From Minisyncoccota bacterium (GTDB taxonomy: Bacteria > Patescibacteriota > Minisyncoccia > Phycocordibacterales > UBA918), in NCBI GenBank assembly GCA_018062385.1, contig JAGOSI010000001.1, forward strand, positions 5,904 to 69,903: 64,000 bases of DNA, given 5' to 3'. Below, piece by piece: positions 1 through 64,000 of this stretch (its first letter is position 1; every line of letters begins with the position of its first letter). A program made the translations under genes and the position numbers. The notes below the pieces were generated by a model. It was not told where the DNA came from. It saw nothing but the letters and a program-made list of their open reading frames with translations, and did no database searches.

Positions 1-504
1 TCTGAAACAGCTAAGCCAAAAGTTGGTAATCGTTTACCACTAAAAGCGATTCCAGTTGGTACTTTTGTATACAACGTGGAATTAAAACCAGGTGCTGGTG
101 CAAAAATTGCTCGCTCTGCTGGTAATCACATTGAAGTCGTTGCCCAAGACGTGAATTACACTCTACTAAAGATGCCTTCAACCGAAATTCGTAAAGTAAT
201 TTCAACTGCTTGGGCATCAATCGGTTCAGTATCAAACGAAGAACACCGCTTGGTGGATCTCGGTAAAGCTGGTCGCGCTCGTCATATGGGACTTCGTCCA
301 AAGACTCGTGGTTCAGCTAAAAACGCTGTGGATCACCCACATGGAGGAGGTGAAGGTCGCGCTCCAAGAGGACATCGCCGTGCTCGTACAAAGCAAGGTC
401 GTCCAACTGGAAAGGGACAAAAGACTCGTTCTCCAAAGAAGCATTCAAATGTATTTATTGTCGAACGTCGGAAGCCAGGTCGGCTGATGGGCGGGAAGAG
501 ATAA
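1..504 (+). CDS. rplB: 50S ribosomal protein L2, C-terminal part (5' end lies upstream of window)
   Basis: Frame 1 from position 1 reads ...IPVGTFVYNVELKPGAGAKIARSAG...HPHGGGEGRAP... to stop at 502-504; conserved L2 C-terminal motifs. Confidence 0.9.
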   Translation, partial: SETAKPKVGNRLPLKAIPVGTFVYNVELKPGAGAKIARSAGNHIEVVAQDVNYTLLKMPSTEIRKVISTAWASIGSVSNEEHRLVDLGKAGRARHMGLRPKTRGSAKNAVDHPHGGGEGRAPRGHRRARTKQGRPTGKGQKTRSPKKHSNVFIVERRKPGRLMGGKR

Positions 505-512
505 ACAAAAAA

Positions 513-541
513 GTCACTACGCAAGTAGTGACTTTTTTGTT
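513..541 (+). terminator. Rho-independent terminator after rplB (gtcactac-gcaa-gtagtgac + T-run)
   Basis: Perfect 8-bp stem, 4-nt loop, followed by TTTTTTGTTT; unexpectedly ends the operon before rpsS. Confidence 0.7.
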
Positions 542-703
542 TAGCAAGCAACTTGAGTTGCGTGCGTATCTCTTCCCGAGTCGCAGTGATATTTTTCTTT
601 CTCAAAAAGAAAAATCACGAGACGGGGTCGCGAACACTTAGTAGATTTGGAGTCAAAAACGAACAAATATACTTAGTGATTCGTGACGAAAGCGGTAAAA
701 CAA

Positions 704-734
704 CAAAAAACCCCTTACGCAGGGGTGTTTTTTG
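704..734. terminator. Bidirectional terminator (A-run, cccct-tacgc-agggg, T-run)
   Basis: Hairpin flanked by A7 and T7 runs immediately downstream of the minus-strand gene ending at 744. Confidence 0.6.
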
Positions 735-743
735 TGACTTTTG

Positions 744-1277
744 TTACACGGTTTTCTTAATGCTGCTGGCTAACATAAAGCTAATTACTATAGGCCATAT
801 AGTGTAAATCAAAACCATTGCATAGTAATCATTATTAAGTATAAGATTGTAGATTGCAGATGGTATAAGACCTCCAACTAATAATATAAGTATTATATTA
901 AATAAAGGAATGGTTTCATTGTTTTGTTTTATAACCATTTTAAAGCCTACGGTTAATATCAGAGCGCCAATTAGACCGCCAATAAACAGGCTATGATTTT
1001 CTAATTTGGAAAATTCTCCCGAGCTATCTTGCGCGGAAATAAAAAAAGCAATCAAATAACTGATTGTACAAAATTTTAACCAAATGTATTTTGTGTTTCT
1101 TTTTGGATATTTGGCCAATATTACTTTTAGGGTAATTAGTCCATAAATAAGACCAGCTCCTAAAATTATAAGTAACATAAAACCCCCTTCAAATTCAGTT
1201 ATTAGACTTAGAATACCTGACAAAAAAGCCAAGCTAGTAAATTGTTGTCTAAAACTTAGGCTATTAAAATAACTCAT
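744..1277 (-). CDS. hypothetical integral membrane protein (multiple predicted TM helices)
   Basis: 177-aa ORF, hydrophobic segments; no recognisable family. Confidence 0.5.
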   Translation of the reverse strand: MSYFNSLSFRQQFTSLAFLSGILSLITEFEGGFMLLIILGAGLIYGLITLKVILAKYPKRNTKYIWLKFCTISYLIAFFISAQDSSGEFSKLENHSLFIGGLIGALILTVGFKMVIKQNNETIPLFNIILILLVGGLIPSAIYNLILNNDYYAMVLIYTIWPIVISFMLASSIKKTV

Positions 1278-1367
1278 TGATATTTTTGTTTAGGTGATAA
1301 AATTTTTAATTTTAGTATTGTATCATTACATTTTTTTATTAAGTATATTTAAAACTGATTTTAAATA

Positions 1368-1688
1368 TTACACCCCTGGCTTTTTCTCCCTCGTCTTAAA
1401 TTCCGTGTTGGTAAATTTCTTGTGAGTAGATAAAGCGGAGAAAATGTGCGGAGCTAAATCGGAGTTGCAATGCACGGCTACCTTTTGGATACCTTGGCCA
1501 GAAATTATCAGCTCCATGCCGGCGTTGGTAAAGCAGGCAGTAATACGGCGTTTACCACTTTGGCTTTTTCCCTGAGTGATTATTCCTGGGGAAATCATTT
1601 CTACCCCCGGAATAGTTTCCAGTATGGTGACCACGGTTTCAGCTGTTTCGGTCAAGGTGGTGTGTGTTCCACCACGTAGGTTTTTCAT
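1368..1688 (-). CDS. hypothetical protein, possibly a fragment of a Rossmann-fold (LOG/DprA-like) protein
   Basis: 106-aa ORF; motif RGGTHTTLTE weakly resembles GGxGTxxE of LOG family, but the N-terminal half is absent; alternative plus-strand ORF 1470-1679 overlaps. Confidence 0.25.
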   Translation of the reverse strand: MKNLRGGTHTTLTETAETVVTILETIPGVEMISPGIITQGKSQSGKRRITACFTNAGMELIISGQGIQKVAVHCNSDLAPHIFSALSTHKKFTNTEFKTREKKPGV

Positions 1689-1778
1689 TACTTTCAGTAT
1701 AACATTATATATAAATAGACAAATTAATTATTTTTTTTACTAATTTCATATGTTATAGTAATAAATAAGCCATATATT

Positions 1779-2303
1779 ATGCCAAATAAAGAACTTGTCG
1801 ATTACATAAATAGCTCACTTTCCGCAGGCGAATCTCCCGAAAAGATTAGAGTAAATTTGATAACTTCAGGATGGAAGGAGGAGGAAATAGATGATGTTTT
1901 AAATAAATTAGTCTCTATTTTTGATGCTAATAATCCAATAGTTGATTTTGATTTTGAGATTAAGCATGAAGTTGGTCATGAAGTTAACTCACAAAATTAT
2001 CCTAATCAAAATCAAAAAAAAGATTTGAGCCCACTTTACTATTTACTAGGGGCTCTTATTTTAGATGTTGTAGGTTTTGGAGTGTGTGCGATGGGACCAT
2101 CTGCATATATTTCACTGTTCACAATCATTTATCTTTCAGCAGCCGTGCTTGCTTTTATTAGTATTATAAAAATTAACCAAGTCGACCAAATAACAGGATT
2201 AAAAAGAAATATCTTATTAAGAATTATTATAACTATCTTAGCTCTGGCTGTAGGTGGGTGGGGTCTTTTGTGGGGTGTCTGGGGTATTGGGGGAGCGTTA
2301 TAA
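1779..2303 (+). CDS. hypothetical membrane protein with N-terminal soluble domain
   Basis: 174-aa ORF; charged N-terminus, 3-4 hydrophobic helices, Gly/Trp-rich C-terminus. Confidence 0.5.
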   Translation: MPNKELVDYINSSLSAGESPEKIRVNLITSGWKEEEIDDVLNKLVSIFDANNPIVDFDFEIKHEVGHEVNSQNYPNQNQKKDLSPLYYLLGALILDVVGFGVCAMGPSAYISLFTIIYLSAAVLAFISIIKINQVDQITGLKRNILLRIIITILALAVGGWGLLWGVWGIGGAL

Positions 2304-2312
2304 ATAGAATTC

Positions 2313-3044
2313 ATGGAAGTTATATTTCATTACGCTACTGACTTGCTGGCCACTATCATTGGTGTTCATTTATATTTACGATCTAGAAATAAGGATTTAA
2401 TTCGTGAAGAATATCGTATATATATAATCATCGGAGCTTTAATCGGAGCTTTAATTTTTAGTCGTTTGATAGCGGCTTTTGAAAATCCTGAACTTTTTCT
2501 TAATCCTCCAAATTATTTTTATTATTTTTCTGGTAAGACAATCATTGGTGGAATTGTTGGTGGTATTTTGGGTATTGAAATAGCAAAAAAAGTACTTGGA
2601 ATAAAAGTCTGGACAGGTAATCGTGCTTTGGTGCCATTAATTGTAGCAATAATAATTGGTCGGATCGGATGTTTTGTGGCTGGAGTTCAAGATGGTACAG
2701 TCGGTGGAGTTTGTAATTATTTTTGGTGTTTGGAACAGGGAGATGGATTGCTAAGGCATCCAAACTCACTTTATGAAATAACTTTTCTTTTGCTATTTCT
2801 TGTCGGCTACTATTTTGCCAAAAAATCAACTTATCCCACTATAATCTTTTTAGTTGAGACACCGGGTATAGCTTTTAGAACTTTTATTATTTTGTATTTT
2901 TCTTTGCGTTTTGGAATAGAGTTTTTAAAAGATACCAATCCAATTATTCTTGGTTTAAATAGTATTCAATTAATTTGTCTACCTTTTATTGTGTGGTACA
3001 TAAATGATTTGAGGTATAAATATTTTTCTCGCCAAGGTGTTTAA
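2313..3044 (+). CDS. lgt: prolipoprotein diacylglyceryl transferase (Lgt) family protein
   Basis: IIGRIGCFVAG(V)QDG resembles the Lgt GR(L)GNF(I)NGE signature, and LRHPNSLYE matches the Lgt HPSQLYE motif; polytopic membrane protein; 243 aa is short for Lgt. Confidence 0.6.
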   Translation: MEVIFHYATDLLATIIGVHLYLRSRNKDLIREEYRIYIIIGALIGALIFSRLIAAFENPELFLNPPNYFYYFSGKTIIGGIVGGILGIEIAKKVLGIKVWTGNRALVPLIVAIIIGRIGCFVAGVQDGTVGGVCNYFWCLEQGDGLLRHPNSLYEITFLLLFLVGYYFAKKSTYPTIIFLVETPGIAFRTFIILYFSLRFGIEFLKDTNPIILGLNSIQLICLPFIVWYINDLRYKYFSRQGV

Positions 3045-3112
3045 GTTGTGTTAGATTACCCTCGTTGTTCTTTAGTAGTTCTTTTCATAAAACTCTTTGA
3101 TAGGGGAATATA

Positions 3113-4489
3113 ATGAGTCATAATCGAGAAGTTGTAACCTCAGGGGGTGAGTGTTGTGGTAACACTTTAACCCTAGACCATTTTTGTGGTAACGGGGCAC
3201 TTTTAGTAAAAAACAAGCGTTCCAGATGTAATGAATGTTTCAGTGATGTACCAGCCGAGGTCTGGCGATCAAATGATAGTCCACCGCGTATTTATATGCG
3301 TAAGTATTGTTCAGATCATGGTGTTACCAGCTCAAGACTGTCTAGTGACGCCCAGTTCTATTTTTTACCAAAAAATGGAGAAGTTAATTGTTGTGCACCT
3401 GGTAGTGATTGTTCAACCTCTCCGCTTGGTGAAAACGCAATAACTGCTAGTCAATTACATACCTGTACTTTGGTAATTGAGATTGTGTATGATTGTAATC
3501 TGTCTTGTGAGACTTGTTATGCAAATAGTCCAAAAGCTTCTGGTGGAATAAGTAGTAATTATCTATCTTTTGATGATTTTCAGTCACAAGTATTGAGTGT
3601 TCTTGATAAGCAGGGCAAGATTGATATCCTACAACTTTCTGGAGGTGAACCAACTCTTCATCCTGAGCTAATGCGTATTTTGTCTTGGCTTAAAAATGAA
3701 CCAAGAGTTACAGATGTACTTCTAAATACCAACGGTACTCGCCTTATCGATCCGTTGTTTGTAGGTGAGCTTGCTAAAAATATCCCTCAAGGTAAATTCG
3801 GAATCTACTTGCAGTATGATGGTGATCTTGAGGCTGGACAGAATGAGTTGAGGGGAGGTGATTTTCGTTACATTAGAAGTCGAGCGATAGATAGGTGTAA
3901 AGAGGTAAATATTCCAATTGCTTTAGTAATGACAGTATCACATGATAATAAATTTGATTGCCCATCTGCACTTAATCGTGCACTTCAAGATGATCATGTG
4001 CGTTGGGTAGTATATCAACCTGAATTTATTTCCGGCAGGAACGATAAAACTAAGAAATTGGAAATCCCAATTAATGTCGCTGATGTTATTCATAGCGTGG
4101 CAAAGGGAAGTGTTATGGATTTAGGTTCATGGATGCCCTTGCCGTGTAGTCATCCGAATTGTGGCACTATAGGATTTCTTGTTCGTAAAAATGGGCAGTG
4201 GTTTCCGGTATCTGACTTTGTCGAAATGAAGCAATTTACTCCACTAATAGTAAATCGTATGAATTTTGATGTGGATGATGCGCTGGATGCTTGTGGTTGT
4301 GATAACTATAGTCTATCTGAATATCTTGAAAGGTTAGGAATTTCTAAACAGGATATAAAGATGGTTTTTATTAAGCCATTCATGGATGCAAGAACTTGGG
4401 ATACGGATCGTATCGAAGCATGTTGTACTCATGTTCTAACTCCTGAAGGCAAGGTGGATAGTTTTTGCCGTTATTACGGTAGTAAGTAG
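3113..4489 (+). CDS. radical SAM enzyme with ~120-aa Cys-rich N-terminal extension and Cys-rich C-terminal (possible auxiliary Fe-S) region
   Basis: CNLSCETCY = CxxxCxxC radical SAM motif preceded by a conserved aromatic; N-terminal region has CC, CG, CxxC and CCxxxxxC clusters; C-terminus has CSHPNC, CGC and CC....C. Confidence 0.7.
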   Translation: MSHNREVVTSGGECCGNTLTLDHFCGNGALLVKNKRSRCNECFSDVPAEVWRSNDSPPRIYMRKYCSDHGVTSSRLSSDAQFYFLPKNGEVNCCAPGSDCSTSPLGENAITASQLHTCTLVIEIVYDCNLSCETCYANSPKASGGISSNYLSFDDFQSQVLSVLDKQGKIDILQLSGGEPTLHPELMRILSWLKNEPRVTDVLLNTNGTRLIDPLFVGELAKNIPQGKFGIYLQYDGDLEAGQNELRGGDFRYIRSRAIDRCKEVNIPIALVMTVSHDNKFDCPSALNRALQDDHVRWVVYQPEFISGRNDKTKKLEIPINVADVIHSVAKGSVMDLGSWMPLPCSHPNCGTIGFLVRKNGQWFPVSDFVEMKQFTPLIVNRMNFDVDDALDACGCDNYSLSEYLERLGISKQDIKMVFIKPFMDARTWDTDRIEACCTHVLTPEGKVDSFCRYYGSK

Positions 4490-4640
4490 CGTTATTTTTA
4501 GGAAACACCAAGCATTTTTTGCTTGGTGTTTTTTGTCTCTATAAACCGCTAATTCAAAGTCTCGTGTTGGTAATTGTTTGCTAATTACTTAAAGTGGAAA
4601 TGTTATACTGGAGCATTATCTAAATTTTAATTAATTCCTT

Positions 4641-5849
4641 ATGAATGTTTTTGCCGATAATCGCTTCAGTCTAATATTTATCGTTAGTCTTTTGTCAGCT
4701 TTGTTATTTTTAGTCACCCCATCATTTTCTCAAGCCCAAGTGCCAGGAGATTGTGGCTTCACTGCTACTTTGGAGCTGGGTTCCGACAGTGAGGAGGTGC
4801 GTTGTTTGCAAAAGTATCTCAATGCCAGCGGTTTTGTAATTGCTGAGAGTGGCCCAGGTTCGGTTGGAAAGGAGACTTCTATGTTTCGAGCTCTTACTAA
4901 AGAAGCATTGATTAAATGGCAACAATCGCACAATATTACCCCGGCCACTGGCGTGTTTGGTGAAAAATCAAAAGCTACTTACTTACTTGATTTGGTTAAA
5001 AAATTAAGTAATGAACAAGGAGGTCAAAATGTGGTAGTAACAGACCCCGTACCAGATACTGAAGACACCGTCAGTGCTGATATACCCGACACTGATTCTG
5101 AGGCTAAGAATGACGCTGAGCGACAGATCACTTCTGCAATGGTAATGATCCTAGATACTTATGACGAACTAGACAATGTTCGTGATGATGATCCAGATGA
5201 GGCTGTAAATATTGAAGAAGATACACGTGAATCATTAAAGGATCTGTTAGAATCAATAAAGACTTATTTTGACGGTGACTATGACGAAGCCGGAAGTTTG
5301 GCCGAGGATGTTTTAAATGACGCTACCGATTCCTTTGAAGACGCTGGTGGAGAATCAGCTAAAAGCAAAGCTGAGGATATACTTGATGATGTTGAGGATT
5401 TCTATGATGATCTAGAAGAACTTATAGCTGATGCAGAGGATCAAAATGAAGATGTGGGCGACGCCCCAGATCTTTTAGAAGAAGCTCGAGATTTATTAGA
5501 TGAAGCTGAGGAAGCCTTTGCTGATGGTGTCTATAAGCAAGCCATCAGCGATGCTAATGACGCTGAAGATTTACTAAATGAGGCCGAAGATGAGATTGAT
5601 TTAGTGTCTGATCGTGACGCGGAGAAGTTGGTGAAGGAAGTTTGGGATCAATTTGACGAAGCGGAAGATGAATTATCTGAAGCTGAGACCAATGGTGAAG
5701 ATATTGACGAAGCGGAAGAATTACTTGATGATGCCAAGCGCAATCTAAAGAAGGCTGATATGGCGCTTGATGAAGAGGATTACTCCGAAGCCGTTGATTT
5801 GGCAGAAGAAGCCGAAGAATTGATTGAAGAAGCTTTGGATGAGCTGTAA
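4641..5849 (+). CDS. secreted protein with peptidoglycan-binding-like domain and long acidic (D/E-rich) repetitive C-terminal region
   Basis: Signal peptide ...PSFSQAQ; segment CLQKYLNASGF...GVFGEKSKATY resembles a PG_binding_1 domain; ~250 aa tail dominated by D/E with repeated EAEE/DEAE motifs. Confidence 0.6.
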   Translation: MNVFADNRFSLIFIVSLLSALLFLVTPSFSQAQVPGDCGFTATLELGSDSEEVRCLQKYLNASGFVIAESGPGSVGKETSMFRALTKEALIKWQQSHNITPATGVFGEKSKATYLLDLVKKLSNEQGGQNVVVTDPVPDTEDTVSADIPDTDSEAKNDAERQITSAMVMILDTYDELDNVRDDDPDEAVNIEEDTRESLKDLLESIKTYFDGDYDEAGSLAEDVLNDATDSFEDAGGESAKSKAEDILDDVEDFYDDLEELIADAEDQNEDVGDAPDLLEEARDLLDEAEEAFADGVYKQAISDANDAEDLLNEAEDEIDLVSDRDAEKLVKEVWDQFDEAEDELSEAETNGEDIDEAEELLDDAKRNLKKADMALDEEDYSEAVDLAEEAEELIEEALDEL

Positions 5850-5879
5850 AAAACTGAATTTAACCAAAAAATATCAGAA

Positions 5880-5916
5880 AACTGAGTTTTCCAGAGGGTA
5901 AACTCGGTTTTTTTCA
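5880..5916 (+). terminator. Rho-independent terminator after acidic-protein gene
   Basis: aactgagttt...aaactcggtt 10-bp stem (one G-U), followed by T7. Confidence 0.65.
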
Positions 5917-5937
5917 TCGGCAATATGTACGTTTTCA

Positions 5938-5966
5938 TTGACTTTTCCGTCTTTTTTCGGTACTCT
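5938..5966 (+). promoter_or_regulatory. sigma70-like promoter of rpsS sub-operon: TTGACT-N17-TACTCT
   Basis: -35 TTGACT at 5938-5943, 17-nt spacer, -10 TACTCT at 5961-5966; the module TTTTTCGGTACT(C/G)TAGC recurs upstream of rpsN at 10011-10031. Confidence 0.6.
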
Positions 5967-6154
5967 AGCCAAGTTCCAACCTCAGTGAGGAGTTAAGAAT
6001 CTATCTAAATTCTTAGTGTCACCTCACAAAAAGTTAAGAAGAAGTTGATTTATAAAGCTTTGAGAACCTCTGTTAAGGACGGCCGTTACCTTTCTTTACA
6101 AGAGGTTCTCAAAAAACGCATTATCAATGCGTTATTATTCGTATAGTTAAATGT

Positions 6155-6496
6155 ATGTCACGATCACTCTATAAAGGACCATACGTAGATGAGAAGTTGC
6201 TGAAGAAGATCGCCGGTAAAAAACCCGGAGAGAGTGTTGTCATCAAGACTTGGGCGCGCGATAGCGTAATTGCTCCGGAAATGGTTGGCTTCACGTTTGG
6301 TGTCCATAACGGTAAAGAACATATTCCAGTTTCTGTTTCTGAAGAAATGGTAGGTCACCGTTTAGGAGAATTTTCACCAACTAAGAAATTCCATCGTCAC
6401 GGAGGTAAGATGCAAAAAGAACTTGAGCAGAAGAAGAAGCAAGCTGAAATTGATGCTGCAAAAGCCGCTAAATCAGCTTCCTCTAGTAAAAAGTAG
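6155..6496 (+). CDS. rpsS: 30S ribosomal protein S19 with Lys/Ala-rich C-terminal extension
   Basis: [18 protein letters not shown]...[19 protein letters not shown] matches S19; extra C-terminal [20 protein letters not shown]. Confidence 0.95.
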
Positions 6497-6499
6497 GAT

Positions 6500-6823
6500 A
6501 TGAAAGCAATTCTAAAAAATTACCGTCAATCACCTCGTAAAGTACGTTTGGTGGCTGATGTGGTACGCGGAAAGAAAGTTACCGAAGCCCTTGCCATGCT
6601 CCGCTTTGTTGATAAGCGAGCGTCTGGTCCATTTGCTAAGGTTATCGAATCAGCTGTAGCCAATGCGGTACAAGCTGGTAAATCAACCGATCGTCTTTTT
6701 ATTAAGAAAGTAGCAGTTGATAAGGGAACGGTTTTGAAGAGATTCATGCCTCGTGCTCGCGGTTCTGCGTCACGCATTAATAAGCGAAATAGTCACATCT
6801 CAGTCGAACTCGGCGAGAAATAA
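6500..6823 (+). CDS. rplV: 50S ribosomal protein L22
   Basis: Sequence similarity to L22 (SPRKVRLVADVVRGK...); position after rpsS. Confidence 0.95.
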   Translation: MKAILKNYRQSPRKVRLVADVVRGKKVTEALAMLRFVDKRASGPFAKVIESAVANAVQAGKSTDRLFIKKVAVDKGTVLKRFMPRARGSASRINKRNSHISVELGEK

Positions 6824-6828
6824 TACCT

Positions 6829-7551
6829 ATGACACACGTAGCCCATCCATATGTTCAACGTATCGGGGTCAATCGCGATTGGAAGAGTCGTTGGTTTACT
6901 ACTGATCCAAAGAAGTTTCGTGAATATCTACGCTCTGATGCCGAAATTCGACGTCTTCTTGAGAAGAAGTTGAAAGGTATGTCAGTTGATAAGGTTGAAA
7001 TTGAACGCAACCAAAAAGATATTCGCATTATTATTAAAACTGCTCGTCCTGGACTTATTATTGGTCGTAGTGGAGAAGGAGTAATCAAGCTCAAGAAAGA
7101 GGTTGATATGTTACTTCGAACACAAAAGCTAACCAATAAACCAGAAATTAAGCTTGATATTGAAGAAGTTCGTTCTCCAGAATCAAGTGCTAACATTGTT
7201 GGACAAATGATTGCTGAAGGACTTGAGAAACGTCTCACTTTCCGTCGCGTCATGAAGCAAACGATTGAAAAAGTTATGGCCAATCGCGATGTAGAAGGAG
7301 TACGTATTATTCTTTCTGGTCGTCTTGGTGGAGCAGATATGGCACGAAAGGAGGAATTAAAGAAGGGTCGAATTCCTCTCCAAACTCTACGCGCAGATAT
7401 TGATTTTGCTCGTGTTACTGCTCGTCTACCTTATGGTGCGATTGGTATTAAGGTTTGGATTTATCGCGGACAAGTTTTTGCTGATCGTAAAAGCGGTCAA
7501 GCAGAAGCCGCTCCACGACAAAGTCAGTCTCGGGCACCTCGTAAAGGTTAA
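6829..7551 (+). CDS. rpsC: 30S ribosomal protein S3
   Basis: HPYVQRIGVNRDWKSRWF..., KH domain and conserved S3 C-terminal domain; synteny. Confidence 0.95.
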   Translation: MTHVAHPYVQRIGVNRDWKSRWFTTDPKKFREYLRSDAEIRRLLEKKLKGMSVDKVEIERNQKDIRIIIKTARPGLIIGRSGEGVIKLKKEVDMLLRTQKLTNKPEIKLDIEEVRSPESSANIVGQMIAEGLEKRLTFRRVMKQTIEKVMANRDVEGVRIILSGRLGGADMARKEELKKGRIPLQTLRADIDFARVTARLPYGAIGIKVWIYRGQVFADRKSGQAEAAPRQSQSRAPRKG

Positions 7552-7562
7552 TTAAAATACAT

Positions 7563-7997
7563 ATGTTATTTCCGAAAAAAGTAAAGCACCGTAAATGGCA
7601 AGTCGGTAGACAAAGCGAAGCTAAAAGAAACACTCCTGATACTCGAGGTATCACTGTGTCTTTTGGTACCTTTGGTCTTAAGGCGACTTCAGCATCACGT
7701 GTGCGTTCCAATCAAATTGAAGCGGCTCGTCGTGTAATCTCACGAACTATCGGCAAGACCGGAAAAATTTGGATCCGTATTTTCCCCGACAAGCCAATGA
7801 CCAAGAAAGCGGCTGAAGTACCGATGGGTAAGGGTAAAGGTGATTTGGATCATTATGTGTTTGAAGTTCATCCTGGACGTATTCTCTTTGAGGTACAAGG
7901 TGTCTCTGAAGAGGTAGCACGTGAAGCTTTTCGAAAGGCCTGCGCCAAGCTTCCATTACAAGGTAAGCTCGTTGGTCGCGAGGAAACGACAGCGTAA
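7563..7997 (+). CDS. rplP: 50S ribosomal protein L16
   Basis: [16 protein letters not shown]...; synteny. Confidence 0.95.
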
Positions 7998-8008
7998 TAT
8001 ACTTACTT

Positions 8009-8209
8009 ATGATTAAAATGTCAGACATTAGAAATAAGTCGGAAGCAGAGCTGGTTGAGTTGGTAAATACTGCTCGCGAAACAGTTCGTGCTGAACGCTT
8101 TAAAGATAAATTCAGTCGCAAGGCTGGTATCATCAATGGTGCCAAGAAGGAAATTGCTCAGGCACTAACCGAATTAACAACTCGTCGTCGTAACAATGAC
8201 GCTAAATAA
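8009..8209 (+). CDS. rpmC: 50S ribosomal protein L29 (start may be the second ATG at 8018)
   Basis: ...SEAELVELVNTARETVRAERFK...; stop TAA overlaps rpsQ start (TAATG). Confidence 0.9.
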   Translation: MIKMSDIRNKSEAELVELVNTARETVRAERFKDKFSRKAGIINGAKKEIAQALTELTTRRRNNDAK

Positions 8210-8475
8210 TGAGTATGACTACTGAAAATACAACAACTGTATCAAATCGTCGTACCTTGCGTGGAACTGTAGTTTCAACCAAAATGCAAGACACTATAAC
8301 GGTAGCTGTCGAGCGTTATGTGAAGCATCCAAAATACAAGAAGTTCATGCGACGCACGAAGAAGTTTTTGGTACATGATGCAGGTAATACTGCGAAAGAA
8401 GGAGATGTGGTCGATATTAAGGAATCACGCCCGTTGTCAAAACGAAAGCGTTTCGAACTTGTAAAGACAAAATAG
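8209..8475 (+). CDS. rpsQ: 30S ribosomal protein S17
   Basis: ...RRTLRGTVVSTKMQDTITVAVER...; synteny. Confidence 0.95.
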   Translation: MSMTTENTTTVSNRRTLRGTVVSTKMQDTITVAVERYVKHPKYKKFMRRTKKFLVHDAGNTAKEGDVVDIKESRPLSKRKRFELVKTK

Positions 8476-8476
8476 T

Positions 8477-8848
8477 ATGATCCAGCCACAAACAATTGTT
8501 AAGATCACTGATAACTCTGGCGGTAAGATCGGTCGAGTATTTAAAGTACTTGGTGGATCAAAAAAGCGCTATGCAGAATTAGGTGAAGTCGTGGTGCTTT
8601 CAGTACAAGTTGCTGAGCCACGAAAGCAGATCAAGAAGAAAGATGTTGTGTACGGAGTGATTGTGCGTCAGCGCAAGCCTTTCCGTCGAAAGGATGGTTC
8701 ATACGTAAGTTTTGATGATAACGCCGTTGTTATTATCGACAAGGTAAAGAAGGAGCCTCGCGCTAACCGCGTGTTTGGTCCGATTCCTCGTGAACTATCA
8801 GAAGCTGGTTATCAGAAAATAGTCTCTCTAGCACCAGAGGTGGTATAA
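8477..8848 (+). CDS. rplN: 50S ribosomal protein L14
   Basis: MIQPQTIVKITDNSGGK...; synteny. Confidence 0.95.
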   Translation: MIQPQTIVKITDNSGGKIGRVFKVLGGSKKRYAELGEVVVLSVQVAEPRKQIKKKDVVYGVIVRQRKPFRRKDGSYVSFDDNAVVIIDKVKKEPRANRVFGPIPRELSEAGYQKIVSLAPEVV

Positions 8849-8869
8849 AGAGTCGTTAATGATATAGCT

Positions 8870-9181
8870 ATGAAAATTAGAAAAGGAGATACCGTGCAGA
8901 TCATTGCCGGAAAAGATAAAGGTAAGACAGGATCAGTTTTGACTGCCTTGCCAAGAACCGAACAAGTAATTATCGAAGGAATGAATGTGGTGAAGAAGCA
9001 CCAAAAGAATCGTCGCACTCGTTCACAAGGTCAAATTATCGAAAAAAGTTTACCAATCCACGTATCTAATGTTGCTTTACTAGAAGGCGACAAGCCAGTA
9101 CGTGTGGGATACAGCATTGAAGGTGAGGGTGAGAAACGAAAGAAAGTGCGTGTTGCCCGCCCAAGCGGTAAGAAACTATAA
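8870..9181 (+). CDS. rplX: 50S ribosomal protein L24
   Basis: MKIRKGDTVQIIAGKDKGKTG... KOW motif; synteny. Confidence 0.95.
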   Translation: MKIRKGDTVQIIAGKDKGKTGSVLTALPRTEQVIIEGMNVVKKHQKNRRTRSQGQIIEKSLPIHVSNVALLEGDKPVRVGYSIEGEGEKRKKVRVARPSGKKL

Positions 9182-9182
9182 T

Positions 9183-9719
9183 ATGGAAACAACACAAACT
9201 CGCATCAAAAATGCCTATGGCGCTATGAAGACAGACTTTGGTTATACCAATGTCATGCAAGCTCCAAGAGTAGAAAAGGTAGTGGTATCAGTGGGTACTG
9301 GCCGTGTTCAGGACAAAGCGAAAATTGCTTTAATCCAAGATCGTCTAGCTCAAATCACTGGTCAAAAACCATCACCGCGACCAGCGAAGCAATCAATTGC
9401 TTCATTCAAGCTACGTGAGGGTGATATCATTGGTTACCAAATAACTCTACGTGGTGCTCGCATGATGCACTTCCTAGATAAGTTGATCAACCTAGCTTTG
9501 CCACAAACTCGCGACTTCCGCGGACTAAAGGTAACAGCGATTGATGAAATGGGTAACTACACTATTGGTATTAAGGAACATACGATTTTCCCAGAGTGTG
9601 GTGACGAAGAAATCAGAGACGTTTTTTCATTAGCGATTACGATTGTAACTACCGCTAGTGACAAGAAAGAGGCCGAAGCTTTCTTGCGTCATATTGGTTT
9701 ACCTTTGCAAAACAAATAA
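9183..9719 (+). CDS. rplE: 50S ribosomal protein L5 (start at METTQTRIKNAY; the listed ORF begins at an upstream in-frame ATG inside rplX)
   Basis: L5 signature sequence; ATG at 9183 directly after the rplX stop. Confidence 0.9.
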   Translation: METTQTRIKNAYGAMKTDFGYTNVMQAPRVEKVVVSVGTGRVQDKAKIALIQDRLAQITGQKPSPRPAKQSIASFKLREGDIIGYQITLRGARMMHFLDKLINLALPQTRDFRGLKVTAIDEMGNYTIGIKEHTIFPECGDEEIRDVFSLAITIVTTASDKKEAEAFLRHIGLPLQNK

Positions 9720-9743
9720 TTGATTGTAAGAGAAATAATAAAA

Positions 9744-9775
9744 CCCCCGAAAAACTTCGTTTTTCGGGGGTTTTT
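9744..9775 (+). terminator. Rho-independent terminator after rplE (cccccgaaaaac-ttc-gtttttcggggg + T5)
   Basis: 12-bp perfect stem and T-run; separates rplE from rpsN, which are normally co-transcribed. Confidence 0.75.
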
Positions 9776-9998
9776 GAAGTGTGATTAAATTTAATATTTT
9801 CTGTCAGTTTTATAAAATTTTCCGATTAATCCCATTACAAAAAATAAAAGTACTAACAGAAGTAACCAAAATGGAGCCAAAATCATATCTTTCACTATAA
9901 ATTCCTCCTAATTTAAAAATAAATCATAATCTCTACTTGTGTATCTATAATTATAATGACATTTTTTAAAGTTTTGTCCACAGACACCTATTAGTAGG

Positions 9999-10027
9999 TT
10001 GACTTTATCCTTATTTTTCGGTACTGT
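9999..10027 (+). promoter_or_regulatory. sigma70-like promoter of rpsN-secY sub-operon: TTGACT-N17-TACTGT
   Basis: -35 TTGACT 9999-10004, 17-nt spacer, -10 TACTGT 10022-10027; near-identical to the promoter at 5938-5966. Confidence 0.6.
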
Positions 10028-10156
10028 AGCGGGCAAGGCGACATTATAGGTCACCAACAAAAAACCTATAGTTCGCTGCCCAGTCTTTGACTCGGCGATT
10101 ATCAGGGGGTAAGTCACGACAAACTACGTGATACTATCCCATAAACAAACACAAAA

Positions 10157-10342
10157 GTGGCACGAAAATCAGTAAAGCTTCGCGCGATGCGCGAACCAAA
10201 GTTTGCTTGCCAAGTCGTAAGACGATGTAAGCTGTGTGGCCGAAAGCGAGGATATATGCGAGATTTTGATACTTGCCGTATCTGTTTCCGCGAGTTGGCC
10301 CACGAAGGACATATACCAGGAGTTAAGAAATCATCATGGTAG
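10157..10342 (+). CDS. rpsN: 30S ribosomal protein S14 type Z (zinc-binding, 61 aa), GTG start
   Basis: [16 protein letters not shown]...[38 protein letters not shown] with CxxC...CxxC. Confidence 0.95.
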
Positions 10343-10734
10343 GAGATATTATTGGCGACATGATCATTCGACTGAAGAACGCTGGAGTAGTAGGCAAGAA
10401 ACAAGTAGAAATGCCATATTCTAAGCTTCGTCATGCAGTCGCGAACAAGTTAGTCGCAGCCGGATATATTGAAAAGGCCGAGCAACAAGGGAAGAAAGAT
10501 AAGGTACAGAAGTTACTAGTGGTAACTCTAAAGTATGAGAACGGACGACATCGAATTGATGGCGTAAAGCGTATCTCAAAACCAGGTCGCCGCTTGTACA
10601 CAAAGGTCGCAGATATTCACAGAGTTAAGTTTGGTAAAGGGCATATGCTACTTTCTACACCAGCTGGCATCCTCACAAACGAGGAAGCTAAAGCGCAAAA
10701 TGTAGGAGGTGAACAGCTCTTCATCATTTGGTAA
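10336..10734 (+). CDS. rpsH: 30S ribosomal protein S8
   Basis: Conserved S8 sequence; 7-nt overlap with rpsN. Confidence 0.95.
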
Positions 10735-10738
10735 AAGT

Positions 10739-11269
10739 ATGAGTCGATTAGGAAAACAACCAGTAACCATTCCAACCGGAGTCACAGTCACATGTGATGG
10801 TGGATTACTAAAGGTGACGGGACCAAAAGGAACTCTAGAGAAGCCAGTCCGACCAGATGTAAATATTGCTATTGACGGCAATACTATTACTTTGACACCA
10901 AATAAGACGGTTAATGCACCAGCTTTGTGGGGAACCTACGCTGCTCACGTGCGTAATATGATCAAAGGTGTAACTGAAGGCTTTGTTAAGATCCTAGAAA
11001 TCGAAGGTGTAGGATACCGCGCTGAAGTAAAGGGAAGTGAGATTGTTCTAAATATGGGCTACTCACATCCAGTACCACTAGCAATTCCAGCTGGAATTAC
11101 TGCTTTGGTAGAAAAAAGTGTCGTCACTCTTAGTGGTATCGATAAAGAGCTTTTGGGTCAGTTTGCAGCAAATGTACGCAAGGTACGCAAGCCAGAACCA
11201 TACAAAGGTAAGGGTATTCGTTATCGTGGAGAGTTTATTATTCGCAAACAAGGTAAGAAGGCTGCGTAA
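10739..11269 (+). CDS. rplF: 50S ribosomal protein L6 (start at MSRLGKQPVTIP)
   Basis: L6 N-terminus MSRxGKxP.TIP; ORF track begins 30 nt upstream at an in-frame ATG overlapping rpsH. Confidence 0.9.
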   Translation: MSRLGKQPVTIPTGVTVTCDGGLLKVTGPKGTLEKPVRPDVNIAIDGNTITLTPNKTVNAPALWGTYAAHVRNMIKGVTEGFVKILEIEGVGYRAEVKGSEIVLNMGYSHPVPLAIPAGITALVEKSVVTLSGIDKELLGQFAANVRKVRKPEPYKGKGIRYRGEFIIRKQGKKAA

Positions 11270-11290
11270 GCCCATAATTCGATTTGATAT

Positions 11291-11641
11291 ATGGAAAAAA
11301 CACAGTATAAAACAAGTAAGCGAGTATCTCGCCATAATCGGATTAGGGCTAAGGTGTCGGGTACGGCAGAACGCCCACGCCTAGCTATCTTCCGCAGTAA
11401 CCGCTTTGTCTACGCCCAGCTAATAGACGACGTTACTGGTAAGACACTAGCAGCTTCTGATTCACGTAAGGTTGAAGGTAAGACTTTGACTGAACGCGCT
11501 CAGGCGGTTGGTACAGATATTGCTAGTAAGGCTAAAACTATCGGTGTCAATACTATTGTATTTGACCGTGGTGGTTTTCGTTACCAAGGAGCCGTGGCAG
11601 CGCTAGCTGATAGTGCTCGAACTGGAGGCTTGGTATTCTAA
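11291..11641 (+). CDS. rplR: 50S ribosomal protein L18
   Basis: ...RPRLAIFRSNRFVYAQLIDD...FDRGGFRYQGAVAALADSARTGGLVF. Confidence 0.95.
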   Translation: MEKTQYKTSKRVSRHNRIRAKVSGTAERPRLAIFRSNRFVYAQLIDDVTGKTLAASDSRKVEGKTLTERAQAVGTDIASKAKTIGVNTIVFDRGGFRYQGAVAALADSARTGGLVF

Positions 11642-11692
11642 ATTAATAAACGAAAGTATTGCTAAATTCATTACTTTCATAAGAAAAAAATA

Positions 11693-12310
11693 ATGTCAGA
11701 AACAAAACAGCAGGAAGCTACAACTGGCGCTACGCCAGAGCTTGAGGTGAAAACCTCTACCGATGCACCCGCTGTCGCTGGTTCAGAAAGAACTGAACGC
11801 GGTCGACGGGGACAAGGAGGAGCAGACAAAAGAAATCAACGTCGTCCACGACGTGGCGCTGGTCGTCCAGAACGCGCACGTCCAGAATTTGACCAAAAAA
11901 TCATTAGTATTCGTCGCGTAACTCGTGTTATGGCTGGAGGTCGTCGTTTCAGTTTCTCAGTAGCGATGGTGATTGGTGATAAGAAAGGAAAGGTGGGAGT
12001 TGGTATTGGAAAAGCTGGTGATACTCAAGCCGCAATCGAAAAAGCGATTCGTGATGCTAAGAAGAACATGATTATCGTACCAATGGACAAGGAGAGCCGT
12101 ATTCCACACGATGTACATACAAAGTATGTTTCAAGTGAGGTAATGATTATGCCGGCACCTGGTCGTGGACTAGTAGCAGGATCTTCAGTACGTACCGTTC
12201 TTGAACACGCTGGTGTGAAGGATGTGACTGCCAAAATCTTCTCACGTAGTAAGAACAAACTTAACAATGCTCGCGCCGCTGTCGAAGCGCTTAAACTTCT
12301 AAGGAAATAA
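11693..12310 (+). CDS. rpsE: 30S ribosomal protein S5 with Arg/Gly-rich N-terminal extension
   Basis: S5 dsRBD and C-terminal domain (...IISIRRVTRVMAGGRRFSF...); ~60-aa basic N-terminal extension. Confidence 0.95.
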   Translation: MSETKQQEATTGATPELEVKTSTDAPAVAGSERTERGRRGQGGADKRNQRRPRRGAGRPERARPEFDQKIISIRRVTRVMAGGRRFSFSVAMVIGDKKGKVGVGIGKAGDTQAAIEKAIRDAKKNMIIVPMDKESRIPHDVHTKYVSSEVMIMPAPGRGLVAGSSVRTVLEHAGVKDVTAKIFSRSKNKLNNARAAVEALKLLRK

Positions 12311-12315
12311 TTAGT

Positions 12316-12768
12316 ATGCAGTTACATGAACTAAAACCAACTTCTCCAAGAAAGACCGCCAAAAGAATCGGTCTTGGTGGAAAGCGTGGTAAGACTTCTG
12401 GTCGTGGAGGAAAGGGTCAGACCGCTCGTACTGGTAACAGTATGCGTCCAGAAATGCGCGACCAGATCAAGAAGCTTCCAAAGCTTCGTGGGCACGGTAA
12501 AAATCGCGCTCGCACTGTAAATAGTGAAAGAGAAGAAATCGCTGTAGTAAATCTATCTCGTTTAGAGACAGTATTTAACGCTGGTGATACAGTGTCTCCA
12601 AAGACTCTGGTGGCAAATAAGGTCATCAGTGCAGTAGGTAGACGTGTACCAAAGGTAAAGATCTTAGCTACAGGAGAAATCACTAAGAAATTAACTATTG
12701 AAAACTGTCAGATGTCAGAGACAGCTAAGGCAAAAATCGAAAAAGCTGGTGGAATTGTTACAAAATAG
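12316..12768 (+). CDS. rplO: 50S ribosomal protein L15 (directly follows rpsE; no L30 gene)
   Basis: MQLHELKPTSPRKTAKRIGLGGKRGKTSGRGGKGQ... Confidence 0.95.
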   Translation: MQLHELKPTSPRKTAKRIGLGGKRGKTSGRGGKGQTARTGNSMRPEMRDQIKKLPKLRGHGKNRARTVNSEREEIAVVNLSRLETVFNAGDTVSPKTLVANKVISAVGRRVPKVKILATGEITKKLTIENCQMSETAKAKIEKAGGIVTK

Positions 12769-12783
12769 GTACTATAGTAATGT

Positions 12784-14055
12784 ATGCAAAAATTCTTCCG
12801 CAAACTTACTCTAGTCTTCACCGAACCGGCGATTAGAAATCGAGTCTTATTTATCCTTGGAGCACTGGTCATTTTTAGAATGCTAGCGTCAATTCCGATT
12901 CCAGGAGTTGATCAAGCGGTTTTGCAACAATTTTTTGCCAACAACCAATTCCTAGGATTACTCAACATCTTCTCTGGTGGTGGATTGGCCAACTTGTCAA
13001 TCGTAATGCTTGGTGTAGGGCCGTTTATTACAGCGGCTATCATCATGCAGTTGATGACGGTGATGTCACCAAAAATCAAGAGTATGCACACTGAGGAGGG
13101 TGAAGCTGGACGTGCAAAGTTTACTCAAATCAGCCGACTTTTGACTTTACCTTTGGCTGTTCTACAAGGTTTTGGCTTCCTAACTCTTCTACAGAGTCAG
13201 GGGGTTATCTCTGGACTTTCTACCTTTGATTTCGTAGTTAATGTGATCTTGGTGGTAGCTGGTTCTATGCTCCTTATGTGGATCGGTGAATTAATCACCG
13301 AATACGGTATCGGGAACGGTGTTTCAATTATCATCTTTGCTGGTATCGTAGCAACTTTGCCATCGACCGTTAGTCAATTGGCTTTTACTTTTGATCCGTC
13401 ACAATTACCATTGTATATAGGATTCGGCTTTGTTGCCCTCTTCATTATTTATGCGGTGGTATTCATGACTGAAGCTGAGCGTCCGGTACCGATTACTTAC
13501 GCCAAACAAAGTCGAGGAGGAGCAACTTATGGAGGTAGTTCTTCATACTTACCACTTCGTCTCAATCAGGCTGGAGTGATTCCGATCATCTTCGCGCTAT
13601 CGATCTTGCTCTTCCCGCAAATGGTGCTAAACATTCTTTCAGCCTTCAATTTGTCTTGGGTGGCAGGAGCTAATGAGACAGTGACTTCTATCCTTAACAA
13701 TCAGCTGATCTACGGTGCTATCTACTTTGTCTTGGTTTTCCTATTCACTTTCTTCTATACTGCAGTAACTTTCGACCCAGAGAATGTGGCTAAGAACTTA
13801 CAAAGAAATGGTGCTTATATCCCCGGTATTCGTCCAGGTAACCATACTTCAGAATATCTTGGTGGTTTGATCACTCGTTTAACTCTTGTTGGTGCTATCT
13901 TCCTTGGCTTTGTAGCAGTGTTACCGATTGGTATGCAAATGGCAACCGGTATTGCAGCTCTAGCGATTGGGGGTACAGCGGTGTTGATTGTGGTGCAGGT
14001 AGTTCTAGACTTGATTCGTCGACTTGATGCTCAGATATCACTTCGAGAGTACTAG
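12784..14055 (+). CDS. secY: preprotein translocase subunit SecY
   Basis: 10-TM protein with SecY motifs; follows rplO. Confidence 0.95.
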   Translation: MQKFFRKLTLVFTEPAIRNRVLFILGALVIFRMLASIPIPGVDQAVLQQFFANNQFLGLLNIFSGGGLANLSIVMLGVGPFITAAIIMQLMTVMSPKIKSMHTEEGEAGRAKFTQISRLLTLPLAVLQGFGFLTLLQSQGVISGLSTFDFVVNVILVVAGSMLLMWIGELITEYGIGNGVSIIIFAGIVATLPSTVSQLAFTFDPSQLPLYIGFGFVALFIIYAVVFMTEAERPVPITYAKQSRGGATYGGSSSYLPLRLNQAGVIPIIFALSILLFPQMVLNILSAFNLSWVAGANETVTSILNNQLIYGAIYFVLVFLFTFFYTAVTFDPENVAKNLQRNGAYIPGIRPGNHTSEYLGGLITRLTLVGAIFLGFVAVLPIGMQMATGIAALAIGGTAVLIVVQVVLDLIRRLDAQISLREY

Positions 14056-14070
14056 AGGTACATTGAAAAC

Positions 14071-14120
14071 AAAAAGCCAGAAAAAACCAGTCCCTAGGGA
14101 CTGGTTTTTCTGGCTTTTTG
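14071..14120. terminator. Bidirectional terminator between secY (+) and cmk-like gene (-)
   Basis: Long perfect palindrome gccagaaaaaaccagtccc-tag-ggactggtttttctggc flanked by A- and T-runs. Confidence 0.75.
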
Positions 14121-14126
14121 TTTCCT

Positions 14127-14759
14127 CTAATATTGATTTTTAAATGAGTATCCAAGTGGAATAGAGCTTCTTACTTGTTTCCAAGTGTCAGTTTTTAGCC
14201 ATTGTCGGTAATGATCATAGACAGTCAAAGCTACAGTTTGTGGGGTGTGACGTGAGGTGTCTATAACTAAGTCAAAGTGTTCGATATTGTATGGGTCGAC
14301 ATTGTACATTTGCTTAAAGCGTCGCCTTTCGTTTTCCATGCGTTCTTGCACTTGTTTACTGACGGAATCAAGGGAACTGGCAACTTCGCCACTTTTAGTT
14401 CGCATGTTGTTGCTCACAGCATCTTTAAAGATACGTACTGTCGCTACCTGCATATCAAGATCTAAATAAACCTTAAAAGATTCTGGTAACCAATAGAAAC
14501 CGAGACGAGAATCAATAATCACATCTTTTTTGTTTCTAAGTCCGCGCAGATATTCATCGACTTTAGTATCAAGAGCGTGGTCATCGTTGGCTTTTTCATT
14601 GTATTCAGCCAAGGTCATATGTTCACGTGCTAAGATATTTCGTACCATATCGCCTGAAGAGTATCTGGTGTATCCCAATAATTCTGCCACTTTGTCGGAG
14701 GTTGAAGATTTTCCGCTTCCCGGTTTGCCTGAAATGGTAATGATATGTTTTCTTTCCAT
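14127..14759 (-). CDS. cmk: P-loop nucleoside monophosphate kinase, cytidylate kinase-like
   Basis: ITISGKPGSGKSSTSDKVAELLGY..SGDMVR resembles the CMK N-terminus (IDGPxGSGKST...G..YR); assignment within the NMP kinase family is tentative. Confidence 0.5.
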   Translation of the reverse strand: MERKHIITISGKPGSGKSSTSDKVAELLGYTRYSSGDMVRNILAREHMTLAEYNEKANDDHALDTKVDEYLRGLRNKKDVIIDSRLGFYWLPESFKVYLDLDMQVATVRIFKDAVSNNMRTKSGEVASSLDSVSKQVQERMENERRRFKQMYNVDPYNIEHFDLVIDTSRHTPQTVALTVYDHYRQWLKTDTWKQVRSSIPLGYSFKNQY

Positions 14760-14816
14760 GATAGTAGCATATCATAAAAAGCGGTTGCGAATGAGGCAAA
14801 AAACTGATACTCTCGG

Positions 14817-15395
14817 TTGACTATGGAATATAAAACTAAATATAAAAGTATTGTTTTTATGGGTAAAATCGCCTCTGGCAAGGGCACTCAAGCCAATGCT
14901 ATCAGTAGTCATTTTGGTGGAATTATTTATTCAAACGGTAATAAAGTCCGCGAGACGGCTCAATTGCCAACTGTTTTTGGCAAGAAAATCAAAGAAATTT
15001 ACGAAACTGGATTATTAATTCCAGAGTGGGTCGCTTCTTATTGGATGACGCACGCGATTGTTACTCAGTTTACTGATGAACGAGTGATTTTTGAGGGGGT
15101 AGCTAAGAAACCAAATGAAGCTGAACTTTTTCATGAAATCCATGAAATGATTGGTCGTCCATATATAGTTTTTAATTTAGATGTCAGTGATGAAGAAGTT
15201 CATGCGCGGAGTGCTATGCGTGCCCGTGATGTGGTTGATAATCCTAAAGCAGTAGATACCCGCTTGGCAGAATATCAAACCTACACCACCAAGTCTATCG
15301 AATTTTTTAGAGACAAAGGCACCTTGATTGATATTGATGGCTCTTTAGATTCAAAAACCGTTCAAGAAAAAATCTTTAAGTATTTAATAAATTAA
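14817..15395 (+). CDS. adenylate kinase family paralog with degenerate motifs
   Basis: P-loop GKIASGKGTQA present; DGFPR replaced by EGVAKK; LID arginines partly retained. Confidence 0.55.
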   Translation: MTMEYKTKYKSIVFMGKIASGKGTQANAISSHFGGIIYSNGNKVRETAQLPTVFGKKIKEIYETGLLIPEWVASYWMTHAIVTQFTDERVIFEGVAKKPNEAELFHEIHEMIGRPYIVFNLDVSDEEVHARSAMRARDVVDNPKAVDTRLAEYQTYTTKSIEFFRDKGTLIDIDGSLDSKTVQEKIFKYLIN

Positions 15396-15400
15396 ATTTT

Positions 15401-15997
15401 ATGGAAGCATTAACCGTTATTTTTATTGGTCCACAAGGTAGTGGAAAGGGAACTCAGATTGATAAAGTGAGATCAGTTATTTCACAGCTCGATAATGAAA
15501 GGAAATTATTAGAAATCCAAACTGGTCGCTTGTTTCGTGCTATGACAGCCAGAGCTGATACTTTTGCAAAAAATAAAATAACTAACACTTTGTCACAGGG
15601 TATTTTGCAACCAGATTTTCTAACTTTTGTGTTATGGGGACAGGAGATGTTAAATGAACTTGACCCAAATAGTCACTTATTAATTGACGGTTTTCCGAGA
15701 ACTGTGTCGCAAGCTCAAGTTTTAGAGGGGGCCTTTACCTTCTTTGAAAGAAATCATATTCAAGTTATTAATCTCGATACACCGGAAGAGATTGTGCGTG
15801 AGCGAATGCTTGGTCGTGCTCGAGCCGATGATACTTTAGAGGCGATTGAGAGTCGTTTGCGCTGGTATCGTGAAGATACTTTGCCAGTACTAGAATACTA
15901 TCGTCAAAAGAGCAATGCTACTGTGCACGATATCAACGGCAATAATTCTATAGAATCTGTTCATGAGCAGATTTTGGTAGCGCTTAAACTAAAATAA
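15401..15997 (+). CDS. adk: adenylate kinase (short LID, no zinc knuckle)
   Basis: IGPQGSGKGTQ, LIDGFPRTVSQAQ, GRARADDTLEAIESRL; canonical position after secY. Confidence 0.85.
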   Translation: MEALTVIFIGPQGSGKGTQIDKVRSVISQLDNERKLLEIQTGRLFRAMTARADTFAKNKITNTLSQGILQPDFLTFVLWGQEMLNELDPNSHLLIDGFPRTVSQAQVLEGAFTFFERNHIQVINLDTPEEIVRERMLGRARADDTLEAIESRLRWYREDTLPVLEYYRQKSNATVHDINGNNSIESVHEQILVALKLK

Positions 15998-15999
15998 AT

Positions 16000-16770
16000 A
16001 TGATCACCAAAAAAACACCAGAGGAAATTGAGATTCTAAAAGAAGCCGGTGCGATTTTAGCCAAATGTCTTAAAGAATTGGCAAAAGAAGCAGTAGTAGG
16101 AAATACCACGCTTGATATTGATGATCGAGCGATGGAACTGGTGGAGGAGTATGGTGTTGAGCCGGTACTTCTCGGTTATCACCCCAGCTTTGCTGATTAT
16201 CCTTACCCAGCTGCAGTTTGTGTTTCGGTCAATAATTGTGTTCAGCACGGTATTCCGAGTGAAGAGGTGATTTTGAAAGAGGGGGATGTGGTCAATATCG
16301 ACATGTCGATCGGCTACAAGGGTATGATAGTGGATTCGGGCATCACGGTTGGGGTGGGTGAAATTTCGGCTGAAGCTAAGTCACTTCTGGCTGTAACTCA
16401 AGAGGCTTTAGCGCATGGGATTAAAATGGCAAAAGCAGGAAATAGAATTGGTGACATCAGCGCCACTATTCAACAGTTTGTAGAATCACGCGGATTTTCA
16501 GTGGTGGAAGTTTTGTGTGGTCATGGTGTGGGTTACAAAGTGCACGAAGAACCAACTATTCCTAATTTTGGTAAAGCTGGTACTGGTCCAAAAATTGAAG
16601 TTGGACACGTTTATGCAATTGAACCGATTGTAAATGCTGGCAAAAAAGATGTTTACTTTGATGATGAGGGTGATGGCTATAGTGTTTACACCACCGACGG
16701 CTCAATTTCCGCTCACTTCGAGCATACGGTAGCGATTACTGAAAATGGTCCAGTGATTTTGACGAGGTAA
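16000..16770 (+). CDS. map: type I methionine aminopeptidase
   Basis: Pita-bread fold metal ligands (D...D...H...E...E context) and synteny after adk. Confidence 0.9.
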   Translation: MITKKTPEEIEILKEAGAILAKCLKELAKEAVVGNTTLDIDDRAMELVEEYGVEPVLLGYHPSFADYPYPAAVCVSVNNCVQHGIPSEEVILKEGDVVNIDMSIGYKGMIVDSGITVGVGEISAEAKSLLAVTQEALAHGIKMAKAGNRIGDISATIQQFVESRGFSVVEVLCGHGVGYKVHEEPTIPNFGKAGTGPKIEVGHVYAIEPIVNAGKKDVYFDDEGDGYSVYTTDGSISAHFEHTVAITENGPVILTR

Positions 16771-16811
16771 TTATTTTTCTTTATCAATTTTAAGCATATT
16801 GAATAATCACT

Positions 16812-17171
16812 ATGAGTGAAGATATTAAATCTGTTGTTTCAAAAGAAGATACTTTTGATAAATTAGAAATAAGAGTGGGGCGAGTAATTTCTGTAACGCT
16901 CGCACCAGACGCGCCAAAACCAGCCTATGTTATCAAAGCAGATTTTGGTAAGTTTGGTATAAAAACTTCAGTAGGGCGTTTTACTCAGCATTCAGAAGAA
17001 GAACTTAAGGGGAAACTTATTCTTGGGGTTTTGAATTTTGATACAAGACAAATTGGTTCTGTAATTTCAGAATTTCTTTGTTTAGGTGTTCAATATCCTA
17101 AAGCGGATAGCGGGGAAGCTACAATTATTACACCATTAGTTGAAGTTAAAATAGGTGGAAAATTATTTTAA
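16812..17171 (+). CDS. tRNA-binding domain protein (CsaA/Myf/EMAP-like OB fold)
   Basis: LEIRVGRVISVTLAPDAPKPAYVIKADFGKFG...RQIGSV matches the tRNA-binding domain pattern (LDLRVGKI...KLYV..VD.G). Confidence 0.65.
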   Translation: MSEDIKSVVSKEDTFDKLEIRVGRVISVTLAPDAPKPAYVIKADFGKFGIKTSVGRFTQHSEEELKGKLILGVLNFDTRQIGSVISEFLCLGVQYPKADSGEATIITPLVEVKIGGKLF

Positions 17172-17213
17172 CTAATTAGTTTATCAAATATATTATCTAC
17201 TTTTTCAAAAAAA

Positions 17214-17459
17214 TCACTTCGGATGTTTAATTATCGAAATGATTATGTAATCTGGGTCGATGATATAAAAGTAAAATCTATAGCCTTTATCGATTCTGCT
17301 TTGCCAAAGATCTTCAAAACCTTGATACTTTTTTATGTTTAGTGAGGGGTGTTGGTGGTTTTCTAACAAATAAGCAAATTGTTTGTCAGCTTTCTTTTGT
17401 ATTAATTTGGGTAAGGAAAGGTATTGCCTAATCGCTTTTTCGCTAAGCTTTATTTTCAT
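17214..17459 (-). CDS. type II toxin, RelE/ParE family
   Basis: C-terminal WQSRIDKGYRFYFYIIDPDYIIISIIKHPK resembles the RelE/YoeB motif (W..R....YR..F.I....I.I..I.HR); 17-nt overlap with upstream antitoxin gene. Confidence 0.65.
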   Translation of the reverse strand: MKIKLSEKAIRQYLSLPKLIQKKADKQFAYLLENHQHPSLNIKKYQGFEDLWQSRIDKGYRFYFYIIDPDYIIISIIKHPK

Positions 17460-17709
17460 AGCGATCTAGTTTTTTATGAAATTCATCAATTGAACCAAAC
17501 TCAATAAATCTGCCTTTTTTAATATCGTCTAGACTTTCTTTTATGTCTTTAGCCAGTTCTGTATCGAGTGAAGAAAGTTGTGGTTCCAAGATAATTTTAT
17601 TGCCAGATACTTCAATACGCAATACTTGCCCCTCTTCAATCGCTAGGAGATTGCGCAATTTTTTGGGTAGGGTAATCAATCCACGTTGTTGAAGCTTAAT
17701 CGTATTCAT
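17443..17709 (-). CDS. antitoxin, AbrB/MazE/SpoVT-type DNA-binding domain
   Basis: LITLPKKLRNLLAIEEGQVLRIEVSGNKIILEP = swapped-hairpin AbrB-like fold; upstream of and overlapping the toxin gene. Confidence 0.6.
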   Translation of the reverse strand: MNTIKLQQRGLITLPKKLRNLLAIEEGQVLRIEVSGNKIILEPQLSSLDTELAKDIKESLDDIKKGRFIEFGSIDEFHKKLDRYENKA

Positions 17710-18025
17710 ATTTTCAGTATATATGAATTTCAGTATTTTGTAAAATTAGTGTTGGTAATCTTAACGAAGTAATAAAAACTATCAGTAATTTCACAAAAAC
17801 TGTCTAACCAATAAACAATTAAATATTATTCGTGTCAATAGTGACAGTTGTGTATATACGTGATACTTTTGGCGCGGGTGATTGAGGTGACTCGTGTACG
17901 TATTTTACAGTCAAGTCAGCTTACTTCTTATGATCTTTTTGTTTTTTGAAATTGAACATTTGAAAATCACCTAAACGGAGCGTATTTTACGCTTTTTCTA
18001 AACTTTGAAAAAAGGAAGTAAGAAG

Positions 18026-18454
18026 ATGAAAAAAACTACTTTAGTGTTTGCTGCTGTAGCATTGATGGTGTCTAGTTACACCTTCGCAGGTGGTCAGTAT
18101 GGAAAAAGTGGTGTCTTTGTAAGCAGTGCAACCAATGCTGGTGCGTTTACCAGTAAGGGTACCTCCGAAGTCGGCTTTGTTGGCGTGGGAGGAGGGCAGG
18201 CACATAGTCCTACTGGAAAAGTTGCGGTTAATTCCGCAACCGAACAGTACGGTGCTGCTCAGGGAGGTCAGAGTGATATTCTTACTTCCGTGAACACAGG
18301 TGCAATAGCACTGCAAAATAAAGGCTCGTCATCGGCTTCGGCTGGGTCAGAGACTGTCACCACTTCTTCAGTGAAGAACGGTACAGCTGTCACCTCGGCT
18401 GGTGCGACGGTGAATGCAGTTGCCAATAATTGGCATAGCCACTTTCACCATTAA
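18026..18454 (+). CDS. secreted Gly/Ser/Thr/Ala-rich low-complexity protein with His-rich C-terminus (NNWHSHFHH)
   Basis: Signal peptide MKKTTLVFAAVALMVSSYTFA; RBS aaggaag 8 nt upstream of ATG 18026 (the ORF track starts at an upstream TTG). Confidence 0.55.
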   Translation: MKKTTLVFAAVALMVSSYTFAGGQYGKSGVFVSSATNAGAFTSKGTSEVGFVGVGGGQAHSPTGKVAVNSATEQYGAAQGGQSDILTSVNTGAIALQNKGSSSASAGSETVTTSSVKNGTAVTSAGATVNAVANNWHSHFHH

Positions 18455-18538
18455 AATTAAAGTGAAGTAGTGAATAGCGGAGAGTTTACTCTCCGCTATT
18501 AATTTATTATCTTTTCAATTTTTAAAGAGGGAATAGAG

Positions 18539-19573
18539 ATGAAAAATATATCAATGCAAACAGTATTGATTTCGTTTTTATGTTTATGTTTTTTTTCTAG
18601 TTCTACCTTTGCACAGTCAACGGCTGGTGCTACGGCAGGAGCAAATGCAGGAGCAAATGCAAATGCGAATGGAAATAATAGTGTGGTTGACGTTAGTGCT
18701 ACAGGTGGCAGAGCGTCTTCCGTTTCTGAGTCTTCGGCAATAACTGGGGATTCAAATGCTGAAGCTGTGTCTGGGGATTCAAATGCGGCAATTGGTGCTG
18801 TGTCACCCACTCAAAACACGATAATTCAGTCAAGAACCAGTATTCCAACTTCGCCACCTATACCAGGATTTCCTATGGTAAATCAAACACCACAAATTTT
18901 TGGTCCTTTAGGAAAAACTTTTAATGAGGCAGGAATTTATGTGACTGACGTTCTCGAGTCAGTTTGTCCATCTAGGGCGGTAGCAGGAATAAATATCGCT
19001 AAAAGGAAAATGACCAGCTGGTTTGATGATGAAAGAATCAACTTTGTACCACATATTGATTATGTTTTACAAGAGGCGGACAAACCTTTTGTTAGAAGAT
19101 CTAGTATGATAAAAGTTGGTGTTCGTGGTTATTATAAGTGTGTAGGAATGATTACTGCTACTGCAAAACCTGGAGATGCTCTTGATGTTTCATTTGCTTC
19201 ACTTCGTAATGAAGTTTTGCAAAAGATTACTCGTGACCTTAAAGGTTATGAGGAAATTAAGGTATTTATTGCTAATAATGCAAGAGTGGTGACACCAGCT
19301 GTTGGTTCCACAGGATTTAGTCTCGGTGTGGGCGGTGGCGGTAGTGCCACCCCTTCATCAGTATTTTTGGGTGGAGCGACAGGAGCTTCGATGAGCAGTA
19401 CGACTACTTTTCCTAGAGGAATGGTTGGCTTCACAGCCGTCTTGCTGTCTGAAACAACTGATGGTGATCCAGATGGAGTTTTTGTAAGTTTTGTGGATGA
19501 AAAAGATTTGTCCGAAAATGCGGTTTATACAAATGGGATTGAAGCAGGGAGGAAAAATTCCTTGATTCAATAA
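18539..19573 (+). CDS. secreted hypothetical protein with Ala/Gly/Asn repeat region
   Basis: Signal peptide ...SSTFAQS; TAGATAGANAGANANANGNN repeats; no recognisable domain. Confidence 0.55.
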   Translation: MKNISMQTVLISFLCLCFFSSSTFAQSTAGATAGANAGANANANGNNSVVDVSATGGRASSVSESSAITGDSNAEAVSGDSNAAIGAVSPTQNTIIQSRTSIPTSPPIPGFPMVNQTPQIFGPLGKTFNEAGIYVTDVLESVCPSRAVAGINIAKRKMTSWFDDERINFVPHIDYVLQEADKPFVRRSSMIKVGVRGYYKCVGMITATAKPGDALDVSFASLRNEVLQKITRDLKGYEEIKVFIANNARVVTPAVGSTGFSLGVGGGGSATPSSVFLGGATGASMSSTTTFPRGMVGFTAVLLSETTDGDPDGVFVSFVDEKDLSENAVYTNGIEAGRKNSLIQ

Positions 19574-19596
19574 TAAGTTCTAAAGATTTAGATTTA

Positions 19597-19633
19597 ATAC
19601 CACTTCGACAAAAACGGAGTGGTATTTTTTTTG
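19597..19633 (+). terminator. Rho-independent terminator (ataccact...agtggtat + T8)
   Basis: 8-bp stem, 13-nt loop, long T-run. Confidence 0.65.
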
Positions 19634-19729
19634 TATTTAAAATCTGGGTATTATTGCTTTTTGTATAACAAAAACGCTTGAATATTAAGCCTATAAAGGC
19701 TATACTGCGGGCATATTTAAGTATTTATT

Positions 19730-20335
19730 ATGAAAAAATTTCCACACCAAGAACGAACATTTATTATTTTGAAGCCTGATACGGTTCAACGAAGCCTCGT
19801 CGGCGAGGTTGTAAAGCGGATTGAACGTACTGGTCTCAAGTGTACAGCCATGAAAATGTTTGTCCCTGATGAAGAGCGTTTGATCCAACATTACAACAAA
19901 ACCGACGAATGGTTTTTGAAGAAGGGAACCAATGTGATAAACGATTTAATGGCTCAAGGTCTACCTATAGACAAAGAGCCGATTGAATATGGTCGCGATA
20001 TTATCCGTACTATTGTGAAGTATATGACCGCAGGGCCAGTAGTAGCGATGGTATTTGAAGGAAATCAAGCTGTGCAAGTGGTAATGAAGATTGTAGGTAC
20101 TACCGAACCAACCACTTCTGATGTCGGTACTATTCGTGGTGATTATACTATCGATTCATACGGACATGCTTCTTTTGAAAATCGTGCCGTGAGAAATCTA
20201 GTGCACTGTTCTGATGCTCCAGCTGAAGCCGAACGAGAAATCGCTATTTGGTTTAAGGAAGATGATATTATGAAGTACACAACTGCGCAAGAAAGAATTT
20301 TGTACGACGTGAATTTAGATGGTGTTGATGAATAG
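19730..20335 (+). CDS. ndk: nucleoside diphosphate kinase (with internal insertion)
   Basis: ERTFIILKPDTVQRSLVGEVVKRIE...NLVHCSDAPAEAEREIAIWF (NDK active-site His and C-terminal motif). Confidence 0.85.
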   Translation: MKKFPHQERTFIILKPDTVQRSLVGEVVKRIERTGLKCTAMKMFVPDEERLIQHYNKTDEWFLKKGTNVINDLMAQGLPIDKEPIEYGRDIIRTIVKYMTAGPVVAMVFEGNQAVQVVMKIVGTTEPTTSDVGTIRGDYTIDSYGHASFENRAVRNLVHCSDAPAEAEREIAIWFKEDDIMKYTTAQERILYDVNLDGVDE

Positions 20336-20349
20336 TAGAAGGTGAGCTA

Positions 20350-20401
20350 AAAAAGCCGAGTGGATGTGAAGCATCCACTCGGCTTTTTTTTAATTTTAAA
20401 T
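20350..20401 (+). terminator. Rho-independent terminator after ndk
   Basis: aaaaagccgagtggatg-tgaa-catccactcggcttttttttt. Confidence 0.8.
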
Positions 20402-20474
20402 AATTGATAATTTGGAATTTAGTTGTATAGTAAAAGATGGTAGTACATTTTCATTTACTATTTGGAGGCATATT

Positions 20475-20675
20475 ATGTCAAAAAAAGAGCATTTGATAGA
20501 AGAAGATTCTTTTGAAACAGATCAAAATTCTTATTTGAACAGTGATGAGTTGACTGGTGATTTAGGTTTTCCGGAAAATACTGATGAAGACGACAATGAG
20601 GATTTTACAGATCAGCTTATCGATGAAGAGTTAGATGGTTGTGCCCATAAACGTCCAGTTTTATATGAAGAATAA
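20475..20675 (+). CDS. small acidic hypothetical protein (66 aa)
   Basis: GGAGG RBS 5 nt before ATG 20475; followed by terminator at 20690-20735. Confidence 0.4.
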   Translation: MSKKEHLIEEDSFETDQNSYLNSDELTGDLGFPENTDEDDNEDFTDQLIDEELDGCAHKRPVLYEE

Positions 20676-20972
20676 AAAACATTTAATTGACACACTATTT
20701 AATTACTAAGTAGTGTGTTTTTCCATTTATCAATTGCCAAAATAAATACTTAGTAGTACCATACTAAAGGAACCACATTAACGTATGTTCCGATTAAACA
20801 TTTATGCAGGGTCGCCAGCAGTCTCAAGAGGCCATGAGAATTCGCAAGAAATTTCAGACACCGCTTGGAAATGGTACCCACCTAGAGATTCTAGGAGCAT
20901 ACGTGGTGGTTCCCTTGAAAGTACGCCTCTTACGAGGTGTTTTTTCATGCCTTTTGGAGTAATATAAGTAGT

Positions 20973-21356
20973 ATGAAGACTTACTTCGGCCTAATTTTAT
21001 TCACCTCTTGGTTTTTGTTGGCCGTGCTCCATACTTTCTTCACAGTGTCTTGGTTGTACTGGTATTACACTTGGCTCGATATTCCCATGCATTTGTTTGG
21101 TGGTTTTTTAGTTATGACAACTTGGTTTTATTTTCGTAGTAAAAAGCCTTGGTTGATGGAGTTGTCTAAAAAACCGATCTTTAATCCGATATTTTTATTT
21201 ATTTTAATTATTATTGGTTGGGAAATTTTTCAATTAACTCTCGGTAAGCCTATTTCCAATAATTATGTCAATGACACCAGAACTGATTTGGTGATCGGCT
21301 TGATCGGTGGACTATTAAGTTATTTTTTCTTTTCTTCACGTACAATAGGAAAATAA
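20973..21356 (+). CDS. hypothetical small membrane protein (4 predicted TM helices, Trp/Phe-rich)
   Basis: ORF 20937-21356; likely start MKTYFGL; preceded by a terminator-like hairpin. Confidence 0.5.
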   Translation: MKTYFGLILFTSWFLLAVLHTFFTVSWLYWYYTWLDIPMHLFGGFLVMTTWFYFRSKKPWLMELSKKPIFNPIFLFILIIIGWEIFQLTLGKPISNNYVNDTRTDLVIGLIGGLLSYFFFSSRTIGK

Positions 21357-21359
21357 TAT

Positions 21360-22721
21360 ATGAAATCAACTTTAGGTTTTTATGGAGGTGTCGGCTCAGT
21401 TACAGGAGCAAACTTCATGCTCGATACCGGTGAATTGGCGATTTTGGTAGATTGCGGATTGGTGCAGGGGGATAAATTTGCCATGAATAAAAACGCTGAG
21501 GCATTTGTTTATGATCCAAAAGTAATAGATGTGCTACTAGTGACACATGCTCATGCCGATCATATTGGGCGAATCCCAAAATTGGTTCGCGATGGATTCT
21601 CTGGAAAAATTTACAGCACTACTCCGACTAAAGAACTGGCGGGAGTAATGATGCGTGACGCGCTTAAGGTTATGCAATATGAAGCCAAGAGATTTGGACA
21701 GGAGGTCTTATATAAAGAGGAGGATATCGACATGGCTTTGAGATTGTGGCAGGCCGTAGAATACGAAGATAAGTTTACACTTGGTAAGGATATTGAAGCT
21801 TGGTATACCGATGCTGGGCATATTTTAGGCTCAGGTATGGTGCATTTAGTGCGCGGTGATAAAAAGATCGTTTTCACTGGAGATGTGGGTAATATCCCTC
21901 AGCCTCTTTTGCGGGCGCCTGTTATTCCTAAAGACTATGATTATTTGGTGATGGAAAGTGTGTATGGAGATAGGCTACATGAGGAAGTAGAAGAGCGAAC
22001 TGCGCTTTTGCGTCATTATATTGAAGACACTAAAGCCAAAAATGGTACTTTGATTATTCCGGCTTTTTCATTAGAGCGAACACAATCTATGTTGTTTGAA
22101 ATCAATAATATGGTGGAAGCTCACGATATTGAGCCAATACCCGTTTTCCTTGATTCACCACTTGCTATTACTGTAACTGACACTTATCGTAAATATACTA
22201 ATTATTTACGACCAGAAATTCAGAATCAAATAAAAAAGGGAGATGATATTTTTGACTTCTCTGGTCTAAAGTTCACTCACTCCATTAAAGATTCAGAAGC
22301 AATCAATCGCCAAAAGGGAGCCAAAATTATTATTGCTGGCTCGGGCATGAGTCACGGTGGGAGAATTTTACGTCACGAGAAGGAATATCTAGATAATCCA
22401 AGCACCACTCTCTTATTGGTCGGTTATCAATCAGTTGGAAGTATTGGACGTTTGCTTCAAGATGGTGCCAGAAGCCTGGTGATTGATGGTGAGAAGGTGA
22501 AAATAAAAGCTCAGATTGCAATGATCAGAGGTTTCTCTGGTCACGCTGATCGCGATCAGTTGATTGAGCTAGTGGCACATGGTGGCCACAAAGCCAAGCA
22601 GGTGTTTGTTGTTATGGGGGAGGAGCGATCAGCTTTGTTCTTGACTCAAAGATTGCATGATTATTTGGGTATTAATGCCGTGGCACCAGATTTAAATCAG
22701 GAAGTAGTAATTGATTTTTAA
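21360..22721 (+). CDS. beta-CASP family metallo-beta-lactamase fold ribonuclease (TTHA0252/RNase J-like)
   Basis: HAHADHIGRIP (HxHxDH), later D and H motifs, C-terminal RNA-metabolising MBL domain; 453 aa. Confidence 0.7.
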   Translation: MKSTLGFYGGVGSVTGANFMLDTGELAILVDCGLVQGDKFAMNKNAEAFVYDPKVIDVLLVTHAHADHIGRIPKLVRDGFSGKIYSTTPTKELAGVMMRDALKVMQYEAKRFGQEVLYKEEDIDMALRLWQAVEYEDKFTLGKDIEAWYTDAGHILGSGMVHLVRGDKKIVFTGDVGNIPQPLLRAPVIPKDYDYLVMESVYGDRLHEEVEERTALLRHYIEDTKAKNGTLIIPAFSLERTQSMLFEINNMVEAHDIEPIPVFLDSPLAITVTDTYRKYTNYLRPEIQNQIKKGDDIFDFSGLKFTHSIKDSEAINRQKGAKIIIAGSGMSHGGRILRHEKEYLDNPSTTLLLVGYQSVGSIGRLLQDGARSLVIDGEKVKIKAQIAMIRGFSGHADRDQLIELVAHGGHKAKQVFVVMGEERSALFLTQRLHDYLGINAVAPDLNQEVVIDF

Positions 22722-22733
22722 GCTAAAAATATT

Positions 22734-22793
22734 AAGACCGAAGCCGTAGGCTTCGGTCTTAATAAAACCACCCGCCGTAGGCGGGTGGTTTTT
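22734..22793. terminator. Two tandem terminator hairpins shared by the RNase gene (+) and rplT (-)
   Basis: aagaccgaagcc-gtag-ggcttcggtctt and aaaaccacccgcc-gtag-gcgggtggttttt. Confidence 0.75.
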
Positions 22794-22796
22794 AGA

Positions 22797-23141
22797 TTAC
22801 TTTACGCTCTCTACTAAGCGAGTGAAAGCTTCTGGGCGATCCTTGGCCATAGTGGCTAGAATTTTGCGATCAATCTCGATGTTCTTAGTTTTCAATTGAT
22901 TGATGAAGCGGCTGTACTTTAGACCAAATGCCATTAGGGCAGCATTGATGCGTACTGTCCAAAGACGACGGAAGTCATTCTTTTTATCCTTACGATGGGC
23001 AAAAGCGTGTAGTTGAGCGTGATAAATAGCTTCACGCGCCACTCGCTTTTTCTTTGATCGTTGTAGACGGTAACCCTTAACTTGGTCAAGGATATTGCGG
23101 CGTCTTTTTTGGGCCATTAGGCCTCCTTTTACTCTTGCCAT
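22797..23141 (-). CDS. rplT: 50S ribosomal protein L20
   Basis: MARVKGG..AQKRRRNILDQVKGYRL... Confidence 0.95.
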   Translation of the reverse strand: MARVKGGLMAQKRRRNILDQVKGYRLQRSKKKRVAREAIYHAQLHAFAHRKDKKNDFRRLWTVRINAALMAFGLKYSRFINQLKTKNIEIDRKILATMAKDRPEAFTRLVESVK

Positions 23142-23171
23142 ACTTTTTTATTAAAACTACTACTAAATGGA

Positions 23172-23363
23172 CTACGCACCGGTCTTAGGAAGAAAACGGC
23201 GAGTAATACGCTTGCTGAGGGTAAGAAGCTGTGTACGCTTGCGACGTAGGCGTTGTTGCCCAGTTTGACGAGCGTTGAAGTGGTTTTGCCCAGGCTTACG
23301 AGCTACCAATTTACCGTTCTTAGTTACTTTTATGCGTTTCGTGAATGATTTATTTGTCTTCAT
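23172..23363 (-). CDS. rpmI: 50S ribosomal protein L35
   Basis: MKTNKSFTKRIKVTKNGKLVARKPGQNHFNARQ... Confidence 0.9.
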   Translation of the reverse strand: MKTNKSFTKRIKVTKNGKLVARKPGQNHFNARQTGQQRLRRKRTQLLTLSKRITRRFLPKTGA

Positions 23364-23438
23364 AATTATTTACTTGCCGGAGCTGAAGTGTCGCAACTAT
23401 AGCGTATCTCGACTACTATGTCAAAACCCCAAGTTATG

Positions 23439-24104
23439 CTAAATCATACCGGCTTCTAGGAAGTCGTCAAGGTTCTTTTTCTTTGATTTATTGATACCGG
23501 TTTCGCTTGGAACTGAAGCTTTTTTATTTTCTACCTTAACAATCTTTGGTAGTTGAGTTTTTGGTTGTCCGGCCACACGCTCAATGGTGATGGTAAAGCC
23601 TTTTGGGCTTCTTTTCATCTCGTCAGCCACTTTATATTCGGTAGGAATGATCTTCATAAAGCGATCTAGCCTTTCTTTTAGGAAACCTTCTTCCATGAAC
23701 TTATAGCGTCCCCAGAGGAACAAGTCGATTTTTACTCGATGACCCTCTTCCAGCCATTCAGCGGTTCTTTTAGCCTTTAATTGCTGATCGTGTTCACCAG
23801 TGCCGATTTTAACCTGCACGCTCTTGGTTTCTGTGACATGAGACTTAGCCTTTACTTCTCGAGCCTTACGGCCAGTTTGATAGCGAAATTTACCAAAGTC
23901 CATGATCTTGGCTACGGGCGGGTTGGCGTTTGGGGAAATTTCAATTAGATCAAGACTGTGTGCCTCGGCGATCTTCATGGCTTCAGCCACGGTTAAAAGA
24001 CCCAGGTTTTCACCTTCTGGCCCCACGACTCGCAATTGCTCCGCTTTAATCGCATGGTTAATGCGAGTTTTAATTTGTTTTTGGACCGAAAATTGTTTTG
24101 ACAA
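23439..24104 (-). CDS. infC: translation initiation factor IF-3 with C-terminal Lys-rich extension
   Basis: IF3 N- and C-domains (…AIKAEQLRVVGPEGENLGLL…, …KSVQVKIGTGEHDQQ…); infC-rpmI-rplT order. Confidence 0.9.
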   Translation of the reverse strand: MSKQFSVQKQIKTRINHAIKAEQLRVVGPEGENLGLLTVAEAMKIAEAHSLDLIEISPNANPPVAKIMDFGKFRYQTGRKAREVKAKSHVTETKSVQVKIGTGEHDQQLKAKRTAEWLEEGHRVKIDLFLWGRYKFMEEGFLKERLDRFMKIIPTEYKVADEMKRSPKGFTITIERVAGQPKTQLPKIVKVENKKASVPSETGINKSKKKNLDDFLEAGMI

Positions 24105-24323
24105 GAAAATTTGACTTATTGGATAAAAATAATTTTTGAGATGTGCCTAGATTTTTTATGTTAACCCCCAACGTTTAGGCAACTATTGGTAACAAAAATT
24201 TACCATAAAAACACGAATAAGCAACTACTTTTAAACAGGTTTAAGTTTTTTGCTATTGGTTCTAGATAATTGTCGATTATTTGTGATAATTAAAAATTTT
24301 AATGTTATAATTTTCAGCATAAT

Positions 24324-24962
24324 ATGCCAAGAGTAAGTGCTAAAGATATAAGTGAAGAATCTAAGCGTGCCCCACGTCGTCAGGTGGTGCGAAAAGCCTC
24401 CTCACCTCGAGTTAGAAAAACCACAGCTACGGGAATACCGAAAGATCGAGTGGTAGAGGAGATTAATGCTCCTGTGCGTAGAGCGCCTACTAATGTATCT
24501 GATAATAAATCCCGTGTTCGTTTTTCTCGCAAAACTATTATCTTCAGTGGTGCTTTTGTGGCAGTGTTGGCTACTTCTGTTTGGATTGGTACTGCCGATA
24601 ATGGTCAAATAAATGTAGCGTCAAAAATTGAAGAACGTAATAATCAAATCGCTAATGGCGAATTTACTGCCGACAATTCTTCTGGGGTCAATGGTGGTCA
24701 AATGATTCCCGTACAAAATAGCGCACCTACTGTACCAAATGGTGGCCTAAAGGGGCGAGGAGTTGGTACTGCATCAGTAAGTCAGCAGGCAGCTGTTGTT
24801 GCGGCTGAAGATGCTAATGCTTCTAGTACTGAAGATATCAGTACTAGCACAGAGGAGATAAATAATAATGAGGCGAGTGAGACTAATACTGAAAGTGCAG
24901 ATGGTGTCAATTCAGATCTTGGGGGAGAAGAAGGAGAGGCTGCGGTTGGTTCGGAAATTTAG
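24324..24962 (+). CDS. hypothetical protein, basic N-terminus, one TM helix, Ser/Thr/Asn/Glu-rich low-complexity tail
   Basis: 212-aa ORF; single hydrophobic helix IIFSGAFVAVLATSVWIG. Confidence 0.45.
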   Translation: MPRVSAKDISEESKRAPRRQVVRKASSPRVRKTTATGIPKDRVVEEINAPVRRAPTNVSDNKSRVRFSRKTIIFSGAFVAVLATSVWIGTADNGQINVASKIEERNNQIANGEFTADNSSGVNGGQMIPVQNSAPTVPNGGLKGRGVGTASVSQQAAVVAAEDANASSTEDISTSTEEINNNEASETNTESADGVNSDLGGEEGEAAVGSEI

Positions 24963-24976
24963 GATTAAGTTAAACT

Positions 24977-25010
24977 AAAAGCGCCGGCACGAAGTGCCGG
25001 CGCTTTTTTG
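24977..25010. terminator. Bidirectional terminator (gcgccggcac-gaa-gtgccggcgc) between 24324 gene and SET gene
   Basis: 10-bp GC stem with A-run and T-run flanks. Confidence 0.75.
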
Positions 25011-25016
25011 TTTGAT

Positions 25017-25436
25017 TTATACTTCTTTCGTTTTTTTCTCGAGACAGGCCGTACATTTACAATTGTCTTTACCAATCAGTTCATTAAAGTAGAATTTTCC
25101 GTAATTGTAAGTTAATTCTTCACCAGATTTAATGTTTCTCTTGGCATAAATATAAATATGTTCTTCCTCGTCATCTAGTTCTGGATAGCTATTTGGTTTG
25201 CAAGAATGATTGATATAGCGAGCTAAATTATCGCGTCCTTTGCCGTCGATGGTCCATTCATTATTTAGTTCAAATAAATATTTTCCACCACGCTTATTGG
25301 CTTCCTCTTCAGTAATTTTTTCGCCAGTGTACTCAATAATCATTTCACCTTTTTTAAAGTCGCGTCGAGCAAATAATCCAAGACCACTTTGACTCTTTTT
25401 GGTTTGCACATTTTCATTTTTCATAGGTGACAACAT
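25017..25436 (-). CDS. SET domain protein (putative protein-lysine methyltransferase) with post-SET Cys cluster
   Basis: GLGLFARRDFKKGEMIIEYTGE...ARYINHSCKPN...GEELTYNY, then CKCTAC. Confidence 0.75.
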   Translation of the reverse strand: MLSPMKNENVQTKKSQSGLGLFARRDFKKGEMIIEYTGEKITEEEANKRGGKYLFELNNEWTIDGKGRDNLARYINHSCKPNSYPELDDEEEHIYIYAKRNIKSGEELTYNYGKFYFNELIGKDNCKCTACLEKKTKEV

Positions 25437-25591
25437 TATAATTGACCCAGTGGTTTTGAACAGTGTATAAAAAATAATTTAGGGGAAATTTGTTATTATG
25501 TGTCTATGAATAGAACTCTTCGGGGGAAGTTGGAAATACTAAGCTCAGTTGTGTTGAGAGAGGAAAGAGGAAATCATTTTTAAATTAATTT

Positions 25592-26779
25592 ATGTCTACT
25601 ATTCTTATTATCAACCCTGGGAGTTCTTCAAAAAAAATTACCCTCTACAAAGATGATATCAAGCTCATGGATACTTCGGTTGAGGCCGGAGCTGATGGTT
25701 ATAATGTGTGTACCACTGTTAAGGGTGTGCAACAACAGTGTCTGCCGGTCAATCGTCTACGTTTCAATGATTCCTTGGCAGATTTTCTTAAACAAGCGGT
25801 GGAATCAAAAAACCTTGATAATCTAATGGAAATAAAAACCGTAGCACTTAGAGTTATTGCGCCCGGAACTTTCTTTCAGAGTCATCGAGAATTGAATGCA
25901 GAATATTTACAAAACTTGCAAGAATCTGAAAGTTTGGCTCCTCTCCATATCTCACCCCTACTAAAGGAAATTTCTTTACTAAAAAAAATATTACCTCAGG
26001 CTAGACTATTTGGTTTGTCTGACACAGCTTTTCATCAGACGATCCCCGATTATATTCGTAATTATTCTCTACCGACTGCTGAAGCTGAAAAGTATGATCT
26101 CTACCGTTTCGGTTGTCATGGGTTGTCTGTGGCTTCGGTGGTGGAGCGATTGCATTCGGTAGTAGGGGTAGATCCGGCTAGGGTAATTGTTTGTCATATT
26201 GGGAGCGGGGTAAGTGTGACGGCAGTAAAAGGAGGAAAAAGCTTTGATACATCTGCCGGCTATGTACCTGAAACTGGTCTCATAATTGGGAGTAAGGCAG
26301 GAGATTTAGATAGTGGAGCCCTATTAGCTCTAATGAAGAAACAGCACCTAAAACCAATCGACACCGATAATTACCTTCAAACTCAAGGCGGATTATTTGG
26401 TCTTTCAGGGGAAATTGACTTGCGTCTATTGTTGGAGCGGAAGGTTAAAGGTGATTTGGTTGCAATTAAAACGCTAGATAGTTTTGTCTATCAGATCAAA
26501 AAGAAAATTGGATCTTTTATGACCGGAATGGGTGGCGTGGATCTCTTGGTTTTTACCGCCACCGCTGGCGAACGGAGTCCAGCCTTAAGGTCTATGATTA
26601 CTGCTGAATTGTCCGATCTCGGCATTGCACTTGATACTGAAAAGAATGATTTATGTATTGGTAAGAATGGGGTGATTAGTCAGGTGGGGTCTTTGGTCAA
26701 AGTTGCTGTAATCAAAAGTGATGAGACGAGTGAGATAATGAGAATTCTAAAACCAGTAAAAACCACAGTGACTTATTAG
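25592..26779 (+). CDS. ackA: acetate/propionate kinase family protein
   Basis: ILIINPGSSSKK, FGCHGLSVASV, HIGSGVSVTAVKGGKSFDTSAGYVPETGLIIGSKAGDLD match ASKHA acetate kinase motifs. Confidence 0.7.
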   Translation: MSTILIINPGSSSKKITLYKDDIKLMDTSVEAGADGYNVCTTVKGVQQQCLPVNRLRFNDSLADFLKQAVESKNLDNLMEIKTVALRVIAPGTFFQSHRELNAEYLQNLQESESLAPLHISPLLKEISLLKKILPQARLFGLSDTAFHQTIPDYIRNYSLPTAEAEKYDLYRFGCHGLSVASVVERLHSVVGVDPARVIVCHIGSGVSVTAVKGGKSFDTSAGYVPETGLIIGSKAGDLDSGALLALMKKQHLKPIDTDNYLQTQGGLFGLSGEIDLRLLLERKVKGDLVAIKTLDSFVYQIKKKIGSFMTGMGGVDLLVFTATAGERSPALRSMITAELSDLGIALDTEKNDLCIGKNGVISQVGSLVKVAVIKSDETSEIMRILKPVKTTVTY

Positions 26780-26781
26780 TT

Positions 26782-28086
26782 ATGTCCAAAAAAGAAGATA
26801 ATAAGTACAACTCAATCGCTGTTGCTCAAGCGGTTTTCGTATTTTTTATTTTATTTGGTTTATTGATAGGCCTGGTGTTCTACTATGATTTTTCTGGTAT
26901 CAATCTCGGAGCCTTGGCGTTTTTAATTGCTGTGACTTGTGCAGTGCTTTTGGCTAAAAATATTTATGATCTAGCTCGTGAAGAAGAAAAGACAGTTAAA
27001 ATTGCTAAAAGATTATCTGAGGATGTGGTTAGTAATCCTTCTCAGAAATTATTCGCTGAAGTTTTCAATAATAGTCCAATCGCTTATCTAATTCTCGATA
27101 GTGAAGGTAATATTATTACCTCAAATAAATCAGCTGTGAGACTATTGGGTCGTTCGGCGATGAGGCTCGATAAGACTCAGTTTTTTACTTGCATTGGTGC
27201 TCATTCTGAACATTTGATTTTGATTAAGGAGAAGTTCCGTAACGGTGTGATTGTCAGTGAAGAAGAAATTGAAATTAATCGTGACGGAAGCTCTGGCTGG
27301 GCGACGATGTCGATTTTTCCTTTCACAGATTATGCTAATCAACGCATGAGTTTGGTAACACTCTTGGATATTACCAGACAAAAAGAAATAGATACCGCTA
27401 AATCAGAGTTTGTTTCTTTAGCTTCGCATCAACTACGAACACCGATTGCCGGTATGCGTTGGAGTGCTGAGCTGCTCTTGATGGACGGTGCAGAATCTTT
27501 AAGTAAACAACAGCGTCGTTATGCTGATCGGTTGTTGTCTAATGTCCAGAGGATGGCAAATTTGGTAGATGATTTTCTTCAGGTCTCTAGGTTTGACCTT
27601 GGGACAAGAATTTTACAACCAGAAGTGGTGGATATTCAAAAGTTAATCAATGATGTGGTTGGTGAACAATCTCTAATGACTAGTAGTAAGCAGATCGTAG
27701 TGGAAAGACATTTTGATGACAGCGTGAGCGAGATTGTGACCGATGAAAAACTTTTAAGGATGATTGTTACCAATCTATACAATAACGCTATAAAGTATTC
27801 GCATAATGGAGGGGTGGTTGAAATTACCTATTTCCGAGAGGGGGAGGATTTGGTTATTGAAATTAAAGATTATGGTATGGGTATACCGGTAGAAGATCAG
27901 TCACGTATTTTCACTAAAGTGTTTAGGGCTAGTAATGCTCTTCGTGAAGTTCCGGACGGTACCGGACTTGGGCTTTATATTGTAAAAAAAGCCGCTCAGA
28001 CCTTGCGTGGCCGAGTGACTTTTAATTCCAGTGAAAATGTTGGTACTACCTTTACTGTAGTGATACCTCTGACTTTGTCTGTGTAG
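26782..28086 (+). CDS. sensor histidine kinase (2 TM, PAS-like, HisKA, HATPase_c)
   Basis: H-box SHQLRTPIAGMRW, N-box NLYNNAIKYS, G-boxes DYGMGIP / GTGLGLYIV. Confidence 0.85.
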   Translation: MSKKEDNKYNSIAVAQAVFVFFILFGLLIGLVFYYDFSGINLGALAFLIAVTCAVLLAKNIYDLAREEEKTVKIAKRLSEDVVSNPSQKLFAEVFNNSPIAYLILDSEGNIITSNKSAVRLLGRSAMRLDKTQFFTCIGAHSEHLILIKEKFRNGVIVSEEEIEINRDGSSGWATMSIFPFTDYANQRMSLVTLLDITRQKEIDTAKSEFVSLASHQLRTPIAGMRWSAELLLMDGAESLSKQQRRYADRLLSNVQRMANLVDDFLQVSRFDLGTRILQPEVVDIQKLINDVVGEQSLMTSSKQIVVERHFDDSVSEIVTDEKLLRMIVTNLYNNAIKYSHNGGVVEITYFREGEDLVIEIKDYGMGIPVEDQSRIFTKVFRASNALREVPDGTGLGLYIVKKAAQTLRGRVTFNSSENVGTTFTVVIPLTLSV

Positions 28087-28100
28087 CCTTAATAAACTCT

Positions 28101-28472
28101 CTAGGCCAATTCTTTCTCTACTCGCAACACGATATCGCTAATGCTGGAACGGGATTTATGAATAACATCTTCAGTCTTGATGTTGTTGTCTATCATATTT
28201 TGTTCGGATAGATCTGAAGCAGTGATAATTAAAATACGAACATCTTTACCCCAAGAATCGTTTTTTAAATGATTAATAATTTCTATACCATCCATATCTG
28301 GTAGGCGTAAGTCGAGGAGAATTAGGTCGGGTTTTTCGGTTAAGGCTAGGTCTAATCCAGTTTTACCATTGTTGGCTTTAAGGGGGCGATAACCCTTTAA
28401 TAACAATACATCTTCTAAAGAGTCAGCAAGATCAGTTGAGTCCTCAATAATCAAGATCGTTTTTTGTAACAT
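28101..28472 (-). CDS. single-domain response regulator (CheY-like receiver only)
   Basis: ILIIEDSTDLADSL...DLILLDLRLPDMDGIEI; 123 aa with no output domain. Confidence 0.8.
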   Translation of the reverse strand: MLQKTILIIEDSTDLADSLEDVLLLKGYRPLKANNGKTGLDLALTEKPDLILLDLRLPDMDGIEIINHLKNDSWGKDVRILIITASDLSEQNMIDNNIKTEDVIHKSRSSISDIVLRVEKELA

Positions 28473-28562
28473 AATGATAATTGTAGCGTATTTAATTAAT
28501 GATGGATAGATGACTGTAAGTTACAACTTACCAATTCGTCCTAATAAGTGTAAGATAAAATC

Positions 28563-29219
28563 ATGAATAATCAAAAAAACATTGTCGCAGTAATTGTTGC
28601 TGTAGTGACCGTTGTTATTTTAGGAGCAGTTTATTATTTCTTTGGTCCACCGTCTAATGATCGCATGATAGTTACAAACACTACCGAGACTATTGCTAAT
28701 GAAGAGTTAAATTTCTCTTTCTCCTACGAAAGTGGAGAAACAGCCCTTAGTTCAATGGAGACTTTGCCAGAACAATTTGGAAGTAGCACCTTACAAAAAA
28801 TGTACATGTTAATGGATACTAGAGAGTTAGAAAGTTTTAACCAAGCTAAAGAAAAAGGTGAAGTCAGAGAATCTCCACCAGCAATTAGTGTTTTGGTCTT
28901 TGAAAAAGCATCGACTACTGAAGCTATAGTAGCGTCATCAACCGCTTCCTCCTCTGATTCTTCTGTTGAAAAAGTTAAGCAGTGGGCAAAAGATAATAAT
29001 CAATTTACCAACTTCAATCTTGCAACTAGCGACATTGAAGAAACTGAAATTGATGGTGCTTCCGCTATTCACTATCAGACAGATGGACTCTATAAGCAGG
29101 ATGTTTATGTGGCGCGTTACGGCAAGAAAATGTACTTATTTGTTGGACAGTCTATGAATGAAGGTGATTATATGCAAGAATCTTTTAAGAAAGTAATTGA
29201 TTCAGTATTGTTTGAGTAG
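28563..29219 (+). CDS. hypothetical membrane-anchored protein
   Basis: N-terminal TM helix, then soluble domain; no recognisable family. Confidence 0.45.
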   Translation: MNNQKNIVAVIVAVVTVVILGAVYYFFGPPSNDRMIVTNTTETIANEELNFSFSYESGETALSSMETLPEQFGSSTLQKMYMLMDTRELESFNQAKEKGEVRESPPAISVLVFEKASTTEAIVASSTASSSDSSVEKVKQWAKDNNQFTNFNLATSDIEETEIDGASAIHYQTDGLYKQDVYVARYGKKMYLFVGQSMNEGDYMQESFKKVIDSVLFE

Positions 29220-29268
29220 AATTAATTAGGTAACATTACTCATATAGTCTTTAATTTAACATTTAATT

Positions 29269-29988
29269 ATGCAAAATTTAATCATCGCAGTAGGTTTAAT
29301 TATCGTGGTTTGGGTCGGATTCATGTTCTTCGGTAATGATCAAGAAGAAGTCTCTAATCAAATGAAAGAAGCAACGCAGGAGCAGTTAGAGGAAATTAAT
29401 TCTACGTCCAACAATGAACAAACTACTATTCAGTCGGGTTCGTACGAGATTGATGTTGCTGAGAGTGAGGTTAAGTGGGCTGGTAAGAAGCCATTGATTG
29501 ATGGTTATATTAATTCTGGTACTATCGGTTTAAATGAAGGTGGAGTGCAGATTGATGAAAATGGTATTATGTCCGGATCATTTATTATTGACATGCAGAC
29601 CTTAAGGGTTGGTTTGACCGCGAAAAAACCTGGTCAAGAAACTAAGTTGGAAGAACACTTGAAGAGCGATCGCTGGTTTGATGTAGAGACTTATCCAAAT
29701 GCTAACTTTGTTATCAATAAAGTTACCGCCAAAAGTACTGATTCAGCCAATACTTCCTACGACATTGAAGGTGATCTCACTATCAAAGGTCAGACTCACA
29801 CTATCACTTTCCCAGCTACGATTGAGCAAGGTTCTGATGGACAGGTGGTCGCTGAAGCTACTACTAAGATTGATCGCACCAAGTGGGGACTAACAGCCGG
29901 ATCTTCTTCCTTCTTCGATAATTTGGCAGACAATGTGATTGATGACATGATTGAATTATCATTCAAGCTAGTTGCTAATAAGCAATAA
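29269..29988 (+). CDS. YceI-like (polyisoprenoid-binding) domain protein, membrane-anchored
   Basis: Pattern ...W.G.K......G...G.........ID..........L.SD.WFDVETYP.A.F......GDLTIKGQTH...........IDR..WG typical of the YceI family. Confidence 0.6.
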   Translation: MQNLIIAVGLIIVVWVGFMFFGNDQEEVSNQMKEATQEQLEEINSTSNNEQTTIQSGSYEIDVAESEVKWAGKKPLIDGYINSGTIGLNEGGVQIDENGIMSGSFIIDMQTLRVGLTAKKPGQETKLEEHLKSDRWFDVETYPNANFVINKVTAKSTDSANTSYDIEGDLTIKGQTHTITFPATIEQGSDGQVVAEATTKIDRTKWGLTAGSSSFFDNLADNVIDDMIELSFKLVANKQ

Positions 29989-29994
29989 TTTTTC

Positions 29995-30270
29995 ATGGGA
30001 TTTTTTAGTGATACACCAAAGAAGATTAGTAAGGAGGAGTGGGAAAAGATTCGTATAAATCTCTATGGCAAGTTAGATGAGAGAGAGCGCATTGAATTAG
30101 AAAAGTTTTTCCGATCTGATTTAAGTGAAAAGGGTCTCGAGGATGGTATTTCGCGCGCTGAGTTTGAAGCTGGTATGGCCTGGCTCAGAGCCAATCCAAA
30201 GAAGCACTTATTTGAAGAGAATGATCTAGAACAAATCGCTAAATATTTTGAAGAGCATCTGCAGGATTAA
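29995..30270 (+). CDS. hypothetical protein (91 aa)
   Basis: ORF only. Confidence 0.35.
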   Translation: MGFFSDTPKKISKEEWEKIRINLYGKLDERERIELEKFFRSDLSEKGLEDGISRAEFEAGMAWLRANPKKHLFEENDLEQIAKYFEEHLQD

Positions 30271-30296
30271 AAATGCGGTGCAAGTCTTAGTTTAGA

Positions 30297-30758
30297 GTGC
30301 GTGATATGCTTAATGTAAAATATGACTATATGCAAACAAAAAAATCAGTCTACATAAATTTGATCGTCAAAGACTTAGCTAAAGCTACTGCTTTTTACGA
30401 AGCGATTGGTTGCACCAAAAATCCAATGTTTAGTAACGAAGTTGCTAGTTCCATGATGTGGAATGAAGAGATTGTTTTCATGCTCCTAACTGAAGAGTTT
30501 GCCCGTAACTTTAGTGATAATAAAATCATTCCCAATCAAAAAGAGTCAGTCAGTGCTTTCTACGCGTTGAACTTAGCTTCCAAGGAAGAGGTCGATGAAT
30601 TTTGCGCTAAAGCCAAAAGTGCAGGAGGAAGAGTGTACGAAAATAAGTTTAATCAGGATATGGCAGGAGACTTCATGTACGCTTTTGAAGTGGAAGACAC
30701 TGAAGGTTATATCCTTGAACCAGTCTTTATGGACATATCAAAATTTCCACAAGAGTAA
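30297..30758 (+). CDS. VOC (glyoxalase/bleomycin-resistance fold) family protein, tentative
   Basis: YINLIVKDLAKATAFYEAIG beta-alpha-beta start typical of VOC proteins; start may be 30306. Confidence 0.4.
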   Translation: MRDMLNVKYDYMQTKKSVYINLIVKDLAKATAFYEAIGCTKNPMFSNEVASSMMWNEEIVFMLLTEEFARNFSDNKIIPNQKESVSAFYALNLASKEEVDEFCAKAKSAGGRVYENKFNQDMAGDFMYAFEVEDTEGYILEPVFMDISKFPQE

Positions 30759-30763
30759 ACATT

Positions 30764-30789
30764 AAAAAACCGCCACTAGGCGGTTTTTT
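30764..30789 (+). terminator. Rho-independent terminator (aaaaaaccgcc-acta-ggcggtttttt)
   Basis: Perfect stem, A/T-run flanks; marks the chromosomal edge of the ssrA cassette array. Confidence 0.75.
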
Positions 30790-30889
30790 AATGTTACGTG
30801 TACTTCTGTGTCGGTGGGGTAGTTTGGCTTAAGTTGACCTAGTTTTTAATGACCGAAGGGAATATAAAAACGTAAATGCCCTTGTGGTG

Positions 30890-30950
30890 AAACATAGTTT
30901 GATTGAGAGGGAGTGTCCTAATTTCCTTAAGATTGTTGACCTCTGGTGAT
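30890..30950 (+). repeat. ~50-60 bp conserved direct repeat, copy 1 (aaacatagtttgattgagagggagtgtcctaatttccttaagattgttgacctctggtga)
   Basis: Shares the core TTGATTGA.A.GGA.TGTCC.AATTTC(C)TT.AAG..GTTGA..T.TGGT with copies at 31703-31762 and 32657-32708. Confidence 0.7.
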
Positions 30951-30966
30951 TTGCTATACTTTCAAA

Positions 30967-31623
30967 ATGGACAACAAAACTATAATTAATAAGACTATTG
31001 AATTTGTTAAAAATACCCTATCTGAGGCAGAGGGCGGTCATGATTGGTGGCATATTTATCGTGTTTGGAAAAATGCTCAGCATATTGCAAGTAATGAGGG
31101 AGGTGTAGATTCGTTGGTCGTTGAGCTAGGTGCTTTGTTGCATGATATTGCTGATTCCAAGTTCCACAATGGTGATGAAGAAATTGGTCCGAAGACGGCT
31201 AGAAACTACCTTACCTCACTAGAGTTACCAGACTCTGTAGTAGAACATATAGAAAATATAGTTCGTCATATTTCTTTTAAGGGTGCAATAGAAGGGCAAA
31301 AGTGGACTTCGCCAGAATTGGCGGTCGTGCAGGATGCCGACCGCTTAGATGCTATTGGAGCTATTGGTATTGCCAGAACTTTTAATTATGGAGGTCATAA
31401 AGGAAGGGGATTATACGACCCGACTATCAAGCCTAACCTACAAATGAGCAAAGAGGAGTATAAAAACAGCAACGCACCAACTTTGAATCATTTCTACGAA
31501 AAACTTCTTTTGCTTAAAGATCTAATGAATACTAAAACTGGAAAAGAAATGGCGGAGGGGCGCCATCAGTTTATGGAGCAATATCTAGAGCAGTTTTACT
31601 CTGAGTGGGAGGGTAAAAAATAA
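30967..31623 (+). CDS. HD domain metal-dependent phosphohydrolase
   Basis: HDWWHIYRVW...LLHDIADSK...DADRLDAIGAIG (H...HD...D motifs); start at ATG 30967 (MDNKT). Confidence 0.7.
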   Translation: MDNKTIINKTIEFVKNTLSEAEGGHDWWHIYRVWKNAQHIASNEGGVDSLVVELGALLHDIADSKFHNGDEEIGPKTARNYLTSLELPDSVVEHIENIVRHISFKGAIEGQKWTSPELAVVQDADRLDAIGAIGIARTFNYGGHKGRGLYDPTIKPNLQMSKEEYKNSNAPTLNHFYEKLLLLKDLMNTKTGKEMAEGRHQFMEQYLEQFYSEWEGKK

Positions 31624-31648
31624 GAAACTCACTTGAGGGTAAGTTTCT

Positions 31649-31690
31649 GTTGTTCTATGTATTTCTACACACTTCTTTATGTGGAGCAGT
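31649..31690 (+). repeat. Degenerate copy of ssrA 3'-terminus plus downstream spacer
   Basis: ctgttgttctatgtatttctacacacttctttatgtggagcag aligns with 33020-33063, with a deletion in the core. Confidence 0.5.
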
Positions 31691-31702
31691 TTTCTCCGAG
31701 TT

Positions 31703-31762
31703 AAACATAGTCTGATTGAAATGGAATGTCCAAATTTCTTGAAGGTGGTCGATTTGTGGTAG
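31703..31762 (+). repeat. ~60 bp conserved direct repeat, copy 2
   Basis: aaacatagtctgattgaaatggaatgtccaaatttcttgaaggtggtcgatttgtggtag. Confidence 0.7.
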
Positions 31763-32038
31763 CTACCGCATTGATACCTTGAGTGACAAATCAAGAGCCT
31801 TGGCAATGCGACTGAGAGTTTGCAGGGAAGGGTTACCATCTCCTCGCTCAAGGCGGGAAATAACTGGCTGACGACTACCAATTGCTTCAGCCAGTTCTGT
31901 TTGTGACCAGCCACGTTTAATGCGTTCTTTGATAATAGTTTTTACTACCTCATATTCTGGTCCGAGATCTTCGTATTCAGCTTTAACAACTGGGTTCTTG
32001 AGAGCTTTGACTTTAAATTGTTTGAATGTAGTACTCAT
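31763..32038 (-). CDS. HTH XRE-family antitoxin (HigA-like)
   Basis: RIKRGWSQTELAEAIGSRQPVISRLERGDGNPSLQTLSRIAKAL; downstream of the toxin gene as in HigBA. Confidence 0.65.
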   Translation of the reverse strand: MSTTFKQFKVKALKNPVVKAEYEDLGPEYEVVKTIIKERIKRGWSQTELAEAIGSRQPVISRLERGDGNPSLQTLSRIAKALDLSLKVSMR

Positions 32039-32064
32039 AAAATGAATATAACTTATAAGTTATA

Positions 32065-32370
32065 TTATTGCAAGTGTGATTTGGTATCCCGAGCTCTAGC
32101 TAGTTCCTTATCGAGCGTTTTTTGGCTTTTCTTAATACAAGCATGTAACAAAATAGCCTGTTTCTTATGGAAGTAGTAGAATATCCTAACTTCTCTTGTT
32201 CCTCGTATCCGTAGCTCTAGTAGTCCATCAGACATATGTCTGCTATGGGGCATTCCTAAATCGTTTCCAAATTCTTCTAGTAATTCAACGGTGCGAATTA
32301 CTTTAGCAATCTCTTTTGCGTTGAGTGACTCAAGAAATGTTTCAACTGAGTCAAGAAGAATAATTTGCAT
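32065..32370 (-). CDS. type II toxin, RelE/HigB (phage Gp49-like) family
   Basis: 101-aa protein with ...GNDLGMPHSRHMSDGLLELRIRGTREVRIFYYFHKKQAILLHACIKKSQK... typical of HigB/Gp49; the toxin-first order matches HigBA. Confidence 0.55.
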   Translation of the reverse strand: MQIILLDSVETFLESLNAKEIAKVIRTVELLEEFGNDLGMPHSRHMSDGLLELRIRGTREVRIFYYFHKKQAILLHACIKKSQKTLDKELARARDTKSHLQ

Positions 32371-32416
32371 GAAATAATTATAGCAAAATAAAAAACTTAC
32401 TCGTGGGAGTAAGTTT

Positions 32417-32473
32417 TTATGTTGTTTTATGTATTTCTACATATTTCTATGTCGGTGGAGATGGCGAATTGGT
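32417..32473 (+). repeat. Near-exact direct copy of the ssrA 3' terminus plus 30-nt downstream spacer
   Basis: tatgttgttttatgtatttctacatatttctatgtcggtggagatggcga, identical to 33020-33070 except 3 substitutions; preceded by terminator hairpin 32396-32418. Confidence 0.8.
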
Positions 32474-32565
32474 CACGAATCACTAAGTATTTTTGTTCGT
32501 CTTCGACTCCAAATCTACTAAGTGTTCTCGACCCCAGCTCGCTTGCCTCCGGCATCGCTCCGCTT

Positions 32566-32586
32566 TTCAATTCTCGCCATCTCCAC
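32566..32586 (+). repeat. Inverted-orientation copy of the ssrA 3' terminus (ttcaattctcgccatctccac)
   Basis: 21-nt identity to the sense strand of the tmRNA 3' end; forms an inverted repeat with 32451-32468. Confidence 0.65.
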
Positions 32587-32656
32587 AAATAATAATAAAA
32601 GCCCCAAAATGGGGCCGTTATTATTTGTGGAGCAGTTTAACTCAAGTAAAAACCTC

Positions 32657-32708
32657 TTTGATAGAAATGGAGTGTCCTAATTTCTTGAAGGCAGTTGATT
32701 TGTGGTAG
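32657..32708 (+). repeat. ~50 bp conserved direct repeat, copy 3
   Basis: tttgatagaaatggagtgtcctaatttcttgaaggcagttgatttgtggtag. Confidence 0.7.
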
Positions 32709-32712
32709 AAGT

Positions 32713-32994
32713 CTATTTCTGAGTGACTTTGTATTCTTTACCTTCTGCGTCGTAGGTAATCCATTCACCAACTGATACTCCTTCCTTAAAGTTACCGGAG
32801 CGTTTCAATGTTCCGTCTAGACGGTACCATTCCCAGTATCCGTTTGGATGTCCATCTTTCATCTTTCCCTTAGACCAGATAGTTTCTCCATTGGCATGAT
32901 ACTTGATAGTGTAGCCACGAATCACTTCAGATTTTTTCGGAGTAATCTTTTTTGTGGGCTTTTTATTCATTAGTAATAAGTATAACAAAAACAA
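32713..32994 (-). CDS. MORN-repeat / YwqK-like small protein
   Basis: GHPNGYWEWYRLDGTLKRSGNFKEGVSVGEWITYDAEGK = MORN variant repeats; Lys-rich N-terminus. Confidence 0.5.
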   Translation of the reverse strand: MFLLYLLLMNKKPTKKITPKKSEVIRGYTIKYHANGETIWSKGKMKDGHPNGYWEWYRLDGTLKRSGNFKEGVSVGEWITYDAEGKEYKVTQK

Positions 32995-33056
32995 AAAAGC
33001 TTACCCATACGAGTAAACTTCTATGTTGTTGTATGTATTTCTACATACTTCTATGT

Positions 33057-33453
33057 CGGTGGAGATGGCGAGAATTGAACCCGCGTCCGAATGAGGGTGT
33101 CTTTATGAGTCTACAGTGTGTAGTTTCACTTTAGGTTTAAACTATTTAGCTATAAGAGAAACCAAACACTAAATAATCGAGTTTCAAGAATTTGAGTTTA
33201 CTACTGAAACGACATAGCAAACCGTAATCTCATGGCTATTTTACCCACACTCCTTTATGAGATATAGAGGAGGTGAGCATCGCTACGGCCTGCGTAAATT
33301 TACGCTAGAGCGGGAGCGAATCCAAACGCGTTAGCGTAAGGACTTGGTATGCTTTTCTTTGCACATACAAATTGCTCGAGTTTTGAGAGAGTCTCGAGCA
33401 GCTCTCACACTGCACACAAAGAGCACGACTCACCGTCGATGCCTAGCATCCCC
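33057..33453 (-). ncRNA. ssrA: tmRNA (transfer-messenger RNA, one-piece)
   Basis: Minus strand: 5' GGGGATGCTAGGCATCGACGG... and 3' ...GGACGCGGGTTCAATTCTCGCCATCTCCACC (T-arm plus acceptor; CCA not fully encoded); candidate tag frame ...GCT AAC GCG TTT GGA TTC GCT CCC GCT CTA GCG TAA (ANAFGFAPALA*). Confidence 0.9.
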
Positions 33454-33681
33454 TAAAAGAGTCCGAAATAATGCAGACGCTTTTAGGGAATAGTGTGATT
33501 ACTTTCAAAGAACTCGATTATTTTACAATCATTTAGTTTAAATGTAAAGCTTTAGTGTGGAGGTGGTGTAAAGCCGTAAAATATTACAATGTGTGATAAA
33601 AGGTGAATTTTTATAGAATAAGAAGCGTGGTATGCTGAGTATATTGTTGATTGTAAATATTTTTCTAAACTAATTGATGAC

Positions 33682-34368
33682 ATGGATAATAATGAAAAAA
33701 TAATTTTAAAAGTAGATGAAGTTGAAAAATTTTTTGCTATTAATAGTGGAAATTTAACTATTCTCAACGGAGTGTCATTTTCTGTAAAAGCTGGAGAAAA
33801 GGTTGCTATTATTGGCCCTTCTGGTTCTGGTAAATCAACCCTACTGTCTTTGATTGGATTATTAGATGAACCCAGTGCTGGAAAAATAATTATTGATAAT
33901 CAAAATATCAATGAATTGTCAGAAGTGTCACAAGCAGATTTTAGAAATAAAAAAATTGGTTTTATTTTTCAATCCTTCGAATTAATATCTTCATTTACTG
34001 TTTGGGAAAATATTGTTGCTCCTTTAGATATTGCTGATATAAAGCCAGATAAAAATTATGTTGATGGTTTGATAAAAAAATTGGGTCTGGAAAGTAGGGT
34101 GCAAGCTTTGCCGAATACTTTGTCTGGTGGTGAGAAACAACGAGCAGCAATAGGAAGAGCTTTGGTCAATAATCCCGCTTTAATTTTAGCTGATGAACCA
34201 ACCGGTAGCTTAGATAGAATAACCGGTGAAAGAGTCCTCGATATGTTGATAGCAGCGGTGACCGACAGTGGTTCTTCATTAATTATTATTACTCACGATG
34301 AAAGTTTGGCAGATAAAATGGATAGAGTATTTGAGTTAAGAGACAAGACTATTCATGAACGCAATTAA
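33682..34368 (+). CDS. ABC transporter ATP-binding protein (YbbA/LolD/MacB-ATPase-like)
   Basis: Walker A GPSGSGKST, ABC signature LSGGEKQRAAIGRA, Walker B ILADEPTGSLD. Confidence 0.85.
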   Translation: MDNNEKIILKVDEVEKFFAINSGNLTILNGVSFSVKAGEKVAIIGPSGSGKSTLLSLIGLLDEPSAGKIIIDNQNINELSEVSQADFRNKKIGFIFQSFELISSFTVWENIVAPLDIADIKPDKNYVDGLIKKLGLESRVQALPNTLSGGEKQRAAIGRALVNNPALILADEPTGSLDRITGERVLDMLIAAVTDSGSSLIIITHDESLADKMDRVFELRDKTIHERN

Positions 34369-36847
34369 TTTAATTTTTAAATATAGCGCAAGGTTGGTAA
34401 TTAGAGAATGGCGTAAATTTATTTTACCGTTTTTTTCTTTATTAATAACTGTATCAATTTTAATTTTAATATTATTAGTCACAACCTCGGGTACATCTTT
34501 ATTAAATGATCAGGCTCGCGAGTTGCAGGGTGGAGATGTGGTTTTAAGTAGTACCAGTAAAATTGATGTCGAGTCATTTTTGCAAAGTACAGCCTTGCAA
34601 CCGGAATTGATTTCTGAACAAATGAGCTTCTCTGGTACGCTGGAAAGTGATTTTGCAACCACGCCATTTTCTGTGCAGGTAGTAGATAATAATTATCCCT
34701 TGTATGGGAACTTTACCTTGGTAGACGGTGTTTTTTCCCAAGTTGGTGAGGATGAAATTTATTTAGATGTTAATGGAGCTGAAAAGTTGCAAGTTGAGCT
34801 GGGTGACAGTATTTATTTTGGAGAGACTGAGTTAAAAGTGGCTGGCATCATTGCTTCTGAACCAACTTCAGTGTTTGGAGGTTTTCGTTTCTTACCCAGA
34901 GCTATATTTTCTTTTTCAAGTTTTTATAAATCTAAAGTAGATCCTGCTTTACTTAGAGTCGACTATATTGATGCTTTAAAATTTGAAGAAAAGCTAACTT
35001 TCGCACAAATATCAGAAACCAGGTCTTTCTTTAAGAATGCAAAAGATGTTGATGTTGATATTGCTGGACAAGATAATCGAGGTTTGCAATTTGGTTTGCA
35101 AACCGTTTCAGATTTTTTAGTAGTTTCAATATTGATTACTATGGTCTTGGCCAGTGTCAATGTTTATGCTGGCATGCTGTATTTTGTGACAATTGAGAGA
35201 AAGAGTTTGGCTATATTGCTAGCTTTAGGTTTAACTAAAAATAAATTAAGCTTAATGCTTGGCACTGCTCTGTCATACATTGTCTTATTATCAAGTCTCG
35301 GTGGCGTAATGATTGGTATATATTTATTCACCACTTTGCAGAGTTATTTAGATACTAATTATTTAATTAAAATACCTAGTCCTGATTTTATTTTCTATGG
35401 AGTTGTCAGTACTGTTATTATATTTTTCCTCGCGGTTTCCGCTTTTATACCAGCGATAAAAAATAGTTTAGCTTTTAATCCAAAGCAAATTCTTATTGAT
35501 GATACCTCTAGTAGGATTAAGACATTTTCTTTAAAGACAATTATAAAAATAACTCTTATTACCTTGCTACCACTAACCGTCATTGCTATCTGGTTGTTTG
35601 GTAGTGTCTATAGTGGTGTGGGAATATTAATAAGTATTATATTGATTTACGTTTCCGTTTCCTTAGTGTTTGTTTGGGTTTTAAATTGGTTTTATAAAAA
35701 TAGATTCAGGTATAATTTTTTCGTTAGAAGTATAATCAACCAAAAGAAATCCGATGGATTATTTGGTACTATTTCTTTTACTTCTTTGTTCATTGCCCTG
35801 ACCGCACTTAGCACTCTGGTTTTATTACAATCATCTATAAAAAATTATTTGCAAAATGATTTATCAAACACTATACCTACTACATATATTTTGGATGTTC
35901 AGCCTTCGCAAAAATCTGATTTAAAAAATAATTTTCCTCAATTAGAATTATTTTCTAATACGAGAGCTCGTTTATTGGCAATTGATAATTTGCAAATCCA
36001 AGATGAAATTACAAAAGGTAATCCTAATGTTGAAAGGGAATTAGGAAGGGAGTTTAATTTAACTTCTAGAAAAAGTTTGTTGGCAAGTGAAGTAATTGTT
36101 TCGGGTAATGAGATAATTGGTCAAGTAGGGGAAGTATCGGTCGATGAGGAGTTTGCTAAAAGAGCCAATATAAAAATCGGATCACAATTAGTTTTTTTGA
36201 TTCAAGGTTTTGAGGTTGAGGTCATGGTCACTAGTCTCAGACAAACTGATTCTCGATCTGGTCTACCATTTTTTTATTTTATTTTGTCACCAGATGATCT
36301 TGAAAGATTCCCTAGTGTTTACTTTGGTTTTTCTTATGATGACACAGAAGTTCAAAAGCAATTAGGAAAATATATTGCCCAAAATGCCCCTAATATTTCC
36401 ATGATCGAAACCCAAACGATTAGTTTGTTGGTTATTAAAATTATCAGTATTTTATCTATATTAATTTTAGCAGTCACCATACCACCCTTATTGATTGCTA
36501 CACTGCTAATAACTACATTGGTGATATTTTCCTATTCGACACGTCGACGAGAAGGAGGGAGGTTTAGAGCTTTAGGATTTTCGCAAAAAAAATTATTAAA
36601 GCAGTATTTATTAGAAACAATATCTCTTACTCTAATAGCAACTGTTTTTGCGTACTTTTTATCAATAATAATTAATTTTTTAGTTATGAATTACTTTTTT
36701 GATATCAATAATTTTGTTTGGTTTGATTTAAATTTAATAATCGGTTTAGCATTGATTTTATTTTTTATAATAAGTGTCGCTTTCTATTTATTTAAAAATG
36801 ATAATATGCCATTAAGAGAATTGCTTTCGTATGAAACAAACTTTTAA
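34355..36847 (+). CDS. ABC transporter permease with two FtsX-like domains (YbbP-like, 830 aa)
   Basis: Large polytopic membrane protein following the ATPase; duplicated 4-TM FtsX modules. Confidence 0.7.
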   Translation: MNAINLIFKYSARLVIREWRKFILPFFSLLITVSILILILLVTTSGTSLLNDQARELQGGDVVLSSTSKIDVESFLQSTALQPELISEQMSFSGTLESDFATTPFSVQVVDNNYPLYGNFTLVDGVFSQVGEDEIYLDVNGAEKLQVELGDSIYFGETELKVAGIIASEPTSVFGGFRFLPRAIFSFSSFYKSKVDPALLRVDYIDALKFEEKLTFAQISETRSFFKNAKDVDVDIAGQDNRGLQFGLQTVSDFLVVSILITMVLASVNVYAGMLYFVTIERKSLAILLALGLTKNKLSLMLGTALSYIVLLSSLGGVMIGIYLFTTLQSYLDTNYLIKIPSPDFIFYGVVSTVIIFFLAVSAFIPAIKNSLAFNPKQILIDDTSSRIKTFSLKTIIKITLITLLPLTVIAIWLFGSVYSGVGILISIILIYVSVSLVFVWVLNWFYKNRFRYNFFVRSIINQKKSDGLFGTISFTSLFIALTALSTLVLLQSSIKNYLQNDLSNTIPTTYILDVQPSQKSDLKNNFPQLELFSNTRARLLAIDNLQIQDEITKGNPNVERELGREFNLTSRKSLLASEVIVSGNEIIGQVGEVSVDEEFAKRANIKIGSQLVFLIQGFEVEVMVTSLRQTDSRSGLPFFYFILSPDDLERFPSVYFGFSYDDTEVQKQLGKYIAQNAPNISMIETQTISLLVIKIISILSILILAVTIPPLLIATLLITTLVIFSYSTRRREGGRFRALGFSQKKLLKQYLLETISLTLIATVFAYFLSIIINFLVMNYFFDINNFVWFDLNLIIGLALILFFIISVAFYLFKNDNMPLRELLSYETNF

Positions 36848-37514
36848 AGCGATGCTAATTACTTTTATACTTTTTGCGTTTTTCGGGATTTTTTGGTTGG
36901 TCACTGATAAGCAAGAAATTGTGATAGAAGAAAAAGATTTACAAGAATTAAAAACTGAAAAGATTAAAATTATTGCCTTCGGTGATAGCTTAACGGCTGG
37001 TTATGACCTAACCAATCAAGAAACTTATCCAGCCCAATTAGAGCAGAGTTTGCAAGCTCTGGGTTATTCTGTGATGGTTATCAATGCTGGGGTTAGTGGT
37101 GAAACTTCACGCGGTAATTTAGAAAGAGCAAATTTTATTAGTAACCAAAACCCCGATATTGTACTCTTGGGTATTGGTGGAAATGATGCCTTACGTTCTT
37201 TGTCTGTTTCTGAAACAAAAAATAATATTTTAAGTACTATTGCAGTCTTAAATAAGAATCCTAAACCACCAAAAATATTTTTATTGAAAATGCAGGCACC
37301 TTTAAATTCCGGTTTTAATTATAAAGAAAAGTTTGATGCTATTTATAATGATATCGCATCAGAAACAGGAGTGACATTGATACCTTTCATTACCGAAGAA
37401 ATTTATTTTGATACTAATAATAAATTATCCGATGGTATTCACTTAAACAAAATTGGTTATAAAAAAGTGGTTGATAATTATATTTTACCAGAAATGATTA
37501 AAGTTTTAGATTGA
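36831..37514 (+). CDS. SGNH/GDSL hydrolase (TesA/lysophospholipase L1-like)
   Basis: IIAFGDSLTAGY (GDSL block I), GVSGETS, GIGGNDALR, DGIHLN; follows the ybbA-ybbP-like genes as tesA does in E. coli. Confidence 0.75.
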   Translation: MKQTFKAMLITFILFAFFGIFWLVTDKQEIVIEEKDLQELKTEKIKIIAFGDSLTAGYDLTNQETYPAQLEQSLQALGYSVMVINAGVSGETSRGNLERANFISNQNPDIVLLGIGGNDALRSLSVSETKNNILSTIAVLNKNPKPPKIFLLKMQAPLNSGFNYKEKFDAIYNDIASETGVTLIPFITEEIYFDTNNKLSDGIHLNKIGYKKVVDNYILPEMIKVLD

Positions 37515-37653
37515 TTAAGTAAATATAAAAATGCATGGTGAATTGAGGGTAATGAAGCATTATACAGAAAAGTGACAGATGTCATTGCTTAAAACATATG
37601 TATTATTTACTGCACGCATCAATATTGAGTGATTGTGTTAAAAATTAATAAAT

Positions 37654-37690
37654 AAAGCCCCAGTCAAATAAAAATTGACTGGGGCTTTTG
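37654..37690. terminator. Terminator hairpin (aaagccccagtcaa...ttgactggggcttttgg)
   Basis: 14-bp stem; A- and T-rich flanks. Confidence 0.65.
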
Positions 37691-37921
37691 GATTATTATC
37701 TAAAATAGAACAAGCTAGTTTTAATCATTTCCAGAGATGATATTTTTGGTATCTACAATTTCTACAATCAAATGTCGTTGGATTTGAATATTTTGTCAGT
37801 CAGAGTGTGTCCGCATCTCGGGCATTTCATTAAAATAAATACGGTAAATTTGTAGATAAGTATAATAATTATACTTATAAATGGCAAAAGATAATCCACT
37901 AGTTTCTCCTATTGTTGTAAA

Positions 37922-38368
37922 CTACTGACTTTTCAAAATGCGTTCGATATCGCGCTTGGTGTCTCGCTCCTTTAACTTCTCGCGTTTGTCGGCTTTTTTC
38001 TTACCACGCGCTAAAGCGATTTGGAGCTTGATATGTCTTTTTTCACTGTACCACTTCACGGCGACAATAGTCAAACCTGGTTGTTCGCCGTAGCGTTTTA
38101 GTTCGGCCAGCTGTTTCTTTGTGAGGAGGAGTTTGCGAGTTCTTTCTGGGTCATATTTTTTTGGGGCGTTGGCAACTTGATAAGGACTGATCGAAGCACC
38201 TAAAAGCCAAGCTTCATCACCGCGAATCACCACGTAGGCACCGTTTAGGCTAGCTTTGCCAGCTCGTAAAGCTTTTACTTCAGTGCCAAGTAAAACCACC
38301 CCCGCTTCGAAAGTTTCAAGCAGTTCAAAATCAAAGGTGACTTTCTTGTTGCGGATAAAGTCGGTCAT
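37922..38368 (-). CDS. smpB: SsrA-binding protein SmpB
   Basis: ...FELLETFEAGVVLLGTEVKALRAGKASLNGAYVVIRGDEAWLLGASISPY...KWYSEKRHIKL... Confidence 0.95.
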   Translation of the reverse strand: MTDFIRNKKVTFDFELLETFEAGVVLLGTEVKALRAGKASLNGAYVVIRGDEAWLLGASISPYQVANAPKKYDPERTRKLLLTKKQLAELKRYGEQPGLTIVAVKWYSEKRHIKLQIALARGKKKADKREKLKERDTKRDIERILKSQ

Positions 38369-38422
38369 AATTTAATATTATCAATAATACTATAGAGGTT
38401 TGGGGGTTTGAGCAAATTAAAG

Positions 38423-38467
38423 TAGGTGGGGAGGAAGGTAAAGGGGCGCGGGCTTTGCCCGCGCCCC
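38423..38467. repeat. Perfect 20-21-bp GC-rich palindrome (ggaaggtaaaggggcgcgggc-tttg-cccgcgcccctttaccttcc) in the divergent smpB/ftsH intergenic region
   Basis: Seen directly; no adjacent T-run on the plus strand. Confidence 0.7.
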
Positions 38468-38528
38468 TTTACCTTCCTATGAAAATCTAGCTCCAAAACC
38501 TCTCGCAATACTCGTTATTTTATGTATA

Positions 38529-40631
38529 ATGCTCAATAATATGTCAAAATCAGAAAAAGATATCAATAACCCAGTTGAAAACGAGACAAAACCAACTGCC
38601 AGTCCTGAAGAAAATAAAACTGAAGACCAAAAGCCTGAGGAAAAATCAGAGATTAATAAAACTGAACCCGATAAGGACACGAAAATGTCTAAGCTCCGTG
38701 GTGTTGGTCAGCAGATGCCAATTGGTCCGGGCAACTTCTGGAACAATATGTTGTCAACAGTATTGCTTTTGATTTTCATTACTCTCGCTTTTAGCTACGT
38801 GACCGAAAACCAAACCAAGCCAGATCAGCTTTCGCTCTCGGAAGTGGTGGGGCAGGTAAAGTCCGGTGAGGTTAAGGAAATTATTGTGCGTGGTAGCAAG
38901 CTTGAGATTAAGTACAACGATGAGACTCGCAATGTGGCCGAAACTAAAAGAGAAACGGACGCTTCGGTTACAGAATCACTTAGTAATCTTGGTGTTTCGC
39001 CCGAACAACTCAGTACTATAAAAATTGATGTTCAAAGAGAAACTGGATTTGGTTATTGGCTTTCACAATTTGCGCCATTTATTTTCCCATTGTTATTTTT
39101 GATCTTGATTGTTTGGTTCTTTATGCGTTCAGTGAAAGGGGCAGGGATGCAAGCACTTAATTTTGGATCAAGTAAAGCGAGAATGATAGACCCAAATGAT
39201 ACTGCTCAAAAAGTCACTTTCAAAGATGTGGCCGGAGCCAAAGAAGCAAAACAAGAGCTAGAAGAAATTGTTGATTTCCTAAAGAATCCAAAGAAGTTTT
39301 TGGATATTGGCGCAGAGATTCCTAAAGGGGTAATGATGATGGGTGCACCGGGAACTGGTAAGACATTGCTGGCGCGAGCGGTGGCGGGGGAGGCAGGTGT
39401 GCCATTCTTTTCAATCTCAGGATCTGAGTTTGTGGAGATGTTTGTGGGAGTGGGAGCGTCTCGAGTGCGTGATTTGTTTGGTATGGCCAAGAAAGCTGCG
39501 CCAGCGATTATTTTTGTGGATGAGATTGATGCGGTTGGGCGAGTTCGTGGTACTGGAGTTGGTGGTGGCAATGATGAGCGTGAACAAACCCTCAATCAGA
39601 TTTTGGTGGAGATGGATGGTTTTGAACCAAACGCTAAAGTGATTGTGATGGCTGCAACCAACCGCCCAGATGTACTTGATCCAGCGCTACTTCGCCCCGG
39701 ACGTTTTGATCGTCGGGTGACTATCGACTTGCCAGACAGAAAAGACCGAGAAGAAATTCTTAAGGTGCATGCTCGTAAGAAGCCACTTCAAGAAGATGTT
39801 AATTTAGAAGTAATTGCAATGAGAACCCCTGGTTTCTCCGGTGCAGATCTTTATTCACTAATGAACGAGGCTGCTATTTTGACGGCTCGTGAGAAACGCA
39901 AAAAGGTTGGACAGTTTGATATTATTCGCTCAATTGAAAAAGTTATGCTGGGACCTGAGCGTAAGAGTCATGTCTTGTCGCCACGCGAAAAGCTTTTGAC
40001 TGCTTATCATGAAGTCGGACACGCTTTGGTAGCTTCGGTTTTGCCTTATGCTGATCCGGTGCAAAAGATATCGGTTATTTCACGTGGACGAGCCGCTGGG
40101 TATACTTTGAAATTACCAGACGAAGATCGTCGTATGCATACCAAGAAAGAATTTCTAGATGATATTGCTATGACTCTTGGTGGATATGTAACCGAAGAAA
40201 TGGTGTTTGGTGATCTTACTACTGGACCAAGTAACGACTTGCAGGTGGTGGCAAATTTGGCGCGCGATATGGTCACAAAATACGGTATGAGTGATCTTGG
40301 TCCGATTGCATTCGAGGGTACAGGTGGACGCATGATCGGTGGCGGGATGAGTGAAGATCGTGGATATTCACCGCAAGTAGCGAAGGCGATTGATGACGAA
40401 GTACAAAAAATTATTGAAGACGGAAAAAACAAGGCTAGAGAAATTTTGACTAAGTATCGCACTGCACTTGATGTTATCTCGAAACGTTTGGCTGAGGTAG
40501 AGACCTTAGAGCGTGAAGAATATGAAGCTTTGTTAAAGCGAGAGGGGGTAGAAATTCAAGACGCATATAAGAAGCAGAGGGAAGAGGAGGAAAAGGTTGG
40601 CGATCCAACAAAAGTGTTGGAAGATAAATAG
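38529..40631 (+). CDS. ftsH: ATP-dependent zinc metalloprotease FtsH with acidic/Lys-rich N-terminal extension
   Basis: AAA Walker [27 protein letters not shown], zinc motif HEVGHAL; 2 TM. Confidence 0.95.
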
Positions 40632-40636
40632 AGAAC

Positions 40637-40668
40637 AAAAACCAAGATGAAACCATCTTGGTTTTTTG
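40637..40668 (+). terminator. Rho-independent terminator after ftsH
   Basis: ccaagatg-aaac-catcttgg + T6. Confidence 0.75.
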
Positions 40669-40763
40669 TTTGGTTAGTTGTAATTCACTTATTATAAATA
40701 AAAAGACTTAATTTAACCCCCCGTGTTAATATGTGGTGTTATTAAATTAGATTATAAATTTTT

Positions 40764-41423
40764 ATGTTTGTATCCAGTCGTTTACAGTCGCTCTCGCCTT
40801 ACTTATTTTTGCTAGTAGCAACTTTGGTTATTTTATTTATTCCAAGTTCTTTTGCTAAAGCGGAAACTGTTACCAGTTCAGTTGCTCCACAAAGCGAAAC
40901 TCTTTTAAAAATTAATGAGTTACAGAAATTAGTTGAAAAGTATCAGAATATGCAGTTGGCAATAACTCAGCCAGCAACTACTTCATCAGATACTTTGTTT
41001 GTAGCCAAGCTGGCTGGTACAGCAGCATCTCATTGGAGTAAAGATTTAATCACATATACTTTATATTATGATATTACAGCCAAAGGAAGTGACATCTATC
41101 TTCATGACCAGCCAGAAGGTTATGAATATTTGACTATTCTTAATAGTAAAAATGAAAAAGGCCCAGGATCGTATGGTTATGGAGAAACAGTTACAAAAGC
41201 AGAAAAGATAGTTGGTGCGCAAGGAAATACAATTTACAAAGTTGCTAAAGGTACAAAGCAACGTTTTGCTGTGAAAGTTAAATACACCCCGTTTATTTCT
41301 GATGATAGTTATCGAGTTGTCCTAGGAATGTTACCATACATGACTGAGTTAGAGGGAAGGACTAATACTAAAGTGGTTAATTTCTCTACTTACCCAGTTA
41401 TGTGGCGCACTAGCGGATATTAA
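40764..41423 (+). CDS. secreted hypothetical protein
   Basis: Signal peptide ...SSFAKAE; no recognisable domain. Confidence 0.5.
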   Translation: MFVSSRLQSLSPYLFLLVATLVILFIPSSFAKAETVTSSVAPQSETLLKINELQKLVEKYQNMQLAITQPATTSSDTLFVAKLAGTAASHWSKDLITYTLYYDITAKGSDIYLHDQPEGYEYLTILNSKNEKGPGSYGYGETVTKAEKIVGAQGNTIYKVAKGTKQRFAVKVKYTPFISDDSYRVVLGMLPYMTELEGRTNTKVVNFSTYPVMWRTSGY

Positions 41424-41440
41424 GATAATTAATGATTTAT

Positions 41441-41481
41441 AAAAAAGAGGCGCGGGCGAAGCCCGTGCCTCTTTGTGTTTT
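41441..41481. terminator. Bidirectional terminator (agaggcgcgggc-gaa-gcccgtgcctct)
   Basis: Stem-loop with A6 and T-run flanks. Confidence 0.7.
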
Positions 41482-41498
41482 GGATTGTTTGTTGATTA

Positions 41499-42191
41499 TT
41501 ACAACTCCCTCAATTTTTCTTCACTTACAATCACCCCATCTTCCATGTAAATAATGCGGTGAACACCCAAGGCGTATTCACGTTCGTGGGTTACCATCAC
41601 TACGGTTTGATGTTGTTCACGATTTAGCTTGGTAAGAAGCTCAATTATTTGTTCACCAGAGATACTGTCAAGATTTGCAGTTGGTTCATCAGCGAAAATA
41701 ATTTTTGGATTACTACCAATAGCGCGGGCAATAGCTACACGTTGCTGTTCTCCGCCAGAAAGCTCAGAAGGAAGGTTTAGATATTTGCCAGCTAGTCCGA
41801 CATCGTCAAGGGCCTTGTCTGATTTTTGGGTTGCCATTTCCCAGTCTTCACCCCGCATTAAAAGTGGCATCATGATATTTTCACGAGCTGATAAATCGGG
41901 AACGAGAGCATAATCTTGAAAAACATAACCCAGGGTATTGAGTCTGAATTCAGTTTTTTCTCTTTCGGAAAGATTTACAACATCAGTACCATCGACCACT
42001 ATCTCACCCTCGGTTGGTGTGTCTAAAACTGACAGTTGATACATAAGAGTAGATTTTCCAGCACCAGATTTTCCCATAATAGCTACAAATTCTCCCTCAC
42101 GAATATCTATATCAATACCACGCAAAACATGGGTGACCAGATTGTCTTTTCCAAACGACCTTTTGATATTTTTAGCGGTGATGATGTTCAT
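41499..42191 (-). CDS. ABC transporter ATP-binding protein (MacB/FtsE-like)
   Basis: GKSGAGKSTL, LSGGEQQRVAIARA, IIFADEPTANLD. Confidence 0.85.
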   Translation of the reverse strand: MNIITAKNIKRSFGKDNLVTHVLRGIDIDIREGEFVAIMGKSGAGKSTLMYQLSVLDTPTEGEIVVDGTDVVNLSEREKTEFRLNTLGYVFQDYALVPDLSARENIMMPLLMRGEDWEMATQKSDKALDDVGLAGKYLNLPSELSGGEQQRVAIARAIGSNPKIIFADEPTANLDSISGEQIIELLTKLNREQHQTVVMVTHEREYALGVHRIIYMEDGVIVSEEKLREL

Positions 42192-42192
42192 A

Positions 42193-43440
42193 TTATTTTC
42201 TACCTAAAATAGCATTGAGAGTATTTTGTTTGGCTATTAGCCAAGCGGGAATAAAACCAGCGATGAGGGTAATAATAAACAAAACAATAAATTTATAAAA
42301 TGTTGTTTCGGGATCAGCCGAAAGAATGCCATCACTGAAAGGGAATTGAATGGGATTTTTTTCAAAATAAGGAACCAAGAATCCGTAAGTTAAAAGTGCA
42401 CCAAGAGCTGAGCCAGACAAGGCGTAAAATGCAGCTTGAATTACATAGGCAATTTCAATCGCTTTTCGGTCGATACCGATTCCTTTCAAAATACCTATGT
42501 GTCTGCGTCTTGAAAGGGCGTTGATGAAAATAATAATAAAGATAGTAATTGAGGCCACGATAATACCAATTGAACCAATAAAAGTACCTAGAACATTAAA
42601 AGTGTTTTTTATATCGATTAAGAATTTAGGTAGATTTTCTTCATAAGTTAAAATCTTAGCGTAGGCATCAAGTCCGCTAGCTTTCATAGAAGCTACCACC
42701 GAAGCATTATCAGAAGGTTCTACGGTGCGGATCACAATTTGGTCGGCGTTCCGGTCTAGGCGATTAAAGAGGCGTCTAAATTCACGTTCAGGGATATAAG
42801 TAGCGAGATTGACTTCATCGACCTTTGATTCGATTATTCCTTTCACGATAAATTCTTTGGTAGTGTCGCCAACACTGAGACGTACAGTGTCGCCAGGGGA
42901 GATGTCAGACACAGTATCAAATACGTCACCAAATTGCTGGGCATATTCTTCGATGTAATAAATACCAATTAAAATATAACCCTCCTCATTGGGATTTAAA
43001 TATTCACCTTCGACTAATAAGTCGCCAAGGCCGGTCATGGCGTGTTCTTGAATTGGGTCAATACCAGTCACGGTTACAGCTGCAGTGTCTCGTTCACCAC
43101 TCAAGTCCCTCCGTTCTTTATAGTTGGCTTCTAGTGTCCCGCCACTTTTATAACGCACCGAATAAGTAGAGATCTCGGGATAGGTAGCAATCTCTCTAAT
43201 AAAGGAGTTGGTTTCTAAAATGTGATCTTGATCATCTAAGGTGGTGATAACAACATCACCGAGTGCGCTCTTTCGAACCGCTTGTTCAGCACCTTCAATC
43301 AGTCCGACTAAAATACCAGACACTGCAATTAAATTAAGAAAGGTCAGCATCATTACAAAGATGATTAGAGAGGTAGTCCACAGACTAGCTCGCTGAATTT
43401 GTCTAAGTCCTAGGAGTAAGCCGATGCGAAGACTGCGCAT
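42193..43440 (-). CDS. ABC transporter permease, FtsX/MacB-type (N-terminal TM, large extracytoplasmic domain, 3 C-terminal TM)
   Basis: Topology and position between the ATPase and adaptor genes. Confidence 0.7.
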   Translation of the reverse strand: MRSLRIGLLLGLRQIQRASLWTTSLIIFVMMLTFLNLIAVSGILVGLIEGAEQAVRKSALGDVVITTLDDQDHILETNSFIREIATYPEISTYSVRYKSGGTLEANYKERRDLSGERDTAAVTVTGIDPIQEHAMTGLGDLLVEGEYLNPNEEGYILIGIYYIEEYAQQFGDVFDTVSDISPGDTVRLSVGDTTKEFIVKGIIESKVDEVNLATYIPEREFRRLFNRLDRNADQIVIRTVEPSDNASVVASMKASGLDAYAKILTYEENLPKFLIDIKNTFNVLGTFIGSIGIIVASITIFIIIFINALSRRRHIGILKGIGIDRKAIEIAYVIQAAFYALSGSALGALLTYGFLVPYFEKNPIQFPFSDGILSADPETTFYKFIVLFIITLIAGFIPAWLIAKQNTLNAILGRK

Positions 43441-43444
43441 AATA

Positions 43445-44947
43445 TTATGGAGCGATTACTACGTCACCTTCATTTAGTCCTCCCACTTCCATAAAGCCGT
43501 CATTGCCAGTAAATAATACTTCTACACTAGAAGTGGCGGTCTGTCCTTCGACTAGTTTTAGAACCACTTGGCTACCATCAGTCAGTGTCGTAACAAATCT
43601 TTTTGGAATTCGTAAAACATTGTCTTTAGATTTTATAATAATATCAATGTCGGCATTTAATCCAGATCGAAGCCATGATGGGGTTTCGGCAAGTTCAATT
43701 ATGGTTTCAAAATAAGCTACGCCATCAATTTGGGTGGCGACTGGTGCTATGTAAATAATTTTACCAGTTAGTGTGTCTTGGCTTTGAGCATCAAAAATTG
43801 CTTCAACTGATTGATCGGTGGTAATTTTGGTAATGTCAATTTCGGGAACGCGAGCTTTGAGGGTGAAAGTATTATTGGCTAAAACAGTAATCACCGCCAC
43901 GGTAGGAGCGGCCTCACCTTTAGTGATAGAAACATTGGTTACTGTACCAGCAAAGGGAGCAACAATTGACCGATCACTAATTCTGGCGTCTATCGTTGCC
44001 ACTCTAGCTTCTGCTTGAGCAATGGTGGCGTTGGCTTTTGAAATCTCCTCGGTTCGGGCTGGGGCGGTTGATAGACCAGCTTCTTTTCTAGCTAAGTTTA
44101 AGGAATTTTCAGCGCTAGCAATGGAATTTTTAGCTTGAGTAATGGCTAAGGTGTAAGAATTATTTAAAGCGGTATAGTTGGCGCTCCTCGTGTTTGGAAT
44201 TTTTATTTCCCAATCTGAATCACTGTATAGATCTCCGGTAGTAAATTTTAAATATAAGCCACAGTTGCCGATAGGAGTGGGTTGATCGACACTTACTAAT
44301 CCGGTGCCTTTTTCTAATCCAGTATAGGTGTATGAATATCCTGACTCGCTACTGGAGCGATAAACGTGTAAATTATAAACCCCTTCCTTATCGCAAATAT
44401 AATTTCCAGTCACTGTGGGTGGTGTACTTTCTTCGTTTGGATCTAGAGCTAGGGAAGTAAGGTTGGTGGAGAAAAGTGCTGTACGGGCGTTTTCTACTTT
44501 ACGATTTTCTTCGATGATTACTCTAGCTAAATTGGCTTCGGCGTTTTTTATATTGGTATCAGCTACGGCGATGGTTTCGCTTCTGGGGCCAGCGGTGGTT
44601 TCGCGGTAGGCGGCGCGAGCGATAGCGAGCGCCGCCATGGCTTCATTTCTTTCGGCTACCAATTCGGTATTGGCTAGAGTAGCTAGTACTTCACCAGCTT
44701 TTACTGTCGATCCTTCTTCAATAAAAACATCAGTTACTATCCCTGTGCTTGGAAAAGCTAAGTCAGCCACTTGCTTGGCTTCAATAAAACCAGAAACTGA
44801 AACCAGATCAGTAACGTCACCTTTTTCGACAGTGGCAGTGATAAGATCTGGAGGTGGAGGGTTTAGATATTTAAAAACAAAAATACTAGCACTTAGTAAT
44901 AATATGGTAATTAAAACATTGGTGAAGTTAAATTTTAAAAAAGACAT
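43445..44947 (-). CDS. HlyD/MacA-family periplasmic adaptor (membrane fusion) protein
   Basis: N-terminal TM anchor, biotinyl/lipoyl-like hairpin motifs (...GEVLATLANTELVAERNEAMAALA...), long coiled coil, beta-barrel. Confidence 0.65.
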   Translation of the reverse strand: MSFLKFNFTNVLITILLLSASIFVFKYLNPPPPDLITATVEKGDVTDLVSVSGFIEAKQVADLAFPSTGIVTDVFIEEGSTVKAGEVLATLANTELVAERNEAMAALAIARAAYRETTAGPRSETIAVADTNIKNAEANLARVIIEENRKVENARTALFSTNLTSLALDPNEESTPPTVTGNYICDKEGVYNLHVYRSSSESGYSYTYTGLEKGTGLVSVDQPTPIGNCGLYLKFTTGDLYSDSDWEIKIPNTRSANYTALNNSYTLAITQAKNSIASAENSLNLARKEAGLSTAPARTEEISKANATIAQAEARVATIDARISDRSIVAPFAGTVTNVSITKGEAAPTVAVITVLANNTFTLKARVPEIDITKITTDQSVEAIFDAQSQDTLTGKIIYIAPVATQIDGVAYFETIIELAETPSWLRSGLNADIDIIIKSKDNVLRIPKRFVTTLTDGSQVVLKLVEGQTATSSVEVLFTGNDGFMEVGGLNEGDVVIAP

Positions 44948-44968
44948 TGCTCACATTGTAGCATTTTG

Positions 44969-45041
44969 TCCGCCAACTTGGACTCGAACCAAGGACCACA
45001 GAGGTATAAGCTCTGCGCTCTACCAACTGAGCTATTGGCGG
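44969..45041 (-). tRNA. tRNA with anticodon UAU (Ile-type, AUA-reading), C1-G72, A73, no encoded CCA
   Basis: Minus strand CCGCCAA-TA-GCTCAGTTGGTAGAGC-G-CAGAG-CTTATAC-CTCTG-TGGTC-CTTGG-TTCGAGT-CCAAG-TTGGCGG-A; cloverleaf parsed by eye. Confidence 0.65.
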
Positions 45042-45157
45042 AACACTCTTTATTTAGAGTGTTCAAACTATACCGCGATTTTGCGACTAACTCAATATAC
45101 AATAGGTCTTGCAATTTTTTTAAAATAAGATTAAATGTAAACAGTTTCAACCAGGAA

Positions 45158-45180
45158 AGGAGGTGATCCGCGTCCCCTGC
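45158..45180 (-). other. 16S rRNA 3'-terminus-like fragment (GGATCACCTCCTTTC, anti-SD region) on the same strand ~120 nt upstream of the tRNA; no rRNA gene attached
   Basis: Minus strand reads ...aaggtacaacaggcaggggacgcGGATCACCTCCTTTCctgg, resembling the 16S end ...AAGGTAGCCGTAGGGGAACCTGCGGCTGGATCACCTCCTTTCT. Confidence 0.4.
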
Positions 45181-45360
45181 CTGTTGTACCTTATCAGGCC
45201 ACTAAGCGACTCAAATTTTTTGAGTCGCTTTTCTTATTCCAAATTAGGCTAAACCTTATCAACATAAACGACTGTTTTACCAGTCGTTTTGTGTTTTTTA
45301 CCGATATAATACCGTCAGATGTACCCAGTCTTTAAAAACCCAAGAAATTTAATAATTGAT

Positions 45361-47454
45361 ATGATAAAAAAACTCACCCTCGGCCTCTTAGTTTTGGTCG
45401 TTGGTTTTACCGGTACGAATTTTACAAATCTTGCAGAAGCGCAAACTGCTGACAGTAATTGTCTACTTCCTGTAAGTAGCGTGAATATTGTTACTTGCAA
45501 CTCTAGTCAAAACCCTGTTCCTGCTACTATTGATAGCAATGGTTATAAATATAATCCTGGACACTATGTATTAGTAGCAGCTTATAATGCAAAGCTATTA
45601 GATGATAACCCAAACATTGCAACTGATGGTGATGCATTCATGCGTTCTATAAAAGATTCCGGCGTGAAGGGGATTATGGTACGCTATAATTGGTATGATT
45701 TAGAGAAGGCTAAAAATGATTATTCACCATTAAATAGAGTGAAAAAACATATTGATTTAGCACATAAATTTGGACTCAAATTTATAATCTTGATTGAAGA
45801 CAAGGCCTTTCAAGGTTTAGAGTCACCTCTACCAGATTATCTTAAGTCTAATCCAGATTATTCCTATAAAAATGTTACAAACAGTTACAATGCCACTAGA
45901 TGGAATGCTTTTGTACACGAAAGAACCAAAGCCCTAGTTAACAAGCTCGGTGAAACTTTCGATGCACATCCAGCTTTAGAAGGTATTGGTTTTAATGAAA
46001 CTGCAACCAATCTACCAGCTGGCACAGTTACTACACCACCATACGACCCTGTGCTTTATCGTGACTATATAATTGATTTATTAAAGACTAGTTCCGTTGC
46101 TTTTCCAAATTCAAGGATATTTTGGTACATGAATTACCTGCAACCAGGTTATTCAAAGGGGGTGTATCTTGATAATAAAAAGACGCAAGCTTTCTTGGGT
46201 GATATAGGTGAAATTATGGTTGATTATCCAAATGTCACCATTGGAAGTCCAGATATACTGCCTGAGGACAATTCGATTGTAACTAGAGTAGAACCTCTAT
46301 TTGATAAATTCCACGGACTTGGTATAAAACTCTTCGGTTCAATGCAAAATGCTAGTTATCGAGAGATTCATGCGACTGCTACTCGATCAATGTATCAAAC
46401 CCTGTATTGGACACCTCTAGAAATGTTCCAGTATGGTCGCGACAACTTCCATGCACAATATATGTTTTGGAATTATAAAACATGGTTAACTGAAGGTATG
46501 CCAGCAGGAGAGTATCGTTGGGAAGATGCTATTCCAGTGATTAAGGCTAATCCAGTATTTAATCCAACCGCACCGCAAAGATTTGCTAAAAATCAAAGAG
46601 TACAAACTAATGACAGTGGTGTAAATGTAAGATCTACTTCAACTTTAGCGGTTCTTGGTACTCAAGCACTAAGTCGACCAGGTACTATCCTTCTTGATTC
46701 TTATCGTCACAATCTCAATGGTACTGCTATGACTAACAATCAGTGGTGGAAAGTTAACTTTGACACCGGAGTAGACGGTTTGGTAAATGATGCTTTACTT
46801 AGTCCTTTAGGTACACCACCAAGCACCTCATTACCTGATGTCATTGTCACTGCCTTAAACTACAACCAAACCACCCACACCTTCACTGTCGTGGTAAAAA
46901 ACCAAGGTACTGCAGCGACCCCAGCTGACACTGTTATTGGTGTCGGCTACCTCGTCAATGGAGTACAAAGAACTTGGGGTAAATCAATCCTGCCACTAGC
47001 TCCTGGCGCTTCAGTCACTATCGGTACTAGCCTTACTGGAGATGGGGCTGGCCCATACACTATCCCAAATGGTACTCACAACATCCGAGCTTGGGTCGAT
47101 GATGTAAACCGCTTTGCAGAATCTAATGAACAAAATAATGATCTAATAAAATCAATCACTGTTGGTGGAGGTACTTCAGTAAATGTTCCTCCAACTATCT
47201 CTGGAACATCATCTACAAGAGTTGTTAGAAATACACTTTACAGCTTTACACCAAGAGCTACTGATTCTAATGGTGACGTTTTGACTTTTTCTATTCAAAA
47301 TAAACCAGCTTGGGCAACTTTCGATACTGGTACAGGTCGATTGAGAGGTACTCCAACAGGTCTAGCAACTTACAGTAATATCCGTATTTCTGTAACAGAC
47401 GGTAAATCAACCCCTGTTTCATTGCCGGCCTTTACCATTACTGTAACTAGGTAG
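45361..47454 (+). CDS. large secreted multidomain surface protein: N-terminal putative glycoside-hydrolase-like domain, SH3b-like, CARDB domain, cadherin-like/putative Ig domain
   Basis: Signal peptide MIKKLTLGLLVLVVGFTG...; CARDB-like segment VIVTALNYNQTTHTFTVVVKNQGTAATPADTVIGVGYLVNG...; PPTISGTSSTRVVRNTLYSFTPRATDSNGDVLTFS = cadherin-like domain. Confidence 0.55.
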   Translation: MIKKLTLGLLVLVVGFTGTNFTNLAEAQTADSNCLLPVSSVNIVTCNSSQNPVPATIDSNGYKYNPGHYVLVAAYNAKLLDDNPNIATDGDAFMRSIKDSGVKGIMVRYNWYDLEKAKNDYSPLNRVKKHIDLAHKFGLKFIILIEDKAFQGLESPLPDYLKSNPDYSYKNVTNSYNATRWNAFVHERTKALVNKLGETFDAHPALEGIGFNETATNLPAGTVTTPPYDPVLYRDYIIDLLKTSSVAFPNSRIFWYMNYLQPGYSKGVYLDNKKTQAFLGDIGEIMVDYPNVTIGSPDILPEDNSIVTRVEPLFDKFHGLGIKLFGSMQNASYREIHATATRSMYQTLYWTPLEMFQYGRDNFHAQYMFWNYKTWLTEGMPAGEYRWEDAIPVIKANPVFNPTAPQRFAKNQRVQTNDSGVNVRSTSTLAVLGTQALSRPGTILLDSYRHNLNGTAMTNNQWWKVNFDTGVDGLVNDALLSPLGTPPSTSLPDVIVTALNYNQTTHTFTVVVKNQGTAATPADTVIGVGYLVNGVQRTWGKSILPLAPGASVTIGTSLTGDGAGPYTIPNGTHNIRAWVDDVNRFAESNEQNNDLIKSITVGGGTSVNVPPTISGTSSTRVVRNTLYSFTPRATDSNGDVLTFSIQNKPAWATFDTGTGRLRGTPTGLATYSNIRISVTDGKSTPVSLPAFTITVTR

Positions 47455-47473
47455 TAGTATAATTTTCGTTTGA

Positions 47474-47509
47474 AAAACAAGACACCGCATAATGCGGTGT
47501 CTTGTTTTT
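47474..47509. terminator. Bidirectional terminator (aaaaacaagacaccgcat/atgcggtgtcttgttttt) shared with recG
   Basis: 15-bp perfect palindrome. Confidence 0.8.
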
Positions 47510-49682
47510 ATTCCAGATGCAGTGATTTTTCTAGTCTTTCTAATTGTTTAGTAATTAGTGGGTGTGATTTTAGGGTGGTGTCATTAGCTACCAATTTTTG
47601 TGCCTCATTTCTGGCGGCTTCTACTAATTTCAAATTCTTGATTGCCTCCATACCGAGGTCTGACAAACCTGATTGTTTTTGGCCATAGAGTTCACCAGAA
47701 CCACGAAACTGCAAATCGTACTCAGATAATTCAAAACCATTTTTAGCAGTAGTGAGAGCCTTTAATCTTTGCTTGGTTTTGTCACTTTTGCTATCAGTAA
47801 CCGCAAAGCAATAAGCTTGATGATTGCCACGAATTACGCGTCCACGGAGTTGGTGTAATTGTGCTAAACCAAATCTTTCTGCTCCCTCAATAATTATATT
47901 GGTAGCGTTTGGTACATTGACACCAACTTCTACGACTGAAGTGGCAACCAAAATATCGGTTTTGTGCTCAGAAAAATTCTTCATAATTTTATCTTTTTCT
48001 GCTGGAGTCATTTTGCTGTGTAGGATATCAATTTTGTAACCAGCAAATTCATTTTTACCAAGACGCTCAGCTTCACTGGTGACATTTTTCATGGCGATAG
48101 CATTGGCTTTGTCGGGGTCTGGTTCTTCAATGCGTGGACAGATCACATAAGCTTGTCGGCCATTTCTCAATTCTGATTTTACATGTTCGTACATTTCGCC
48201 ACTTTGTCCTGGGCCGACAACTTTAGTAATAACCGGTTTTCGCCCGCTGGGCATCTGGTCTAAGAGTGTAATATCTAAATCGCCATAGATAGTAAGTGCG
48301 AGAGTGCGAGGAATTGGAGTGGCAGTCATAGATAAAAGATGGGGAAGATAGTTGTCTTTCTTGGCTAGGAGCTTTCTTTGATTGGTACCAAAGCGATGTT
48401 GTTCATCAATAATGACATAGGCCAGATGTTTAAATTCTACACTTTTATAAATCAAGGAATGAGTACCAATAAGAATAGGTATTTCGCCATTTTTAACCCA
48501 TTTTAATAACTGAGCTTTTGAGATGGGAGTGGGTTTATTAGGGTCGGATTTTGAAGGAAATTTTTGACAACCACTACTGGTAAGAAGTCCGATTTGAATC
48601 GGTAGGTGTTTGAAATATTCAATGAAACTTAAGAAGTGTTGTTTGGCTAAAATCTCAGTAGGCGCCATGTAAGCCACTTGAAGATTGCCGTATTCAAGTT
48701 TTTTGTCTAAGCCTTCAGGAGGGCGTGAAGTAGCAACAGCAAAAGCGGTGGTGGCCGCAACTGCGGTCTTTCCACTACCAACATCACCTTCCAGTAGTCG
48801 TGACATGGCGTGCTTACCAACAAAATTTTTACTAATAGCCTCAATGGCTTTAGTTTGTGCTTCAGTCAAAGCAAAAGGAAAGCGACTAGTGAATTCTTCT
48901 AAGTGTTCTTTTTCTACTTTGATTTTGTAGGTGGTGGCAGCATTGGCTTCGGCGCGTTCTCGGGCTTTTTGAACTTGAATATAAAAAACTTCTTGAAAAG
49001 CAAAACGCTTGCGCGCACTCTCAGCGTGAGAGATTTTCTTGGGAGTATGAATCCAAACCAAGGCCGTCTTTATTTCAGGTAAGTTGTAGGGTTTGATGAT
49101 TTCTAAGGGTAATGGATCTTCTATTTTATCTAAAACTCCTTTCTCAAAACACTTCATAACCGCATGATAAAACCATTTGCTAGTTATGCCTTTGGTTTCG
49201 CGGTAAATGGGGTAGAGAGTGTCTTCCTCTACTTCACTGCCTTTGAAGATTGAGTCATGTCGGTCGATAGGAAGGTTGTTTAAGAGCTCGACTTCAGGAT
49301 TGGAAAGGTAAAGTTTACTGTCATTACCAGCTACTTTTCCGGCCAGTTTTACATAAGCTCCTTCTTGATACATTTTGGCTATGTATGGTTGATTGAACCA
49401 CATAACTTTAATCTTGGCTGATCCGTCCTCGACATAAGCTTCTCCAATCGGTACCTTGCTTTTCCAAGCCTTGCGGGTTTTTAGTCCAGTGAGCTGTCCG
49501 TAGACCACCGCTTCCTGTCCCTTGATCAGGCTACTGACGGACTGTACATCGCTGATATTTTCGTAGCGAACTGGTAAGTGAAACAAGAGATTTTCTATGG
49601 TAACAAGCCCAAGTTTTTTTAAAGCTTTTTGTTGCTCGGTACTTAAGCGAAAATAAGTAGTTAGCGGGTCGTTAAGATTCAT
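47508..49682 (-). CDS. recG: ATP-dependent DNA helicase RecG
   Basis: Wedge/OB N-domain, helicase motifs GDVGSGKT, DEQHRFG, C-terminal helicase domain; 724 aa. Confidence 0.9.
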   Translation of the reverse strand: MNLNDPLTTYFRLSTEQQKALKKLGLVTIENLLFHLPVRYENISDVQSVSSLIKGQEAVVYGQLTGLKTRKAWKSKVPIGEAYVEDGSAKIKVMWFNQPYIAKMYQEGAYVKLAGKVAGNDSKLYLSNPEVELLNNLPIDRHDSIFKGSEVEEDTLYPIYRETKGITSKWFYHAVMKCFEKGVLDKIEDPLPLEIIKPYNLPEIKTALVWIHTPKKISHAESARKRFAFQEVFYIQVQKARERAEANAATTYKIKVEKEHLEEFTSRFPFALTEAQTKAIEAISKNFVGKHAMSRLLEGDVGSGKTAVAATTAFAVATSRPPEGLDKKLEYGNLQVAYMAPTEILAKQHFLSFIEYFKHLPIQIGLLTSSGCQKFPSKSDPNKPTPISKAQLLKWVKNGEIPILIGTHSLIYKSVEFKHLAYVIIDEQHRFGTNQRKLLAKKDNYLPHLLSMTATPIPRTLALTIYGDLDITLLDQMPSGRKPVITKVVGPGQSGEMYEHVKSELRNGRQAYVICPRIEEPDPDKANAIAMKNVTSEAERLGKNEFAGYKIDILHSKMTPAEKDKIMKNFSEHKTDILVATSVVEVGVNVPNATNIIIEGAERFGLAQLHQLRGRVIRGNHQAYCFAVTDSKSDKTKQRLKALTTAKNGFELSEYDLQFRGSGELYGQKQSGLSDLGMEAIKNLKLVEAARNEAQKLVANDTTLKSHPLITKQLERLEKSLHLE

Positions 49683-49836
49683 TCCTACTATGGTAACAGA
49701 TTTATGTAAATGAAGGGCGAGGGAAGTTTGGTTTTAGTGCTTGCATTTATTTAATATCTATGATATAGTTTTCTACGGTCTGGTTTTTGCGACCAATTTT
49801 CTAAATTTTTTTTTCTAAATTTTTTGGAGGTTGTAA

Positions 49837-50522
49837 ATGAAAAAGCTCTTTTTAGCTTTAATAACAAGTCTGATGTTTGTTGGTGTAGCTCATGCTTTAC
49901 CACAATATGAATTTATAGGGGGTACAGAAACCATTTTCGACAGAAGCAACACCTTTGGAATACTGTCTGAAGGGCAGACAGCAAGTGGGGTCAATATTGA
50001 CCGCACTAGTAGTTATGCATCTTGGTGTTTTCTGAGCCAACGCAAGTATCATTTAATACCTTAGTCAACACCATACCGTTGGCAGAAGGGGTTGTTGGTA
50101 TCACTAATGATGTACATGTTCCTGGGAGGATATTTTCTAATGACGACACAGCATTGACTCTGTCGCCACTTCAAGGGGCGTACTATATGTGGGTCACAGA
50201 CTATAAAGTCTCTGACCCGAATGTGGTAGAGACATCGTGGTCTCTAAGTCGTGGAGGTCCAAGCGATCCCATGATTGCTGATCCAATGTGGTCGCTCATT
50301 GGATTGGGTGACAACTCATTTTTGAGTATCTTTCAGTTTGATCAAGGAAACTCATCAGCTGGTATGTGGGTGGCCGAGGTGAGTATGCCCGCTATTTCAC
50401 CCGTTCCCGAACCTGAGACCTATGCCATGTTGCTGATCGGACTTGGATTCATTGCTTTCGCTGTTCGTAAACAGCGGAAAGATAATGGCAATGAGTCTTT
50501 ATTTGTTCCGGTGGGGGCTTAG
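49837..50522 (+). pseudogene. PEP-CTERM sorting-domain protein, interrupted by a frameshift near 50022-50064 (pseudogene or sequencing error)
   Basis: ORF 49837-50064 has signal peptide MKKLFLALITSLMFVGVAHA; overlapping -1-frame ORF 50022-50522 ends with PVPEPETYAMLLIGLGFIAFAVRKQRK (PEP motif + TM + basic tail). Confidence 0.55.
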
Positions 50523-50639
50523 GCCACCAAGGCCAAAAATAGCCGCATTTTTAATTTATTAAAAATGCGGCTTTATTTTTTGGTTTTTTATTTAGCTAAG
50601 CAATTAGTGTTATACTATTCATCACATTAATTTTTTAGT

Positions 50640-51806
50640 ATGCCAACACCAAAGAAAACCACGATCAAGAAAAAAGACTACAATCAGCTGGCTTTAGCTG
50701 TTCATAAAAAACTTAAAGGGAAGTTGGGTGTGGTGAGTAAAGGTAGTCTAAAAACCAAAGATGATTGGAGCACTCTCTATACTCCTGGAGTTGGAGCAGT
50801 ATCAATGCATTTAGCTAAGCATCCAAAAGACGCTCGTCTATACACGATAAAAAATAATACCGTAGCGGTAATTTCGGATGGTTCAGCAGTTTTAGGATTA
50901 GGTAATATTGGAGCTATCGCGGCTTTGCCAGTAATGGAAGGTAAGTGTGCGATCTTTAAAGAAATGGCGGGTGTGGATGCTTTTCCGATTGTACTCAATA
51001 CACAAGATACAGAAGAAATTATTAAAGTAGTAAAAGCTATTGCACCAACTTTTGGTGGTATTAATCTCGAGGATATCTCAGCTCCGAAGTGTTTTATTAT
51101 TGAGGAACGTTTAAAGAAAGAATTAGATATTCCCGTGATTCACGATGATCAGCATGGTACAGCGATCGTGGTTTTAGCAGGACTAATCAATGCTTCTAAA
51201 GTGGTAGGTAAAAAGCTGGAGAACCTAAAGGTGGTAATTGTAGGTGCGGGAGCGGCTGGAAGAGCGATAGCCTTGCTTTTGAAATTAGCGGGTATAAATA
51301 ATGTAATTATAACTGATACCAAAGGGGTGATTTATAGAGGTCGGAGTGGACTTGAGGGCTACAAACGCCATTTATCTGAAGTGACAAATCCAGAGCGAAT
51401 ACAAGGTGATGTTATGAGTGCTGTGGTAGGAGCAGATGTGATTATTGGTGTGTCGGGGCCAGGTACGATCGCCAAAGCCCATATAGAAGCCATGGCCGAA
51501 AAGGCTATCGTTTTTGCGATGGCTAATCCTATACCAGAGATTATGCCTAATGATGCGCTTCAAGCGGGGGCGATGGTGGTGGCAACTGGTAGGTCCGACT
51601 ATCCAAATCAGGTTAATAACGCCCTGGCTTTCCCTGGCTTATTTAGAGGGGCATTAGATAAGAAAGTAAAAAATATCACTGATGAAATGAAAATTGTTGC
51701 GGCTAAAAAAATCGCCGCTTTAGTCAAGAAACCAACGGCTGAAAATATTATTCCCTCAGTGATGACCGAAGGTCTTGTGAAGGCGGTTGCGAGTGCAGTC
51801 AAGTAA
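50640..51806 (+). CDS. maeA: NAD(P)-dependent malic enzyme (small form)
   Basis: YTPGVGAVSMHLAKHP...VISDGSAVLGLGNIGAIAALPVMEGKCAIFKEMAGVDAFPIVLN...VVIVGAGAAGRAIA. Confidence 0.85.
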   Translation: MPTPKKTTIKKKDYNQLALAVHKKLKGKLGVVSKGSLKTKDDWSTLYTPGVGAVSMHLAKHPKDARLYTIKNNTVAVISDGSAVLGLGNIGAIAALPVMEGKCAIFKEMAGVDAFPIVLNTQDTEEIIKVVKAIAPTFGGINLEDISAPKCFIIEERLKKELDIPVIHDDQHGTAIVVLAGLINASKVVGKKLENLKVVIVGAGAAGRAIALLLKLAGINNVIITDTKGVIYRGRSGLEGYKRHLSEVTNPERIQGDVMSAVVGADVIIGVSGPGTIAKAHIEAMAEKAIVFAMANPIPEIMPNDALQAGAMVVATGRSDYPNQVNNALAFPGLFRGALDKKVKNITDEMKIVAAKKIAALVKKPTAENIIPSVMTEGLVKAVASAVK

Positions 51807-51819
51807 TTAATTTTTAAAT

Positions 51820-52146
51820 ATGAAACTAACCGAACAAAAATGTGTAGCTTGTGAAGGGGGAGTGGCACCATTTTCATCACGAGAAGTTGAAGTGTTACTT
51901 TTGCAGGTACCAGGCTGGCGGGTGTTGGCAGATCAAAAAACTATCGCCAAGAAATATGTGTTTAAGGATTTTAAGGAAGCTCTAGCTTTTGTAAATAAAG
52001 TTGGTGACATTGCCGAAGCTGAAGGTCATCATCCTGATATCCATTTGGTAAATTTCAAAGAAGTGGAAATTCATTTACGTACTCACGCTATTGATGGTGT
52101 GTCTAATAACGATTTTATTGTCGCTGCTAAAATTGACCATTCCTAA
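51820..52146 (+). CDS. phhB: pterin-4a-carbinolamine dehydratase (PCD/DCoH)
   Basis: ...FKDFKEALAFVNKVGDIAEAEGHHPDIHLVNFKEVEIHLRTH... Confidence 0.85.
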   Translation: MKLTEQKCVACEGGVAPFSSREVEVLLLQVPGWRVLADQKTIAKKYVFKDFKEALAFVNKVGDIAEAEGHHPDIHLVNFKEVEIHLRTHAIDGVSNNDFIVAAKIDHS

Positions 52147-52193
52147 TACTAAATTTTTATTTAAACAATTATCAAATTGAAGTTTTTGCCATG

Positions 52194-52226
52194 AGCGGTA
52201 ACGTAAGTTGTTACCGCTCTTTTTAT
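52194..52226 (+). terminator. Rho-independent terminator after phhB
   Basis: gagcggtaac-gtaagtt-gttaccgctc + T-run. Confidence 0.7.
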
Positions 52227-52831
52227 TTGCTTTTAGCAATAAAATTTAGATAATTTCTGGAACCCGGTTTAAAGATTTCAAAGTGTATAATTTCAAAATC
52301 GTGCGCCAACAGTATTTTTTCAATTTCTTCTTGGTTATAAAAACTAAACCAACGGGGAAGACTGACACCGGAACTTTCTCGATATGTTTCATTGTCGCCT
52401 TCAATCATACCTAAGCCCAATACACCATTGGGTCCTAAAATCCTTTTAATTTCATTTAGAGCGATATCGATATCTTTTTTTGGTACATGCAATAACGAAG
52501 TGTATACCCAAGCACCAGAGAAAGATTGATTGGCGAAGGGTAGGTTCATGAAATCACCCAATACAGAATCTAACCCTTTTTCTGACGATAATTTCACCAT
52601 CGCTTCTGAAGCATCAAGACAAGTTACTGTTAGGCCAGCTTCTTTGAGTAGTAAACCATCTCTTCCCGGACCGCTACCAATATCTAAAACCCTGCCGTTA
52701 ATACCGACAGTTTCAATAAATTTATCTAAAAACGACCGAGGAAATTTTTGCCAAAAGTCAGTGGTTTCCATATCGTATTTCTCAGACATTTGGTTGTAGG
52801 TGTTTATGGTTATTTTATCCATATTTATCAT
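52223..52831 (-). CDS. class I SAM-dependent methyltransferase
   Basis: Motif I VLDIGSGPGRDGLLL, motif post-I CLDASEAMV. Confidence 0.75.
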   Translation of the reverse strand: MINMDKITINTYNQMSEKYDMETTDFWQKFPRSFLDKFIETVGINGRVLDIGSGPGRDGLLLKEAGLTVTCLDASEAMVKLSSEKGLDSVLGDFMNLPFANQSFSGAWVYTSLLHVPKKDIDIALNEIKRILGPNGVLGLGMIEGDNETYRESSGVSLPRWFSFYNQEEIEKILLAHDFEIIHFEIFKPGSRNYLNFIAKSK

Positions 52832-52924
52832 AAAGATTCCCTAGTAATATTCTATAGATTTTGATTATAGACTTTTTATTTGGTATAGGGTAGTCTGTTC
52901 AGGTTTTATTTAAAAAGGAGTTCT

Positions 52925-53203
52925 TTGATGAATGAAATACAGCTACTTGAAGCTATTGCTAATTTACGGAGTTTTTTTGAAAGGAAAGGAATTGCTAAGT
53001 TTGATTTTCCGCATGATAAATTTCTCGATTATCCGTCATGTGGACTGGAACATTGTCATGCCATGCTCGATAAAATGGAGGTTTTTATCAATGAAGGTAG
53101 GCTTGATAAGGTATATCGCTGGCTTGGATTTATCCAAGGATGTCTATGGACACAAAAAATCTATACTTTGGATAGTTTGAAAGACATGAATCGAAAAAAA
53201 TAG
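52925..53203 (+). CDS. hypothetical protein (92 aa)
   Basis: ORF only; followed by terminator. Confidence 0.35.
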   Translation: MMNEIQLLEAIANLRSFFERKGIAKFDFPHDKFLDYPSCGLEHCHAMLDKMEVFINEGRLDKVYRWLGFIQGCLWTQKIYTLDSLKDMNRKK

Positions 53204-53220
53204 TAAAAGTGTAAAAATAA

Positions 53221-53257
53221 AAAACCTGTCAGAAATGGCAGGTTTTTCTATTTTTTT
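53221..53257. terminator. Bidirectional terminator (serves + ORF 52925 and the minus-strand tRNA pair)
   Basis: acctgtc-agaaatg-gcaggt hairpin with A- and T-runs. Confidence 0.6.
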
Positions 53258-53263
53258 GGGGTG

Positions 53264-53351
53264 CGGAGGATGTGAGATTCGAACTCACGGACCCGTTTAA
53301 AGGTCGACAGTTTAGTAAACTGTTGGTTTAAACCACTCACCCAATCCTCCT
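53264..53351 (-). tRNA. type II (long variable arm) tRNA, Ser-like (G73), apparent anticodon ACU in loop UUACUAA, non-canonical
   Basis: Minus strand GGAGGAT-TG-GGT-GAGTGGTTTAA-ACC-A-ACAGT-TTACTAA-ACTGT-CGACCTTTAAACGGGTC-CGTGAG/GTGAG-TTCGAAT-CTCAC-ATCCTCC-G. Confidence 0.5.
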
Positions 53352-53373
53352 TATTTATATTGCTCAACTCTTT

Positions 53374-53462
53374 GGCGGAGACGCAGGGATTCGAACCCTG
53401 GAGGGTTTTAACACCCTACTTCGTTAGCAGTGAAGCGCTTTCGACCACTCAGCCACGTCTCC
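53374..53462 (-). tRNA. tRNA-Ser(GCU), type II, CCA encoded
   Basis: Minus strand GGAGACG-TG-GCT-GAGTGGTCGAA-AGC-G-CTTCA-CTGCTAA-CGAAG-TAGGGTGTTAAAACCCTCC-AGGG-TTCGAAT-CCCT-GCGTCTCC-G-CCA. Confidence 0.8.
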
Positions 53463-53529
53463 ATAATATTCAATTTTCTGCAACTTTTTATTATTTGAAA
53501 ATAATCGCAGTGGCAATAAGATAACATAT

Positions 53530-54141
53530 TTAATGAGTCAACGCCAAACACACAATTTCCGTATCTTCTGGTAGATTTCCCTTTAAGACTTTGTAGGCTG
53601 AAGACATAGTGGCTCCGGTTGTGACTACGTCATCAATCAAAACTAGGCGATAGGATTGAAGATTTATATCTGTTCCTTGAAAGACGAATACATCATTCAT
53701 ATTGCCTAAGCGTTCATCTCGATTCATTTTAGTTTGTGGTCTCGTGTCTTTGATTCGGATTAATAAATTTTTTAATAAAATATTTTTTCCGTTCACAACT
53801 TTTTCCAATACCCTAGTCACTTGATTGTAACCACGATCTTTTTCTCGAGTAGACGACAGTGGAATCGGAATAAGAATGGTCGGCTTAATTGGTTGCTCTC
53901 CTAGCCATTTTGCTATGAGTATAGAAAGAAGTTTGGAAGCGTGTTGGTCATTATGAAATTTATTGGCTTTGATAGCCGTTCTCATTACTTCTTCCTTATA
54001 GTCACTTAGGACAACATAATGCAAAAAAGTTTTTGGTAAATAAAAGCGTAAAAACTTTTGTGGTGTTTCTGATCTTAAATTAAGAATGGTCGGGTGAGGT
54101 GGTAATAAAGTGTCAAAAATCTTACGCAAGATATCCAGCAT
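53530..54141 (-). CDS. comFC: ComF family protein (phosphoribosyltransferase domain, competence-associated)
   Basis: C-terminal PRTase motif RLVLIDDVVTTGATM; adjacent to pil genes. Confidence 0.6.
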   Translation of the reverse strand: MLDILRKIFDTLLPPHPTILNLRSETPQKFLRFYLPKTFLHYVVLSDYKEEVMRTAIKANKFHNDQHASKLLSILIAKWLGEQPIKPTILIPIPLSSTREKDRGYNQVTRVLEKVVNGKNILLKNLLIRIKDTRPQTKMNRDERLGNMNDVFVFQGTDINLQSYRLVLIDDVVTTGATMSSAYKVLKGNLPEDTEIVCLALTH

Positions 54142-54191
54142 GCCTGTTAGTATATAACATAAACATGTTAGAATGATCTGATATATAGACT

Positions 54192-55262
54192 ATGTTTGGA
54201 AAATTTTTTAGCGGGACATTTAAAAACGACAGGGCTAATCGCGTGGTGGGTATCGACATTGGTTCTTCTTCCATAAAGGTGGTGGAGGTGCAGGAAAATG
54301 GTGGAGCACTTAGTCTCACTACTTATGGTGAGTTGCAGTTGGGTCCTTACGCAAATCAAGATATAGGCCAGTCGGTTGTTTTGGATGCTAAACAAGAACA
54401 GCAAGCTCTCGTTGATGTGGTTAGAGAATCGGCAGTAAAAGCTAATAAGGCGGTATTTGCTATGCCTCTATCGTCTAGTTTTGTGACGATGATTGATTTT
54501 GAAGCGGATATAAAAGAAGATATTTCTTCAAGGGTTAGAGTGGAGGCGAGAAAATATATCCCAGTACCGATTAGTGAAGTTACACTTGATTGGGCTGAGA
54601 TTGAATCTGAAAACAATACAAACCAGAAACATCGCAATGTTTTAGTAGCCGCGATTCAAAATCAAGCCCTCAATCGTTTTAAGACTTTGATGCAGTTCGC
54701 TAATTTAAAAGAACCACCAACTGAAATCGAATGTTTCAGTGCGATCCGAGGAGTGTATGACGAGAAAGAAGAAAACATGGCCGTAATTGATATTGGTGCT
54801 GTTTCGACTAAGCTTTATATTGCTCACAAAGGGTTGTTGCGGCGTATGCATCGAGTGCGAGCTGGTGGAGCGATTGCTACCAAGCGTATCGCCAGTGCCC
54901 TCGAGCTCTCTTTTGAAGAGGCTGAAATCAAAAAGCGTTTAATCAAGAAAGACGATGCTGATTTTCGTGAGGTGGCCCGCTTCCATGATAGTTCTTACGA
55001 TCGTACTTGGCAGGAATTTAGACAGGTAATTAAAGAATACGAAGACAGCGCCTCAATTAAGTTAGACAAAGTATACATCACTGGCGGTGGTTCTATTTTT
55101 CCAACCACAAAAATTTTAGTTCAAGATATTTTACGGAAGGAAGTCGTAGTGGTAAATGCTTTTAGTAAAGTATCTTATCCAGCTTTCATGCAAGATATAA
55201 TTTTTGAATTGAATCCTGCTTTTCATGTTGCTCTCGGAGCAGCGCTTCGCATGTTTGAATAA
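54192..55262 (+). CDS. pilM: type IV pilus assembly protein PilM (actin-like ATPase fold)
   Basis: VVGIDIGSSSIKVVEV...; size and first position in the pil operon. Confidence 0.8.
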   Translation: MFGKFFSGTFKNDRANRVVGIDIGSSSIKVVEVQENGGALSLTTYGELQLGPYANQDIGQSVVLDAKQEQQALVDVVRESAVKANKAVFAMPLSSSFVTMIDFEADIKEDISSRVRVEARKYIPVPISEVTLDWAEIESENNTNQKHRNVLVAAIQNQALNRFKTLMQFANLKEPPTEIECFSAIRGVYDEKEENMAVIDIGAVSTKLYIAHKGLLRRMHRVRAGGAIATKRIASALELSFEEAEIKKRLIKKDDADFREVARFHDSSYDRTWQEFRQVIKEYEDSASIKLDKVYITGGGSIFPTTKILVQDILRKEVVVVNAFSKVSYPAFMQDIIFELNPAFHVALGAALRMFE

Positions 55263-55318
55263 TTTTCATCCACAGCTTTAGGTTCGCTACTAAGTTTGAA
55301 AATCGGTATAATCTTGTT

Positions 55319-56050
55319 ATGCCAGAACCCTTAAACGCATCGTTCATTCCAAAGCGCAATACTAGTCGACCAAATCGCCAAAATCACACAGAGCGAGTTT
55401 TTCTCGGTACACTATTAATTCAGATTTTATTTTTTGCGACTTTACTCGCAACTCTGGGAGTTTTTGTTTATGAAAAGAATCTAAAAGAAAAATTAGAAAG
55501 TGAGGTTATTTCTTTTAATAATGAAATCTCATCTTTTAGTGAAGAGGAGATGAAGCGAGTTATTGGTCTAGATAATCGGATGAAACAAGTAAGTGGTCGT
55601 CTAGCCCATACCGCATCTGTCGTTTCAATTTTTGAAGCTATGGAAGTAGCGACTTTGCAATCAGTTCAAATTAAGAGTCTAAAATTAGTGAGAACTGACG
55701 ATACGCAATTTTCATTAGAATCAAACATGGAAACTGATACTTTCGATTCAGTTATGTTTCAAAGAGGTGTCTTGGAGAGAGATGATAATCTGACTGTAAC
55801 CAAAATGGCCGATTTAAAACTCGTTACTCCTGTTAGACCAGATGGTAGTACAATTGAACAAGACAAAGTCTTACAATTTAAAGCTAATTTAGCTATTAAT
55901 ACCAGTGATGTGCCACATAAAGGGGGTGGTGTTCCTATCGTTAGCGAAGAAATTGTGCCAGATGAGGCAACAACCTCTGAAGCGGTAAATACTGAAGAAG
56001 AGAACAGTACTTTATCAGATGAAGAAGAGTCTAATCAAGAAAATATATGA
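55319..56050 (+). CDS. PilN-like bitopic membrane protein (tentative)
   Basis: Single TM after a basic N-terminus, coiled-coil; position after pilM. Confidence 0.4.
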   Translation: MPEPLNASFIPKRNTSRPNRQNHTERVFLGTLLIQILFFATLLATLGVFVYEKNLKEKLESEVISFNNEISSFSEEEMKRVIGLDNRMKQVSGRLAHTASVVSIFEAMEVATLQSVQIKSLKLVRTDDTQFSLESNMETDTFDSVMFQRGVLERDDNLTVTKMADLKLVTPVRPDGSTIEQDKVLQFKANLAINTSDVPHKGGGVPIVSEEIVPDEATTSEAVNTEEENSTLSDEEESNQENI

Positions 56051-56598
56051 ATGTAAATTCTCTCTTCTTTCAAGTGGTGATGGCCGGCTTAGCAATAGCG
56101 ATTGTTTTTCTCTATATTCAACCGGCTTTTCTCAGGATTGGTGAAACCCAAGATGCAATTGATCAGTATAAAAATGAACGTCAAAAAGTTACTGAAGTAA
56201 CCAATCAGCTTAATCAGCTAATTGAAAAGGTGAACAGTATTTCTGCAACCGATCAAAGAGATCTTTTGGTATATATGCCAAATAAGATTGATAATATCTC
56301 AGTTTCTCGAGATATCTACAACTTAGCTTCGGCAGCACAAGTAGATTTGACTAGTGTGAATTATATAGAAAATAAAAAGGTTGATATTGGTGAAGAAGAG
56401 GAGGTGATAAAAGAGGCATTGCCTATACCACACCGCTTTTCAGTTAATATCAATGGTTCTTATGAAGATATTAAAAAGTTTTTAGGTTTGTTAGAACAAA
56501 GTAATTATCCTTTGGAAGTTCATATTCTTGAAGTTGCTCCTTCACTCCTAAATAAACTTACAGCCAATATGGAAATTGTAACTTATTCGCATCTATAG
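56047..56598 (+). CDS. PilO-like bitopic membrane protein (tentative)
   Basis: Single N-terminal TM, coiled coil; 4-nt overlap with upstream gene. Confidence 0.4.
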   Translation: MNVNSLFFQVVMAGLAIAIVFLYIQPAFLRIGETQDAIDQYKNERQKVTEVTNQLNQLIEKVNSISATDQRDLLVYMPNKIDNISVSRDIYNLASAAQVDLTSVNYIENKKVDIGEEEEVIKEALPIPHRFSVNINGSYEDIKKFLGLLEQSNYPLEVHILEVAPSLLNKLTANMEIVTYSHL

Positions 56599-56607
56599 TT
56601 ATATTGT

Positions 56608-56937
56608 ATGAGTTCTTCATTTAAAAATGTCTTAGTAATATTGGTTCTTATCACTTTAGGCTTCGTGGCTTACTATGTAATCTTTGCTAAGGACGAAGGG
56701 GCGGTGGCATTGGGTGATAACCCTATGGTCTCACCAGAGCTTTATGCCAGTACTCAATTGTTTATTGAGTATCGCCTAGCTTTAGATAAGGTTAAGATTG
56801 ATACGGCTATATTTGAAAACCCGCTATTTACCTCTTACCAAAATTTTACTTTACCAGTAAGTAGTCAGGCAACCAGCCGTAACAATCCTTTCGCACAACC
56901 TAGCAGCTCCAATCTTGATGGTGAAGTTGATTCCTAA
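56608..56937 (+). CDS. small membrane-anchored hypothetical protein (pilus operon)
   Basis: N-terminal TM; ORF only. Confidence 0.4.
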   Translation: MSSSFKNVLVILVLITLGFVAYYVIFAKDEGAVALGDNPMVSPELYASTQLFIEYRLALDKVKIDTAIFENPLFTSYQNFTLPVSSQATSRNNPFAQPSSSNLDGEVDS

Positions 56938-56946
56938 ATCTAAGCT

Positions 56947-58782
56947 ATGAATCCGCTAGAAAGATTATTAGAAACCGGTGAAGTAACCGAATCATTTGTT
57001 CGTCAAATTGAGCAAGTTGCTGAGGAAACTAAACGCCCTTACGAATCAATCTTGATTGAAAAGGGTATTTCTAAGGATACAGTTAGAAAACTTTTTGCGG
57101 ATTATTATCAAGTGCCGTTTTTTGTTATTCCCGAAGGTTTTAATATTAGCGAAGAAATCCTTTCCTATATACCAGAGGAGTCGGCCATGCACTACCGAAT
57201 TGTTCCTCTCAAGATGGAGAGTGATATTTTGGTGGTTGGTGCTAATGATCCAGATAGTCTTCAGATTCGTGAAGTGCTAAACTTTGTAAGTACTAAATAC
57301 AACATCACCTACAAACTAATGTTCATGCTTGATGAAGATATCAAGCGGGCACATGGTTTTTATGCAAATCTTAAAGGGGAAGTAACTGATGCTCTTGAGT
57401 CACTGGAAGGGGAGTTGAATGCCGAAATTGCAGCGGAAGTAGAGGAGGCTTCCGAAGCTGATAAAAAGACCATGGAGCATATTGAAGAGGATGCTCCGGT
57501 GACCAAAATTGTGGCCACTATTTTACGATATGCAGTGGATGGCGCGGCTTCTGATATTCATGTCGAGCCAACCGACGGCAAGGTAGTGGTACGCTTTAGA
57601 GTTGACGGTATCCTTACGACTTCTTTGGAGTTGCCGAGAAACGTTCATATGGCGGTAGTGGCTAGAATCAAGATCTTGTCTTCGATGCGTTTGGATGAAA
57701 GACGAAAGCCACAAGATGGCCGTTTTTCAGCCACTTTTGATGGTCGCAAGATTGATTTTCGCGTTTCTTTGCTACCGACTAGTCATGGCGAAAAGGTGGT
57801 GATGCGTATTCTTGATAATGAGAAGGGTGTGCGATCGCTCGAGGAGGTTGGAGTTTCTCCTCATCTATTAAAGACGATTCGTCGAGCCATCCAAGAACCT
57901 TACGGAATTATTTTGATTTCAGGTCCAACCGGATCTGGTAAGTCCACGACTCTTTATGCGATGTTGTCGGAAGTTGATCGCTTAACCAAAAATGTGCTCT
58001 CGCTCGAAGATCCGGTGGAATACAACATCAGTGGTGTAAGTCAGTCGCAAGTGCGACCAGAAATTGGTTATACTTTTGCCAATGGGCTCCGATCCGCCTT
58101 GCGTCAAGACCCCGACATTATTATGGTGGGAGAAATTCGTGATAAGGAAACAGCTCAATTGGCTATTCAGGCAGCTCTAACTGGTCACTTGGTTCTCTCT
58201 ACCATCCACACCAACAGCGCTATTGGTGTAATTCCTAGACTGATTGATATGGGTGTAGATCCTTATTTGATTGCTCCAACACTTAAACTTGCTATTGCTC
58301 AGCGACTAGCGAGAAGGGTTTGTCCTGGTACTGGAAAGATTGAAACAATAAGTTCTAGTACCAAGTATATGATGGAGGAGACATTTAAAACTCTGCCAAA
58401 GAAATACCAAGAACGAATTCCTAAACAAGAGACAATGGTTTTGCCAGAGCCGGCCCCAGGCTGTACTACTGGTCTAAAGGGACGAGTGGCGGTGATGGAA
58501 GCTTTTGAAGTAAATGACGAAATACAAGAATTAATTCTCCGTAATGGTTCTGAGGATCAGATTTTCCAAGTAGCGAGACGATACGGTTTTATGACCATGA
58601 AAGAAGATGCAATTATCAAAGCTCTTGAACACACTATTCCACAAGAAGAAATGAATGCCTTTGGCACTAAAGTCGGTTTAGACATAGATATTGATGAGAT
58701 GGCCGGACCTGTCGATAACCAACTTCTCGGTGACCCTGAAGCGGATATAATGGATGTTAATGAAGATATTGCTGATCGATGA
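56947..58782 (+). CDS. pilB: type IV pilus assembly ATPase PilB (GspE family)
   Basis: N-terminal GSPII_E_N domains, Walker A SGPTGSGKSTTLYA, Asp box, His box, tetracysteine CPGTG...C-like motif. Confidence 0.9.
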   Translation: MNPLERLLETGEVTESFVRQIEQVAEETKRPYESILIEKGISKDTVRKLFADYYQVPFFVIPEGFNISEEILSYIPEESAMHYRIVPLKMESDILVVGANDPDSLQIREVLNFVSTKYNITYKLMFMLDEDIKRAHGFYANLKGEVTDALESLEGELNAEIAAEVEEASEADKKTMEHIEEDAPVTKIVATILRYAVDGAASDIHVEPTDGKVVVRFRVDGILTTSLELPRNVHMAVVARIKILSSMRLDERRKPQDGRFSATFDGRKIDFRVSLLPTSHGEKVVMRILDNEKGVRSLEEVGVSPHLLKTIRRAIQEPYGIILISGPTGSGKSTTLYAMLSEVDRLTKNVLSLEDPVEYNISGVSQSQVRPEIGYTFANGLRSALRQDPDIIMVGEIRDKETAQLAIQAALTGHLVLSTIHTNSAIGVIPRLIDMGVDPYLIAPTLKLAIAQRLARRVCPGTGKIETISSSTKYMMEETFKTLPKKYQERIPKQETMVLPEPAPGCTTGLKGRVAVMEAFEVNDEIQELILRNGSEDQIFQVARRYGFMTMKEDAIIKALEHTIPQEEMNAFGTKVGLDIDIDEMAGPVDNQLLGDPEADIMDVNEDIADR

Positions 58783-59134
58783 TGATGTTTTTTTGCGTGA
58801 CATGTATGCCACCAAATTTCTTGCATGCGGTCATGATTTAGAAACCTCTGACGGCGGGTCAACCACGCTATCTTTGTTGGGAAAAGGAAATAAGTATGAT
58901 GTGGCATTATTTGACATGATCATGCCCGGAACCAACGGAGTCGAATTGCTGACAATTATTAATCAACAATTTCCTGGTCAAATAAAATACAGTATTTTTC
59001 TAACCAATCAGGGACAAGACGCTGATATTCGTGAAGCTACCGAAGCTGGAGCCGTCGGTTACATTATTAAGGCTAATACTATTCCGAGTGAAGTGGTAAA
59101 GCAGGTAGAAGATATTGTTAGTAAGCAAAAATAA
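58763..59134 (+). CDS. CheY-like single-domain response regulator (PilH/PilG-like)
   Basis: KILLIDDDVFLRDMYATKF...DVALFDMIMPGTNGVEL; overlaps pilB 3' end; ORF track start 58754. Confidence 0.75.
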   Translation, partial: KILLIDDDVFLRDMYATKFLACGHDLETSDGGSTTLSLLGKGNKYDVALFDMIMPGTNGVELLTIINQQFPGQIKYSIFLTNQGQDADIREATEAGAVGYIIKANTIPSEVVKQVEDIVSKQK

Positions 59135-59143
59135 TTTTTTAAT

Positions 59144-60211
59144 ATGGCGGTCGATTATAAAAAAGAACTACAATTACTCATCGATTTACTTCTGGCAGAA
59201 AAAGCTTCAGACTTACATTTTTCCGTCGGTTCTCATCCTTTGATTAGAGTGTCGAGCACGCTCATTCCTTTAGTAAAAAAACCAATTCTAACCAACGCTG
59301 ATGTTGAAGCTTTTGCTCAAGTTTTGATGCGTCCCGATCAGTACGATCGTTTGATTAAGCGAGAGGAGGTAGATTTTTCTTACGAAAACGCTCAGTCTGT
59401 TCGTTTTCGTGGTAATGCCTTTATACAAAGAGGTAAGAAAGCCATTGCTCTTAGATCTATCCCGAATGTCATTAGAACTTTTGAAGATTTAAATTTACCG
59501 CCAATTCTCGATAGTTTTACCCAGCGTACTCAGGGATTCTTTCTTTGTGTAGGGCCGGTCGGTCAAGGTAAGTCGACTACTTTGGCAGCTATGGTAGACC
59601 GTATCAACAAAACTCGCGCTGAGCATATTGTTACCATCGAAGATCCGATTGAATACGTATATCAAGATGATAAATCACTAATTGATCAAAGAGAAGTTGG
59701 TATCGATACTGATAGTTTTGAAACTGCTCTCAATTCTGCTTTTCGTCAGGATGTAGATGTAATCTTGGTGGGTGAGATGCGTAATGCCGAAACTATCGCC
59801 ACTGCGGTAACCGCTGCCGAAACCGGACATTTAGTTTACTCTACTCTCCACACAAACAACGCTGCTCAAACCATTAACCGTATCATAGACACTTTTCCCG
59901 GTGATCAGCAAGACCAGATACGTGTTCAGTTATCGAGTTCACTTATTGCAATTTTTTCACAACGTTTGATCCCGCACATTGCTGGTGGTTTAGTACCAGC
60001 TTTTGAGCTGTTAATAAACACTACCGCTGTGGCCAATCTTATTCGCGAAAATCGTATTCACGAAATTCCATCTGTTATTGAGACTGGTCTCGAGCAGGGA
60101 ATGATAGACATGAATCGCTCTTTGGTAAAATTGGTACAAAATGGTGACATTACAGTCGAGAACGCCTTTACCTTTTCTACCAATCCTAAGGGCTTAGAGA
60201 GATTAATTTAA
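59144..60211 (+). CDS. pilT: twitching motility ATPase PilT
   Basis: GPVGQGKSTTLAAMVD, IVTIEDPIEYVY, GHLVYSTLHTNNAAQTINRIID. Confidence 0.9.
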   Translation: MAVDYKKELQLLIDLLLAEKASDLHFSVGSHPLIRVSSTLIPLVKKPILTNADVEAFAQVLMRPDQYDRLIKREEVDFSYENAQSVRFRGNAFIQRGKKAIALRSIPNVIRTFEDLNLPPILDSFTQRTQGFFLCVGPVGQGKSTTLAAMVDRINKTRAEHIVTIEDPIEYVYQDDKSLIDQREVGIDTDSFETALNSAFRQDVDVILVGEMRNAETIATAVTAAETGHLVYSTLHTNNAAQTINRIIDTFPGDQQDQIRVQLSSSLIAIFSQRLIPHIAGGLVPAFELLINTTAVANLIRENRIHEIPSVIETGLEQGMIDMNRSLVKLVQNGDITVENAFTFSTNPKGLERLI

Positions 60212-60221
60212 ATTTTAAAAT

Positions 60222-61439
60222 ATGCTTTTCAATTATGTAGCTGTCGACAACACAAACATCCAACGTGACGGTACGGTGGAGGCAGTTACTATTGATGCAG
60301 CTATTACAGCCATTCAAAAGCGTGGCTATACGGTAGTATCGATTGATCCGGTACAAACTGAACGTAGTTTAAAGGATCTGGTTAATGTAGATTTTCATTT
60401 TTTTAATTCAGTTTCCAATAAGGAAATTGTGATTTTGTCACGACAAATTGCTACTTTGTTTCAGGCCCATGTTTCACCCCTTCGTATCTTCCGTTTACTT
60501 TCAGCCGAAATTGAAAACCCACAGCTTAAAACTGCGATGGACAAGATTGTGGAAGATTTACAGGGTGGAAGTTCTATCTCACGCGCTTTGGCTAGTCATC
60601 CTGATATCTTCTCTTCATTTTATATAAATCTAGTGCGTTCTGGCGAAGAGTCTGGTTCTCTAGAAAAATCTTTCTCTTACCTAGCTGATTATTTAGATCG
60701 TTCTTATGAAACTGTCTCAAAAGCCCGCAATGCTTTGGTTTATCCAGCTTTCGTTATTACAATTTTCATTGGAGTAATGAGTCTAATGTTGACTATGGTG
60801 ATTCCGGCTATTGCACAAATTCTGATTGACTCTGGTCAGGAATTACCGATCTATACCAAAATTGTGATTGGGGTATCAGATTTTATGGTCAACTATATTG
60901 GCGTTATTATTCTTCTCTTGTCGGTAGGCGGAGTACTTTTCTGGCGCTTTCTTAAGACTGATACAGGAAAACGTACCTTTGATGAATTTGTTTTGTCCAT
61001 ACCTTATCTCGGCGACTTACAAAAAAAGTTACTTCTAACTAGAATCTGCGACAACCTTTCTACTATGCTAGAACGCGGTGTGTCGATGGTGCAGGCACTT
61101 GAAGTAACAGCTGATGTGGTAGACAATATGGTCTACAAGGAAATTATTCAAGAAGCACTGTTTGAAGTAAAAAGTGGTCGATCTTTTGGTGATGCGATTG
61201 CTGAGTATCCAGAGATTCCAGGAGTCTTGACTCAAATGACTAAGGTGGGTGAGGAGACAGGAAGTTTGGCGGAGATTTTGGGTACTTTGGCCAACTTTTA
61301 TCGTCGTGAGGTAAATAATGCTGTCGATACTTTGATTGGCTTGATTGAACCAATCATGATTGTTTTCCTAGGTCTTGGTGTAGGTGTACTTTTGGTTTCA
61401 GTCTTGATGCCAATTTACAATTTGACCAATGCGTTCTAG
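60222..61439 (+). CDS. pilC: type IV pilus inner-membrane platform protein PilC (GspF family)
   Basis: Two T2SSF repeats, 3 TM; 405 aa. Confidence 0.85.
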   Translation: MLFNYVAVDNTNIQRDGTVEAVTIDAAITAIQKRGYTVVSIDPVQTERSLKDLVNVDFHFFNSVSNKEIVILSRQIATLFQAHVSPLRIFRLLSAEIENPQLKTAMDKIVEDLQGGSSISRALASHPDIFSSFYINLVRSGEESGSLEKSFSYLADYLDRSYETVSKARNALVYPAFVITIFIGVMSLMLTMVIPAIAQILIDSGQELPIYTKIVIGVSDFMVNYIGVIILLLSVGGVLFWRFLKTDTGKRTFDEFVLSIPYLGDLQKKLLLTRICDNLSTMLERGVSMVQALEVTADVVDNMVYKEIIQEALFEVKSGRSFGDAIAEYPEIPGVLTQMTKVGEETGSLAEILGTLANFYRREVNNAVDTLIGLIEPIMIVFLGLGVGVLLVSVLMPIYNLTNAF

Positions 61440-61448
61440 AGGTAAAAC

Positions 61449-61505
61449 TAAAGAGGGCAAAAAGGCGCGTCTACGACGCGCCTTTTTGCCCTCTTTAGTT
61501 TTTTA
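61449..61505 (+). terminator. Rho-independent terminator after pilC
   Basis: ctaaagagggcaaaaaggcgcgtc-tac-gacgcgcctttttgccctctttag + T6. Confidence 0.8.
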
Positions 61506-61669
61506 CTATCCACACACCAAACAGCCCTGCTTTTCCTGACCGCTAGTATAATTAATGAGTCTATGTACAACGTAGACAAATCTATACATTTATCATTCAG
61601 ATACACAGCTGATATCTGAATGGTCTTTAGTGCAGATATTAATATTTAATAAACCCTTATTCTAAATTT

Positions 61670-62128
61670 ATGAATAGAAAAATGTTAACGATGTTGAAGA
61701 AAGGTTTTACCCTTATCGAACTTCTAGTCGTAATCGCCATTATTGGTATTTTGGCCGCGGTGGTATTGGCTTCATTAAATGATGCTCGAAGTAGTGGTAG
61801 TGATGCTTCGATTAAGCAATCATTGGGTAATATTCGTTCACAAGCTGAGATTGTTTACAATGCTAGTTCAACATACTCGTATGCTCTTGTTTGTGATAAC
61901 GCAAAAACAGTTCAATTAATGGATGCTGTTGTGGCTAATGGTCCTGCTACTAGTCATAGTTCAGCAGCTGTATCTGCTACAGTTGCGTCATGTAATGATA
62001 GCGACACAGCTTGGTCTGCAGCCTCCCCTCTAAATGGAGGTGGATACTGGTGTGTTGACAGTAGAGGTGTAGCTACTACAACATCAGCTGTTCCTATATC
62101 AAACAGTACTGATTATGTGTGTAGCTAA
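61670..62128 (+). CDS. pilA: type IV (major) pilin with class III signal peptide
   Basis: MNRKMLTMLKKG|FTLIELLVVIAIIGILAAV prepilin cleavage/methylation motif; C-terminal Cys pair. Confidence 0.85.
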   Translation: MNRKMLTMLKKGFTLIELLVVIAIIGILAAVVLASLNDARSSGSDASIKQSLGNIRSQAEIVYNASSTYSYALVCDNAKTVQLMDAVVANGPATSHSSAAVSATVASCNDSDTAWSAASPLNGGGYWCVDSRGVATTTSAVPISNSTDYVCS

Positions 62129-62242
62129 ATATTAAATATATTTTGTTCACAAAAAGCACCACTGGTGCTTTTTGTGTTTTTAGAGTTTCTTGTTTTGGAT
62201 TCTAAGTCAATTATCTTTTCTGTAGATGCTATAATCTAGCTC

Positions 62243-63079
62243 ATGCCAGTCATATTTACTGATCTACCAACCCTTTTTGTTTTAGGATTTACTTTTATCT
62301 TTGGAATAATTATCGGTAGTTTTTTAAATGTGTATATTTATCGTCTGCATACCGGCAAGTCTCTGTCTGGTAGCTCGCATTGTTTGTCTTGTGGTACTGG
62401 CCTGAAGGCTTATGAATTAGTGCCACTTTTTTCTTATTTATTTTTAAGAGGCAAGTGTCGCACTTGTAGGTCTTTTATACCGTCAAGGTATTTTCTGGTG
62501 GAAGGGCTCACTGGTCTGCTGTTTGTTTTTGTCATGCTTACAGCCATTGACTTGTTTACCTTATTGCTCTTTTGGTTTTTGATATCAGTCTTGGTAGTGA
62601 TTTTTGTCTATGATCTCTACCATATGATTATTCCTGATGAAATGGTTTTTACTTTAATGGTAGTGGCTTTCCTACATGAGTTTTATTGGCTGGTGTTAGG
62701 AGTGTCGGCTGTTGACTTTGCTTTTAATATTTTAGCGGCTCTAACCGGATCTTTATTTTTATTTTTGTTATGGCGAGTGTCGGAAGGAAGATGGATTGGT
62801 TTTGGTGATGTGAAGTTGGTTTTACCATTGGGGATTTTAGTAGGATATGCCGGAGTGTTTTCAATGTTGGTATTATCATTTTGGATTGGGGCGATTATCG
62901 GACTTTTGCTTTTAGCTTGGCAACATCTACAAAAGAGGGGAAAACCACACTTACGTTTCTTAACGCGAGAGCTTACAATTAAAAGTGCTGTTCCGTTTGC
63001 GCCATTTTTGATTTCCGGTTTCTTGGTAGTGTTGTTTTTGGAAATTGACGTTGTGTCTTTGATTACTTATGTACCATAG
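62243..63079 (+). CDS. pilD: prepilin peptidase (A24 family, PilD)
   Basis: N-terminal CxxC...CxxC zinc motif (HCLSCGTG...CRTCRSFIP), catalytic GFGDVKL. Confidence 0.85.
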   Translation: MPVIFTDLPTLFVLGFTFIFGIIIGSFLNVYIYRLHTGKSLSGSSHCLSCGTGLKAYELVPLFSYLFLRGKCRTCRSFIPSRYFLVEGLTGLLFVFVMLTAIDLFTLLLFWFLISVLVVIFVYDLYHMIIPDEMVFTLMVVAFLHEFYWLVLGVSAVDFAFNILAALTGSLFLFLLWRVSEGRWIGFGDVKLVLPLGILVGYAGVFSMLVLSFWIGAIIGLLLLAWQHLQKRGKPHLRFLTRELTIKSAVPFAPFLISGFLVVLFLEIDVVSLITYVP

Positions 63080-63668
63080 TGGATATAAAAAAAGTTTTAA
63101 AATTACTGGTTTTGCACTAGTAGAATTACTGGTCAGTATCAGTATTTTGGTTTTGGTTACTGGAGCAGTTATGGCAAATCATGGCGCTTTCAATAGTGCG
63201 GTTTTGCTTCGTGGTCAGGCATATGAAGTAGCTTTTCAAGCTAGAGATACTCAGCTTTTTGCGGTTAGCATCATGAGTGATGCGGGCCAGTATAGAAATA
63301 TTTACGGCTTACATTTTGATAAAAACAACAACACCGGTTACAAAATTTTCCGAGATAGCAATCGCAATTCTTATTTTGGTACTAGTGAAGAATTTGGTCG
63401 GCAAGGCAGTCTTGATTCAAGGTTTGTCATTGGTGATGTGCGGTGGGTTCATAGTAATGGATCAGAGACCAGTATTAATAATGTTTCAGTATTGTTTGAA
63501 CGACCAAATTTTGATGCAAAGTTTTTTGAAGCGGCTGCTCCTGGGGGTGAATTATCCAATGCTATGGCGGTTGAGATTGATATCCGAACCAAGGGAACAA
63601 GTGGCAATACAAACGGTGAGGTACGCACAGTTGAGATTACTCGAACTGGTCAAATCTCGGTACAATAA
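63069..63668 (+). CDS. prepilin-type N-terminal cleavage/methylation domain protein (minor pilin)
   Basis: ...KITG|FALVELLVSISILVLVTGAV. Confidence 0.7.
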   Translation: MYHSGYKKSFKITGFALVELLVSISILVLVTGAVMANHGAFNSAVLLRGQAYEVAFQARDTQLFAVSIMSDAGQYRNIYGLHFDKNNNTGYKIFRDSNRNSYFGTSEEFGRQGSLDSRFVIGDVRWVHSNGSETSINNVSVLFERPNFDAKFFEAAAPGGELSNAMAVEIDIRTKGTSGNTNGEVRTVEITRTGQISVQ

Positions 63669-63670
63669 TT

Positions 63671-64000
63671 ATGATGTCTACAAATCGACAGAGTGGCTTT
63701 AGTTTGATTGAGATGATCGTTTCTCTTGGAGTTTTTTCAATTGTGATTACTACCGCGGTAGGAGCTCTCCTTGTGGTTATTGCTACCAATCAGCAGTTAC
63801 AAGCTGAGCAAACTGTAATGACTAATCTCGCTTTTGCGATGGACAGTATGACACGAGAAATGAGAACTGGGTATGGATATGTTTGTGCATCGGTTGCCAC
63901 ACGTAACGCTAGTGCTGGTTCATTTGGTAAAATCTTTGAGGACGGAGACAGTGCGCACGACAGCATGAGTACTACCACCAATAGCGATTGTGCTACTGCC
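63671..64000 (+). CDS. prepilin-type minor pilin, 5' partial (runs off window end; not in ORF track because it has no stop)
   Basis: ATG 63671: MMSTNRQSG|FSLIEMIVSLGVFSIVITTAVGALL...; open frame to 64000. Confidence 0.65.
   Translation, partial: MMSTNRQSGFSLIEMIVSLGVFSIVITTAVGALLVVIATNQQLQAEQTVMTNLAFAMDSMTREMRTGYGYVCASVATRNASAGSFGKIFEDGDSAHDSMSTTTNSDCATA

Follow-up and report, generated by a model that had tools for sequence, protein, structure and literature searches.

A conserved tRNA-Ser with anticodon ACU in CPR bacteria and phages, a candidate dedicated decoder of AGU

Apart from that of Ile, every ANN anticodon of a split codon box, Ser(ACU) included, has been described as "universally missing", as has Gly(ACC); the corresponding genes, "considered as prohibited", are said to be missing from phage-encoded tRNAs as well (Ehrlich et al., PMC8007984). 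A 2024 experimental paper asks why tRNAs with an unmodified A34 are essentially absent from extant organisms, and cites as natural cases Mycoplasma tRNA-Thr(AGU) and yeast mitochondrial tRNA-Arg(ACG) (PMC11066159). The tRNA-Ser(ACU) described here resembles these two in having an encoded A34, presumed to be undeaminated, in an organism with a reduced genome. It differs from them in codon box, since they read four-codon family boxes in which promiscuous reading is harmless, whereas tRNA-Ser(ACU) belongs to the box split between Ser (AGY) and Arg (AGR), and in that it co-exists with a G34 isoacceptor. Its closest functional analogue is an engineered orthogonal tRNA used for reassignment of the AGU sense codon, which has the same anticodon, is AGU-specific and is unmodified (PMC11066159). 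The engineered molecule is synthetic, has the type-I body of a M. jannaschii tRNA-Tyr and competes with host tRNAs, whereas tRNA-Ser(ACU) is natural, Ser-type and conserved.

[quoted passage not shown] Metazoan mitochondrial tRNA-Ser(GCU/UCU) reads AGN as Ser. It is likewise a Ser tRNA in the AGN box, with the wobble position setting the boundary between Ser and Arg; unlike that system, the present one involves no reassignment, and AGA stays Arg. Bacterial tRNA-Ser(GCU), for example E. coli tRNA-Ser3, has in common with the ACU tRNA the type II body, G73, a 3-bp D-stem, the pairs G1-C72, G2-C71 and A3-U70, the bases U36-A37-A38, the amino acid and the codon box. The ACU family nevertheless has A34 in place of G34 and is a separate CPR paralogue, 59% identical to the GCU tRNA and additional to it.

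No description of tRNA-Ser(ACU) in CPR or phages was found in the open-access literature, with mention elsewhere being possible, and the text of a survey of virus tRNAs does not mention anticodon ACU (PMC6409571). Database curators may already have noticed the gene, unpublished. What is new is a Ser isoacceptor whose anticodon was believed to be absent from nature. An earlier note on this DNA started from the view that essentially no bacterial tRNA other than Arg-ACG has A34, which agrees with the reviews but is contradicted by the tRNA-Ser(ACU) family.

The window (the whole stretch of 64,000 nucleotides that was analysed) contains four RNA genes according to ARAGORN, two of which form a tandem pair on the minus strand, 53462-53373 being called as tRNA-Ser(gct) and 53350-53263 as tRNA-Ser(act) (Table 1). 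Read on the minus strand as GGAGGAUUGGGUGAGUGGUUUAAACCAACAGUUUACUAAACUGUCGACCUUUAAACGGGUCCGUGAGUUCGAAUCUCACAUCCUCCG, the ACU gene runs from G1 at 53350 to the discriminator G73 at 53264, and the adjoining tRNA-Ser(GCU) has the same discriminator base. Both genes matched the full Rfam model RF00005, with 55.8 bits (E=2.6e-9) for tRNA-Ser(ACU) and 57.5 bits (E=8.6e-10) for tRNA-Ser(GCU). The earlier note had claimed a type-II Ser-like tRNA with anticodon ACU next to a tRNA-Ser(GCU), and this stands on the ARAGORN call and the Rfam score. The structural elements that it had listed can likewise be read in the sequence: a perfect acceptor stem (GGAGGAU/AUCCUCC, 7 of 7 pairs), a 5-bp T-stem (GUGAG/CUCAC) with the loop UUCGAAU (TTCGAAT in the DNA), a long variable arm, G73, and a 5-bp anticodon stem (ACAGU/ACUGU; ACAGT/ACTGT in the DNA) around the loop UUACUAA. 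The variable region measures 17 nt and includes a 5-bp stem, and no CCA is encoded, the discriminator being followed in the window by GCACCCC. With its cloverleaf, canonical T-loop, long variable arm with a stem and G73, the gene has the features of a type-II tRNA-Ser. Leu and Tyr type-II tRNAs have A73, unlike the G73 of Ser. The D-arm has a 3-bp D-stem with G13.A22, plus G18G19. This short stem had been called atypical, wrongly as it turned out, since the adjoining tRNA-Ser(GCU) has the same geometry and exactly three D-stem pairs, together with G18G19, occur in 80 of 80 aligned ACU tRNAs and likewise in the GCU family. The minimum-free-energy fold (-30.5 kcal/mol, z = -3.07 vs shuffles) recovered the acceptor, anticodon, variable and T arms and paired the D region otherwise than in the cloverleaf.

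Table 1. Position of the tRNA-Ser pair and adjoining features in the window
Feature	Coordinates	Strand	Basis
12-bp hairpin with A-runs and T-runs on both strands, likely bidirectional terminator	53220..53247	.	plus-strand terminator scan; minus-strand T-run from sequence
tRNA-Ser(ACU), type II, long variable arm, no encoded CCA	53264..53350	-	ARAGORN, Rfam tRNA, fold, family alignment with covariation
Anticodon A34-C35-U36 (plus-strand AGT) in loop U32-U33-A-C-U-A37-A38	53314..53316	-	sequence
Spacer, 22 nt, between CCA of tRNA-Ser(GCU) and tRNA-Ser(ACU)	53351..53372	-	window vs L001, L005
tRNA-Ser(GCU), encoded CCA, upstream partner and other AGY isoacceptor, different sequence family	53373..53462	-	ARAGORN, Rfam 57.5 bits, family comparison
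ComF-like (phosphoribosyltransferase-type) gene directly upstream of the tRNA pair	53530..54141	-	weak Pfam PRTase matches; same arrangement in 8 relatives

Genomes and viral contigs were scanned for type-II tRNAs with the loop TTACTAA using the pattern GAGTGG-N12-17-TTACTAA-N20-35-GTTCGAATC, whose required elements GAGTGG, TTACTAA and GTTCGAATC are conserved by construction in its matches. Ser-type ACU tRNAs were found in at least 120 GTDB species-representative genomes. Among the matches listed, 80 genome records carried titles, of which 64 were labelled CPR/Patescibacteria and 9 otherwise, with 7 unlabelled; the CPR labels comprised Saccharibacteria, Paceibacteria/-ota, Nomurabacteria, Magasanikbacteria, Zambryskibacteria, Taylorbacteria, Levyibacteriota, Pacebacteria and Minisyncoccia. 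A number of the other labels are open to doubt; for example, the ACU tRNAs labelled as from a "Gammaproteobacteria" MAG resemble the Magasanikbacteria sequence, and those labelled Planctomycetes and Flavobacteriales are similar to phage types. ARAGORN called Ser(act) in 119 of the 120 genome loci listed, giving 120 genes (one locus has two) and 111 unique sequences, and the 3' ends of these 120 calls agree with G73 in nearly all cases. A tRNA-Ser(GCU) is present inside the 8-kb locus in 80 of the 120 loci listed and lies at most 600 bp from the ACU gene in 58, and these 58 close pairs are divergent in 41 cases, tandem with GCU first, as in the window, in 15 and tandem with ACU first in 2. The window gene is, from these sequence matches, best described as one member of a conserved tRNA-Ser(ACU) class that is widespread in CPR and present in many phage contigs; that such a class exists and is conserved is, in our judgement, very nearly certain.

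Comparison of the two tRNAs of the pair reveals distinct lineages. Mean identity is 77% among ACU tRNAs and 75% among the GCU tRNAs of the same loci, but 59% between the two groups; ACU/GCU pairs from the same locus likewise average 59% and reach 67% at most, and the nearest neighbour is another ACU tRNA for 112 of 112 ACU sequences. Low identity within loci, combined with nearest neighbours that are all ACU, excludes a recent duplicate of the neighbouring gene. RNAalifold applied to 80 aligned ACU tRNAs recovered the cloverleaf with its variable arm, with double compensatory changes in 17 of the 27 base pairs. Pair 7-84, for example, occurs as AU (34), GC (30), CG (14) and UA (2) and pair 12-26 as AU (40), CG (25) and GC (15), and the variable-arm stem covaries too, pair 48-63 being found with four pair types. 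Invariant in all 80 are G1-C72, G2-C71 and A3-U70, which are common to the GCU family, as well as the loop UUACUAA and its closing pairs G30-C40 and U31-A39, of which the search pattern demanded the loop alone. The earlier note had offered two deflationary origins, a recently mutated duplicate of the adjoining Ser(GCU) gene and a pseudo-tRNA. The former is refuted by the identity of about 59% between two separately conserved families, and the latter does not survive the Rfam score, the compensatory changes in 17 of 27 pairs and the presence of the gene in more than 100 species.

The anticodon arm alone was dropped as a marker of the family, the identical arm with G34 being a common tRNA-Ser(GCU) arm. 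When the arm ACAGU-UUNCUAA-ACUGU was sought in viral contigs, 51 of 58 matches had G34, making it the commonest tRNA-Ser(GCU) arm there. As the ACU arm is thus a common GCU-type arm with one base changed, the ACU family clearly descends from a GCU-type tRNA. The best explanation of these comparisons is that tRNA-Ser(ACU) represents an old, separately evolving family kept by CPR beside tRNA-Ser(GCU).

Persistence of A34 was also seen in searches that were not keyed on the anticodon. A synteny sample of 8 relatives was assembled through PilB homologues 73-83% identical to that of the window, with comF-pilM-pilB as the conserved synteny anchor in all 8. The order comF then tRNA-Ser(GCU) was found in 8/8, tRNA-Ser(ACU) was present within the locus in 4/8, and a G34 copy of the ACU body occurred in 0/8. 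The other four have no tRNA-Ser(ACU) within ~10 kb of pilB, where the gene may be dispensable, displaced or simply elsewhere in the genome; in two of these ACU-less loci an island abuts the GCU tRNA, carrying a recombinase and SduA_C in one (L316) and a Y1 transposase with a recombinase fragment in the other (L308). Metagenomes were scanned with the 5' half of the window tRNA, leaving position 34 free (GGAGGATTGGNNGAGTGG-N13-15-TTNCTAA), which yielded at least 120 loci; among the matches listed, 96 have A34 (85 unique sequences) and 24 have G34. The listed A34 loci look like CPR chromosomes, with few tRNAs, a tRNA-Ser(GCU) nearby in 38 and a recurrent Ile(UAU). Most of the 24 listed G34 matches stand among other tRNAs in phage-like arrays, and most have different T and variable arms, on which grounds they were rejected as G34 orthologues and taken for the GCU tRNAs of other lineages. 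The earlier note would have counted G34 in relatives against the anticodon; the reverse was found, with A34 kept in the synteny relatives that have the ACU body and in CPR-like metagenome loci.

In viruses, at least 120 contigs carry a Ser-type ACU tRNA by the same pattern scan. The gene lies in a cluster of at least three tRNAs in 70 of the 120 viral loci listed; 16 of the 120 hold at least 10 tRNAs, and Ser(GCU) is also present in only 2 of the 120. Altogether these listed loci hold 685 tRNAs, among which are 118 other split-box NNY tRNAs (Asn 51, Asp 23, Tyr 21, Cys 14, His 7 and Phe 2), and G34 is found in 118/118; the sole other A34 tRNA in them is Arg(ACG). For cultured phages, three ACU tRNAs were compared by BLAST with 50,697 GenBank phages. 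Xanthomonas phage XaC1 (OR258281.1, 305983-306070) has a Ser-type ACU tRNA with the loop CUACUAA and is the only ACU carrier among the cultured phages reached, and the gene therefore appears rare among isolated phages within reach of a similarity search. Most of the BLAST matches were set aside as tRNA-Ser(UGA), among them those in 121Q, S-SM2, Bastille, Xoo-sp13, DSS3phi2, RN05-S and ZC08.

What an ACU anticodon could read depends on the meaning of the AGN codons, which number 317 (AGU), 111 (AGC), 189 (AGA) and 59 (AGG) in the 69 long ORFs of the window. Alignment columns were checked for PilB against 120 homologues and for RecG against 150 diverse cluster representatives. In PilB, 7 of 9 AGA codons fall at invariant-R or R/K columns (three of them with R in 121/121), and 6 of 8 AGU codons at columns in which S is commonest or which hold an S/N/D mix. 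The AGA codons of RecG stand at columns with R in 150 (of 151), 147 and 130 sequences, and one of its AGU codons at a column with S in 142. With AGA at invariant-R or R/K columns and AGU at Ser or polar (S/T/N) columns, the alignments show that this genome uses the standard code, in which AGA means Arg and AGU means Ser; reassignment of AGA to Ser was rejected on the same AGA codons at conserved Arg columns. AGU makes up 0.74 of AGY in the window, 0.67 in the CPR loci and 0.66 in the viral loci. No excess of AGU was seen relative to the other NNY boxes (0.62-0.80), which gives no support to a special codon co-adaptation and leaves a selective benefit of A34 over G34 wobble putative.

Our preferred reading, which we consider probable and which rests partly on heterologous experiments, is that the gene encodes a functional Ser isoacceptor acting as a dedicated Watson-Crick decoder of AGU with an unmodified A34. 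Under the established rules of tRNA identity, SerRS makes no use of the anticodon, unlike the synthetases of Asn, Asp, Tyr, His, Cys and Phe. SerRS would charge tRNA-Ser(ACU) through the long variable arm, G73 and the acceptor stem, ignoring the anticodon. A34 would be left unmodified and pair in Watson-Crick fashion with the U of AGU, so that the codons served would be roughly three-quarters of AGY in these A+T-rich genomes (74% here), while tRNA-Ser(GCU) would read AGC, plus AGU through G.U wobble. The ACU loop would be a poor substrate for TadA, hence no inosine would form and the Arg codon AGA would go unread. As to expression, the pair is probably cotranscribed from the minus strand, ending at the hairpin 53220-53247, with CCA added to tRNA-Ser(ACU) post-transcriptionally.

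The proposal for A34 draws on an orthogonal tRNA with anticodon ACU in E. coli, in which position 34 was undeaminated, giving only A (T in the cDNA equivalent), and which read AGU at 9.4% and AGG at 0.36%, with AGC and AGA below detection (PMC11066159). That experiment differs from the present case in the tRNA body and in having C32, whereas the window tRNA has U32. TadA is very specific for the Arg2 anticodon and loop (PMC11066159), and its recognition sequence is not matched by the loop UUACUAA, which has U36 instead of G36 and U32 instead of C32. A tblastn search with an approximate E. coli TadA query gave no match in the window and ~1.1 Mb of scattered CPR loci (about one genome's worth). 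The presence of Arg(ACG) is tied to that of tadA (PMC8007984), and in CPR-context loci among the matches listed tRNA-Arg(GCG) occurs three times but Arg(ACG) not once, which hints at a possible absence of the ICG/TadA system. On the proposed mechanism, A34 is tolerated in the split Ser AGY box, and only there, because SerRS does not see the anticodon and TadA would act poorly on the ACU loop; a change of G34 to A at this position would carry no charging cost and produce no inosine, which would explain why these arrays have A34 in that box but in no other. Among split boxes ending in a pyrimidine, Ser AGY alone is known to have a synthetase that ignores the anticodon, which would provide a rule for the exception.

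If A34 were instead converted to inosine, the resulting ICU anticodon would read AGU, AGC and AGA, leading either to Ser/Arg ambiguity at AGA, as the earlier note proposed, or to a general AGY reader that replaces GCU. The encoded A34, and the U33-A34-C35 and A37-A38 that the loop has in common with the TadA substrate tRNA-Arg(ACG), are compatible with this, and the usual position of ACU as the sole AGY tRNA in phage arrays would suit a reader of both AGU and AGC. However, AGA is frequent in the window (189 codons) and at the columns checked falls at invariant Arg or R/K positions, never at S-type ones. The retention of GCU beside ACU in CPR means that ACU is no general AGY reader there, and the occurrence of Arg(GCG) three times and Arg(ACG) never in the CPR-context loci listed is a further hint against inosine. 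In E. coli, moreover, TadA left the ACU anticodon unmodified, and AGC and AGA were unread (PMC11066159). Deamination of A34 is unlikely on this evidence, and the ambiguity at AGA suggested earlier finds no support in the PilB and RecG columns or in the E. coli experiment. That A34 is enzymatically modified, to inosine or another derivative, in Patescibacteria or in phage-infected cells, such that the tRNA reads beyond AGU, is a claim to which we attach a very low probability. If true, it would make this the first modified A34 known to occur naturally in a split codon box, and would allow a tunable Ser/Arg ambiguity at AGA/AGG or a phage takeover of the AGY/AGR boundary.

Two other explanations concern the reason for keeping the gene. 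It could serve conflict more than codon supply, whether as a reserve reader of AGY that is spared by an anticodon nuclease or toxin aimed at the GCU loop, or as an attachment site or mobile cargo. Evasion of tRNA-targeting defences by phage tRNAs with altered loops is an established idea, and ACU is almost always without GCU in the viral loci listed; in other strains and relatives, moreover, both tRNAs have serine-recombinase islands inserted at their 3' ends. Yet no nuclease or toxin gene is consistently adjacent, PADLOC returning only HTH control-protein matches in the one island searched (L001), and for a complete, independently evolving gene that stays linked to GCU in many CPR classes, long vertical retention is a better fit than import time and again, which leaves a role in conflict quite improbable. 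Alternatively, the gene might have arisen by a G34-to-A mutation in a copy of tRNA-Ser(GCU) and be a paralogue, neutral or in decay, that has no separate function. The anticodon arm, identical to the commonest viral tRNA-Ser(GCU) arm (G34 in 51/58 matches), would allow this, but A34 recurs in 111 unique sequences from at least 120 species and in 85 unique metagenomic sequences among the matches listed, the stems are kept by compensation around an invariant loop, the Rfam score equals that of the neighbour, and the gene is identical across strains with differing flanks. Neutral decay is accordingly the least credible of these readings, with next to no probability. The preferred reading remains a Ser isoacceptor dedicated to AGU.

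Evidence from two other strains bears on the stability of the gene. The tandem tRNA-Ser pair of L005 is identical to that of the window. L001 has an identical tRNA-Ser(ACU) but an island of ~4.3 kb between the two tRNAs, inserted at the upstream edge of the spacer and containing a large serine recombinase, an HTH protein and a 569-aa ORF; directly after the ACU discriminator its sequence differs, opening with an encoded CCA. PADLOC gave only HTH control-protein matches on this island. Identity of the gene in both strains while the flanks differ indicates that it is held constant amid rearrangement around it, and the tRNA-Ser pair is, on these comparisons, an integration hot spot.

A tRNA held to be "forbidden" is thus a conserved, covarying family across a radiation that accounts for a substantial part of the diversity of bacteria, and phage tRNA arrays commonly contain it. 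Cultured Saccharibacteria and Xanthomonas phage XaC1 could offer a natural system for studying the use of A34 in a split box without misreading of Arg codons. If the proposed decoding holds, the pair would be a natural precedent for separate AGU and AGC tRNAs, which bears on codon-box splitting in synthetic biology and on the onset of reassignments. tRNA-Ser(ACU) would be mishandled by annotation and codon-adaptation pipelines in which a Ser-ACT call counts as an error or a pseudogene.

In the window itself, tRNA-Ser(ACU) lies 25 nt downstream of tRNA-Ser(GCU); the two form a unit flanked by comF on one side and housekeeping genes on the other, on the chromosome of a CPR bacterium. The hairpin at 53220-53247 is likely a bidirectional terminator that closes this unit on the minus strand. 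A scan of the minus strand found no sigma-70 promoter; CPR promoters may differ from the sigma-70 consensus. An identical ComF protein is encoded on 8 public contigs. The window also encodes an r-protein operon, SecY, tmRNA, a type IV pilus cluster and RecG, and membership of a phage tRNA array was rejected for the window gene on this setting, a two-tRNA unit on a chromosome with r-protein operon, tmRNA and pili genes. In the r-protein operon, L15 starts 5 bases after S5, with no L30 gene between them. PilB of the window shares 83% identity with a protein attributed to "Parcubacteria bacterium OLB19" and 79-80% with proteins attributed to Candidatus Nomurabacteria, Kaiserbacteria and Paceibacterota. 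Gene content and PilB thus place the source in the Paceibacteria group of the Patescibacteria/CPR. The G+C content of the window is 39%.

The tRNA-Ser(GCU)/(ACU) pair is an integration hot spot, with islands at this site in loci L001, L002, L308 and L316 (see table below). In L001 the two tRNAs are separated by genes for a large, 523-aa serine recombinase and an HTH control protein and by an unknown ORF of 569 aa, and a second foreign segment begins directly after the ACU tRNA, to which it contributes the encoded CCA. The cargo found here differs in relatives, which have a SduA_C (Shedu-like) protein, a type ISP restriction enzyme, SLFN/AlbA_2 and a Y1 transposase. In L317 the intact GCU tRNA gene is preceded, ~130 bp upstream, by a 12-nt copy of its own 5' end (GGAGACGTGGCT), probably a scar of insertion or excision at the site.

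Among the matches listed, the CPR-context loci contain three copies of tRNA-Arg(GCG) (in L220, in L259 and in a metagenome locus with A34) versus none of tRNA-Arg(ACG), a hint, from a sample too small for a conclusion, at absence of the TadA/ICG system from these CPR lineages. If the system is absent, A34 of the Ser tRNA would stay unmodified. Further A34 tRNAs of family boxes, Ser(AGA) and Leu(AAG), were found in phage-like tRNA arrays of metagenome contigs, the former together with Leu(GAG) in L381 and the latter in L422. Unusual wobble-A tRNAs may have a wider reservoir in phage arrays.

The window also encodes a tRNA-Ile with anticodon UAU, which is listed among the anticodons lost in prokaryotes (PMC8007984). 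Among the matches listed, Ile(UAU) recurs in CPR loci, with six occurrences across the 120 genome loci and four in the metagenome loci with A34; it is also present in 19 of the phage loci. ATA accounts for 231 of the 1394 Ile codons in the window, and AUA decoding in CPR may employ a U34 tRNA, either in place of the TilS/lysidine system or in addition to it.

Because the alignments of PilB and RecG to their homologues span the whole proteins, TGA does not obviously appear to serve as a sense codon in the window. Even so, its scarcity as a stop is striking: the 69 long ORFs of the window terminate in TAA (46), TAG (20) or TGA (3).

An S5 gene followed by L15 without L30 is an arrangement reported for CPR bacteria. 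The window has this order, with S5 ending at 12310, L15 starting at 12316 and the L30 gene missing between them, consistent with its CPR placement. The tmRNA (tag peptide AKKSIPSPYANAFGFAPALA) is ordinary and, as a chromosomal marker, shows that the window is cellular, not viral.

Coordinates of features in the window and in the fetched loci
Feature	Sequence	Position	Strand	Rfam score (bits)
S5-L15 stretch	window	11693-12768	+	
tmRNA	window	33058-33453	-	105
tRNA-Ile(UAU)	window	44968-45041	-	70.6
Islands at tRNA-Ser pair	L001	10768-15104; 15221 onward		
Island at tRNA-Ser pair	L002	~10770 onward		
Island at tRNA-Ser pair	L308	2500-5900		
Island at tRNA-Ser pair	L316	1-6257		
Stretch with 12-nt copy of GCU tRNA 5' end	L317	6195-6510	-
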